Shown: in pieces, positions 1-64,000 of the stretch
Position numbering within the stretch: position 1 is the stretch's first letter
Layout: each line of letters starts with the position of its first letter
Origin: Vicugna vicugna
Lineage: Eukaryota
Direction: 5' to 3'
Assembly (NCBI GenBank): GCA_013265495.1
Contig: MU058009.1
Coordinates: forward strand, 3,615,780 to 3,679,779
Length of the DNA: 64,000 bases
Position numbers and translations under genes: made by a program
Notes under the pieces: generated by a model
What the model saw: the letters and a program-made list of their open reading frames with translations, nothing else
The model's database searches: none
What the model was told of the DNA's origin: nothing

Positions 1-840
1 CTAGATCAAACAGAAGAAAAGATCAGTGAACTCAAAGACAAGGCAATGTAACTCACCCAACTGGAGCAGCAAAAAGAAAAAAAAATTATGGGGGAAAAAG
101 TGACAGTAGCTTACAGGATTTATGGGGCAACATAAAACAGGCTGACATTTGCATTATAGGGCTCCCAGAGGGCGAGAGAAAGAAAGGGATGGAAGTCTTG
201 TTTGAAGAAATAATGGCTCCCTAACGAGGGGGAGAAAACAGACATCCAGATCCAGGAAGCCCAGAGCGCTCCAAGTAAGAAGAACCCAGAGAGACCCACG
301 CCAGGATACATAATTGAAATGTCAGAAGTTAAAAAGAGAATCTTGAAAGCAACAAAAGAACAACTTGTTACTTATAAAAGAGCCCCCATAGGACCAGGCA
401 CAGATTTTGCAGCAGAAAAACTCTGCAGGCCAAAAGTGGTGCGACATCTTCAACGTGCTGAAAACAAAACTCTTCCAAGCAAGAGTACTCTGCCCTGCAC
501 AGCTGTCCTTCAGAGCCGAAGGGGAGCTAGAGAGTTTCCCGGACCAGCAAACGCTAAAGAGGTCATCGCCGCTAAAGCGGCCTTGCAAGAAATGTTGCAG
601 GGACTTCTTTACATTGAAAAGAAAGAGCCCTAATTAGTAACAAGAACACGTGAGAAGGAACAAATCACACTAGAAAGGGCGATACACAGCAAAGGCAGCA
701 GAGCCATTACTTACCTATAACGTGCGTGTGGAGGTTGAGAGACAAAGGTAGTAAAAATAACTAGGACTCCAATAATTAGTGAAGGGATGCGCACGATAAA
801 AGATGTACAATGTGACACCAAAAACATAAAGTGTGGGAGA
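1..840 (+). mobile_element. LINE-1 fragment: degraded ORF1 C-terminal half plus inter-ORF spacer (runs off the left edge)
   Basis: Frameshifted translation gives L1 ORF1p motifs: LDQTEEKISELKDK, LWGNIKQADICIIGLPEG, DIQIQEAQ, KRILKA..LVTYK, WCDIFNVLK...LSFRAEGELESFPDQQ, ALQEMLQGLL, stop at 631-633. Confidence 0.92.
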
Positions 841-859
841 CAGAGAGGGACAGCCCGTC

Positions 860-1224
860 TGTAGTAACGTGTTCAGGCTGCTTTAACAGAGTACCACGCG
901 CTGGTGGGGTAAACAGGGCTGGGGGCTGGGGACTGGGGGCCCCGGAGCAGCGGGGTGGCAGCTCCAGCCCCTCCTGAGACCCCTCTCCGTGGCTTGCATT
1001 CAGCCACCTTCTCGCAGCGTCCTCACACGGTCTTCCGTCTGTTCACCTGCCTCTGGTGTCTCTCCTCTTCTTAAAGGGACACCAGTCAGATTGCATTAGG
1101 GCCCACTCATATGACTTTCTTTTACGTTAATTATCCCTGAAAAGTCCTTATCTCCAAATAGTCTGAGATGCTGGGAGTTAGGACTTCAACATACGATTTT
1201 GGGGAGACACAACTCAGCCTGTAG
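860..1224 (-). mobile_element. MaLR solo LTR (MLT1B/C-like)
   Basis: Contains ctcttcttaaagggacaccagtcagattgcattagggcccac...ccttatctccaaatagtc...ttaggacttcaacatacgattttggggagacacaactcagcc, matching the reverse complement of the recalled MLT1B consensus. Confidence 0.8.
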
Positions 1225-1477
1225 AGCTTTTCATCATGCCCTGCTATCCGTGGGCACGGTAATGGTAGTAGAAATAATAATAACAAGAAACTCCTAAAAC
1301 ACAGTATTTGCTCTATGCCACGCGCTATTCCAAACCCTTAAAAATATTATCTCATCCTCAAGCTTAAACTTAAGCTACTGGCCGTGGACCTTCCGCTAGT
1401 ACGTAGATCCAGGACTCGAGCCCAGGCAGTCCGGCTCTGCATCTCTGCTCTCAGCCTCTCTGCTCACTCTTACTGCT

Positions 1478-1740
1478 GATAATAATCACATTTACTGAGA
1501 TTCCATACGTGCCGGGCACGATCTCAAGAGCTTCGTGGCTATTATCTCATTTAATTCCCACCACAATCCCTCAGAAGGCAAGTGTTCAAAGTCTCCCTCT
1601 TACAGGCAGAAATAGATGTTGACGAGATAAATGGGCCGGCTCCAGGTCGCAAAGCTAGTGACCATCAGAGTCAGGGCATGAATGCCAGTCTGTCTGACTA
1701 CACAAAGCCACGTTCTCAACCATCACACGGCGCTACCTCC
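1478..1740 (-). mobile_element. MIR SINE, near full length
   Basis: aataatcacatttactgag...gtgccgggcac...ctcatttaattcccaccacaatccct...ttacaggcagaaat...aggtcgcaaagctagt...gtctgtctgact matches the MIR core and tRNA-derived head in reverse. Confidence 0.8.
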
Positions 1741-2679
1741 TGACCCTCAGAAGACAGGAAATCCCTGTCTCTAGAGGGAACCAGTGGCTGTGTTTTCCCT
1801 AACTTGGCTCAGTAGGAGACACTTTAAGCAAATATCATAACTTTCTATGCCTTGGTTTCCCCACAGGGGAAATAGAATTAAATTGACCCAAAAAATGGGG
1901 CGAGGAGTAAAAAGCTCTTCTTTGAAATGCTGGGGAAAGGATGGTTTATCAAGTATCATACAATTTCCAGTTTCACTTTGGGAAGAAGCGTCTTGCTTTG
2001 GCTTTTAAAGTGAAAGGGCACCACCGCTGGAACCGGGTGCTGGAATCCGTGAGATGAGAGGTGGCTGTCAAACACCTGGGTCTTTAAAAGGACCGTTCGT
2101 TTCTGATCAGGCCCACAGGAAAACTGAAAGCCAGAAGCCCTGAGGTCCTTCTGGTACTCACTTGGTGAAAATTGTCCTCGGTAAATCTCAGAAGCCTCGA
2201 AGTTAGTGAGATCTGCCAGAGTAAAGGGGCCCAGCTCCCTTCTGCAGATCATACGGAACCTCATCTACCTCATCCCACACTAGTCTGAGTGGGAATCCTG
2301 GGGTGGAGCCTCTTTCCCCCGCCCCCGGAGGGAGTGCGTTTCCATATAAATCGGGAAGGCAGCGCCTGAGAAGTCCCGGCAAGGAGCCGTCCTGCTCCTT
2401 CCTCCTACGCTTTAAATCACTTGAAATCCACTAGCTTATCTGACGCATTTCACATGTATAATTTATTTCTCCTAAATTTTGAATAGTTGTTGAATATCGA
2501 ATACATCAGCTGGTTGAGATCAGGGACTGCATTTCTTGTTGTTCTTGTTTCTACTGTACAACAGTGAGTGCAGTCGTCTGCAAGCAGCAGTCAGTAACAA
2601 GATCTGTGCTTGCTAAGTGCCTACTAGGCGCCAGGCGTTGTCCTGGGAGCGCCACATCTTTGCGATGCACAATGTGGGG

Positions 2680-2822
2680 CCAGGCCCGCAGCATTTTCTT
2701 TGCTTGGGAGACTTGTAGAAATGCTGTCGCTCAGGCCCCATCCGGCCTCCAGAATCGGCACCTGCATTTCCACTAGACACTCAGGCCATCCTTCTGCACA
2801 TCCCAACTTGAGAGATACTGCT
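2680..2822. mobile_element. MER5-type hAT-Charlie MITE
   Basis: acttgtagaaatgctg...ctcaggccccatcc...cagaatc...ctgcatttccactagac...ttgagagatactg follows the MER5A pattern. Confidence 0.65.
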
Positions 2823-2829
2823 TTCCCTC

Positions 2830-3010
2830 ATTGCATTTATTCCTTACAGTAACCCTGGGAGGTAGGGATAATTGCCCCCATTTTACAGATGAGAAAGCTG
2901 AGGCTGAGGAGCATTAAGCTGGTCAAGGTCTTATTTACTAAAGTGGTGTCAGACCAGGGGTTTCGGTTCAGCTCTCTCTGTCTGCAGAGGTCTTGCTTTT
3001 TCTGTTCTGT
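2830..3010 (-). mobile_element. MIR SINE fragment
   Basis: catttattccttacagtaaccctgggaggtagg...ccccattttacagatgagaaagctgaggct is the MIR core. Confidence 0.8.
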
Positions 3011-6000
3011 GAGGACGATTTAGAAGAGAATCCATTTGTAGTAAAGGTCAGCTCTGATGATGTCTGGGTTTTAAGTTTGCTGGGAGAAAGCTGACGTGGT
3101 TAGAATGGTCGAAGGTGCTGACCAGTGGAACGTCTGCAGGGGCAGCCCGTCCGTCCGTTCAGGGTTGAGACCGTGTGGTTGGAACCTGGCGGCTTGAGCG
3201 GTGTGTCCAGGGCAGAGCCCAGGGGCTCGGTGCCGGCCTGGGAGGGACACTTGTAGCTGAGAAGTCGTGAGAGCGGCCGCTGCTGGGAGACCAGGAGGGC
3301 TGTGATACCAGCTCGGCCTCCTGTGAAATGGCAGGCTGCCTGGAGGTCACCTCCAGGCCACCACGCGTCTGGTTCCTCCTACATCGCTGGCCAGGATAGG
3401 GCACCTCCCCACTGCCTGCTGGGGAGGAGTTGTAGAGAGCAGCTGAGCTCCTCCGGAAACACCAGCCGCCAGGCTCTGCGGTCCCAGCTCAGGTCTGGGG
3501 CATTTCCACGTTCCTGAGGCTCCTCCAGCAAGAGGCTGGACGTTGCATCCACCGGGCAGCTGGTGGGGGCGGCAGCCCTGCCCACTCACCCACAAAGTGG
3601 GGAATGGGCTTAAAGCTGCGACGTGGACACACCCTAATGGCTTTCTCCCTGCCTTTACATTATTAGGAGTTCCTCTGACCGGCATTATGATGATAAATGA
3701 AAAATGCTTTGCACCATTACAGAAAGCACCAATGCAGAATGGAGAGAATTCCTGCCTTTTTTTACAGAAGGAGGAAAGAGAGAAAAGAGCAGATGGGAAA
3801 GCAACTGGGTCCTGGTGTCCTGCTGAGTTATTTGCATACAGGCCCAGGAGGGTGGAGGCTGCTGGGGGCGGTACCACTCCCTTCCTCTGCGCGCTGGGCA
3901 GGTCCCGGCCTGCTGCCTGACTTCTCTGCGCTGCAAACGGTTGCCAGCCTGGATTTCCCATTTCTCGGGCATTTCCTGAGCCACTTAGACCCATTAGACA
4001 GGCAGGCAAGCTAAGTAATGCAACTTCCTCAACTCAAGACCGGCAAATGCCTGAGCACCTGATTAGCCTGTGAACCTGCATGTTGTGCTCAGAAGGAGCA
4101 TGCGGATGACGTCCAGTTTGCAGTAGCTTAGTTTTATTTTGTAACCTCTTATTCTTTGTCTTCCTTCTCAAATTTAAGTATACTTTGTTGTTAAGATCAT
4201 CAGACGAAGAAGGAAAAGGCTTGAGTTAAAGTTCTCATGCTCTCCTGTCTTTACACCTTGCGGGGACCATTCGAGGACCCCATCTTCTCAATGAAGATGG
4301 AGCCATTTGAGACTGACATCTTGAGTGTTGTTTGTTCTGTTTCGTTTTGATTTTTTTTTTCAGTTTTGGTTCAGTGGGGGGCAGTTGAGAAATAATTTAA
4401 GTGAGATGCCGTATGTACAAGGTTTTGCACCATGTAAAGCCGCGGGTTCCAAACAACTTTCCAGAGCTGCTTGCTGAGAATTACAGACCAAGACGTCTAA
4501 CCCGTATGGGGTCAAGCATCTCAATCAATAGCGACCTTTTGATGTTAAGGCCCCCAAAACTGAAGTAAATCATAAACAGATTTGAAACCCTACGACATGA
4601 TAGCGAAGACTTAGACAGCTGAGTGGGGGAGGAGTTCTGAGGCCACGGCCGAGTTCTGGCTTCCCTCCAAAGTCACAGGAGCAGCCTGTCCGCACGGAAA
4701 AGCCGAGTCCGAGGCGTCCCAAGGCTCGGAGCGCAGCGTGTCCGCGGTGTCCCTGGGAGGGACAGCAAATTCAGGCTGCTTTGGAGGGTCCACGGCTGGC
4801 TTCGGGGGGGTCTTTCAACGTGAGCCCTATGCAGGGGCTGATCAGGACCCGCAGGATCATGGCCTAGTGCTTAGGGTGGTGGACGCAGAGAGGCCGGGGG
4901 AAGCTGGCCTTCGCTGTTTCCTTACTGCTGACTGACTGAGTCTTTCAGGAACCTCCTGGAAGGGCTAGTAGTTATTGGCCAGGGTTATCTTTTTGAGCAA
5001 GACTCAGAAATGTTACAGTGCTGTGAAGACAGGGGAGGAGTGAAGACAGTGAGGTGTCAGCAGGCGGGAACTTGCGAGGCTGACGGCAGTGGGGACAGTC
5101 TCTGGACCTGCTGATCACTGGCCCTGCTGCCAGCCGAATGCGAGGTCACCCCTTGGATGCAGTCATTGAGGGCCTGGTGGGTCCTGTAGCCAGGAAGGGT
5201 CCTGTTTGGCCAAGAGGTCACCTTTTCCTTCAGATCCTTCTCAGCCTTCCTGAAGACGGTTAGTGGCCGTGATGTGGGGTCAGGGTGAAGTCCAGGAGCA
5301 GGGAGGGAGTGCATGTCATCTCACGTCCCTGTGTTTCGTTGTTGGTCCCATGAGTGAGGAGGGCGGGCATCCTATCCAGGGTGGTAGGGGAGCTGTGAAG
5401 GCCCCCAGGAAGCATGCATCTCCCCGCTGACTGGCGGGGCCCCGGGCTGCTCTGCACACCTGCGGAGCCCCGGCTTTGTACCGTGAAGTAGCCCAGTGCA
5501 CAGGGGGGAGAATTTCTCTGCTCCCAGCTTCTACGGGGTTGTATTGAGCAACTGTGAATAAAAAACAATTAAATTTGCTAAAGGTCTGCAAAATCAGATC
5601 TCATCTCTTTGGGGACTTGGAAAATACAAGCAAACAAAAGAGCTGAGTTATCGATCGCTGCATTTCAGCGGCTCTTAATCTGAAATGAAATCAGCCCACA
5701 CGGAGGCCCGGAGGCCAGAGACCCCGCTATCCATCCCCCCGAACGGGAGGCCCACCTGTCAGCACGAGGACTCCTTGCTCAGCGACTGAATTAGCAGGCA
5801 GGTGGCAGGTGGTGAAGAGCTGCGGCCCCTGGGCTCTCCTGGGCACAAAAGGCAGGAAGGACTGGACTATTTTCTCAAGTGTAATGCAGGGAGCAAATTG
5901 AGTTCACAGGTCAACATTCCTCCTCTTCACCTTCTCGGGAGCAGCACCTGGTCTGGCGCTGCACTCGGCCTGGTCCTTCCATTGTCCTTTTAGGAGGCGC

Positions 6001-6475
6001 TGTTCCTCTATTATCTTCCCCGAGGTGGTCTTTATCCCTTTGACCTTCAGAGCTGACGGGGGAGGGCGGCACCTGGACTGGTGTCCCGGGAGCTTGTCTG
6101 GGAGGAGGATGGCTTTGACCTTGACCTTGAGTAAGGGAGCCAGTGCCTGCCCCTGAGTCCAGGTTGTGTCCGGAATGGAAGGAGTGTCAGCAGGACTCCC
6201 TCTGGGCGAGTCCAGCCTGGAGTGGGAACACCAGCCCCGAGGGGGCCAGGTGCCTACTTTGGGTTTTGTTTTATTATATTTTCTTTTATATTTTTTGGTA
6301 ACTTTAAGAAAGATCATTTCATGCTCTCTGAAGCAAACCAAAGGAAGGTCTGAAACAGAAAGGTGGCTCTTTTGGCAATTATCCTGAAAAGATCCAGCAA
6401 GAAATCAGAAGGTCTTCAAAGTTCACCTTCTCAGACCCGGGAAATGACCAACGTGTATCTGTTAGTGAGACCCTC

Positions 6476-6744
6476 GCTCTTAGTGCATTCAGCCTGCAAT
6501 GCAGAAATCCACACTGAGTGAACCACGATGCCTTCCTGCTTCATAGACGCCTTCCTCTGGTGTGTCTGCACGGGGCGGGGGGCGGAGCGCCCTGCGGCCC
6601 CTTTCCTAAAGGGCACGAATCCCACCCACCAGGGCTCCACCCTCATGACCTAACCCCTCTCAGGGGCCCCACCTCCTAACACCACCGCACTGGGGACTAG
6701 GCATCCACGTATGAACTTTGGGAGGACACATTCCGTCTTCAGCA
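6476..6744 (-). mobile_element. MaLR solo LTR (MLT1A-like), internally deleted
   Basis: aagggcacgaatccc...agggctccaccctcatgacctaac...ccccacctcctaacaccaccgcactggggactagg...tatgaactttgggaggacaca matches the reverse complement of the MLT1A consensus. Confidence 0.8.
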
Positions 6745-6889
6745 TCTTTGAACCATGGAACCCATGAAACCACAAGTGAATTGAACTCACAGGGCAGGTG
6801 AATCCGAAAATCTTCAAATTGGTAGCTTAAAATCATTAATTCACCATGAGCAGGATTGGACCTCACCTCCACCTCCATCCTCTGCCCCT

Positions 6890-7966
6890 CAGTGTTCTGC
6901 CCACGCCCCCCATTCTTCTAAGTGGGTCTCTAAACCTTATTTCTCAGCCACGGCAGATCAGCCTCCATTGTGACCCCTGGCCAGTGCCAACCGTGACCTT
7001 CCCATTGACTAATTCCGTTCCTTCTTCAGCATGATTTCCTTGGAGGAGCTGGCTCAGGGCACCCCTTCCTGCCTCCTTCTGCTCCCTCTGCCTCAGGAAC
7101 TGTGCCTCTGTTTGCATTTCTGCATTTCTCTGGGTTTGCTGAGGCCTCCTCTTTGAGGGGCTCACACGTATCCGCATGCTCTGAGTGAGCTCCCTGCTTC
7201 CACGACCTCGCTCTCAGCGTCACTGAAGGACTGCTTAGGTTACGTCTTCAGCCCAGACCTCTCCCCTCTGGCCCATAGTTCCAGCTGACAATTAATTAAA
7301 CGTGTGTACCTGAATGTCCCACAGGCCTCTCAAACCCCTGAGAGTTTCTGCAGAGATTTAAATTCTCAAATCTCCTCCTCTCATTGCTGGGACGACTGGG
7401 GTCTCCAATCACCTGCTGCCCCGAGATGGAACTTGTGACGTACGCTCCACTCTTCTCTGCCCACCTCTCCATTCAGTCCAGATCCAAACTTCCTAGCTTA
7501 GCCTACGAGGGGCATCATAGGCTGGCCACAGCCTCCCTTTCCATGTCCGTCCCTGCGTCAGCTCTAGGCCAGTTTTCCGCCACGCCCCCTCTTTCGCTGC
7601 TCTCCAGCACTGCGTGTGCATTCGGGGTTTGCTGGCGCGTGTCTCACCGCCTGCTCTGCGTCGGGCCTCTTCCCTTTGGATGTCATCCGTGCCTTATTCT
7701 ACAAGCCCTGCTCCGCGCGGAGGGCGTGGCCCCTTCGTGAAGCCTCCTCTGCTCCACCAGACGGAACTGGACGCTTCCTGCTGGGTGTTCTCAGGGCACA
7801 TACCTCGCCTGTGTGTGTCACACAATGTGCGGACATGCCTGTCCCTGCCCCCAGACATGAGGAAAGAACAGAAAGAAATTAATTTTTTGTCTTTGTGTCA
7901 TTCCAACTTGGTAGCACCATTTCTGGCACACAGTAGCCCCTCAGCACATCCTGGTCCAGTAAGTGA
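6890..7966 (+). mobile_element. LINE-2 fragments (degraded ORF2 and 3' end)
   Basis: Pyrimidine-rich L2-like tract, tccaaacttcctagcttagcct, and the 3' terminal motif tagcaccatttctggcacacagtagcccctcagcacat...gtaagtga. Confidence 0.6.
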
Positions 7967-8136
7967 GGGACTATTTGCATTAGGAATCAATTCTGCTTCA
8001 GACATAGGTTAAGTCTTTGTCATAGATGTGGTCCTGCCAGGGAGCGCTCACCTGAGACCTGGAAGATGGGGAGCAGGCCTGCTGAACACGAACGTGTGGG
8101 TTCCCTAAGCCAGGCAGTAGAAAGGTGGAAAGGTGG

Positions 8137-8308
8137 CTGAGAGAGAGAGAGAGAGAGACGGAAGGAGAGACAGAGACACAGACACAGAGACAGAGAGTGG
8201 GAGGGAGAGAGAGGGAGGGAGAGATAGAGAGAGAGAGAAAGACAGAGGGGGGAGGGAGAAAGAGGAGAGGGAGAGAGAGAGAGAGAAGGAGAGAGGGAGG
8301 GGGGAGAG
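8137..8308 (+). repeat. Compound (GA)n / purine-rich simple repeat
   Basis: Nearly pure A/G tract built from GA, GAGACA and GGGA units. Confidence 0.95.
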
Positions 8309-11300
8309 GCAGCCTCTGCAGAACAGCGCATAAAGGGCACAGAGGAGACGGAGAGAAGCCCGCCCGATTCTCCCTCACTTCCATGATGTGGGCAAGGACC
8401 CCACCGGCCTCATATTCCTAGTTGTAAATCAGAAAAGGTTCCTCCCCTGCGGGGTTGTTGTAGGAATTCGGTGAGGATTCTAAGTGCATTCACCAGTCAT
8501 TCACAAACCCAGATTTTGGGTGTCATTACTTTTTGGAGTAATTACCTGTGAAGCGGATGATAATGATGATGATGAAAAAAACATGAATGACAGCGACAAA
8601 GGGACACAAGGAGAAATCATGGTGTAACTTACCTGGGTGCGGGAACAGGACGAGCCCGGCGAGCGCTGAAGCCACTTGAGCTGACGGGTCTACTTCCATA
8701 TGCGCCGTCTGAATGCTTACCAGCCCGAGGCTCTCGGGTAGAGCAAGGCTTGGGAACGCATGTTGTCTGGTCTCTCTGACACCAGGGTTTTCACGCAGAC
8801 AGTGCTGGGCTGGAGCACTTATTCAGTGGGACTCAGAATGCAGTTGTGAACTCACGCCATGAACCCTTCCTGGTCTCCAGACGTAGCTGGCTTGTCCTTC
8901 CGACATGTCCCAGGGCCCCGATCTTACCCTGACCGTGGCACTGACGTGGCAGCTGTGGGTGTACTTCTCAGTCGGTCTCAAATGTTATTTGAGCGTCTTA
9001 AGGACAGTGAAGGCGTCTTGTTCACTGTGCTCCTGGTACCCGGGAGGCTGGGAAACGCTCAAGTTGTGCTCGGAAGGTACGTGCTGGCGTCTCTCCATCC
9101 GCTGACACGCAGTGGTGAGCCCTTCACTGAGCTGGCACCGGCTGGTAGCAGTGCCCCACGTTTACTCACAGAGGCCGCAGGGCGCAGGGCTCCGTGGCAG
9201 GAAGTAGTCACTGAAATTCCAGCCACTGCAACAGAGCAAAGATAGGAGGGTCCCCGACCACGTTTGAAGGTGTAGGAAAGGGTTTTTGAGGAAATTACAC
9301 TAAACTCTAAAATACGAGAAATTCATCCACACTGAGAGTGCAAGGGCGGGGCTGGCGGAAGCCGGGTGAGAGGACAAGTCCAGGCTGAGAGCCCCAGGAC
9401 CCGAGATGGCCGGGCAGGCGCATGGAGCCCCTGAGCCCCGACAGGTAAGGGGCCGCTTCCCCAGGTCACCAAGTCGGCTGATAGCAGGAGAAGGATTGGA
9501 ATCCAGGCAGTTTATCCCAGGCCCCAGTGCACAACACAGAGATGTGGCTGGGAAACAGGAGAAGCCTGGAGGGATCTGAGAGTGACAGTGGGCAGAGATG
9601 CAGACTTATTACAGACAAGGGCCACAGTGAGTTCATTCTGGAAGTCACGTCACGTTCACCTGGACTAGATGGTTATTCTTAAGACGCCTGTCCGGCATCT
9701 TACCAGGCGCTCAGATGGCAGGAGCGGAGCTGATGGTCCCAGGCCCCCTACAGCGCACTCTCCCTGCAGATGACAGCGGTGAGAGGCCTCTCCGGCCACA
9801 CACCCAGGCTAATCCACTTCCCTGAATGCTGTCTCCCAGCAGGATCCTGCAGGCTGCCTCCCTAAAAGCCTCTGCAGCCTGTAGCCAGATCCCATGCAGG
9901 CCCCTCTCCTCCCGCGCCGTCCCGGGTGCTGCAGTCTGCCGCCCACGGTTGCAGGGAGGGGGCTGCGGTGGTGCACACGGTCTGGATCTGCGGCAGCTCC
10001 GTGCAGAGAGTACCGGAGACCTGCAGGGATCCCCGCGGTCTGGGTTGGTTTGCCTCCTGCTGTTTCTCAGAGGGACCTGCCTGTTTTTACAGCCACTGCC
10101 CAGCCTTGCTCAGGACTGCAGGTTTCCTGCTGGGAGCCACTCTGGAGGAGAGTGGGTTTCTCACCTGGGCTCCGTGGACACTGGGAGGGGAGACAAGCAA
10201 AAGACGGCACAGGGTGGGGAGATGCAGCCCAGGCTGGATGTGCACTTCCTGCCTGAGACACCCCTCCTCCTCTCCTCCCCTCCTCCGCTCACCTGGGGCC
10301 GGGGGAGGAAGCTGACAGGCAGAAAGGTGGGAAGATTCCACTGAGCAAAGGCAAGTCCAGTTCCGGATCTGCGTGCCTGCCTGCCCCACAGACACGGAGC
10401 TCCAGGGCCATCACAGACTCCTGCCCCAGACCAGCCCCGACCCTCACACACAGCCGGCCCTTCAACCACGTGGTAATTCCCTAAGCACGTGTGATCCCGT
10501 TTGATTCGCACAACCAGCCTGTGGTCTGGGTGGAGTGGTGCTGGTTTTTATGTCCATTTCACAGATGAAGAGGTGACAGAGCCTGGAGCCCAGTGTGTGT
10601 CTCCGGATGAGGGTCTGCTCGCCCCCCACCCCACGTGTCTCCACGCAGTAAGCAGAGCCCTGGGCAGGATGGAGCCCAGCAAGGAGGCGCCAGCAATCTG
10701 CAACACACTCACCTGCCCGCGCCCGCCCTCTCTGCTGTGCCTGGTCCCCGCCTGTCCCCACGCAGAGCGTTCAGGTCGCCTGCAGGGCTGGGGCAAACAC
10801 AGGTCGCCGGGCCTCACTCCAGACGTCTGACTCGGTCATTCTGGGTGTGGCCTGTGAATCTGCATTCCCAGCAAGTTCCCGGGCGACCCTGCCGCTGCAA
10901 CTTTGGGGACCACATTTTTGAAAACCACTGCTGGAGAGCACAGGCTTCCACCTCTTACCAGGAGGGAAGTCTGGTCTTCAAGCCCGAGAGAGGGTCCAGG
11001 GAGCACCGCTTTTCCTCACAGAGACGCTCCGCAGTCTGCCCGCTCGGCCCCTCCACCCCACGGCGTCCAGACGCTGCGGGTCCTCCCGGAGCGACGCGGC
11101 CTGAGCCGGCCTGCACCCCCGCCCCGGCGTTCTGGCTTTAACTCGCCCTGCTTGGCTCAGTCACTTGCTCTTCCTTCTGCTCTCCGCCCCATAAACTTCT
11201 GTCAGTGTATTTCATCTGGTGTTTCGTCTCCTGTTTAGTTTGTCAACACAGATTTTTTTCTCTGTTGTTATTTCACATGGGAATTGGAAGGAAGCAGAAC

Positions 11301-12753
11301 TTAACATAGCTCCTCAGGCCACTGTAATTAGTCACGTCAAGAGTCTCTTCGCCTGCAGGACACCGCCTCCCTCCCCATGTTAAGCACAACTCTCTTTGGC
11401 TGCACGCTGGCACCAAGCTGATGTGGGCGCCAAGCGAGGCCCAGAGCCCACGGCCATGCTGGCGTCTTCCATCGCACGAAGCGCTCTCGGGCCCGTTCCT
11501 GCTGGGGGTGCGAGTGCTACCCGGGACCAAAATTCCGACCGCAGAAAGAAGAAAAGGTGGTTGGACATTTTCTTGACTGTTTGGAATTTTTTCTAGCACA
11601 ACAAGCTGTTCATCCTCTGCTCTGATTCTTACTGAATTAAGGAGGGAGAAAAAAAATCAGTTCACTCTCCATAGGCCACATAGTTACAAAAAAAAAAAAA
11701 ACACCCCTCACAAAACACTATGGAATATGCAGGAAGGAGGAAAGAAAGATAAATCCCTCAGCTGACAAGATAAGGGCCTTGTTCCCCGTCTGTTACTGCT
11801 GCACTCTTATCTGGGGGGGGACACGGCAGCCGCGCCGTATCTGTGTCAGGCATTCTGTTCCGGAGTCCTGTGACTGGGGTTTCATGCTAGCAGCTAGCCA
11901 CGCACAGTCTGGCGCGCAGCTAAAGCTGTCCTAAGGCGCCGGCTGTCTTTTTGCATTTGGAAGTCCACTGCATTCACAGGTGGGGGTCCGGCTGGCTGCG
12001 CGGAGGTGATGGTGTCTGCCGCACGGCTTTTCCAGCTCTGCGGCTCCCTTGGCTGTGCCTGGCATGGCCGGGGTGACTCCGCGGACTCGGAGGAGGTGCT
12101 CGTGTCCTTGCAGGAGACGGGAAAGCACTGGAGGTCTGGATGAAAGGTAGACAGAGGTCCAGCTATGATGACTGCATCCTTGATTGGATGATTGATTAGA
12201 TGTGCCGCTTCTTAGAACTCTGGGGGGAAATGACAGAACAGCGTTCAGTTGGAATGACACCCCAGGCACTTGAGCAGCCCCAATTATCCTGTGATGATTT
12301 CCTCATTCAAAAACAGGGTTTATTTTGAGGACTGAGCCTTAACTGAGCCTCCAGGTGCAGACGGAGATGGTGCCATGTGGTGTTGGAATGCATGCTCTGG
12401 CATCTCTGAGGAGGGCTGAAAGTCGCGGTAGAGATATGACTTGTTTGCACCCGCGGTTGAGGCTCAGCTTTGCATTTGATTCCGGAGATGGTGTAATTCA
12501 TCTATGTCATCATCGCTGTCATTGTCATCACCCACGGCAGCGCGGCTCCACCACGGAGGGGACATCACAGCTTGCAGCCCCTGGTGAAAACCTGACCCCT
12601 GTTCATCTCTGTCCTCGTGTCTGAGAGCATCTGGCACATGGCATGTGTGGTGTGCTGGGCAGGGTGGCCAAGGCTGTGGTGTTTGCGAGCTCAATTTGTG
12701 TCTGGGGTCCAGGGGAGACACATGAGCAACTCAGCTCAACTTTGTAAGTGGTT

Positions 12754-12784
<31 letters not shown>

Positions 12785-12859
12785 GAAAAAGGTTGGGAGG
12801 AAGGGAAGCAAGCTGAAAATGTGTAGCAGATAAACTCAGGAAATGCAGACTGATCATAT

Positions 12860-13870
12860 TGCGACAGAATAAAGGAGAGTGAAAGATGGAGTTTGCCTTC
12901 CAGGTGTCAAGCTAGGATGCCTGGGTTTGTGAATAGGAGAGAGTGGGTCGTGTTTATAGAGGAAAATCTTTTCTTTGGAATGTACTGGGAATGAGATGCC
13001 TGAGGGTCATCAGCTTAATAGGGCTGTCCTGCCAGAAGTGAGTATTTGAAGTTCAGGAGATGTTCAGGCACAGAGATGCAGACACGGGACCATCAGTGCA
13101 CAGGTGGTGTGTGAGGCGGCCCCTCGCGTGTGGGCTGCCTCACTTCTAATAAGCAGAAGGGGTGGGATGCCGCTTCCAAGATTCTGTTATAAAAATGTAG
13201 TGACTTCCACCTGGGGCTCTCCTTACCAGCCCCTCCTGAATCACCTACCTTGGTGAAAGCCAGCTTCCGTGGTGTGGGGCAGCCCTGCGGAGAGACCAGC
13301 TGGCCAGCAAAACCAGGAAAATGAGCTCGGAGGAAGAAGAAACTCAGCTAAGCCGCTCTCGGATTCCTTACCCACGGAAGCCACAAGATAATAAGTGGTT
13401 TTGTTACTAAGTTGCTAAGTTTTAGGGTAATTTATTATAACATAGGAATAGATTGCTAATACAGACAGTTAAAATGATGAGATTGTTTGAGCTCATCCAG
13501 GACGTTGGTGCAGAGAAAGCCACGTAGACCCTGATGCTGGCCAATGTCTAAAGGAAACCAACCGATGAAAAAGGAGTCAATGTGGGGAACCGAAGATAAA
13601 GAGTAAAATGAGAAAACCAGGGCAACTTGGCATTATTTGAAAAAAAACAAAACAGGAAATGCATTTCATGGAAGGCAGGAGATCCACACTCCTGAAGGCT
13701 GCAGACACCTCGGACGACATAGAAGCTTTGAAGTGTCCTGTAGGTTTGGCAGTTGGGGTAGAGTCTGTCTGATCTTACTAAGAGCATTTCAGTGGAGTAG
13801 GGGGTTGGTTAAACCCAGATGGCAGTGGGTTGAGGAATAAATGGCACATGAGGAAGGGGAGAGAGAGACA
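12860..13870 (-). mobile_element. LINE-2 fragment interrupted by an MLT1 LTR
   Basis: gagatgcctgagggtcatc...gaagttcaggagatgttcaggcacagagatgcagacacgggaccatcagtgcacaggtgg, resuming after the LTR to tttcagtggagtagggg...ccagatggcagtgggttgagga. Confidence 0.65.
13107..13463 (+). mobile_element. MaLR solo LTR (MLT1E/F-like) nested in L2
   Basis: gggatgccgcttccaagattctgttataaaa...gccagcttccgtggtgtggggcagccctgcggagag...ctcagctaagccgctctcggattcct...aagttgctaagttttagggtaatttattataacataggaatagattgctaataca. Confidence 0.8.
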
Positions 13871-14137
13871 TCAGAGACTAAGTTTTCCATTTAGCTTTGG
13901 TTCTAGACTATGTTTTGAGAAGAACGACTGAGGAAGGGAGGAGTGGATGATAAAGGAAGACATGCCAAAATGATGGCTGCTTTTCTTGATGGAAGTGCTT
14001 GGATGTATTGATGGTAACAATAGGGACAGGAGAAGACAGGGAGGGAGTGATTATTTCAGGACAGGTTAAGGATGGTCAGGGGAAGAAAGACAGAGAACAC
14101 GGGAGAAGCTGGGGTCAAGCACGCACGTGGAGGCAGT

Positions 14138-14690
14138 TGTCCTAACCAGGACCTTAGCTCATCAGCCAAGACTGAAGGAAAGATGCAAGGGCCACAGTAG
14201 AGTGAAGGTGGGTTTATTCAGAGAGATGCACGCTCCACAGACAGCGTGCGGGCCGTCTCCGAAGGCCAGAGAGAGCCACAGGCCTAGGAGATGCACGTTC
14301 CGCAGGCGGAGCGTGGGCCCTCGTGGCAGGTGAGAGGTGGCGGCCTCAGCACGGGGGCGTCTAGGAAAGTGAGATGGGCCGTGAGGTGCGGGGGTGTGTA
14401 TTTTTCATGGGCTCAGTGACGTCACGTGCTCACAAGTGGGAGGGTTAGGCCAGCTACTTTCGGGAAGAGGCTGGGATCCACATGAACTGGGCCGTCACCC
14501 ACTTTCTGACCATTTACAGTCAGCTCAGAGCTGCCACGGCGCCTGTGGGAGGGCCATTTCCCATGACCGTGTGTTACGATGAGCATAGGATGAAGGTCAG
14601 GGTCTCCTGGGAGCCAGACCTCCCACCACCTCGGTGCTCATCGCTGTGGCATTCCTTTAATGGTTGTGCCCTGTCCCCTTCCCTCCGTCT
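14138..14690 (-). mobile_element. ERV1-type solo LTR, lineage-specific style
   Basis: Starts with TG; reverse-strand AATAAA (tttatt near 14213); internal tandem agatgcacgctcc/agatgcacgttcc repeats; about 550 bp. No clean TSD seen. Confidence 0.55.
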
Positions 14691-17600
14691 GCTTGGGGGC
14701 CCCAGAGGTGGGGCTGTGTCCTTGTGGGGCACGCAGAGGAGCTGATATTTGAGGTCAGGCATGGTGTGTACAGTAACCAGCCCCAGGGGCAGGTGAGGGG
14801 TGCTGAGAGGTGTGAGAGTGTGTGTGACAGCTACTCACCTGCCTACCCCGCTCTTTCAGGTGGTGGGCCTGGGGGGAAGTCCTGCAACGCGGGATTTGTA
14901 TACATCCTCTAACCTCCTTTGCTTCGAGGGGACACCATATAAATTATCACGAGCCCATTTTCTCCCTCTAGATGAGAGACTGGCCAACCAAGGCCCACTG
15001 GTCAAGTCCACTTCCCTTCCCCCACCCGGCCTTTAGCAGATAACGTTCTGCTGGAATACAGTCCCGCTTATGTGCTGACCCGTGGTCCCGACTGCTTTTC
15101 CCTGATAAGGACATATTTGAGTAACTGTGACATAGACCTGAGGGTCGAGCAAGCCTATGATGTTTATCTGGCTATTTACAGAAAAATGACCCCTGTTTCC
15201 GAAGGGCCTACAACCGTGAGATAAAACTCAGCAAACGCACTTTGCACATCCCTCCTGCTCATTTTGGACAATGATTCTGAGTTTTCAGAAATTGCATTTA
15301 AGACCCCTCAGACCTGACGGGGGCAGGGCTGCCCTGCCCTTGGGAGGTTTCTCAGCCTCACCTGCACCCCCTCAAGGCGGGTGGTGCGCCTCTGAGAGTG
15401 CTGTGCTCAGACACAGTTCGCACTTCCGCAGGGCTTCCCAGGTCCCGCTCCCCTGGCCGGCGGTCCCCGTGCCCCGCGGTTCACGGAAGTTCTGCTGGGA
15501 AGCAGCCTTCGCGGGGTCTCTGTTCGCCTTTCTCAGGGGTCCTTCCACATTGCACTTCTTCTCTCTTTTAGAACTTCCAAGCAAGCACACTTGCGCTCTG
15601 GACTCAAACTCTGCTCCTTCCCCGTTCTCGGATCCCCAGCAGTGATGGGGACCAGAGCTGGTTAGCATGTTTTTTAAACACAGGTGTTCTCCATCTGAAA
15701 GGCCTTACGTTTAAGCGTTTATCCTCCCCTTCACCTTCAAAGTCCGGGGCCCTGCAGCCCCCTGAAGGGATTTCTATGGCCTTCCCCGTGGCATCGGACC
15801 CCAGAACCACCCTCAGTCATAAGGGTGGCTCTGACTCAGGGTTTGGGATGAAGCTGTGCTGCCCACTCGCAACTCACCAGGGTGCACACAGCAGTTTAAG
15901 GGTCTGGATGACAGACTCGCTGTGCTCAGCACACTCAGAGACTTCCACCTTCACAGCTATCCAGGAACCTCCAGGAGACGTACTGTAATTCGAATGGGCC
16001 TCAGCTGACAGCTGGTTGTGGAACTTCACAACCAATAATCTAATTGTATGGATCGGCCTGTGGCCTTAAATTCAAAATTAACTATGCCGGACTTTAAAAA
16101 TCAGTGAGGTCCGATCCAATGCACAGAACCAGCACCAGGGGTACGGACAACAGTGTTCTGGCTTTGGAAAACTGGCTTATTGACAGCAGAGCCCCAGACG
16201 GTGGGACTGGCTGTCTGGGCCCACGAGGTCCGGCTGGGGTCAGCGCGGACCCCCGGCCCTGCGAGTCCATTCTGCATTCTAGGTCGCGCAGGTGGAAGTT
16301 AGGGCAGGCTTAATTTGCTGGGTCGTGTGGATCTGTGGGGCTTTCCTTGGGCGCCTTCTAACAACCACAGGCCAACTCACTGGAAACCCTGACTTCCTCT
16401 GAAAACACTACTGCCTTGGGCAGGACTGGGGTACCAGAAAGCGAGGGAAAGAAAGGCTGTGGCACTGACGCGCACGGGGTGACTGCTAGACCCTTCACGC
16501 GTGTTTTAAAGGCCCCTCAATGCTCGGCGCCTGCCCTGTGGCTCTTCTCATCTATTCGCTGCCTGGCAGGAGCGCGAGTATCGTTGACCGGAAAGGCGGC
16601 CCCGTTGCTCCTGACAGGACAAGCTGCCCTGGCGGGAGGCCCAGACGGCTTCCCAGGGACCATGATGCACAGGACGACGCTTCAGGTTGCAAGGCCTCGA
16701 GCTTCGTGGGCCGGAGGTGGCGGCATGGCATTTCACAGTGGAGGTGCCCTGGGTGTGAAACTGCTGAGAGAAAGCAGCGTGTAGTGGGGGTTTTTGAGGG
16801 AATTCCATGCTGTGATCCTTGGTGTGACCCCCCTGCTTGTCCCTGAAATATGCCTGCATTCTTTCCCACCCGATTCCTGAAACAGTGTGTTGCACCCGGG
16901 TGGGAGGGGGCCCAGCTCTGCACGGGCTGCGTGCAGCTACCTCTGCGGGGCAGGTATTGTGGACCAAGCCCCGAGCTTCATCCTTCATGTACATTTTCTC
17001 ATCTATTCTGAAAAAGGATCTCCAAAGCAGGTGACATGGCTAAACACAGAGTCCTGGAGAGGTTGAGGAAACCGCCCCAAATCACACCGACAGTAAGAAG
17101 AGGCAAAGGTGGGTTTCCCACCGGGGTCAGCGTCTCTCCGGACCTTCGCATCCGTCTTCTGAGACTGGCAGGTGTCAGCAGGTGCATCCAGGTGGGCTGG
17201 GGGCGGAGAGGCTGCTGGGAAGCACGGAAATTTAACCATTAGCCGAACTAAAAATAATGTCAGGAAGGAAAGACAGTAACAGGATATGAGGATGAATATG
17301 TAATGTGCACCAAAGCCAAAAATAATTATTTTTGCCTAAAATATGCTGCCATTTTATATGGTCCACGGCAAGACTCCCCCTCCCTGTCATGAGTCACTGA
17401 GCTGCTGGTGTTTGCAGGAGGGGCAAGTTCGCACTTAGGGATCTTTGCTGGACTTGGAGGAGGTGTCTGTGGGCTATTACAGCCTGGTCTGGGGCTGACC
17501 CCCTAACGTGCGTGTTAGACCCCTAGAAGCAGAGGTTCCCGGGCAGTGCCTTCTCTCTGCTTTTCTCTGGGCCGTGCTCCAGTGTATCCTTTGATCTCCA

Positions 17601-18751
17601 CAGAGTTCGCATGCTTGCATTGAATTGCAGAGATGTCCGTCCCCTTTCCTCCCCACTTGGGCCCTGATGGATTTTGGGCCTCTCTTCAGAGCTCCCGAAT
17701 CCCTGCTCTAATTTCAATCAGAGAGGGCTCCGTGGCGGTGCAGGCCGGGCTGAAGGACCGATTCCAGAGCCCCACGGTAGAGCTGATTCACCCCTTCCCT
17801 GAGCTTTGTCCTCGGCCGCTCTTGGGGGGGGGGAGGAGGGAGAATTGAGCCGTCTTCCAGAAGGATAAATACGGTTTGTTTGTGTTTGTATTTGCTTCCA
17901 TGCTGGAGTCTGATTGCGTCCTGTGCCTTGACACCACAATTATTATTAATCTCCCCCGTCTGCTCTTCCAATCTTGCTGCTGCAGAGATGCGATGATGGA
18001 TCACATTAGACATGGTAATTGGATGAGTTGGGGGAAGGGCAGGGCAGGGAAAGACAGGTGTTTCATGATGAGATTTGAATCTGCATTAGGGACTCCGGAG
18101 CAGAGGCCTAGAAGGAAGCTGCATCGGGACATTTGGGACGAGGAGGGACCCTGTCCTGACACGGCCCGAGTGCCGTCCTGGGTCTGCAGCTTGCTCTGCT
18201 CACTGTCCTTGGGCGGCTGGGTTTTATGGCCATTTGAGGTGGAAGCTAGAGACCTCAGACCGCTGTACCCACAGTTTGAGCCTGTCTGAGGGACCACAGC
18301 CAACCAGGTCCTGTCAGCCGCTGAAGTCAGAGCTCTCAGGCAGTGTCCCCTGCTCTGTGTTTACCAGCAGGCCTTGGTAGCCCTGCTGAGCTCCGCATCT
18401 TGGAGCTGCGAGGAGGGAGCTGGGAGGAATCGCTCTGTGCCGGGCTTTGCCCCGGCCTAGGCTGCCTGAGCCCCCAGCTGAGGAGGGAGCAGCCAGGTGG
18501 TGGGTTGGCCGTCACTGCGACATCCCCTCCTCCTCCACTGTGCCTGACCTCTCCCAGCACGGTGCTTTGTAACCAAAACGTGATACAAGCCACCAAAACG
18601 TGGGATATGTCATAACTGCACCATGAAAAACTGATGTCTGAGACTGGGTACTGCTAGGCAAAGTTACAAGTTCGAGGCTGTGATCTTTATACACAAATAC
18701 TCGAGCTTTTCAAACAGCACGGCGGTTTGGGATGACCTCATTCGTTTTGTA

Positions 18752-18910
18752 CAGTGGTTCTCAAGAGTTCAGTCCTTCCATCAGCAGTATCACTTGTGAA
18801 CGTGTAAGAACTACAACCTCAGGACTCACCCCAGACCTACTGAATCAAACGCTAGGTTCGGGGGCCAGCCCTGCAGGTGATCCTGACGCTGGCTAAAGTG
18901 AGGGAAGCCC
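18752..18910. mobile_element. MER5A hAT MITE
   Basis: cagtggttctcaa...atcagcagtatcacttgtgaacgtgtaagaa...caccccagacctactgaatcaaac. Confidence 0.8.
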
Positions 18911-19477
18911 CGGGGTAGCGGTTCTGGCCGGCACTCCATCACCAGCTGGGACGCGGTCCTGCCCGCTCAAGTATGAAAACGCATGAACGTGGGACATGGG
19001 ACTCTAAAACAATGACACCCAACCTTTACTCCTGGAGATAAGTGCACCTGTGACCATGCCTGCGAATTACAAAGGAATTGTGTGATTTACAAATATATAT
19101 ATATAGTCTCCTCCCACCGATAATTCCACTAGCCGTGTGTGCTCGGTTTGCTGCCTTGTCCTCACAAACGCCAGCTTCCAGCCTGACGGAAGGGGAACAG
19201 CAGGGGAAAGCCGTGTCTCTGGAATACACACCTGAGCACGTGGTGCAGCCCTACCTCGGATTCTCCGGGATGAGCTGGTAGAACCAGAAAGCTGGGAAGC
19301 AAAGCCGGACTCTGCCTCCCCTGGGGACCAGGAAGAACTTACACGAACCCTCACTCCCAGAACGCCAGCAGAGGCCCACACCGCCAGCTTCTTCTCGGCT
19401 GTGTGGTTCTGTCTGTCTGTAGAGGCCGTGTGTGGAAGAAAAGGATGCCTCAGGCCAGTGTGGCCCCTACCTTGTTC

Positions 19478-20205
19478 CCATGTGTTTTTCCATACCAAGC
19501 ACTTCTGTACTTGTCCGTGGACACTGACCGTCTGCTGATAATGGGAGAACTCTGCCCTGCAGTTTTAATTCAATCCTGACGCTATCTACCTGAAGACCCC
19601 AGTCAGGGCTCAGTCTCACTAGGCTGCCCCAACTCAGACGCCAATCATAAGTCCAGGTTGTCACCTGTGGCTGTAAATCAGAGGTTCCCACGACCCCCTC
19701 CTCACATTCAGTTCATTTGCTGGAGCAGCTCACAGAGCTCAGAGGAATATTTGCTCACGATGACCAGTGTGCTACAGAAGATGGTGTAAAAGATCCTTCA
19801 TGCGGATCAACAGCCAGATAAAGAGGCACATGGGGAGGTTCGGAAGGACCCTGAGTGCAGGAGCTTCTGTCCCCGTGGAGCTGGTGGGTGGGCACCACCC
19901 TCCTGTGGTTGATGCCTTCCCCAGGCAGCTCATCAGATCTCCTTGCTTGAGTTTTCACAGAGCTTAACCACAGCCCCTCCTTCCCCCTCCCAGAAGTCCT
20001 TGTGGGGCTCAGAGTTCCAACCCTCTAATCACGGGGTCTCCCTGGGGACCAGCCCCATCTGCCCCTACTAGAGGCACCACCCTGTCACCTCATTAGCACA
20101 CGCTCAAGAGGGGCTTCTCATGGATGATGAAAGGCAGTCCTGTCACTCAGGAGATCAGTGCCTGCAACAGGGACAGAGACCAAATCTCTTTCTTTCTACA
20201 CCACA
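19478..20205 (-). mobile_element. MER21-type LTR
   Basis: aattcaatcctgacgctatctacctg...agggctcagtc...ctgccccaactcagacgccaatc...aaatcagaggttcccacgaccccctcctc...gcagctcacagagctcag...agagttccaaccctctaatcac...gacagagaccaaat...caccaca matches the reverse complement of the recalled MER21B/C consensus. Confidence 0.82.
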
Positions 20206-21089
20206 CCGGCCCTTGGGTGTCCCTCTGAAGTTGAGAGATAACACCCAGAAGACACAAGACAAGGCCACTGCGTGCTAATGGCCTTTGACTTCAGCTGAAC
20301 AGGACCACAGCGGAGCTGGGGGCCTGGCGGCCACAGTTATTTCAAGGGTCTTTCTGGGCACCTCGTAAGCCCCTGCTTCTGCTTGGGAGAAGGCGCTGGT
20401 CCATCCTCTATGGACCCCCAAGGGGCTGCCACAGGGGGCAGAGCCTTGGCGCGGGCACTTGGCGAGCAGAGGCCCTATGCTGGGCACTCAGGGAAGGGAA
20501 GGCGGGAGAGCCTCGGGGCACCGAGCTATAAATCGGCACAGTCCACTTAGGAGCTTACATTTATTTTTTTCTCATCAGCACAGATGCTGTTGCTGGTAAT
20601 GGAGCTGCTGCGCAGGAACTCATGCATGAGATTAGCTGCAGAGGAAGGACGGTTGGGTTGCGAGAGGAGAACCCAGGGGTGGCTGCTCAGTTGTGGGCGC
20701 CGGCAGGGCCAGCAAACCAACTGGGGCCTGCATTTCCAGGGCACAGACAGGAGGGGACCCTGGAGACAGAGTCCAGCTCCCTCACTTTACCAATGGGGTC
20801 AGAGGGCCAGGTCGGGGAAGGGACTCGCCTCAGGGCATAGGGCAAGCGGGGACGGGGTTTAGGGCAGTAAACTTGCCTGCCCAGCGAGTCTTTCCTTGGC
20901 AGTCCTGCCTGCAGAGGGATTCCCGGTGCAGGAGGAAGGAGCACAGGGCGGGTGCTCGGCCAGAGGGCAATGCTGGCATCGCCCAGATCTTTCTCTCCTT
21001 CTTTCTCATTCAAACCCTCTCCTCTCTTAATTAACTCGCTCCCTCTCTGTTCATGGGGTAACTTCCAGCAGTTGGCCCTTCACAGGAGC

Positions 21090-22130
21090 GTGTGTGGGCG
21101 CGCATGCTCGCGTGGGCGCGCATGCTCGCGTGGGCGCGCATGCTCGCGTGGGCGCGCATGCTCGCGTGGGCGCGCATGCTCGCGTGGGCGCGCATGCTCG
21201 CGTGGGCGCGCATGCTCGCGTGGGCGCGCATGCTCGCGTGGGCGCGCATGCTCGCGTGGGCGCGCATGCTCGCGTGGGCGCGCATGCTCGCGTGGGCGCG
21301 CATGCTCGCGTGGGCGCGCATGCGCACAGACTCAGGCGGGGCCCCAGGTGTGCTCCCCGACCGCGTCCGCTCGGGGAGGCAGCGGACAGGCCCTGGAAGC
21401 CCGGCCCGTCTCACCCCTGGGCTGACGGGGACAGTCCGTCCAGACAAGTGGGGCCCCACTGTCCACACTCCGGCTGGGGACGCACACGGGCGAGCCGGGA
21501 GGAGCCCTCCTGCGCCCTGGCTGCCGCTGCCCGGGCCGCGCTCTCCCCGCGCTCGCTCTCCCTGGTGCGGAAGCGGGGCCGCCAGGCGCGCTTCCGTGGA
21601 GGCACCGCCGCCTCCGAGGGGTCGCTGCTCCGGGGCCACAGCGGAAGACGTCACCATCGCTCCTCGCCCGGCCCGCGGACCTCAGGTAGGCTGCTTTACT
21701 GACGCTTTCAAGTTGCTGCCACTGACTTTGTCCCAAGAAGCTTCTCCATGACTACGCCCCGGGCGGAGCAGGCCTCCCTTGGCCCTCAGCTTCCCCGGGG
21801 CTCAGCCGGTAGACGGGAGGTCAGCACGGTTGGCAGGAGGGGCGGCGCTCACGCTGGCGGCTCTGGGCCGACCAGTCACCCGCCGCCTGTCTCCTCGCCC
21901 TGGGATGCGCCCCCCGGAGTGCCCCTTTCCACTTGTCCAGTTCCTGCGCTGTCAGCCTCCAAGGCAGGCGTGGGCTGTTTCTCCAGGAAGCCTCCTCTGA
22001 ACCCTTAGCCGGGAGGCTGGCTCCGCCGCCTGCCCTCCCCTGCCCTGCGGGGCCTGCAGCGCTCAGCACGGTGTGAGCTCTCCTGGCCGCCCTTCTCCTT
22101 GGACCGTGCCCTTCTCGGGGCCTCGGCTGT
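21090..22130 (+). promoter_or_regulatory. CpG island / candidate TATA-less promoter with possible first exon
   Basis: Very CpG- and GC-dense. NRF1 consensus CGCGCATGCGCA 21315-21326; GC box 21334-21342; ETS/GABP cores CGGAAG 21568, CTTCCG 21591, CGGAAG 21642; CRE-like GACGTCA 21647-21653; donor-like CAG|GTAGGC with GT at 21686. Strand is inferred from the donor only. Confidence 0.7.
21094..21327 (+). repeat. Perfect 18-bp minisatellite (GTGGGCGCGCATGCTCGC)x12 plus one variant unit GTGGGCGCGCATGCGCAC
   Basis: Read directly: 12 identical units at 21094-21309, 13th unit at 21310-21327. Confidence 0.98.
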
Positions 22131-22157
22131 AACTTGTCTTTGTCTTTTGGTGTTTTT

Positions 22158-22326
22158 CAGTGGGTTCTTTATAGAAATTATAACTTAGAATCACTTGGAG
22201 GATATTTTTTAAAATGTCTGTGCTTGGGTTCTACCTCCAAATAATTAAATCAAAATCTTTGAGTACCGGGTCCTGATGTATTTTTGTTAAAAGCTCAAAT
22301 ATTCGTTCAGGGTTGAGAACCATTGC
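22158..22326. mobile_element. MER5B-like hAT MITE
   Basis: cagtgggttct...ttagaatcacttggagg...ttttaaaatg...aattaaatcaaaatctttg...cagggttgagaaccattg. Confidence 0.7.
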
Positions 22327-25300
22327 AGTAGAAGCCACAGAAATGTTTGTTGAATGAATGAATCCTTCTCTCCAGCATTTAGGAATGCAGAGGAGATGGG
22401 GCGGCACGGTGGGGGCCCCTCTGGAGTCCAGAAACTCCCTTGGGTGGGTTACGCCCATTTCTTGTGGGCTCTGTATGTAGAAGTCAGTCTGTATCAGTCA
22501 TTTAAACAAACTGTTGAAACCTGTTCTGGATATTATACACTGAACACAACAGAACCCATTTCTTCTATTTGCAGAATAAGGGGGGAAGGGTGTGCACGGC
22601 AGAGAAAATAAGTAACTTATTGACAATTTATTGTACGCATTTACTGAACGTGAACTGTATGCCTCGCCTCCAGTGGGTCAGTGAGAGACGCGCACCTGGC
22701 CAAGGCTTGGATTTTCAGCCTGGTTAGGGGAGCTGGGCAAGCAGCGCTTTGTCGATGAGTGTTTTCCCTAGATGTTCTAAGGACGACCTTACTTGGTTCA
22801 GATAATTAGAGGAGAAGGCAGCGTGCCATCAGGTGCTAATTATGCGGCGCAGAAATAATATGAAAGGAGTCAGTGGAGGGAGAGATCACTGTGGGCTGAC
22901 GTCTCAGAGAAGGCTCAGCAGAGGAGGGAGACTGCAGGCGCGGGCCAGGAGGACGGGCCCACGCAGGACTGGGTGTGGGCAGAGGGAAGCCAAGCCCGGC
23001 CAGAGGACTCGCGTGTGAAGGTTCAGACGTGGGCACGTGCGTCTGGACGTTGGTGAAAAGACAGGTCTGACTGGGACAGGCGGTATTTGGGGGAAGGAAC
23101 GTGAAATCCATGTGCTCGGGGCGGGTGGGCCAGATGAGGAAGGACTCAGGCACCGGCGGGAGAGGTGAGCCTGAAGCTGGGGATGGGTGGGGGGTACCCC
23201 TGTGTCATCATTCTGGGACCTGGGGACCCTGCGGTCACGGCATGCTAGAAGCTGGTTCTGCCCGGCAGGACGGGGAGCGGCACAGAGGCCATGGGGGCCC
23301 TGCAGGGTGCAAGAGTATGACCTCACCAGGCTCCGCTTGTGGTGCTGGAGGGAGGGACCCGGAGCCTGGGGGTCTCCAGGACAACCGCCCACGAGGCCTA
23401 AGCCACCACTGTGCTGGGTTTCACTGCGGTTCCGTTTCCTGAGCCCCTAACATCCTTCTGGGATGTTAATTTGGGGCTCCTAGATTTGGACCTGGGTAGA
23501 GCCTCCTTTGTAAGGGAGTGGGTACCATGTTGGGCTGGAAGCTCTTTCATCACTGCAAACACCTTCTGAACATTTGGAGTTTCCTGAGCTTACTGGGCCG
23601 AGAGATGGCAGCGGCCTGGACTCCCCCACCCCCTACTGCTTTCCTGCCCAGGCGTAGGGCAGCCTCCCTGCTGCAAGCCCCACCGTCCCCCAGAGGTCCC
23701 CGGCCCGCTGGCGGTCTCGGGGGGAGGCCTTCCTGAAGGCCTCCTCCTTTCTGAGATGGAAGACTCGGGGAGAGACTTTCCTCCTCCTGGGCTCAGACCC
23801 TTGGCAGAGGGGCCCTTATTTCCAGGGGCGTGCTGGGTTTCAGCGGGCCGGCAGGACGCTTCCTGAGCCAGGTGACCTATGCTCTCATTTGTAAGAAGGG
23901 GTGAACAGGGCCCGTTACTCAGTCTTGTAGAGCCGAGTGATGAACGTGAACGTGTCTGCTGCGTAGCAGCTGCTGCGTGGGGAAGGCTGTTACTAACGCA
24001 GACATCCCCTTTCACCCTGTGCAGCCCTGAGGGGCCTCTTGGCTTTCCCAAGATGCCGGGCAGTCACGGCCCTGGGTGTGAGCCCAGCGACTCTGAGGTT
24101 CTGAGAGGTGCCCCTCCTCCTTCGTCAGCTCGAACGGGGCTCAGAGACGGGCTGAGCAGGTCCTATAATGCCTTTGTGTGGGCTTTTATCACTCGGAGGC
24201 CTGGGACTGCTTCCTTCTGCAGTGACCCCCCAGGAGAAATCACACCAGCACCCGCTCCATGGTCAGCTCCCTCTGGGGACCGTGCAGTTGCCAGTGTCCT
24301 GAGTGATGAAGCCAGGACTCCAGTTTCCTTTTGCTCTGGGGCCGGCTCTCCCAGGGCTAGATTTCCACATCTCAGAGGAGCTGTCTGTCCTAAAAGCAAA
24401 CCTATCCATCTCTGAGCTTCCTTTCATGCCTACAACCTCCTCTCAGGACTGCTGGCCAAGGACAGAAACCCAGGACTTCTTTCATTCTTGGCAGAGGGGT
24501 CTCCTGGGGATGCGGGGGTGGGGGGCATGTGGAAAGCAGACCTAGTTTGGGAAAGTAGAAAGTAGGAGACGGGAGAAGGCCTTCTGTAGACGGCCGACCC
24601 CTGCAGCTCCCCGCACGCGCCTTCAAAGAGTGGAGCCCGCCTGCGATTATAACTAATGATGGCGAGTGATGGGAAGTGCTCGGTGGAGAGGGCTGGAGGG
24701 ATGGGCACTCATGGGAGTCAGCAATTCCACCACAAATAGAGGGAGGCGTTTTCTGCATGAAGGGCAGAAACTGCTTCTTTGGTGGTGGAGAGACACGGAG
24801 AGGCAAGCACAAGGAAAAGAGTGGCTTTATTCAAAAAACAAGACGGGCAAACGAAAGGAAAAGCTCTCCTCTAGGAATTCTCAAGCCCGTAGAAGACCCA
24901 CTTTCGGCGCACGGCTGGGTTGTGTGTTGGCACAGAGCACACGCTCCAAGGTGAAATGACGTGGCTGACGTGTCATAACCCTGGCCACCAAGTCCGCATT
25001 GAAAGCACAAGCTACTCGCCACCTGTGATGTCTGCTGGCCTTGGCTCCAAATACCTGCCCGATGAGGACAGCGTGATTCCCACAGCCATCCGTGCACTCC
25101 CCTAACGCCCTACTCTTCTCTGCATCCAGACTGCCGTCCAGGACGCATCGCTGCTCCTGCCTCCTGTCCCAGTCGGCGCCGGGGCTGGGGATTCTGTGTG
25201 CAGAGGTAGGGGAGGCAGAGAGGCAGAGAGGCAGAGGCAGAGCGTGATATCCATCCAGGGAAGCCCACGGTTTGCAGGTGCTGTAACTTCTAGGAAGTGT

Positions 25301-27102
25301 CTCAGTGGGCAGTGTGGGTACGCAGGTGGTGGGGGAAGGGGTGGCAAGCCAGGAAGACTGGCCTGAGACCTAGAAATTAATGGCATCTGCAGCCAGCTTC
25401 CACCTCTTGATTTGATAATAAGCTGGGGCCACAGAGAAAAGAAAAATCACCTGTATACGGATCCTGTCTTTGGCAGAGTTTAAATAATTTTAAATGAAAC
25501 TGTCAGCCTTAAGCTCTGAAATATGCCTCCAGCAAAAGATAAACACAGAAGAGAGAAGACGGGGGGCGGAGGGGCACACATCACAATCTTTAGTATTTTT
25601 AATCGGCCTGTCTTCCCCAAACAGGGAACGTTGTAGCAGATACCGGTGCAGACTATACATTTTCCGATTTTTTGTGTGTGTGCTATTCAGCGTAAGCGTG
25701 ATAGTTCCATTTCAGAGGCTCAGCAAGACTTGAAAGCTCTGCTCAGCAGCCGCTGGGCCAATGAAGGCATCAGGTGCTGTCAGTGGGTGGCTCCGCCTGG
25801 ACCCGACGCCCGGAGAGAAAGGTGGCAGCTGAAGCCAGCCCCGTGGGAGGCCTGGTCTCAGCCTGGGGCAGGCGGCGCTGTCGGGGAGCAGCCCTGCGGA
25901 TGGCCTGCAGGCCCCCAGGTGTTTCTGTTCTCAGGTTGCAGTAGGAGTTCCCACCATCAGACTCACCTCCCCATTAGACCTCCGTCTTTGAGCTGACGCC
26001 TTACTGAGAGCCTTACCACGAAGCAGTAGACCACGGGTCTGGGCAGGGTCTGTAATTTGGGAGGAAACATTGGCCCCGAGGTGGCGGGGAAGTCGGCTGA
26101 GAACAACAGAGGCAGGGTCTCAGAAAGCTTGGGGAGGGGAGCTTAGCAGGGGTGCTCGGAGTCAGACAGAACTCACTTAAGTCCAGGTTTCAATGGAGGC
26201 CTGAGCCCAGGGCTGGGAGAGGAGCAGGAAGGGGGGACTGGGCTTAATAGACGCAGCTATGGAGCACAGCAGCTCCATGCTGGTGGCTGTGCCTGGTCGC
26301 TGAGCAGGGCCCCAGGCACTCCCCAGCCTGCACGTCCTCTCTGCGTTGAAGCTGGGCTGCAGCTTCCCTCCCTCCTGGTCCTGGTCCTCATGGGGCGTAG
26401 CTCCCAAGGTGGACAGCCAGCGCAGCTCCTTGCCTGGGGGTGGGGGGATGGGGTGCAGCGTGTGAAGTCAGAGGTCAAGTTCAGCTCCAAGGGAAAGGAG
26501 ACTGAGAAAGGAAGGCGGGGCTCAAAAGCAAACCTCAGTGTCACACATCTTGTTAACTGGGAACCAGAGACCGTCTGGGACTCAGGGGAAGATCGTGTAG
26601 GAGGTAAGCCAGCCGCACCAGTGCCGCTGGGCCAGCGGGGGGCGGGGAGGACCGGGAACAGTGCCGGGGTTGCCCCCACCCTGCAGGAGCCTCCCAGGAG
26701 GAAGAAGGAAAGAGTGTTCCGACACCCCTGGGAGCCCCTGCCGACCAGAGTCCCAGCCGTCCCTCCCGGGTCATCGTAAAAGCACCTGCTCCCGGAGTTG
26801 GTCCCCCCTTTCTTCCCGCTCATCCTCACCTACTCCCTCGGACTAATGCACTTCCTCCTTCCACACACTATTGAGTCTTTACGTTACTTCCTGTTTGCAC
26901 TGGTTTACCTGTTGATGGCATGAGCAAGTCCAGGACAGGGCTGTGCCCTCTGCATCGCCCGCCTTCTGCCTCACCTCTAGGAGCCGGCACGTTACCTGAG
27001 AAGCCACCCCGTGAAGTGTTGGCTGAATTGAATTTTGAGAATTGTTACCCACTTCTGGCCATCCTCCCCGGGGCTGTCCTGAGGGGGTTGTCAAATCCTG
27101 GA

Positions 27103-27255
27103 ACCACGATTCTCAAACTTCTTTTTCCCCCTAGTCCCCTGGAAGGCTTGTTAGAACACAGTCACCGGGCCCCACCCCTGAGTTTCTGGGTCAGTAGGTT
27201 GGAGAGACCCAGGAATTTGCATTTTTAACAAGCCCCCGCTAATACTGAGGCTTCT
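27103..27255. mobile_element. MER5A hAT MITE
   Basis: attctcaaactt...cctggaaggcttgttagaacacag...gggccccacccctgagtttctgggtcagtagg...ccaggaatttgcatttttaacaagc. Confidence 0.8.
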
Positions 27256-27814
27256 AGTGCAGAAAACAGAAACAGAAACAACCAGAACACCACACATGGG
27301 CTGCCCCAGAGCTGAAACGTGATTTCTTCCAAGCATGTCCTCTGCTCAGCTTCCCTGGAGAAGGTGGCGCTGGCTCTCTCTGTGCAGAACGGCCTCTGGC
27401 TGGCTGCATGGGGGAGGGCCGACGCAGGTAAATGCCAGTGTGACGCCGTGTGTCAGCCTCCTGCACCGAGCGGGGCAGACACCTGCACGGTCACTGAGGA
27501 CAAGGCAGACGGCTGCGCTCCAGACCTACTGAGGTCCAGGGGCTCACTCGTGGGGCTGCCAGACAGACAGGTGCAGCCTCCTGCACCTCCTCTACAGTTT
27601 CATCACCCAGGTCCTGAAATGGCATGGTGGCTCCTGAAAATAAGTTTGAAGCTATCGTGTGGATTTGTTCATGTGCACGTCACCAAAGGCCTGAGTCCTA
27701 TGTCCGTCCATATGAGTACTGAGGACAGGAAATGAGCCGTATTTATTCTGAACATTCAGAACTTTAGCTGTTACCTGGTGCCTGCTTTTAAGAAGAGAGA
27801 TTATGGAAAAAGTA

Positions 27815-28000
27815 CGACTGAGATGACTGTGAGCCCTTAGAAAGGGAAATGGGACTCAGCAGAGGAGCATCGGTTCGCCACCACAAAGCCCCGGCCGCCC
27901 GGTCTCATTTCCTTTTTACAGCAAGTTACTTGGGAGATTCAGTAGGCATCACTTTTTCAATCGAAGCATGGCGTTTCCCAGGGGTCCTCACGATGTTCCC
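27815..28000 (+). mobile_element. L3/CR1 LINE reverse-transcriptase fossil
   Basis: Translates as EHRFATTKPRPPGLISFLQQVT, resembling the CR1/L3 RT motif QHGFTKNKSCQTNLISFFDRVT; preceded by tgtgagcccttagaaaggg. Confidence 0.6.
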
Positions 28001-29589
28001 GGGTGGCTGATGGGTGGGTTTGTTCTCCACAGTGTTCAGAGGAACAGATCAGTGTCAGCCTAGGGGAAGGCCTTTGTCTTTGACCCTGTCCCGTTGAACG
28101 TTTTCATCAGCATCAGATGAAGCAGCAGCAGGCCCACAAATCACTCTTCCACCTAATTCAAAGCCAGTGTGGATCGTTAGCAGTCAGCATGACAGGACTG
28201 CATTTCAGAGATCTTGACAAGCTCAGGAAGCGGGCCAGGTTTTTGGGGGGCAAAAAAAAGAGAAAAGAAAGGAACACTTATCTCAAAGCAGTCATAAGAA
28301 GGAAGGCTTAGCTGCAGAACTTAAAAAAAAAATGTTTGGGAATTTTAGTTGCTAGAAAGCATAGCCTGGCATTCGTGCAATGTAATTTCCCCCGAAGTCG
28401 ATATACGGGGCTGTGTTAATGGAGCGGTGGCGCCCGGGACAACCTGCCCTGGCAGCAGGATGAGCAGTCAGGGAGCCGCCGGCACACAGGCAGGTCCAGG
28501 TGGCCGAGGTGGTGAGGAGACTGGATGGTGTGTCTCAGGCTTCCTAGGCTGAGTGACAGGAGGCACCGGGGAGCTTAGCTTTTGGCCTAGAGAGCCAAGG
28601 CTGCAGGGAGACACGGGGACTGTCTTCAAATACTTTGAAATGTCCCATGTGAATCTCACTTGTTTTGAGTGCCCCACCCCCACCCTGCCAAACCAATGCA
28701 AGCTCGACGGAGGAAGTAATCGGGTAACAGATTTGGGGTTTAATGTGAAGATGAACATTCCAGCATCCAGAATTGTCTGTAGGTGAGGTCATGGTAACAA
28801 TGGTGATACTGATGGTGAAGGGAGCAAAAACTCTGTGGAAAAACTCGTAAAGCACCTCCTGCTCCCAGCATGGGGCTTGATTGCACTAGACCTCCAGGGT
28901 GGCGGGCTTGCCATCACCGGGGAAATGCAGCCGCCGGCTGAGCAAGGATGCTGCCGAGGAGATTTGAGTGTCAGGAGGTTGAATAAGGTGATCTTACGTT
29001 CTAGAAGAACTGGAAATATGGGGCTTTTTTTTTGTTTGTTTGTTTTTAAATCTTGTGCGCAGAGAGAGTTGTCAGTGCGAAATATTTTTATTCATCAAGT
29101 GTTTTATGTTGTTTCCTCTGGTTGTTTCCAAGTATGAAGGAAATTGTGAAGATGGGGGCGTTGGTTGCAAAATATCTCCCCTTGTCACACACCTGAGGCA
29201 GGGATTGCCTGTGAGCCAGGATCTGTGGCAGGTCTGCAGGTGATCACTCTGTGTTTTACTGCTTACAGACAATCAGTGTGTTGGTTGCTCATAGCCAACC
29301 CTGTATCAACACGACCTGGGCTGGCCAGTGCATTCCAACCCCACCTCCCTTCTGCCATAGAGCGGAGTGTCTCCCGCTCAGTCGGCAGGTTGGGCACTGC
29401 ATAGACGTACACGGCTTAGGAAAGTGTTTCACGTATCTTTGCAATTTCAGTGTCAGTAGAGTGCCCAGTGCCTAAAGTATTCAACAATGTGGGGTTGGTT
29501 AAAAGAAGATTAGAAACGAACTAAAAAAAAGAATCTCTGTAGAACTGACCTTAAGAGAGGTGAGAAGTCAAATACAAGGAAAGTCAAGT

Positions 29590-30095
29590 TAGACGTGCCC
29601 CCACCTGCCCCCCAGCAAGCCCAGGGTCACACACAGACCTGCGAGTGGACATCTGTAGCAGCGTTTTAATCATTTCCCCAAACTGGCAACAGCCCAAATA
29701 TCTTCCAGCTGGTGAGCAGATAGAAACTGAGGCACACCCACACCATGGAGTACTACTCAGCAATGAAAAAGGAAGGGGCTTTGGCTACACAGACCACCAT
29801 GGCCGAACCTCAGATGCATTATGCAGAACCAGTGAGGCCAGATTCAGGAAGCTAAAGGCTGTGTGATTCCAGTCACATAACATTCCTGACAGGGCAGGAT
29901 GCAGTGACGGAAAACGGACCGGGGCTGGGATTCGGGGAGGAACTGACCACAAAGGAGCACGAGGGAGCTTTGCAGGTGGTGGAAACATCCCCTGTCTTGA
30001 TTATAGTGGTGGTTACATGACTGTCTGTCTGCCAAAACGTGTAGAGCTCTAAGAATGGAGAACTTTACTGCATGTAAATTATGCTTCGCTTTAAA
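29590..30095 (+). mobile_element. Ancient L1M (L1MC/MD/ME-type) 3' end
   Basis: gcagcgttttaatcatttccccaaactggcaacagcccaaatatc...atggagtactactcagcaatgaaaaagg...gtggtggaaacatcccctgtcttgattatagtggtggttacatgactg...tttactgcatgtaaattatgc. Confidence 0.85.
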
Positions 30096-33000
30096 CAGAC
30101 AACAAATGGAGGCTGGTGAGGACTGGAGAGGGGATAAATGTTGGGCTTCCAGCTGGTGAATGAGGTTCAGCCCAGAGGAGGGCTGGAAGGTTGCTGTCTG
30201 AATGCTGCATTTCTTCTCCCCAAGTTCTCTTCTCTGGGGGGTGCGGTTGCTGCCTTTCTTCCTGCCTTGAAGTGAACGCCAAGCAGGTCCCTTCCCGCCC
30301 CAGTCCCAGCCATGGACAGCTCTCCCAGGGCCCTGCCAGCGGCACCACCCTCTCCTGAGGGCCTGCAGCCTGGGACCGGAAGCTCCCTGCCTCCCTGCGG
30401 CATGCTGGGGATATTGAAGGTTAGCCCTGAACTACAAAGGGCCGCTGGTCTCCTCCCGAGGAAAAGGCACTGCAAAGAAGGGGCTGTCATGATTCCAAAA
30501 GTTCCAATACAATTTCTCCGTGTCCTGTCCAAATACAGGAGCGAAACTGCCAACCCAGGCCTTTTGAGAACGGTGCTCCAGGTCCAGGTTTGCCTGAAGG
30601 TCTGTGACGTCACCTCTCCAGCTTCAACTTTACCATCTGGAAAAAGACGGTGGAATTTTCACAAGGCATGTGAGGGCAGCGCCTCAGATCAGCATCCAGC
30701 CTAGTGTCCTCCCGTCTCTCGGTGAAGAGCAGCCGGAGGCGCGATCCAAGCACAAGCCCTGTCCCTGACCTACACCTCCTCCTGGGCCCCTCTGAGTGCT
30801 GCCGCCTGGCACACACCCCAGCACCCCCAGCGGGGCAGACGCTGCTCCGGGGAAGTCTGCGGGGAGCACGTGCATCGCCGGAGGTCGTCAGCCATGCCGG
30901 GCGGCACAGGGATGGCCTGGCTCAGCCCCCCTCAGCATGTGACCTTGGGCAAAAAGCTTAGCCTCAGTTTTCACCGCTGAGAGTTGTAGATAATCACATG
31001 AACCCTGTCAAGCGGTTGCTGAGGACCAGACATGGAGGATTAGTGTGTTACCAGGCATAGAATCTCTGGTAACTGACAGCTGCTAATGTGTCTGTATCAT
31101 TACTTTGTTATTATTAACATCAAAGGTATTATAGTCAGTATCTAAAAAACAGCCCAACACACCAGTGTGCCGTCTGTCACCCCCCTTCAGCTACTCTGAC
31201 CCTTACAAACATCCTCCTCTCTGATGCTTTCTTCATTGGTAGAACTCTGTAAAATCCACGCTGGGGATCTCAGCCTGATTCCCAGCCTCAGCCCCAAACC
31301 GACTTGGAATCGGGATCCTGGGGGCCCTGGAGCTGTGGTGACCTGGTGGTGTCTCCAGGAGAACCAAGCTGGGAGGAGAGGATGGACCCGGGAGGCCGTG
31401 GCCATGGCAGCTTCTGGCTTCCAGAGATGGATTTATCACCAGGTTTCCGGCGAAGGCGTGAGAAGCGGCGCGGTGATAACACAGCACGAGCCGTAATTAA
31501 AGTAACGGTCCTTGTGTTTTAAATGCTGTTTATGTGGTGCTTGACTTTCTAGGCAGTTTCCTGTCTCCCACTTTAGAACAGAGTGTTCCCTCCCTCTAGA
31601 GACTTTGGGGAGAGCATCGCTGAGCACCAGGAAGACACTGGGACCGGGGAACAGGAAGGACAGCAGTTGGTCCCTGATTAAAGCCAGTCCTTACCACCCC
31701 AGCACCACGTAGGCACCCCCTGAGCACAGGGACTCGTGAACATACCCAGAACCCGGAAACTTTGGGGGCACCAAAGAACCATTGATGTCAAGGGGACTAC
31801 CGTCTCTTCCAGGGTCTTCAGCGTCACAAGGTCAGGACTGAATCCGCTCTTGCTGGCAGCCACCTCCTAGCTGAGCAGCGTGTTTCACAGGGAAGAGAGA
31901 AACACAGGGGACTTTGCTGAGTCTCTCACACCAACCCGTTCTCTGGGTCCTCGTCTCCCTTGCTGGCCTCCCTCCCCCTTTCTGTCTTCTTTTCCTCACT
32001 GTCCCCTCCCCTACAGACTCAGACACCATGACACCCTAAACAGGCACACAAATCAGAGATGTGTTTTGACAGAATCCCGGGAACCAGCCGTGCTCGCTGT
32101 GGGGCCAAGATGCTCTTCTGCTGGCTAAGAAGCACGTTCTGTCCAAGACTCTGGCAGTATTTCATCCATCAGTGTCTGATGAGGGCGACCTGGGGTCAGC
32201 GGGAACCACATGTCATGCTTTAAAAGCTGGTCAAATAATTTGGCTGCCTTTCCTAAAAATCCCAAGCCGCTGAACACATCACGCTGGCTGATACCTTCCT
32301 GGGCAAGGCCTCCAATGATCACTTTTACCCATTGTTCCTACAACCTTGATCGAAAGATGAGTGGCATAAACAGAGGGGAACTGACACGTGGATACACCTG
32401 TATTCCGTGCTAGGTCTGCCCAGTTCCCACTGGCCCCCAGTGGTGGACGAATCCCAAGAACGGATGACCCCAGACGACTTGTCTTTGGCCTTGGTGTACA
32501 GTGGGCAGTTCATGCCTGGGGTGTCACCTCCCTAATGGGGCGTTGCTGGGCTGATAAATGAGTTTGTGTTCCTTGAGTGCGTCCCAGCTGGACAGCGAGG
32601 CCGCGCTGCTCAGGGATGAACTGCCAACAGGCGGCCCTGGTCCCCTCTTGGTTGGCTGTGCCCACACAGGGTCCGCTTCAGCCGCAGCCTGTGCTTCCTG
32701 GAGACCGGAGAGGAGCTGCAGGCAGTGCATCAGACTGAAATCTGAGAGGGCACCAGCGGGCTGTGACCCAGGAGTAAGAGACCCGCAGGGGCAGGAAGCT
32801 GTGACAGGGCGACGGAGTCGGCAGAGAGCCGTGCCTGCAGTCCCGCTCACGTTGCTGGCTTACAGCTGCTGGCTCTAGACTCAATCAAGAGTCTTGTCAT
32901 GAGGGGGACCAGCTGTCCCCAGGTCCTGTGGCCTGAGCCCCTGGGCCCTGTGTGTTTATCGAGGTTTCTTGGGTGATCTCTCAGAGCAGAGCACGGACTC

Positions 33001-33954
33001 TGATGGAAAGTCAGTATGGTATTGGATTCCACAGCCAACCCTGCCTTTCCTTTCTCAGAATTCCAAACCAGGCTACCGTCGGCACAGACAGACAGGCCAG
33101 GCACTCGCATCCAAATGCACCAGAGCAACTCACAAAGCCTGTTTCTGCAGGTCTGTGTGAGGAATGGCACCTAGGCGGGTGGAAAAGGTCTGTGTGATCC
33201 GCTGGCCATTCCTGGAGCCACAGAGCCCTTGCCTGTCTTCCAAAGCCCCAGAAGGATGGCCGGGTGGTTACTAATAACCAACAGATGTCTGATGAGCACC
33301 GGGCCTGTGAGCTACCCTACAGGTGGGAGCTGTCACCCGGCAGGGCTCCCGGGCAGAGCAGGACGCGAGTCTGTCGGGTTCCTGCGCCCAAAGCCATCAC
33401 CTTGGGCACACTCAGCAGAGAGACAGTCATAGGGGAACAGGTGCGGGATCTCCTCCCCCGGATACCACTGATGTTCCAGATGCCTGATGGCCGAGGACTC
33501 TGCCCACGGAAGGAGCCCAGGGGAGAAAGCATGGGAAAGAGGAGGGGAGGGAGAAGACGGAAAAGGGGACATGAATGAGAGAACTGGTTTATTGTCCCAA
33601 CTGGTGACACAGCCGTGATTCATTACGTAGTCCCTAAGGGCTGGGCCTCGTGCAGACTGTATTTTCTTTAATTCTCTTCGCGATCTTTTTACTCCAGGTG
33701 CCAGGATTGTCTCTCACTTTATAGCAGGGGAAACGTACATGCTGCAAGTTTAAGCAATTGCCCTAGGACATATAAAAATAGACCCTGCGGCTGGCCTAAG
33801 GCTGGAGAAATCCTGAAGGTTTGGGGAAAGTGGCCGCTGAGTCCCAGACTGAGTTCTTGGGACCTCGCAGTGTCCCGGACCCGTGGGGTCCTGTGCTGGG
33901 CCCTTCCTCAGGCCCTGCGGGGTGAGAACCTCTCCCCTCCCCTCCCTTCCTCTT

Positions 33955-33991
33955 CTCTTCTCTCTCTGTCTCTCTCTCTGTCTCTCTCTCT
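33955..33991 (+). repeat. (TC)n-type microsatellite
   Basis: tctctctgtctctctctctgtctctctctctc. Confidence 0.9.
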
Positions 33992-34909
33992 CGGATGTCA
34001 TGCAGCACAATTAGTTAATGCTTATAATGTGCTCTCAACAAGGAAAGTGCCACTTAAATTCACAGCATTTCTACCCTCTCAGTGATCCCTCTACAGATTC
34101 CGTCCTTCCCGTGGAGATTAGGCGGTTGACTGCATCGTGGCTCCAAATCACCACAGTTGCTGGTAGAGCAATAGAATCAAGTATGAAACTAATCTGTGTG
34201 GGAAGGAGACAGCTTTTTTTGAAGGCAAACTCACAAAGCAGTGATTTCTTCTTTCCTTTAAAATGGCCTCCTTCGTACTGGGGGTCCGTAGGCTTGTTCC
34301 TCCTGGGCGCGTTGCTCTCACAACGTCGGGGAGAGGCGCGCACACGCGCGCACACACACACACACCCCCCATACGTAACTCTCAGCCCAGCACGCAGGGT
34401 TCCCGCCTACAGCGACTCTGAAAAATTGCTTTAGCAGGTTGTGAGGGATGAACGAGGAACTTTGAAAGAATATCGATAATCGGTAAAGGAAGGACAGGGA
34501 AGGGAGAGGGCAAAGGGGGCCCCACGAGGAGGTAAGAAGAAGGAAGGGCACAGGGAGAGGGTGGAGGACAGGAGGGGAGGTGAGCTGTAGTCAGAGGAGC
34601 AGTGCCCTTGGCAGCCCCACCCCCCCGGGTCCTGTCAGCAGCTCCGCCCCAGGGCAGGAGCCATCGGGAGGGAGCCCGGCCCCACCAGGGGCACTCTGCG
34701 CCATGTCAGCCCAGCAGCGCCGCCCGAAGTCGTGGCTTTTATGCAGCCAAGGAGTCCCGCAGCCCTGGGAGCTCCAGTGCAGACCAGATCCGAGCTGGCT
34801 GTTAGGAAAGTCTCCCCTAGGTGTTTTTGCCTCGTTTCTTCGAGGTGGATGCCTGACAGCAGGTCTGTTTACTGTCATAAACCTGAGACACCCAGGAATT
34901 GGACTAAGT

Positions 34910-35141
34910 CAGTGTTATTCAAACGGCAGGCTGCAACCCATTAGAGGCTATTAAATATTTCAGTGGTTCCCACCTGTGATTTTTAAAAAAATGAAATAGA
35001 ATAAAATTATCAAAGTACATGACATAAGATAAGGCTATTCTATGAACATTTTATTTCAGTGGGGGGTGTGTGCGTGCAGAGTTGTGATATAAGATGCATT
35101 TGATAGTATTTCAGGTCCTAGTCAAAATGTTGAAAGCCCTG
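34910..35141. mobile_element. hAT-Charlie MITE (MER112/MER113-like)
   Basis: Termini cagtgttattcaaac and ttgaaagccctg; internal gcaacccattag, ttaaaaaaatgaaatagaataaaattatcaaagtacat. Exact family uncertain. Confidence 0.6.
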
Positions 35142-37886
35142 GGGACAAGTGACCCCGCAGGCCTGTGCCTCTGGATCTGAGCCACTCCTCAAGGACACTT
35201 GAGCCCAGAAGACATGAGCCGGGAAGTCTCCTGATGCCAGGCTCTCCCACGTTCCCTCTGACTGGAGGACTCGCTGTTTCGAGATTCTGGCATATCACTG
35301 CCGTCCGAAACTTAACAGACCTTCTGGAGTGGGCTTGGCCAGTTCGGGGTGAGCACAGTCAGAAAAAGGGATGAGGTGAGGTTAGTCTAAACGGACCCAA
35401 CAGGAAGGGCCTGGAGCATGAGGGCTTCCAGACGCAGAGCCGGCTGCTGCCCGCTGCCCACTTCCCCTCTCGCCGTCTGCGCAGTCCCGTCTGATTGACT
35501 GCCTGACTCAGGCAACCTAATGAGGGGGAGCACCCCATATGACGCAGCCAAGGCTGCGGAGTGGCTTGATTGACAGCCCTGGGATCAGAGTCTGTGCACA
35601 GCCCCACTTGCTGCTAATGTTAATGGTTGAGAAATTAAAACGTTGCTCGATGCCTAATGAATGCAGCCTGTGCCTCCTATTAGCACATGCCAGCTGCATC
35701 TCTGGGAACCAGGAAGCAGCAACAGTGTCTAAATTATTTATCAGTTCCCTTACCTCCACCCCAGAAGAGAGCTGGCTTCTGCATTACTTTATTTCATGGA
35801 CTGATATGCAGAGTAATTGCTTTGGGTTTTGGTGATTTTTTTTTTCTTTCCTATGGCTTTTCTTTTCCTGATTCGACATCAGGGGGGAAGAAAGAGAGAG
35901 AAAATATCATGTCAATGTCATTTGAATCATAATAGCTACAAATTCACTCCCCTGAATAAATAGAGAACCTTATTTATCAAACACAGACAAGATGTCTGTC
36001 GAGTTCACAGAGGGAGAGAGATTTGAGTCGGCAGAAGCAATTGCAGAAGCTTGCGTATTTCCAGAGCTCCCTTGGGGACAGTGAGCACACAGCTACTTCC
36101 CTGGCCTGGAACCTTGAGCCTCGCAGCCGATGGACCACCCAAACTTGGCTGTCAGAACCCGTCAGGGGACGAACCGGGCCGCTGAGGGGGGCAGGTAACT
36201 CAGGGCGTGCAGTCAGCACGGAGGAGTGAGGCAGCACGTGCGCCATCAGCTCCGCATCCATTTAGGGCGGGGGAGGGGGTGGTGGTGGATGAAGGACCAG
36301 GCAGGGGAGCAGATGAAAAGGGTTAGGTTGTTTGTGGCTCCAGTCTTTTTATTCTGTTTTATTTCCGTTTTTATTCAGGAAGGGCCAGCTGCCCCTTTCT
36401 GTTGCAAACACAGGCTTCTGCTGCCCCCTCTCCCCACGTCTCTCCTCCCTCACGATGGCCTCTGGGTCCCACTGCGACGCCAGAGCCTGTGCCCTCTGGG
36501 ACCCTCCTGGAGGCAGCAGCAGGTGTAGCGGTGATGGGTCCTCTCTGTTGAGCAGCTGCCTCCAGGGCTGAGCTGAGTGCTTGAGGTGCATTCTCTCATC
36601 CGGTTCTCACGGTGAACTGGGAGGAGGCGCTCTCTTATGGCAAGTTTATGTCGATGAGAAAACCGAGTCCCAGGGAGGCTGGTGACTTGCTCAGGATCGC
36701 TCCCATGACAACACGTCCGGCCGGGATTCAAGTCCTAGCTTTTAATGCCATCCACGCAGACAGACACACCTCTGACTTTGATCCCCAACAGCTGAGTTCT
36801 CTTGGGCCAGTTGCGCACGTCTGTCAGGAACTCAGTTTCTGGGGAGCAATTCGCCGTCATCATGGGGAGCGTGGGCTCCTGGGTCTTGACCCCAGCACGG
36901 CACAGTGTGGCCTTGGGGCGTTCTCGACCTGCGCTTGCTCGCCTGCAAAGCGGCGGTGATCACCGTAGCACCTCCCACGCGGGAATGGCTTTGACGCTGG
37001 GTGGTTCCCGCAGGTAGGAGGGTAGAGGTCGGCTTGGTGCACAGTCAGCACGGAGCACACGGTCGTTGTCAGCACTCCGTGTCCTCCTTGTGCCCACGAT
37101 ACCGCGTGCGATGCGCTGGTCCTGGAGGCCTGCTCTGGCCTGGGGCTTCGGGACTCAGGCCCACGTGTACGCCTCCTTCAAGCTCCAGAGCCATCTCTGG
37201 TGTTGTGCCAACGAGACAGAGGTAGAGGCTGAACGCAGGAGCGGCCGTGAGCAGTGTGGATCGTCAGCGCGTGGCCATCTTTCTGCTGTTAATGCCTGTG
37301 TGTGTCTGCACCTCACGTCACGCGAGCGCGTCAGCCCCACGTCACCCTTCCGTGGGGTGGCGATTATGTCCTCATCTTAAAAAGCCGCTCAGTGATGAGC
37401 CCAAGGACCAGAAGGTCAGTGGGAAAAGCGGGACCTCAGGCCACATGTCCTGCTTCCACGACAGTTCTCAGCTGTCTGCAAGGCGCAGGGGTGTGGGAGG
37501 CTGAGTGAAGCCCCGAGCACGGAGGCGCCTTAGAAAATGAGCTTTTGTCTAACTGTATGAGGCATTTTCTCTTCCAGAATAAAAGACTGGGCAAAGTGTC
37601 CTGGCTGTATTTCACCAGCTCATCTTTTACAAAACATAAAAATTTACCACTTTTCCTTTTTCTGACAGGAGTGCAATTAATCTTGTCTCCTCTAGACCCC
37701 CACGCTGGCACACGGCACGACTGCCTTGAAAGCCGGCGAGTCCCTGGGGGGGGAGAAATTGAAACAACCCAAGGCAATAAGAATGACTGGAGAGTTCAAA
37801 GCCTGGCCAGTGGGAACCCGTTTGAGTTCAAGGCTCCTCCAGGTCTTCCGGGCTGTGGTCGGGGAGGCAGAGGGCTCCCCTCGGCG

Positions 37887-37963
37887 GGCGGGCGGGCGGG
37901 GTGCACAGGTCAGGGCAGAAAAGGAGGCGGGCGGGCGGGGAGCAGAGGTCAGGGCAGAAAAGG
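37887..37963 (+). repeat. 39-bp-period tandem duplication (2 copies, 2 mismatches), GC-box and G-run rich
   Basis: ggcgggcgggcggggtgcacaggtcagggcagaaaagg versus ggcgggcgggcggggagcagaggtcagggcagaaaagg. Confidence 0.9.
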
Positions 37964-40779
37964 GCACCGGTGGGGCATTTGCAGGCAGCAGGTGCTCTCC
38001 CGGGTCCTGAGGGACGGGAAAGGCCAGAGACCTGCGAACTTGAAAGAGAAAGCCGGCCCCCTTCCAGGAGCTTTTGTTGAGCTGAGGGAGAAGCAGAAAA
38101 GCAATGACTATTAACGCTTGCATTTCCACCTCACACAGCCGGTATCGTCTAGACCGTGTGACCGGCTTCTGAGCGACACTGTGTTCCTTGAGTCAAAATC
38201 TCCTCTCTGTCAGGAAATCCTAGCTCAGGCTTGGCAGGGAACCCGACGTCCTCTGCAGCCTGGCACGTGCTGGGGACGTAGCAGATGCTCAGCGAATTCC
38301 TGAAAAGTCATGTTGGGTTGTCCAGCCTGAATCCCCCTGAAATATTATTTGCCTGAGAGCATTGATCGCACTTAAATAGCCATGTGGGGAGGGCAGTCGT
38401 GACCCAGGTGATCCAGCGAGAGTGGCTAATCGCCAGGACGGTTCCGTGGTTCCTCTAAGCACACAGTTTTATGTATCCATTTGCTTTCCCAAAGAAGTTT
38501 CTCTTGGTTAATCCATTTACGCATTCAACCAGTTTTTATGGCGTTCGCACCACGGGCGCTGCGCTAGGAAGAACAAGGGCATTCAGGAGCCGCAGTCTCT
38601 GCCCACACGGGTTTGATCAGGTGTGGGGAAAGGATCGATGTTACATCGTAATTACGCTAACTGCTTAGCTGCCGCAGTTACACAGGATGGTGATCAGCAG
38701 AGCGTTCGAGGGTATGTAACGAAACCCTACCCAGACCTGCCCCGGGGGCAGGGTAGTGGTGAGGGGTGAAGGCTTTGAGGACATGGCTTTGGGTTAAGCC
38801 TTAGGGAACAGGGGGAGGGCAAGTTGAGGTGAGTGGCCTTTCTCAAGGACTTCTGACCGATCCTCGTTGGCTGGTGTGGTCACCTGTCCTCAGATCTACC
38901 CTGTCCTCAGGCCTTCAGGATGGCTTGCCTTGTTCAAGGCTCAGGGGAGGAGGGGCTCCTGGGGGCTCAGTCTGCCAAGCAGGGGTCGTGGGGGGTCACT
39001 GGACCATCCCCTCCCGTCTTCCCATCCTGCGCGCTCAGCGGCGTCCGTCTAGAAGGAGCTCTTCTCACCAAGGCCTTGAAAGGGCAGAATCAAAATTGTG
39101 TAGCCAGGGGACTCCTTGGGGACACGGGTCCACTGCCCAGGGTGGCAGTGGCTGTGAATTCCAACCAGTTTCCCAAAACGAGGGCGTTTCCATCAATAGG
39201 TGGCACGTAACCCCACTGTCTCTCTTCCTGGCTTCCCAGTCTGAATGCGATGTATTATGATTAACAACGGCCCGGCCTGGTCAGAGGCTGGAGTCCAGTC
39301 TCCTCTTCCCGCTGGCGTCAGTAGGACTCCCTTGCTCGAGTCCCTGCACGGGGGTCTGTCTGGGCGGCACATGGGGGAGTTGCGTGGCGTACGCCCCACA
39401 GGTCCCAGGCCCACCCTGGAGGGGCCCAGCATCACCTGTGTCCCAGGAAACTGCTGCAAAAAGGAGGAAAGACCAGGGACGAAGGCTGTTAGCTTGGAGG
39501 TTTGAGAATAAGGGACTGTGGACTGAGAAGGGCACTGATCCCACGAACAAAAGCGATTGCTCTGGCTTCTGACTTAACTTGTTCAGATCCTAACATCTAC
39601 TGCTTGTATGTGTGTGTGTGTTTTGGGGAGTGGCTGATAAAGGAGAGGGAGGAGCACTGGAGAACGCCACAATCACAGAATACAGGACGGCAGACGTTAG
39701 GTGACAAAAGAAAGATGCAGTCACTTATCCTGACAATTTCAGCACCACTTTCCTCATCGAGGAAGAGGGAAATGGGAAAGGATCTAACTTTGTTTTTTTA
39801 ACTGGTGGGCGTCCGGGGGTGAACGTATGCAGTAACCCTCTGTGGGAGTATTTGACGGATGAAGACTGAGGCTAAGGAAACACGGTTCATACGTGGCGGA
39901 TACTCGCTTCGGACCCGTGTCTGTGTGCCCCCGAGTCCTGTGTGAACTCCCGCTGCGCCAGGGCTTCAGCCGCCACTCAGGCGCCGCTCCAGCTTCTTGT
40001 AAAGCACATCGATTAATTAATGTGCGAAGTAGTTGAGTTTCCACTGCACGCGTGAAACAGACTTCGGCCCTGCGGAGAACACGAGGAGCAGTCACGACAC
40101 TGACAGTGGTGGCTGATGTCCACACGGTGATGGCTGTTTCCTCAGCTTCCCTCAGAACGTGCTGTAGACATTAACTCATTCAGTGAGACACCGGCGTCTA
40201 GACACGTGGCTGCCAAACATTCCAAACTTTCACCGGCAAGCCCTGGAACCCGATTATTTGGGGTTAGGGGCCAGGAGCAGGCTGTGAACACAGGGTTGAG
40301 ACCAGGACCGGCTGGGGTGCTTTGGGCCAAAAAACACAAATTCCCCACTTTGCCAGTTGCTCCAGGAAATGCTCCTCCTGGGGTCCACGAGCAGAATGTG
40401 TGGCTCCTGGAAGGGGGAGGGAGGGGTTGTGAATCGGTGGGCAGGCATGTGTTCCCAGACACTGCATTTTCCCCCGTCCCCTGCCGGGGGCTCAGGTTTT
40501 CTCTGCAGCCCCTGGGGATGCCACCTTTAAAGCTGCCCTTTATCCTCTCAGCAAAGAGGCTGGGATGGGCAGTGTAAGCCATGTCGGAAGGGCTAGAGGT
40601 TAGATGCAGTGTAGAATCTCCTAGCAGCAAGGGTTTTAAGAAACTTGGAAGCATGAGTCGGGGTAGAGCAGCGGGTGTGAGCATTGCTGAGCGGCTGCCC
40701 TCCTCCATCATGGCCGGGTGACGCGTGCAGCTCCCTCGCCCAGTCCCTCCCTGGTTGCTGCCCAGACACCAGCTGCAGC

Positions 40780-42120
40780 TGCAGTCCACGCCCTGTCATC
40801 TCAGGATGAGGTATCCCTCCCCCTGCGAAGGGCTGGTCCTGCCACTTCTCCCCTGATGCCACCGGCCTCCCCACCACCCCAGAACTCTGGTCCATTCACC
40901 TCTCTCTCTCTTCGAGCCTTTAACCTCTTCTTCCCTTTGACCATTTTTTCTTTTTACTTTAAACCAATCAAGTTGAAAAATTAAGAAAAGCAATGAACCT
41001 TAAACACACGTCCTCTTCTAATAATTGCCTTATCTCTTGGCTTCCGTTATCATCCAGATTTCTTGAAAGGGGAGTCCACACCCCCACCGTTTGCACCTTA
41101 TTACCTCATACACTCTTCTCAAGCAACTATAATCTGACCTCTCACCCCACCATTTCATTGAAATTGCTCTCATTAAAGTTGGAGATAATGACCTCCTCCA
41201 GGACAAGGGCCACAGAACACTTCCAGGATTTCCCTGCTCTTTCTCCGGACACATTCATGTCTCCGTCTTCATAAGGGCTGACGCAGCTAACCCCCTCCGC
41301 CCTGAAACTCCTCTTCCTCAGCGTGGACGGCTCCTGACTTTCTTTTCCCAGTATCATCTTTAAAGGTTGCTTTCTCTGGGTTCTCCCTCGACTGGCATGG
41401 GACCTTGCAGACCTCACTTATACTCATGTTTTGAAGTCCCACTTCTCTGCTGATAATCCCCAAATCTCTCTGGCCCGTGAGTCCCGTGCCTACATGCCCC
41501 ACTGTCTGCTGGAAAACGTCACCCAAACCCCTCCCTGCACCATGTGCCCCTCATGCTTCACATCCCACCTGGAATCTATCATCTTTATCTCTTATCCTGT
41601 CTTCTTCTTCTTTCTCTTCCTTGATCTGCAGCACCTCCATCTGCTCAGTTGCCCAGCCAGGAACCTGAACTTCTCAATGTTCGTCTTTCTCCAGAGCTTC
41701 GTTTACAACCAGTCACCAGTTCTGGAATCTTCGTTTCAGCGATTCCCCCCATTTAGTCGTTCCTGATGCCACGATCTTAGCTCAGCTTCTCTTCGTATCA
41801 TTCTTAGACTCTCCCAGTGGTCTCCCCTCTGTCATCCTTACCTCCACTCTGCCCCGCCACTGTCTCCGCAAACTTGGTGCTGCTCGCAGGGCAGTGTTTC
41901 CAAAATGCTGGCCATGCCAGTGCCCACGATCGACTGGACAAAGCTTCGGATTTTCCATCTACATAGAAAGGTGTAATTTATGTGACATCAGCATATCTCT
42001 CCACCTCAAGGCGTACCCTTGCTATTTAGGTCATATGGAAATCATTCTCCTTGCGATTCCCCCAGCCTCTGGTGCTCCTTCTGCCTACAGCATCCTGCAT
42101 CCTCCTCCTCCGTCCTCCTC
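40780..42120 (+). mobile_element. LINE-2 ORF2 (RT region) fossil and downstream part
   Basis: SNNCLISWLPLSSRFLERGVH resembles NYRPISLLPxLSKxLERVV; a shifted frame gives SDLSPHHFIEIALIKVGDNDL, resembling QSGFRPxHSTETALxKVxNDL. Confidence 0.75.
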
Positions 42121-44274
42121 CAGCGTGTCTTTGGATCCATTCGCTCTTTATTCTGTCCTCTCAGGTGGCTGAGCACAGTCCTTCGTAGACACAAGGGAAT
42201 AAGACATTGGCCAAGTCAAGCCCCAGCTTACAAGGAGACAGGGTGGCGCCCACCCACATGGTCCACACAGTGAAGCTTAGGAAAGCTCGTGACTAGTTGT
42301 CTTTCATTGTTTAGAATTATTTCATTACTGGGTCACTCCTTTGATGGCCTTTGTCTTTTTGTTTTTGGAGAATCCTCTGTGAATGTCTGTGGGAGGAGGT
42401 TAATCCCGTAAACCTGGAGAGCTCCCACATGGTCTGGAGGGGGGTCGTGGCAGTTACCTGAGAGGGAGGCTCTTGGTGAAATGGGACACCAGAGAAAAAG
42501 TCCCATGGAGGACGTGGGGGAGAGCTGCCCCACAGAGAGCTGAGAAAAGCCTCAATGCGACAGTTGGACCGTCCGCATCACACAGCTGATGTGGTCCAGC
42601 CACGTGGAGGACGCCGGCAAGTCAGGATTCAGGTTAAGGCTCAGGTCACTAACAAAGAGAAAAGACAAAGAGATTTCCTGAATAATCCAGAATCGTCACC
42701 ATGTCATCCTGTGTTCATCTCCTTAAAGAAAACCAAAGAAACAGTCAAAGATAGATTGTTCCTTGGGGTCTTGTGAGACGGGCCAGTGTATGTCTGAGCT
42801 TTAGAAATAAAACGCAGAGGTCATGCACCTAGTACTCAGCAGGTGGCTGGAGGGAGAGAGAGGAAGAAGTTATGTTACTACCCCAAGTCTGGGGACAGAG
42901 GAGGGAGAGAAGACCTTCAGCAAACACGTAGTGAATGTCTCTGCCCGGAGGGAGCTAGCCACGGAGATGACACTGGACCAGTGCAGTCGTGTTCCTTGCT
43001 GTGAGCATCACCTGGCACTCGGCAGGTTTTCTGAACAGGTGTTCATGGAAGGGAGGGAGGGAGAAAGGGATGAAGGAAGGAAGGGGGGAAGGAAACAGGT
43101 GCCCTATTGTTAGTTGGTCTGAACAGCTTAAATCAGCCAACTCTCCATTAAAGATTGACTGTCTAGCTTTTCACCCTGTGGTATGTTCTTGTCCATGGCG
43201 TGTTTTTCTAGAAAACCCGCGCTATTTCCCATCAAAGCGAGGGAGCACTTTATCAGGCTGACCCGTGTCCTACGTATCAGCTCAACACTTGAGCCCGATG
43301 CGTCGTTACGCCAGGCAGCAAGTGCGTGGTAGAGTCGGGCTTCTGAAACCAGGTACCAGAGCACCCGGCCAACTGAGCTCCCAGGCCCTGCAGCCGTGCC
43401 GGGCATCAGAGGACGCTTCTCCGCTGCTCGAGGCCCCCAGGCGGGCCGGCCGCCTGGCACCTGCCCAGAGCGGGGAAGAAAGGTGGGCCCTGCTCAGGTT
43501 CTGGGGCAAGTCCAGCCTTTGTTTCCTAATCAGTCTCAGTTATTTACCGGCCCCAGAACAAGGCGGGGACGGCACGCTTATAACTTTGGATCTGAGGGGT
43601 TTATGTGTGTGCTGGGCCAGTTCTGTAAGACAGCTGCCCCAGTAAAGGATTTACCAAGACAATAAAGAAGAGGGGAAAGAGCCTGGAGACCCTCCAGTGA
43701 GAGCAGTTCCTGCATATTATGAGTCTAAGAGAGAAGACTTGGCACAGATGCCCCACTTTGCCCGCGTCCACCCCTCCCAGCCTCTCTCCTGCCCTGCCCA
43801 GCACGCAGGCTCGAGAGCTTCCAATCTTCACCTGAGAGTCTAAATACTACAGGGACTTGACTGTCCTTTTTGTCTGATGACACCCAACCCCAGTTCCCTT
43901 ACCCCAGAGGCATTTCTCTTTCATTAGTAACGGCTTTCCTGTTTGGGCTATTCTTGGGGATTTCAAAGATGGCTCGTTCTAGCCAATGAAACACAGTTTA
44001 ATTGAAACTGGGTATCTCAACCCTGTGAAAGTCACCAAGCACTTTTCCACGTAACCCGCCACCCACATTTCAGCTCCGCTGGGCTCTTTTCCTGAGTGTC
44101 CACTCTGCTCTGTGCATGTGTCGGGTGGGAGGGGTTAGAGGCAGATTCCAGGCTGCCCCAGGCTGGTGGAGGGCACGAGGAACACTCACTAGTGCCCTGC
44201 GCACCACCTTGCACAGCTGGGAGCTGAATAAAGGCTTATCTATAAGCATTCTGACCATGATGATTCAATTACTC

Positions 44275-45390
44275 TGTTATTCATAATTCATCTATATAAC
44301 CATCACACTTGTTTCCAGCACCTGCTATATGCCTTCAATATAGAGATGAATTAGAAACAGTCTCCCTGTCCTTGAAAAGCATTTTAGGGCTTGGTGGAGG
44401 AGACAGACAATTACAGTGTGACAGAGAATGTCTTCTAACAGAAGTTTGCAGAAGGAGTGAGATTTCCAGACAGAAGGAAGAAACGAGGATTCTGGGCAGA
44501 GAAAACAGCATGTGCCAGCTGTGAGAAAGGTGGCAGAGAGCACGGGAGGCCCAGAAACCGCTAGGTGTTAGGCGCAGAGCATCACAAGGGGAACGTGGAC
44601 AGAGCATCTGAGGGGTGTGGAAATGGAGATGGTGAGAAGTGAGGCTACAGAGGCCAAGTGAGACTAAGAGAAACGGGGCTGTGAGCAGTCAAGGCTTGGA
44701 TGCCTTCCTGTGGACCTCGGAAGCCCTTGCACACCTGGAGCAGTGGGAGAAGTGGAATCAGCAATGGAAGGAGGTGGCTCTGGGAAAGAGCAGACCCAAG
44801 AGAGGACTGTTAGGTTAATGCCTGGAAGAGACGATGAGGAAATGACCTGGGCCCGGGGCAGCAGCACGGAGGGGAAGGAGGGATTCGAAAGGTAACTGGG
44901 AGGCAGAGCTGAGGGTTGTGGTGGGAAGTGTGTGGGGGGACAGGACAGGGCCCAGAGGAGAGTAAACTCACCTCAGAACAGAACTTAGGGGGTCCCACAC
45001 TCAGTAATGAAATGAATAACATGCTAATGCCGTATTTTAAGGAATAAAATGCTGAATAAAAACCCGACGATTAATAACGTATCAAATTTTAAAATAGAGA
45101 CAGATGAGTGTCACCCATTTTCCCCTCTGCCTCCAACATGTCTCCTCATGGTAGTGCACTGATTCTGGCTTTATTCAAAATTTTAACAGTTTGTTCATTA
45201 TACTTTTGTATGACTTTGATTTTTTAAAAAACATGGTGTTAAATCATTGTTTATCTTGATAAGCATCTTTGAGGGGCACTCTCCTAAGTTTTGCACCAAC
45301 GCAAGTCTCTCATTCTCCTCGCCCTGGTCCTGGCCGTGGAGCAGGTCTGGGGTAAGAGACAGGCAGGTGTCAGGACTGACTGTAAGGTGC
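44275..45390 (-). mobile_element. LINE-2 3' portion interrupted by a MER96B-like MITE
   Basis: tcataattcatc...agcacctgctatatgcc...gatgaattagaaacagtctccctgtccttga...ttctgggcagagaaaacagcatgtgc...gagacgatgaggaaatgacctggg; resumes near 45340 with ggggtaagagacaggcaggtgtcaggactgact. Confidence 0.7.
44941..45338. mobile_element. MER96B-like palindromic hAT MITE
   Basis: AT-rich ~400-bp element with degenerate long inverted arms (ctcagtaatgaaatgaataac...atcaaattttaaaatagagacag versus ctggctttattcaaaattttaac...ttgtttatcttgataagc), ending ctcgccctggtcctggccgtg. Confidence 0.7.
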
Positions 45391-46079
45391 TGTCGGGTCA
45401 GGTGCCCTGATGTCCACGACAGAGCCTTCCTCCAGCCGAGGACTGCACGGTCTGCTTCTAGAAGTGACCTTTTTCCCGGACACCTCTCCACTACCCACCA
45501 AAGGTTGCCTTTTATGCTAGGAGCATTCACCAAATGCAGGCTTCATGCAGACCACGATGAAACTTACATACAGCTTGTGTACAACTTGCCTAAATGCTGC
45601 AAATGCTTTGGAATAAGCACGGAAATTGGTTTCCAAGCTCCAGCAGTTCCTAAAATAGGGGTGGTTTAAAATAAAGCAGGCCTATAAAAGGGATTCCTAC
45701 AGAGCATTCCATGGGGAATAGCAGCGAGCCCCCAAAATGGAAAGCCTGGGGAAGGAGTCATAAAGGGCATCCAGCCAGTCCCGGGAAAGGGCGGTCCAAG
45801 AGGGGAAGGTGGTCTGCCGGGGGAGCGGTCGGCTCTGTCTCCAGCAACTCGGTGCCGTGAGGCTCACTCCTGTCCCTCCCCTGAAGCTGCTGCTTACTTT
45901 GTATCCCAGCTTGATGCAGATGTAACATATTCTGTGAGTGCAAAATTTGGCTTAAAAAATACTGTGGCCTTTGGAAATCCAGGAGGGAACTGGGAGGGAG
46001 GGTTCCCAAGTTAACTGCAATGTGCAAATAGAGTACCAGGGGGATGGTGAGGGGCAGAGGGGAGGCTGCTGGCCGTACC

Positions 46080-46450
46080 AGGCGGCCGTCCACAAGGCAG
46101 GGCCTCGGTTGGGACATTGAATGGGCCAGAATGGGCACCGACATAGACAATTGGATTATGGGGGAGGATGAGTGAAAATTTGAGTGGAGTTGCCTGATAG
46201 CTTTCATTTCCTTAGAGAAGTTGGAGGAAAGATTGCTTTCTGAGAGTGTGGGGTCAGAATGCATCTTCAGTGGGTAGTAAAGGTTAAGAGAAGGGAAGAG
46301 AGGACTGGCCAGAGATACTGAGTGGACTTGGAGGGGTCCTTGCCGACCTTCTGCTCTGGGAGACCACGGATGCACATGGCTCCAGTGGGCACGGTTGGGT
46401 GATCTCTATCTCTGGGTGAAGTCTTGGAGAGGGCTGGCCATGGGACTGAC
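46080..46450 (-). mobile_element. LINE-2 ORF2 fragment
   Basis: Minus-strand translation LSESNLSSNFSKEMKAIRQ resembles L2 LSADDLASYFTEKIEAIR. Confidence 0.55.
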
Positions 46451-47956
46451 CCCAGGTTGGGAATCCGTGAGGCGTGGGAGGGTGAGGGAGCTGGGCGGCA
46501 TAGAAGGAGAGGGAGAAGGTAAAGTAGCCGGCGTTGGGGGCAGTGACCAGTGGCACTGGCGATGAAGTGCTGAGAGACATAAAGGATGCTTAGGAGTCCC
46601 AGGCCTCCACGTGCCATGGCACCTGTTGGAAGGATGGGAAGGGGCTGAGGGATCTGTGTGCTACAGGGTCCTCCCTCAGCAGGGTCAGCCCTCGGTCAGC
46701 AGGGCAGGCACATCACCCCAGTTCTCTAGCAATGGGCCCCCTTTTGCTGTTGTGGCGTCCCGACAGTCATGATGAACGCTGCCTCATTATGTTACCATCT
46801 CTTCTCTTGAAATGCAGCCATGTAGTCCCCTCTTAGGGAGAAGAAGACGCCTTGTCTGCCTCTGGAGCAGCATTTAGGAGCAGGCACCCCTGTAAAGAAG
46901 ACTTACTTCCTTAGTAGCTCTGCAAGCTTCCCCTAGGCCCCCAACTCATCATAAAGCTGCTAAAATACGAGAGTCAATAATGAAGGAACGTCCTCAGGTT
47001 GATAATGAAGACGGATGCTGCTAACATTTCTTACTGCCCTGCAGAATAGAGCTGTCAGGGCAGGAGGGGATTCGAGAAGGTGGTGTGCAATTAAGCCGGC
47101 TGGAATTGGGCCAAGCAACCCAAGGTTAATGGCCCTGGGAATGGGAACATTAATGACCACTAATGGTCAAGCCCCTTTTTGTCTTACTCATTAGAGCCAC
47201 CTTTTATATTCTATGCGACCACGGCCTTTGGCTGGGGGACCGGGGTGATGGAGAGTTGCCACTCCCCCGGACGATGCATCACGCGCGCTGACAGCCCCTG
47301 TCAGCCCTTGACTCCCCATCACAACATCAGGTAGAGCGCGTAGCGGCTCCCAACACACTCGCCATCCGCCGCGCAGCGCCGCTGAGAGCGAGGCGGTACA
47401 CACGATGCATATTCATGGACCAGACCGCTCCGGGTTCCGTCCAGCAGACTGACAGAAGCGTGACACCCCTTGCTTTCGCCTGTTTGGTGCTGGTGTTCCA
47501 TTTTCCACACGCTCCTGGCTGAGCTGGGATGGAATCTTTAACCACTGTGGAGTGTGTCCTGGTCGTATCTGACGGTGACGGAATTATTAACCTGTGAATC
47601 TTCACGGGCTCCCACCCGCCGAGACCGACAAAGAGAGCGCTATTTCTGTCCACGCCGTGCCCCCTTCCCCCTACTCCTCTCCCCTCCAAGAGAGAACTCT
47701 GCCTTTGCCAGAGCTAAGCTTCTGTGATAAGCTTTTGTGATGCAAATATGGGACACCAGTAGACAGAGATGGAGCTGGAGTAGGAGGGATGAGGGTATAA
47801 ACTCAGGGGAGAGAAGAAAAAAGCTGAGACCAAGCCAAGGAGGGAGGCGCAGTCAGATTCAGCAGGGCCGTGGTTTGCCTGGGGCTCAGTGGAGAAGCAG
47901 CTTCGAGGCGGCTGTGTGGTGTGTGTGCGAGAGGAAGCACAAGCAGGGGAAGTGAA

Positions 47957-48441
47957 TTTTTTTGAATTGATGTACAGTTGACTTGCAGTGTTGGGTTAGT
48001 TTCTGGTGTGCAGTGCAGTGACTCGGTTATACGTATACATATATATGTGTGTATGTGTATGTATACACACACCCTTTTCGTATTCTTTCACATTATAGGT
48101 TATCACAAGCTGTTGAATGTGGTTTCCTGCGCTGTGCAGAAGGACCTTGTTGTTTCTCTATTCTGTATACAGTAGTTAGTGAGTGCTGATCTCAAACTCC
48201 CAATGTATCCCTCCCCCCTTCCCCTTTGGTAACTGTAAGTTTATGTTCTATGTCTGTGAGTCTGTTTCTGTTTTGTAGATCATTTCATTTGTGTCACTAT
48301 TTTAGATTCCACATGTGAGTGTTATCATGATATTTGTCTTTCTCTGTTTGACTTACTTCACTTAGTATGTTCATCTCTAAGTCCATTCATGTTGCTGTAA
48401 ATGGCACTATTTTATTCTTTTTTATGGCTGAGTAGTATTCC

Positions 48442-48476
<35 letters not shown>

Positions 48477-48480
48477 CACA
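47957..48480 (-). mobile_element. LINE-1 3' end (cetartiodactyl/camelid-type) with internal (TG)15
   Basis: Poly-T then aattgatgtacagttgacttgcagtgttgggttagtttctggtgtgcag...tttagattccacatgtgagtg...ttcttttttatggctgagtagtattccac. Confidence 0.92.
48444..48474 (+). repeat. (TG)15 microsatellite
   Basis: Read directly. Confidence 0.97.
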
Positions 48481-48734
48481 AAACAAATTAAAAGTACAGT
48501 GAGTTATCACCACACTCCAGTCAGAATGGCCATCATTAAAAAGCCCACAAACAACAAATGCTGGAGAGGCTGTGGAGAACAGGGAGCCCTCCTACACTGC
48601 TGGTGGGAATGCAGTTTGGTGCAGCCACTATGGAGAACGGTATGGACATTCCTTTAAAAACCTTAAAATAGACTTACGCTGTGACCCATCCATCCCACTC
48701 AGGGCACATATCTGGAGGGAACTCTAATTCAAAA
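48481..48734 (+). mobile_element. Inverted LINE-1 ORF2 C-terminal segment (Cys-rich domain)
   Basis: Translates as [54 protein letters not shown], the L1 ORF2p CCHC region. Confidence 0.95.
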
Positions 48735-51649
48735 CCGAAGTTTAAGAAGTCTGGTCAATGTGATCAGTCGGGCTCTTCTGGCATTTTTAGAGACAGAAAT
48801 CGAATCCTGGCATTAGTTTTCAGTCTGTCTGGTTGTTGAAGTGCTTCCTGTCCCATGGAAGACTGCCTGGCCCAGGGGTGGTCTGGACTCTCCAGCTGTG
48901 TTTGACTGAAGGCTGAAGGTCAGGGCTCAAACAAGGACAGTGACTTGCCTCCTCCCCTTGACCTAGCGTCAGAAACACTTTCTGCGTTGCTGCCTTCCCT
49001 AACAGATTTTTAAAAAGCAGAGTGTGTTTTGTAAACTGATGCCAGGGAGCTCCCTGCTACCTGCAGTGACATACCTCTGGAAGGCTCTGTGCTCGCACAT
49101 CAGTGTCGTGCATTCTTGTCTAAGCCGTCCGTAAGCTCTCACAGGGAGCTGTTATTCTCCCATCTCATAAATGCGAAAACTGAGGTCGAGGGCCCTGGAG
49201 TGACTTATTCGTCCAGGTTGTTGGCTAACAACGTTCATAAAAAGCAGCGCAGCTCGGGGTGGACGTTTGAATTTTGATGAAAGGGAAGACGAAGGAAGGG
49301 AAGACATTGCAAGTGGAAACTGGGTTCGGAAGTAGAGGCGGGAATTCAGTAAAAACCACGAAGCTCTTGGGTCTCTTGTGCTGGGCGCTCCTGGCTGGCT
49401 TTCGCACACAAAGTCACTTTGAGCCCTTTGTGGAGGGCTTGGGGGGACCAGGAGAGGAGCAGGGCCGCGGCTCCGGGTGCCTCAGCCTCCGACGGCCGGT
49501 GGTCCCCCCCACTCACCGGGCCCTTTCCTTCGCAGGCGACAGAAGGGCAGTGGGGAGGCGAGCGTCCTCTGCCCGTGGCAGGGAGGGGCTGGGCGGAGGC
49601 CGGGCAAGACGGAGGCACCCACCTCCTGCAGACAGACTCGGCCTTTCCTCCACAGGCCTGCGAGGTCCTTCGAGCCACTGAATCATCCCAAGTCACGTGT
49701 AGTGAGTGTCGTTTTCGGTGCGAACATCTCACTGGCAGGACACAGCATCTCAGTAGCCACAGTGCCCTCATTTCCTTCCCGGAGGCGACAAAACCAAAGG
49801 TGACGCGTGGGAGGAGGGCTGAGCCCCGGGCACACTCTGCGGAAGTCTCTCGGGCTTAAATGCAGCTCAAGCCGATCCAGAGGAAGCAGTGATTACAGGC
49901 TAATTTTCTGCCCGCATTATGTGAAGTGTCCCTCCATCCACACAAATGGCAATTGCTTTGTGCCCGAAATCTTTTTACTGAGTTCCTCTTATTGGTAAAT
50001 TTTGTATTAAAAAAAGAGAGTAAGGGAAGATTTTCCAATTTAAAGGTGAGACTAGCAGCAAAGCAGCAAAAGACACAGGAGACGGTCTGGCACCGAGCCA
50101 GGAGTTGATTTTCCTTTTCAAATGCAAATCCTGGAGAAGGAGAAATGGTCTGTTCTGTCACTTTGCAGGAAAGGATCTGGAGGACCGAGGCCTTAGCGTC
50201 AGGAGGACACTGCTCTGCCTCCTGCAGGGCCCCGTGTCTGCTGGCGGAAACGCCCACAGCGGCATGAGCCTGGCCGCGGGGAGACTGATGCCCATGGTTC
50301 TTCCTGAGTCACTCCGAGTGGATGGGCTGCTGGGGAGGAGAGGGGACGCACGGGGCCCCCCTTTCCCTGCATCAATATTACCCCTTCCTCAGGGGCCGCC
50401 GAAGTCGACTCAGCCACGGCGCCGAGACCCTCTGGCTCTTCCAGTCTGTGTGTCCGTCCTCAAGGGGTTTGTATGACAGTCACTCATGACTCACCCATTC
50501 TGCCAACATTTTCTAAGCATCTTCTATGCTGCAGACAGTGGGCCACGCCCAGGGAATTAAGAAACACAGTGATGCAAGGAAGCTGACAGCGTGATGGTCA
50601 AACAGAGATGGAAGCGGGCATCACTGGAATCTGAGCGATCCTAATGGAAAATTTCACCACAGCCCTTCTTGCCGGGGGTAAATAACTTGCAACCTCGTAC
50701 TTGTAGACTGGGATTCGGGGGCGGGATTACCGACACCTGCTTCAGGGAGTTCGTGTAACTATGAAGCTATGACAGAGCCATCGCTGAATCCGTGCTCAGT
50801 GACTGAGCTGATCTCACCCTTCTTCTGAATTCTCGGTTGGTACCCAAAGCTTTTATCCCCATGGGTGCTTCTGACTTGCAACCTTCAGGGCATCAGCCCC
50901 CAGGCCAACATCAAGAGATACTTACCTGTGCCTGTTAAGATCCAAATCTATGATCCTCTTGACGCAAGGGGGCTGGAAGGAGGGAGAGAGACTGCGGCAC
51001 GTACAGAGGAGCCAGGAGAATTGGGGTTCCCAGGGGAGGGGACAAGGGCTAGAGAGGGCCCTTCTGTGCCAGGTACACGTTAGGCACGGTGTATAGATTA
51101 TTTTGCAGACCTGTGTGTGGGGTGGGAGTCCCTGCACCATCCAACCTCAGCAGCTCCAGGAGAATGTCTCCCATGAGCTCAGGAGGACAGAAGAGGGCTG
51201 CACCCTCCCCGGAGCCCCAGCAGATGGCTACCCCTTAGTCTCTGGCCACCGAGGCCTGTCCCTTCCTGAGGACATGCAGCAGGACCATTAATTCCCACAC
51301 GGAACAAAAGTTTGTGTTGGAGTTGAGAATAAGCTGTAAATCAGTCATTAATCAACTTCACACCTAGTGTCTCCTGCAGACAGAGTTTTGACACCAGGGA
51401 AGACTGGCTTACTCTCCAGTCACCCCAGTGAGAACCTGGGATGGAATTTAACACTGTCTCCAGGTGTCATGTACCAGTGCCAAGGTGTGTTTTTTCTTTT
51501 CTTGAACATGCTGACCCCAGGCTCCTGCAGTGCCCGTATGATTATGGAACCTTATAAATGACTAATGACCCCCAGTTTGAAAGCAGCCTCGGGGGCACAG
51601 TTGTGAGGGACAGAAGGAGGGTGTTCGTCTCTACTTCTAGGAGAGCCTA

Positions 51650-51815
51650 GGAGTGGATTGTAATCCACATTTTCCCAACGTTGAGTTGCGTGACCCTGGG
51701 TGAATTCCTTGACTTCTCTGGGTGTTTTATATCCTCTACAAAATGGGGACTGTCACATCTGACGGAGTTGTCATAAGTCTTAATTAAGATAACACATTTT
51801 CAATAGCGAGCAGGG
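51650..51815 (+). mobile_element. MIR SINE fragment
   Basis: gcgtgaccctgggtgaattccttgacttctctg...ctctacaaaatgggg...gagttgtcataagtcttaattaagataac. Confidence 0.7.
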
Positions 51816-51920
51816 CGGCCATGGTTAGCTGGAGGCTCAGGTAATATTCTCTGATGCAGGGTGCAGGATGGAGGACACGTGGCAAAGATGCAGTGTCTGG
51901 TGTGATGACGGTGGTGAGAA

Positions 51921-52016
51921 GGGCATCACTGTGATGTCCCTGTGGGCGTCACTGTGGGATGTCACTGTGATGTCACTGTGGGCGTCACTCTGGGCATCAC
52001 TGTGGGATGCACTGTC
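51921..52016 (+). repeat. Degenerate 11-13-bp minisatellite with GTCACTGTG core, about 8 units
   Basis: gggcatcactgtgatgtccctgtgggcgtcactgtgggatgtcactgtgatgtcactgtgggcgtcactctgggcatcactgtgggatgcactgtc. Confidence 0.85.
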
Positions 52017-52523
52017 AGGAAGGAAGTCAGGCAGGGGGCTCCGCTGCCTCCAGAGCTCGGCAGTGAGCTGGGGGCTAGGGCTGGCAGTGAAGGGAGGTGG
52101 CTGTGCTGACTCGCGCCCCAGCAGGGCCCCGAGGTCCCACTCCAGGCCGAAGAGCCATCTGTGACATGCAGGGTGACAGGCTGCACAAGGAGATGGACTG
52201 TACGTTAGGGTCACTCTGCTCTATCTCCTCCACCTCAGGTTCTCAGGGCCAACCTCCAGGTCACCCCCTTTGCCAACAGTGAGATGGGGTCCCCTCAGCT
52301 CCCTGATCTGCGGCCACCCAGCTGTGCCCCTGATGAACCCTCTGAAGTCTGGCAGAAATGGGTTTCCCAGGTTGCGTCTCACTGGACAGGAAATGATGAG
52401 GACTTACAGGAACTGGGCCCTTTCCCCAGCTCCATCGGGATTTGGAGGTAGTTTCCTAAGGCATCGGCTCCGTCAGGTTGACCATCCCCAGTGGCTTGTG
52501 GCTCGCTGTCACCCTCTTCTATT

Positions 52524-52623
52524 TTCACCGCCCAAGACACCCAACTTCCATCCACTGCAGCGTCAGGCTCAAGTCCAGTCTCGTGGTCTGTGATGGCTGG
52601 GGGTGTGCACGGGGCTCCTTGGG
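52524..52623 (+). repeat. Dispersed direct repeat, copy A (matches 54467-54564; 71-bp identical core at 52553-52623)
   Basis: cactgcagcgtcaggctcaagtccagtctcgtggtctgtgatggctgggggtgtgcacggggctccttggg occurs identically at 52553 and 54494. Confidence 0.95.
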
Positions 52624-53405
52624 CCCACATCCTTCTTCAGCATCTCCTCCTCCCTCGTCCTCTCGCTCAGCCTTGCTCAGGACTGCAGAGTCAGTGGTCC
52701 CTGTGCCTGCTCCCTGTCTCAGGAAGCTGACAACCAGCAGGGTGCCAGCCCCGGGTGGGCCGTAAATAATGTACAGTGCCTGGGAACAGCTGGAGAGGCG
52801 CTCTGATTACAACGAGGTCTTTCGATAGTAGAGTGTCCGTGTTTCTCTTCTTAATGCCACCAGATCTTCATTCTGAAAGGCGCCCACCTGCTCGTTCACC
52901 AGTAGGAACCCCCAGCAAAGGGCGATGTTTCTCTTGTGGTCTGGTCCCAGCTCCACCCCAAGGAAGGCCTATCTGACATCCTCTCCTGACACCTCTGCAT
53001 CCTTCCCTGGGCCCCCGACACCTGCCATCACAGTGCCTGGGCTAGATCAGTTCAAGCCTTATCTTTCATTATTTTTTAACTCTTGCTGTGGTTTTGATGT
53101 CTTGACGCTTGCTGAACTCGGGAAGAGATGAGGACTTCTACCTCAGTCCCTCACAAGCTCTGCAGTCAGGGCCCAGGGCTTGGTGAACACCGTGTCCCTG
53201 AACATAACCTGACAAGCAGGCTGTTCTCATTTCCAGTTTCAGCTGAGGGAGTTCTGACTCAGATAAGTTAGTTGATTAGTTCTAGGTCACCGAGCTAAGA
53301 AATTATAAACCCAGGATTGAGATCTAGGATCTGTGACTTCATCGTCCGTATTCATTCTGCTTCCCGCTGACTTGGATGCGGGATGTGGGCAGGTGCGCAG
53401 GGGAG

Positions 53406-53842
53406 TGTATCCGTCAGGGTAGCAGCCCAACACAGAACTCCAGCTGCATCAAAGACGTGGTCACGAGGAGGAGGTTTGCGGGGTTGGAAGGCAGGATGAA
53501 GGAAATCCGGCAGGATGCATGGCTCCCTGTGGATCACAATCAGGGGCAGAAGGGACCCTCTCTAGGCCTAGAGCGGAAAGAGCAGAGATGGTGTGGTTGG
53601 AGCCAGGGAAGAGGGCCTTCCCTCCAGGACCTGGGACTTGGAAGACTTGGTCACTGTCAGGACTCAGACTGAGGCGTAGGAGAAACAGGAAAAAAGGACC
53701 AGCTTCTTGGTGAGGCATTTGCGAAATGCGGCCGGAAGCAGCCAGCGAAGGAGAAACGGACGTGCTGGTAGAGTCAGCATCCCCTGACATGGAGCAGAGC
53801 AGAGAAGGCAGAGGATGGGGTGGACCATGGAGATCACCGGCA
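53406..53842 (-). mobile_element. Possible old ERVL solo LTR (LTR33-like)
   Basis: Starts tgtatccgtcagggt; purine-rich body ending atggagcagagcagagaaggcagaggatggggtgg. Weak, recalled similarity only. Confidence 0.35.
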
Positions 53843-53966
53843 TGTACGGTCGGCACAGGAAGCATCCTTATTTGGCTGCCGCGTGCGAGAGTCCCTGCCT
53901 TCCTCCCCTGACTCTGCGCCCAGGGGTGGGTTTCCATGAAGTTGATGAAGTTCAAACTTCGAGGTC

Positions 53967-55770
53967 TGTTTCCACTGTGTCTTGCTGCACAGCAGACTAC
54001 CTAGAGACTTGATGGCTTAAGACAAACGTGATTTGTTATTTCTTCTGCTTCGTGGGTTGGCAGGGGTTCTTCTGCTTCTCGTGGTGTCGTTGGCTGGAGT
54101 CCCTCAGCAGCTGCATTCAGCTGGGCGCTCAGCTGGGTCTGAAACACACGGGACGGCTCCCTCGCGTGTCCAGGGCTCTTGGTCCTGCTGCACGGAGCCT
54201 CTCTCCACGGGACCTCTCATCACCCAGTATTCCAGCCTGGACCTCCTTGCACAACAGCGGGCTTCTGGCAGAAGCAGGAGCCTCAGACTCCAAACTACGG
54301 GCCAAAGCAATGGCAGATTCAGGAAAGGGGGTACAGCCTGGACTTCAGCACGGGAAGAGCTGTGAGCATGGACAGGCTGGCAAGAGTGACCGGGCCCCTT
54401 CCAGACAGCCCCGCACCCTCCGCCTTCTCACTGCAGCAGCTCACAGCCATCTTACAGGGACATATGTTCACCGTCCCAAGACACCCAGCTTTTCACTGCA
54501 GCGTCAGGCTCAAGTCCAGTCTCGTGGTCTGTGATGGCTGGGGGTGTGCACGGGGCTCCTTGGGTCGGACACCTCTGGAGTTGAAGAACCGTGGCCTGAA
54601 AAATAGCAGGTCCTCCACATTCAGTGGAGAGTCAAGATACAATGATGATATGGGAACAGGATAACTTCCCTAAACACTCCCCTCAGAAAGGGGAGGAACG
54701 GGATGCATGGAGCTGTCACTGGTCCCCGGTGATTCTAAAATCCGAAGAGGTGTTGGTTACCCATCACCCTCCCTGGGGGCAAAGACGTTTCCTCGATGAG
54801 GGTCAAGTGCTGCCTCTGAGGGTTGCCAGGCCCACTGCTTCTGGCTCTGCCCCTGGACTCCGGCTTTGCCCTCTGACCCACCATTCCGTTTTCACATGAC
54901 GTTGTGCAGGCTTGCAGCTGAATCCCTGAAGCTGCGTGCTCCCCAGGAAGGCAGGAGCTTCAGTGACTTCTCCACTTGGAACTTCCCTGTTCCTTTTTCC
55001 AGTCTGGCAGTTCTCTCTTGAGGACAAAGCTCTTTAAATGTCGCGTGTCATCCACCGACCTTGCGGGGTGGATCCACGCCCCGCGCCCCAGCACACTTCC
55101 TGCTGGGCCGGACCTCTTTCCACCTTGGCAATGTGATGCTGTCGTGGGGCAGCGTGATTCTGGGCATCCTTCGGTCTCACTCCGAGTCCAGGGGGCGTGG
55201 CCTTAGATCCTCCAGAGGCCAGAGCAAAGGGTCCTCCAGCCACTGCCTTGATTTGGTCTTTTCTCTAAGGCCCTTACATTGAGAATCCCTGCCCCTCAGA
55301 GACACTGTCCTGAGGATCCGGTATTTCCTCCAAATTCTGCTAGAACACTGGTCAGCCCTTCTTTGCTCCGAATCTTTGGCACCTAAACATACACTGTGGT
55401 GGCCGCAGCATCTTGCCTGGAACTTTCTTAGCCACGTCTGTGGCTCTTACCTCCCAGCTCTTCAGGCCTCCACTAACGCTTGCCTCCTGGCCACATCATG
55501 GCAGAGCCATGGCCATGTGTCTATGGCAGCATCTCAGTTCTGGGTGCAATTTAGGTATTGGTTGCTGTCTTAGTCACTTATCACGGTGGAAACCCTTCCC
55601 AAATCTTAACGGCTTACGTGACAACTACTTTCTCGTGATCCTGAGATGAGTTCAAGGCTCAGGAAGGCTGACTCACCTGTGCTCCCCATGGGGATGGTTA
55701 GGGCCACCCAGGTGGGCTGTGCTCCTCCGGGACTGGAACATCTAAGGACTCACCCCGTCATGTCTTGGGA
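53967..55770 (-). mobile_element. MaLR (old MLT1) proviral remnant: LTR (~53967-54414), internal region (~54415-55553), partial second LTR (~55554-55770)
   Basis: Both ends start with the MLT1 reverse-strand pattern (ttgctgcacagcagactacctagagacttgatggcttaagacaaac; cccttcccaaatcttaacggcttacgtgacaac). The interior has MaLR-int motifs caagatacaatgatg...ggataac...aaacactcccctcagaaagggg and ends cagttctgggtgcaattt. Confidence 0.65.
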
Positions 55771-56254
55771 CAACCTGATACAGAACAATAGATCCCAGAA
55801 ACAGGGCCCTGGGGAAACATAGTCACCTCGTCAAATGTATTTTGTAAACTGTAGAAAAGTAAGAGAGTGTAGCTGCAATCAATCAGGTCTTCTGTTACCT
55901 TTAATCTGACATAATGCCTGTCATACTGACCCTGCATCAGGGGCCATTTGAATGGCCATCAGCACCTTGGGATCCAGCTAAGAGGGATTTGAGTTGGGGA
56001 CACATCTAGTTTGGGGTTAGCCAGGCGTATTTTACATACGTCCCTGTGCTGTCACTTCCATGCTCGTGAGATCCTTGCTCACTGTTCTGATGCAGAGATG
56101 ACTTCCAGAAGTGTTCCCACTGCCGGCCACGAGACACCCGGTGCTACCCAGATGTCACACTGCTATGTGAGTGTGTCCTCGGGGCCCAGCGTTGGTGGAA
56201 ATATGTGGGGAGGGGAGGAAAAACAAGATTTGAACAGTAGGAAGCCAGTCTGTG

Positions 56255-56900
56255 GGAAATCCTTCCAAATATCATAGCACACAATAAAAGAAATTTGATA
56301 GATGCTTTTCCAGATTTGGCCCAAATCCTAAGAACCCTCATGACATTAACAATCACTATTTGAGAAGCTGAAAGAAGCTGTTCTGAACTATCCTTTTAGA
56401 ACATCAGCCATGCTGGAGGACACATCGAATTTTTTTTTCTTCTTTTCCTTTAGAAAATATTATGAAAGTATTATCATGTGAAAAATTGATAAAAATATAT
56501 ATATAGCTAAGAATGTAGGAAGATATTACTGCAATGTATTGGAAGATAGTTAACCCCAGTATGTAATTTTTCTAGGGTTTCTGGCATTTGTGGATCTTTT
56601 TCAGCTTTTAAACATTTTCAACCTGCAATTTCACATTATAAATAAATGCATCAATCCTTATTTTTTAAATATGAAATTTCTTTTTAAAGTTTTTTTATTG
56701 AAGTATTGTTGCTGCACAGTATTATATTAGTTACAGGTGTACAACAGCATATAAGTTACAGGCGTACAATATAGGGATTCACAATTTTTGAAGGTTTTTC
56801 CATACTTACTTTATGTTTGTAATTTCATGTTCTTTTTTTTTTTTAAAGAGAACCTCCAAACAGTATAAGATTCAGTCCCCGCTGAACCTGGGCTGTGACA
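56255..56900 (+). mobile_element. hAT-Tip100 (Zaphod-like) DNA transposon 3' fragment with dimerisation-domain fossil
   Basis: From 56301 it translates as DAFPDLAQILRTLMTLTITI*EAERSCSELS, resembling the hATC motif FPNL..L.I..TLP.T...AERSFS.L; terminal ttttaaagagaacctccaaacagtataagattcagtccccgctgaacctgg. Confidence 0.75.
56690..56812 (-). mobile_element. Short L1 3' terminus inserted in the hAT element
   Basis: ttttttattgaagtattgttgctgcacagtattatattagttacaggtgtacaa...gattcacaatttttgaagg, with an internal agttacagg(t/c)gtacaa duplication. Confidence 0.8.
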
Positions 56901-58560
56901 GCACCTAGACCGGGGCAGGGAAAGGGTGTTCACAGTAACGTCCTGGAGCTGGTGCTGCCTGTCAGCATGGGGGAGCCGTGCTCGGTGGGACATGACTTAC
57001 TCAGGTTGTATTTCTGGGGAGACAGAGGATCGGAAGACCCAGAGCAAGATAAGACACGATGAGCTATGAGAAAGCAGAGAAGAAAGCCGTCTTACCTGGT
57101 GGCTGCGAGGCAGAGCGGGGACCAGTGCCTTGCGGCCATGAGGCCGTTTGAGACCTGAAGCTCCTCGCAGTCTGGGAACACAGGATGCGAACGCTGCTAG
57201 TAACAGCAGCAGCAGTGTAGCTCTGCCCGCTTACGTAGTTCTTGTTTCAGGCATTGCTTTGAGCACTTGGTGTGTATTAACTCATTAGACCCTTAACAAT
57301 CCAGTAAGTCCCCTTGTCCCCTCCATTTGCAACCTGGGAAAGTAGACACAGAGCAGGGCAGGACCCACCCAGGGCCCTCTGCTCGTTTGTGGTGGGCCTG
57401 GGGCTGCATCCTCAACTGCATCCTTAACCACTTGCATTGACAGAGCAACGCGCAGCCTATCGAGCAGTTTTTCAGAGAGCATCTCACTTGCAATCCTCAG
57501 AGCCCTGCAAAGTTGGCAGGACACTTCCTGCTGCTGTAATTTTATGGGTGATTAATTGAAATCTGAAATTGCCGAGTGACTTATTCATGATCACATAGCC
57601 GGTAAGCGGTGGTGTTGGGACTGAAAGCCGACTCTTGTATGCTTTTCATTAGATCACACTGTGGATTAATACGTTTCAGCCAGAGTGCTTTTCAGTTTCT
57701 ATAACATCTTTATGCATAATGCTAACGTAATAACTCCTACAACTTTATGAAAAGGTGTTATTATCCCTGTGTTACTATAGAGAAATGTGTGAGTCAGAGA
57801 CGGTGCATGGGCTGCACCTGAGCCCGGCATTTTACTCAGAATTCACAGGCAGCTCTCACTCCCTCACGAGTGGCAGTGTTCCCAGTCTGCTTGCCAAACC
57901 CCAAACACAGCTTGGCCCTTCGGATGCTTGGGGAACAGAAGACAGCCAACGCCCTAGGACTTGGAAGTGCCTGGGGGGCCCAGGAAACTTTAAGAGAATT
58001 GATATGTCTGGAGCATAGAGTGAACGGATATCAAACTGAAAAACAAGTAAGACTAGAGGGCGAGGTCTTTGAGTAGCATGATGTGAACACTATTTTGCAG
58101 GGAGTGAGCACTGGGTAGACACTGATCTATGCTAGGTGACCCCAGGTGAGTAAACTAAAGATATCAAAGCCTGCTTTTCAGAGGCAAACTGCAGTCTAGC
58201 CTGGGAGTAACAAATATATGTAAGGGAAGGAGGAAAAACAATCACAAAAAAGCAACAATTTAAAAGTATTTATGAAAGAATAAGCACTACTCTTAATAGA
58301 AACTTAGTATCTATTGTGCTAGCATCACAGAACTATAAATTAAACGGTAATATAATAACCATAATATTTGAGATGCCCCAGGGATCCATGGTGACAAACC
58401 CTGCTCACTAAATGTTTTCTGTTTAAAGTTGACCTAGAAGGTGACCCAGGTTGTAGCTTTGTCAGTGGCCATTGATAACAGGAAGAATTCTCTTCCCCCT
58501 ACAGTCTGTTAGATTACTTTTCCTCCTCAACAGTGATTAAACTCCTCAACGAGATTGTGT

Positions 58561-58690
58561 GGGTGATGATAGTGGTGTTGGTGATGGTGATGATCGTGGT
58601 GATGATGGTGGTGTTATTGGTGGTGATGGTGTTGATGATGGTGATGATAATAGTGGTGATGGTGATGGTGGTGGTGGTGATGATGGTGGT
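58561..58690 (+). repeat. Compound (GGT/GAT)n trinucleotide repeat
   Basis: Read directly; it abuts a minus-strand MIR. Confidence 0.95.
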
Positions 58691-58692
58691 AA

Positions 58693-58900
58693 CAGCTGCT
58701 GTTGTTCATTGCTTGCTGTGTGGTAGGTCACAGGCATTGCCCATGATTCAAAACTACTCCTCCAGTGAGGGACCTGTTCTCTGTTTTACAGATGAGGCAG
58801 TTAGACCCAGACACATTAAGTGACTTTCCCAAATGGTAAGTCAGAGCTAAACCCAGGTCAGTAAGAATATAAACCTCAGGACCTTTCTCCTATGCTGTAC
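58693..58900 (-). mobile_element. MIR SINE
   Basis: ctctgttttacagatgaggcagttagacccagacacattaagtgactttcccaa...gtaagtcagagctaaacccagg. Confidence 0.75.
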
Positions 58901-61900
58901 CTCCCCTTACCTTTGCCCAGACAGCAGTACTGGGATTCTGTTTGCTACCCAGTCAAGGCTGAGCAACTGATTTTCATATTTATAGCCTCTACAATTGAGC
59001 CTAACCTACATATCCATCCTAACTGTTTTCCCACTAGCCTCTTATTTCAACTTTATTTTCTGGCAAACTTGTGACCATGTCTCCTCAAACATCTTCTCTT
59101 CTTGGAACCCTGAGTGTCTGCTGTTCAGCAGGTTCTATGAAGCCAGCTTTTCTCAAGTACTTTTTTCAACACGTACACAAGTCTGCCTTTCTTCATCCAT
59201 CAAAACCCTGAATGTCATTTAAGCTTTTGCTCCCACATGTCAAATCCACAGTAAATCTGGATAACGAATGACTGTTATTATTACTGTTTTATTATTATTA
59301 TCAGTCATCCAATAAGTATCGGAGTGCCCACAACCTGTCCAAGTGCTGTGACGTGTTAGGAAAACAGTGACAAATAAGACATGATTCTCAGTCGAGGGCC
59401 TGTGGGGAGGTGAGGGGTGGGACAGTGCAGTGTGGACAGTGTATAGGAGGGACGGGCGGTGCTGAGGAAGAATCAGGTCCATTTTGTCCTCATAGAAAGC
59501 TTTCCATTGGAGCTACTCGCCGGCGCCTGAGGAACACGTTGACATTAGCTTTCTACAGAACTAGGGTTTTCTGAGGCCCTGGACTTTAAGTGCTAAAATG
59601 GGGACAGTCTTGGCAAACCTGGAAAATATCTGTGAATGAATGAGTGAGTAAATCCTGCATACATCCTCAAGAGGATAATCCCCCACCCACGGACCTCCCT
59701 CTGCACATCTGCAAACCCAGACCTGAGCTGAGTGTTTGCAGCGGCCCCTGCAGGGTCCTGTCCACGGGGTGCTCTTTTGGGGTTCTGAGGGCAGGACTTT
59801 AATAACGAAGAAGCTGGAGGAGAAGACGGAACCTCGCCGGAGGCGGGGGAGGGCGGCTGTGGGAAACCCTGCCTGTCTCCCTCTCTCCCTCCCAAGCCTG
59901 CGTGTTTCATTAAAATATGTGTGACAACATTTCTCCTCATATGATTGTATTACACCATCCTTAATTGCATAATTCAACATTTTCAAGGGTATTTGGAGGA
60001 AATTTGGACGGTTCATTGACTGGTATTTGAAGGAAGCCGAGAATTAAATGAAAAAACATGAGCGGAAATTAGTAGTAAAAGAGACTGATTGAAGGGCTGA
60101 CGCGGCCTGGCTCCTGGCTCGTCGCACGCCTGCTCCGGGGTCCGGGGTCTTGCCCCCCGCACCTGAGCCCCCTTCCCTCGGCCTGGTCCCGGGGACGGAG
60201 GGCGGCGCTCCCAGGGCTGGCCGTGGGCATCTGCCCCCCACCCCCGCCCCGCACGCTCCGCTGGGTGTCTGTGTTGTTGTCGGTTGTGGTTTCTGACGTG
60301 CAGTTTGCAGGTGGCGCGTGTTCTTTCCCCTGCTCCCTTGAATGCGCCGGCTCTGCGCTGATTGCAATCAGGCTGACTGGGAGGAGCGGCGCCCAGGCCT
60401 GCGGTGCTGGTGCAGAGGCTGGGCTCCTGGCTCCTCCCTCTGCCCTGCAAACCTCCCTCTCCCACCCTGCTCCCCTGGAACTTCCTCCCCCCCAGCAGAG
60501 GTCCCCCCTCTCCCTTCTCCTGTGCTGAGATCAGGCCTGCAGCCATATGGAGACAACAGCCTGGGAAGGGGCTGGTTAGGGGGCCAGGTGCCAGACATTC
60601 CAGCCCCCAAAGCCCTGCTCCCACCCTGGGGTTGGCCCTCCCCGCGGTTCAGCAAAAGCCTCAGGTTCAAATCCACCTGCTCGCCTCGCTCCCAGAAATT
60701 CTCTGCACCCCCTCGCAAATCTGCATCCCACTTCCCCATGCAACCGATCGACAGATCGATGGCTCTGTCAGCAAAAGAGAATGCTAGAGGGGTGAGCGGG
60801 TCGGAGGTGTCAGTTTATCAAATTGGATGCTAAGAATTTGAAAAGCAATTGCAAGAGATCTGAATGCTCTTCCAGCCCCAGCGTGAGGCAGACGTGAGAT
60901 GTGTGGCTGAATCCAAACCTGTGAACTCATCAGGAGTGAACACAAGCTGACGTCTGTGGAGGCGAGTGTTCAGGATGAAATAGATGCCCCCTTCCCCGGT
61001 CTGGACGCTGGGAGGCGGGGGCGTTCTGGGGTCGCCTCTGGTTCTGGGGTTTAGAGTTCACGGCTGAGAATAACCTAGTCAGTGGCTTTCACATCCCCTT
61101 GCCCCAGAGAAGGATGCTTTCAAGGTCCTGCTGACGGCCAGTAGGGGTCCAGCCTGGGTCTGAGGAAGGGGAGGCCTCCTGGAGGCTGGGCAGCTGCGCT
61201 CCTGTCATGTCCCCTGCGCTTCTGAGAGCTCCTCCGTGCTCCCGGGGCAGCTGTGCTCACCTTGAAGAGCCTGGGGGAGCGGCTGTGTTCCTGCCTGCAG
61301 ACGAAGCGGGGGCAGAGAGCCCCGCAGGCCGGGGCTGCATAGCCAAGGTCAGAGCTGCCAGGGCCAAGGTCACAGGCTCCCCCGTGCCTGTCATCACTCA
61401 CCTGTGTGTGCGCGATGCCGGGAGATGAGGGCAGAAGCTCCTGGGAGCCGCATGCCACCACGCAGGGGAAGATCAGCCAGGCCCTCCTCGCGGCGGGGCG
61501 TCCTGGCGCAGAACCTTCGTCGGCTGTGGGGAGCAGTCAGGTTGTTCCAGTTCAGCCACCTACTCCATGAAGCCGGTGGTGCCTGACGTGAATCCCAGGC
61601 TGGGGTGTGGCTGCAGGCATGCTGGCCACCCCTCCTGAGGGCCTGGCACCTCCACCACCTCCTCCGCCCCCCCATGTGAGTGAAAACCAATAGGAATCCT
61701 GGAAGCAACTCTGAAAGGGCGTGGAGGGGCTCAGAGAGGCTGTACCGGGCAGCACGGCCTGGCCTGGCAGTCACCCCCCAGCCTCTCCCACAGCCCCTCC
61801 TGAACGCAGAGGGGTTTGCTGATCCTCAGTTCTCACTTTGGGCTTTGCTTCACAGCAAGGCTGTTCAGGTTTTGGGAGAGAAACGAGGCTCTGGGTGATG

Positions 61901-62040
61901 CTGTGTTCGGAGAGAGTCACCGTCCCCACCTGCCCTCCACACCATCCAGCCCCTGGCGAGTGGAGCCCCCATCTCCCCTGCTCCTGGCTCACTCCCCATC
62001 TCCCCCCCCCCGTCTTCCACCCCCCACTGCCCCCTACTCC

Positions 62041-63054
62041 TATCGACTGGAAAATGCACAACCTAAAAGTTGAGAGTTATTCAGCAGGCGCTCCGGAGGA
62101 CTTAAGCCCGGGACGCAGCCTCTCAGGTCACTTTGAGGGGCCGCTGTAAAGGGGCAGGGGAGGAGCCAGGGTATATTGGAGTTTTAGCAACAAAGACCAG
62201 GTAGTTGGAACATCAAAAGATTACTGTTAATTAAAGAAAACCAGACATCTCAAGTTAAGAAATTTAGTGCTTTTCTATGTGTGGGAAGGCGAGAAGGTCT
62301 GGGCTCATTGAAATCATTCCTTTGATGTGCACCTTAGCTCTCTAGGGCCAGTGTCCTGTTCTCCCCCATCTTGAGTCCCCTCCGGGGGCGCTGTGGGGGT
62401 GGGGGGGTTGGGGAGTGGGGGTCGGAGGCTGGGCTGCCTGCAGTGTAGTAGCTGATGGCTTGATGGCCGAGGCGTCCTTTATTTACTGATGTTATTGTTG
62501 TGGGTGAGAAGGTTCATGTCGCAGAAAGGATTCAGAAATAAGACACAGAGGTCAGGAAAGCAAAGCGAGGATTATTAAGGGGCAGACAGTTTGCTCTCCA
62601 GGGAAGAGCGGGCAGACCCAGGTGGGAGCTGCCCGAGTGCCCCCGGCAGGCTGGCTGTCGTGGGTGTGAAAGTGAGGGGGCAGAAGAGCCCCTGGTGGGG
62701 AGGGGCGTGGGGGAGTCTTTCCTGGTCTCCGTCCCAGCCCCGCCTTCCCCGGGGTGGGGAGGGATTTTTGTCCTTATTTAGTCTCAGTAGGGAAGTCGGA
62801 TGAGGTCATAATGAACCACAGGTCACGTTGGATGGTGGGGATTCTTGTCCTGTCCCACCCTTCAGCCTCCAGGACGCTTGACAGCCCAGGTTTTTTATCA
62901 GTCCGGAGGTTCCTGGTTTTTCTGGTCTGTCCAAGAACCCCTGTTGTTCACAAGTTGTGTGACTTCCTGCCGTTTGGCCCGTGTCCCCCTTTCTCTGCTC
63001 ATATCTAGCCACCTGCTGCTCTAACAATATGGCAGGCAACATTTTTCATTCGTG
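62041..63054 (-). mobile_element. Outer ERV1-class solo LTR (cetartiodactyl style; 62041-62492 plus 63027-63054), CTCC TSD
   Basis: aaaatgcacaacctaaaagttgagagttat...ggagccagggtatattggag...gaacatcaaaagattactgttaattaaagaaaaccagacatctcaag...tctgggctcattgaaatcattcctttgat; resumes atatggcaggcaacatttttcattc. Flanked by CTCC at 62037-62040 and 63055-63058. Confidence 0.8.
62493..63026 (-). mobile_element. Inner solo LTR nested in the outer LTR
   Basis: About 534 bp with termini TATT(G)...AACA, flanked by ATGT (62489-62492) and ATAT (63027-63030), an imperfect 4-bp TSD; LTR-like body. Confidence 0.65.
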
Positions 63055-64000
63055 CTCCTCATTGTCCCCTCCCCATCTCACCCCCATCTCCCCCCGACCC
63101 CGCCCCCCCCCCCCACTGCCCCCTCCTCAACCTCCCCCACCCCCCCCCCCATATGCATCTTCCCCACCCTCTTCCTCCCTCTGCTGCTGCCTGAGACCCT
63201 GTCTGCTGTGCTCGGTGCTGTGGGGATGGTTCAAAAGAGGCAGAGGTAGCTTTGACTAGACTCTAGGAACAGGGGCTCTGCAGGCATTCAGACTGAAGTT
63301 CCAGTCCTGGCTCCGCCCCATCCCGGTGCCTGACCTGGGACGGAGCTCAGCTTCAGTTTCCTCGTTCCCAGAGCAGAGCGAATCCCCCCCGTCTGGTGGA
63401 GCGAGCGCTGGAAGATGGATGCACATGCCACGGCAGGCAGCTCACACTTACCGAATGCTTATTACCCGGTACTGAAATAGTTGTACAGTTTGGTTTGTTC
63501 TACTGATTCTGTTACTGTTATTTTTATTATGATTATTACGAGGTTCTTCTGAGTCCTGCAGACGTCTGTGCCCTCTGCCCTGGAGCCCGGGTCCTTCCCC
63601 TCCTCTTTCTCCGAAAATCCACAGCAACTGATTGCTGTTACTTCTGCTCTTTCCCTGTTGTCGGGTTTCATTAAAAATGCTAATTCCCCAGCCTGCCTCC
63701 CCATCTTGGCATCTGCATATACATGAGGGCTCATTCCCAGGCTGGAGTGGGCTGAGCGGCTTGGAAGGGAGCTCGGCCGGGGAGGGCTGGCTGGGACGCC
63801 GCCTGCGGTGGGGCTGCCAGGAGGGGCCGCTGCTCAGCTCTCGTCTGGTCTCCTTTATTCTCGCCTGCCCTTTCCTGGGGGCACCTGCTGGTGAGCAGGA
63901 GGATGCGGGCCCCTACCATGGGTGCTTGTAACTGGCATGGCCTTGCCAGGATCCGTTCCAGGCAGGAGACGTGACCTGTGCTCTTGGCGGTGCAGGAGGC

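Follow-up and report, generated by a model that had tools for sequence, protein, structure and literature searches.

A perfect, CpG-dense 18-bp tandem repeat at the left edge of a CpG island raises the questions of whether the repeat is truly part of the genome, how it came to be multiplied, and whether the number of its units affects transcription from the neighboring island. We examined these questions in a single 64-kb stretch of DNA, hereafter the window, in which the repeat is located as follows.

21094-21327, no strand assigned: 18-bp minisatellite, comprising 12 identical units (21094-21309) and a terminal variant unit (21310-21327)

The internal units are 12 identical copies of GTGGGCGCGCATGCTCGC, the terminal unit is GTGGGCGCGCATGCGCAC, and the total of 234 bp contains 51 CpGs; on recount, the original prediction had described the array exactly. 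TRF reported a period of 18, 12.8 copies, 100% matches and a score of 460, which was the highest among the 18 TRF rows for the window. The unit alternates between purines and pyrimidines in runs of 10 and 6. As its units of at least 7 bp stand head to tail and are present in genomic DNA, the array is a minisatellite under the size definition of units of 7 bp or more given in PMC8096271. Other, degenerate tandem repeats in the window were found at 37887-37963 (period 39), 51921-52015 (12-36) and 58562-58690 (3-33). Separately, two 71-bp copies with 100% identity lie 1941 bp apart at 52553-52623 and 54494-54564, each preceded by a similar short stretch, and this pair has the appearance of a recent duplication or conversion within the region.

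We screened 24 sequencing runs, 17 of which contained at least half of the words of 19500-23500, and compared four of them with positions 21256-23500, a stretch that takes in the final four units together with the right flank. Three of these were DNA runs (X2, X4 and X10, from organisms A, B and C, respectively) and one was an RNA run (X18). In all three DNA runs (3/3), the repeat was assembled as a loop contig with 0 other letters; a loop of this kind requires at least three identical units on one allele, and the array is therefore not an assembly or insertion artefact built on one or two units. In the X10 contig, the native left flank joins directly to unit sequence. Of 2207 flank bases, 17 were different in organism C; two of these differences are private to the window and four form a single block, and the internal and terminal units were unchanged. 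Since the units are common to organisms A and C despite this divergence of the flank, the array is genomic and predates the split of the two. Searches with the array found no match in plasmid sequences or in metagenome contigs, which rules against an origin in a synthetic construct. Among the remaining runs, X6 comprised only 1 million letters and yet contained 0.86 of the 19500-23500 words, a share that points to targeted sequencing with the array region among the targets.

The count of 13 units stands on the window assembly, and the contigs show at least three units only. The ratio of loop to flank depth corresponded to ∼9-10.5 units in X2, ∼5 in X4 (∼4-6 as the range for X4 and X10) and ∼3-5 in X10; depth is no direct measure of copy number, however, and the ratios were re-examined by simulation, whereupon these first estimates were downgraded. 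In X2, which came from organism A and from a study different from that of X1 (the run richest in words of 19500-23500), the loop depth was 238, compared with 27.6-33.7 in the flank, and the simulation fitted 8-11 units and touched 13. For X4, 4-8 units fitted on the assumption of no read loss. The X10 node depths of 32 and 27.7 fitted a homozygous four-unit allele badly, and were compatible with 6-8 units if half of the reads had dropped out, with 8-13 units if three-quarters had, or with a heterozygote of 1/6-1/7 units. Because X4 and X10 came from one study, a shared dropout of the GC-rich hairpin could mimic short alleles. Unit-number polymorphism between alleles is likely, and no allele longer than the 13 units of the window was indicated in the three DNA runs examined out of the 17 with half the words or more. 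The term VNTR, used in the original prediction, holds for the tandem repeat, and for the difference in unit number it is likely only, as the depth simulations allow dropout instead.

We next describe the recognition motifs within the units.

21110-21316, plus strand: 12 exact EGR1/Zif268 consensus 9-mers at 18-bp spacing (first at 21110-21118, last at 21308-21316)
21100-21307, plus strand: 12 one-mismatch NRF1 10-mers from a motif scan (first at 21100-21109)
21315-21326, no strand assigned: the sole full NRF1 consensus in the window, a 12-mer in the terminal unit

The EGR1 consensus GCGTGGGCG, printed as the EGR1/Zif268 consensus in PMC6715719, PMC5569922 and PMC5815098, is composed of the end of one unit and the start of the next, and occurs 12 times in the array and 0 times elsewhere in the 64 kb. 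Since each 9-mer spans a unit junction, an allele of n units has n-1 predicted EGR1 sites, and every extra unit adds one exact consensus (12 for 13 units). The original prediction had phased the unit from GTG and passed over this junction 9-mer. It had rightly placed a true NRF1 consensus in the terminal unit, and this consensus is unique in the window; the units thus carry one consensus and 12 one-mismatch NRF1 recognition motifs, and the GCGCATGC part of the motif occurs 13 times on the plus strand, always within the array. The internal NRF1 10-mer, read on the minus strand, is the C4>A variant, for which PMC10810270 (Table 2) gives a Kd of 1.38 versus 0.31 μM, ∼4-fold weaker binding that is still binding. 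Single-base changes in the GCGC halves are also described as lowering NRF1 reporter activity ∼3-fold. The proposal of an amplified NRF1 site therefore stands insofar as an NRF1 motif is repeated; the amplified copy, however, is the weaker C4>A variant, and the perfect motif that was amplified is that of EGR1. Each NRF1 10-mer shares one base with the EGR1 9-mer preceding it (if any), so that the two tile the 18-bp period, and an n-unit allele contains n-1 exact EGR1 motifs, n-1 weak NRF1 motifs and one strong NRF1 motif. Judged by these predicted sites, expansion multiplied perfect EGR1 and weakened NRF1 motifs.

When the unit was permuted, an exact EGR1 site appeared in 752 of 400,000 permutations, and an EGR-type site together with a one-mismatch NRF1 site in 8 of 400,000; with the NRF1 part fixed, the exact EGR1 9-mer was present in 3 of 168 arrangements. 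The motif scan comprised 12 motifs chosen after the sequence had been viewed, and the tiling is for this reason suggestive only. XRE-like and class-C bHLH-like words also recurred 12 times in the array but were found at 10 and 23 other places in the window, and were given no weight. A bacterial promoter scan, which is not applicable to mammalian DNA, found nothing.

As for the origin of the repeat, the sequence immediately to the left of the array resembles the end of a unit.

21088-21093, plus strand: left-flank 6-mer, in register with the unit end and pairing with the terminal 6-mer at 21322-21327

In this register, the 6-mer is GCGTGT in the left flank, GCTCGC in the internal units and GCGCAC in the terminal unit. 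An allele of one unit would have the left-flank and terminal 6-mers one period apart as a short imperfect direct repeat, from which the first duplication may have started. This arrangement is the one expected for slippage between short repeats that are not contiguous, a process reportedly described by Taylor and Breden in 2000. No one- or two-unit allele was seen in X2, X4 or X10 (X18 is without cover over the array), and the seed is accordingly a reconstruction. At 34336-34365, an alternating GC/AC tract of the same make as the presumed seed is present in unexpanded form.

The folding of the units may bear on the later growth of the array. Two units form a hairpin of -13.4 kcal/mol on the plus strand and -14.8 kcal/mol on the minus strand, compared with -1.7 and -2.1 kcal/mol for one unit, and growth in two-unit steps is predicted from the stability of the former and the instability of the latter. 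Relative to dinucleotide shuffles, the hairpin gave z = -4.39 on the minus strand and z = -0.67 on the plus strand. Arrays of permuted units folded as well in 81 (minus strand), 245 (plus strand) and 223 (better strand) of 1500 cases; the stability is thus ordinary for the composition (223/1500), and we rejected the hairpin as a special cause and retained it as a contributing factor only.

The island to the right of the array was analyzed independently of the repeat.

21328-22130, no strand assigned: CpG island, standing without the array (803 bp, GC 0.72, 72 CpGs, o/e 0.70)

The window as a whole is GC-rich mammalian DNA (GC 0.54, CpG o/e 0.45), and the next-best 800-bp stretch elsewhere in it contains 56 CpGs. 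The 500 bp to the left of the array have a CpG o/e of 0.36. The array was therefore correctly placed at a CpG-island edge, since the island persists without it and the left flank is not an island. Within the island we noted ETS-type cores (21568, 21591-21596 and 21642), a CRE half-site (21647) and GC boxes, all of which are common in the window. The island showed no real match to other sequence in the window, and the idea that it is written over a repeat was dropped in view of this comparison. Several small differences were observed in or near the island: X18 carries 22 extra bases at 21872, inside the island; a block of four neighboring bases (22406-22409) is changed in organism C (X10); the window alone differs from X2, X4, X10 and X18 at 21566 and 23041; and at 21667 a base of the window is missing from X2 and X4. 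Those at 21566, 21667 and 23041 are private alleles or assembly errors.

We then compared the island with X18, an RNA run from a relative ∼5% diverged, whose contigs amount to 936 million letters and may contain DNA. Over 21343-21686 there were 21 differences, of which 16 are listed, and 10 of these 16 are transversions. Transitions at the 41 CpGs that the window has in this interval accounted for 0 of the 16 listed differences, the four that fell at CpGs being transversions, and at most five CpG transitions could sit among the unlisted differences; ∼8-13 would be expected under methylation at the rates assumed. Because 0 of the 16 compares with this expectation, the neighboring island looks mostly unmethylated in the germline. 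Some past methylation is possible, since positions 21566 and 21656 resemble CpG loss on the side of the window and the array edges have TG/CA where the unit has CG.

The units themselves, by contrast with the suggestion that their perfection marks the array as very young or germline-unmethylated, carry little information on either point. If 12 units had been methylated and never homogenized since the split of organisms A and C, ∼1-2.6 CpG transitions would be expected, with a probability of none of 0.08-0.31 at the rates assumed, and turnover of units would erase such changes; the conclusion of youth or lack of methylation does not follow. The locus is not very young, as the array units are common to organism C, in which 17 of 2207 flank bases have diverged.

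The same RNA run bears on the question of a transcript.

21343-21685, plus strand: candidate first exon, non-coding (lacking an ATG), with a donor-like CAG|GTAGG site at its end

The X18 contig 21343-21686 starts 16 bp past the array and stops one base into the donor-like site; a donor score that good is found at 4 of the 119 GT dinucleotides of the stretch, and we estimate that a contig end would fall at such a site by chance in a few percent of cases, given six pieces. Its depth is 11, compared with 3.9-7.1 for the other five orthologous pieces of X18, and it is also the most GC-rich of them. The word share of X18 (0.12) is nearer to the value for cover of the right side only (0.10) than to that for both sides (0.18), although this is a rough figure. 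X18 covers 29 of 30 bins of the compared stretch, and its gap in cover over the array and 21687-21729 was given no evidential weight. The contig had neither a loose end nor a joint leading to a second exon, and contigs give neither strand nor start. These results, from one RNA run, hint at most weakly at a first exon that would start 16 bp downstream of the array.

No convincing coding exon was found by Pfam in the 150 longest stop-free frames (at least 102 aa; taken from 356 listed with at least 75 aa) or in 58 exon-like candidates, and these searches likewise revealed no target gene. The frames gave one L1 ORF1 match at the cut-off and five matches below it, and the candidates one match below it; a Hexapep match was set aside as the array merely read in frame. 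The window contained no tRNA genes or Rfam families. An L1 ORF1 remnant lies at 214-630 (Pfam Transposase_22, 22.5 bits against a cut-off of 22.4).

We give about an even chance to the reading that the array is a minisatellite, mostly neutral, bordering an island unmethylated in the germline, and that this island probably serves as promoter for a non-coding transcript running rightward. The minisatellite would have grown from a single NRF1 site at the left edge of the island: 18 bp may have been duplicated when two short GC/RY-rich 6-mers, separated by one period, slipped against each other, and a G>T change in one copy may then have spread through repeated gain and loss of units, a process that would also keep the units identical. 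According to computed folding, the two-unit hairpin would favor two-unit slips. Every added unit would supply one junction-made EGR1 site and one ∼4-fold weaker NRF1 site, and EGR-family proteins and NRF1 could bind these in open chromatin. Most likely, the number of units drifts and transcription responds little or not at all, the small size of this effect being a prior and not a measurement.

Several other readings were weighed against this one. It is rather unlikely that the island is not a promoter but an orphan island or an enhancer in DNA without genes, with RNA that represents DNA carry-over or read-through and an array that is a neutral passenger. The lack of a convincing coding exon in the 150 longest frames and the 58 candidates fits this reading, as do the cover of 29 of 30 bins by a run of 936 million letters whose library possibly contained DNA, and the lack of a joint to a second exon; however, the most GC-rich piece of X18 is the deepest and ends at a donor-like site, and the word share of 0.12, a rough estimate, is nearer to 0.10 (right side only) than to 0.18. 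A functional dial, in which n-1 EGR1 and n-1 weak NRF1 sites upstream of the start set the inducible output of the island transcript, seems unlikely. EGR1 would bind regardless of methylation and could bring TET1, NRF1 would need unmethylated DNA, and the base-sharing sites may compete. According to the cited papers, EGR1 binding is insensitive to methylation (PMC6715719, PMC5569922) and EGR1 recruits TET1 (PMC6715719), the latter lending support to the dial along with the tiling of motifs (8/400,000 permutations; 3/168 arrangements), the adjacent X18 RNA contig, and the precedents of the Sp1/Egr-1 boxes of ALOX5, the 29-bp repeats of TERRA and the PU.1 motif of MAD1L1. The motifs were nevertheless selected post hoc from 12, so that 3/168 is not strong, about a million accessible Egr-1 decoy sites are given per genome (PMC5569922), single-base GCGC changes of the kind noted above lower the NRF1 reporter ∼3-fold, and no target gene emerged from the 150 frames and 58 exon-like candidates. 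We consider it decidedly unlikely that each duplication made a two-factor switch, in which a perfect EGR1 site overlaps a weakened NRF1 site by one base, jointly with a one-unit ancestor that was an NRF1 site without an exact EGR1 site. If true, a constitutive, methylation-sensitive NRF1 promoter would have become a signal-inducible, methylation-proof EGR1 promoter, one that can clear its own methylation via TET1 and whose strength is set by a unit number differing between related species.

A long-lived recombination hotspot as the common source of island and repeat, acting through GC-biased gene conversion on the former and through meiotic exchange on the latter, is very unlikely. The window has G/C where X18 has A/T at 45 places and the reverse at 27 (P = 0.044), but this tally is unpolarized and includes non-orthologous repeat contigs, the island already exists in a relative ∼5% diverged, and it is unlike the other repeats in the window. 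Inflation of the array by the assembly, with a true allele of only a few units, could account for the identity of all units and for the loop depths of X4 and X10, which taken alone suggest ∼4-6 units; we judge it highly improbable, however, because X2, which represents organism A and was produced in a different study from X1, has a loop depth that fits 8-11 units and touches 13, X4 and X10 still need at least three units, and plasmids and metagenome contigs gave no match pointing to a construct. An expansion-silencing locus similar to CSTB or FMR1 is scarcely credible: a CpG-dense, hairpin-forming repeat does lie at an island edge, but no allele longer than that of the window was indicated in 3/3 DNA runs, no gene or phenotype is attached, and in PMC7348995 the expanded CSTB alleles were not found to be methylated in blood.

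As it stands, the array is an ordinary minisatellite at the edge of a probable promoter, with no gene or trait attached. It could serve as a clean natural test piece: the units are identical, n units give exactly n-1 EGR1 motifs, and of the two motifs that tile the period only one is methylation-sensitive. Should a dose effect be shown, this would be a clear case in which tandem duplication creates a site that is absent from the single copy and changes the input logic of a promoter.

In the literature on NRF1, EGR1 and camelid VNTRs outside subscription journals, titles and the openings of abstracts revealed no paper on this locus. The kind of promoter repeat is already well known from published accounts of ALOX5, the TERRA 29-bp repeats and eVNTRs. 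The GC-rich promoter of human ALOX5 is described as containing a short tandem array of Egr-1 sites, and also of Sp1 sites, whose number varies with the allele (PMC13179450), and the present array resembles it with predicted EGR1 sites; at ALOX5, however, the usual number of boxes is five, the gene is known and phenotypes are linked to genotype (PMC13179450), whereas the present array has an 18-bp period and an EGR1 motif that occurs only across junctions and alternates with a weak NRF1 motif. The CSTB dodecamer, like the array, is a GC-only or GC-rich repeat, and it lies in a CpG-island promoter. As PMC7348995 describes it, its copy number rises from 2-3 to 30-75, expression is lost and methylation was not found in blood, and nothing comparable is indicated for the array. 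The analogy with CSTB that had been proposed is therefore weak for a methylation mechanism.

The 29-bp repeats of TERRA offer a closer parallel to the idea of a methylation-sensitive NRF1 repeat, and PMC6600276 indicates that this mechanism has already been shown for them. TERRA is a non-coding RNA with a CpG-island promoter, and methylation of the repeats blocks NRF1 and lowers the output (PMC6600276). Both systems have CpG-rich tandem repeats with mismatched NRF1 sites and a CpG island; the TERRA repeats are found at about twenty human chromosome ends in a 61-29-37 arrangement and were studied by ChIP and targeted demethylation (PMC6600276), whereas the array is seen at one place and carries predicted sites. 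Among gene-proximal human VNTRs, 163 of 10,264 genotyped are eVNTRs and 51% are polymorphic, and the odds of being an eVNTR are about doubled where a TSS lies within 100 bp (PMC8024321). VNTRs that contain factor motifs occur frequently near promoters, with an enrichment at CpG islands (PMC8096271), and the PU.1 motif of the MAD1L1 VNTR was tested by EMSA and a reporter (PMC11701250). The array resembles these human eVNTRs and promoter VNTRs in being a minisatellite with factor motifs near a candidate start site and a CpG island (PMC8024321, PMC8096271 and PMC11701250), but it belongs to a different lineage and was recognized from its sequence and not from an association of length with expression. 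The detail that it adds to these known systems, at the level of predicted motifs, is an exact EGR1 motif that exists only at unit junctions and tiles the period together with a weakened NRF1 motif.
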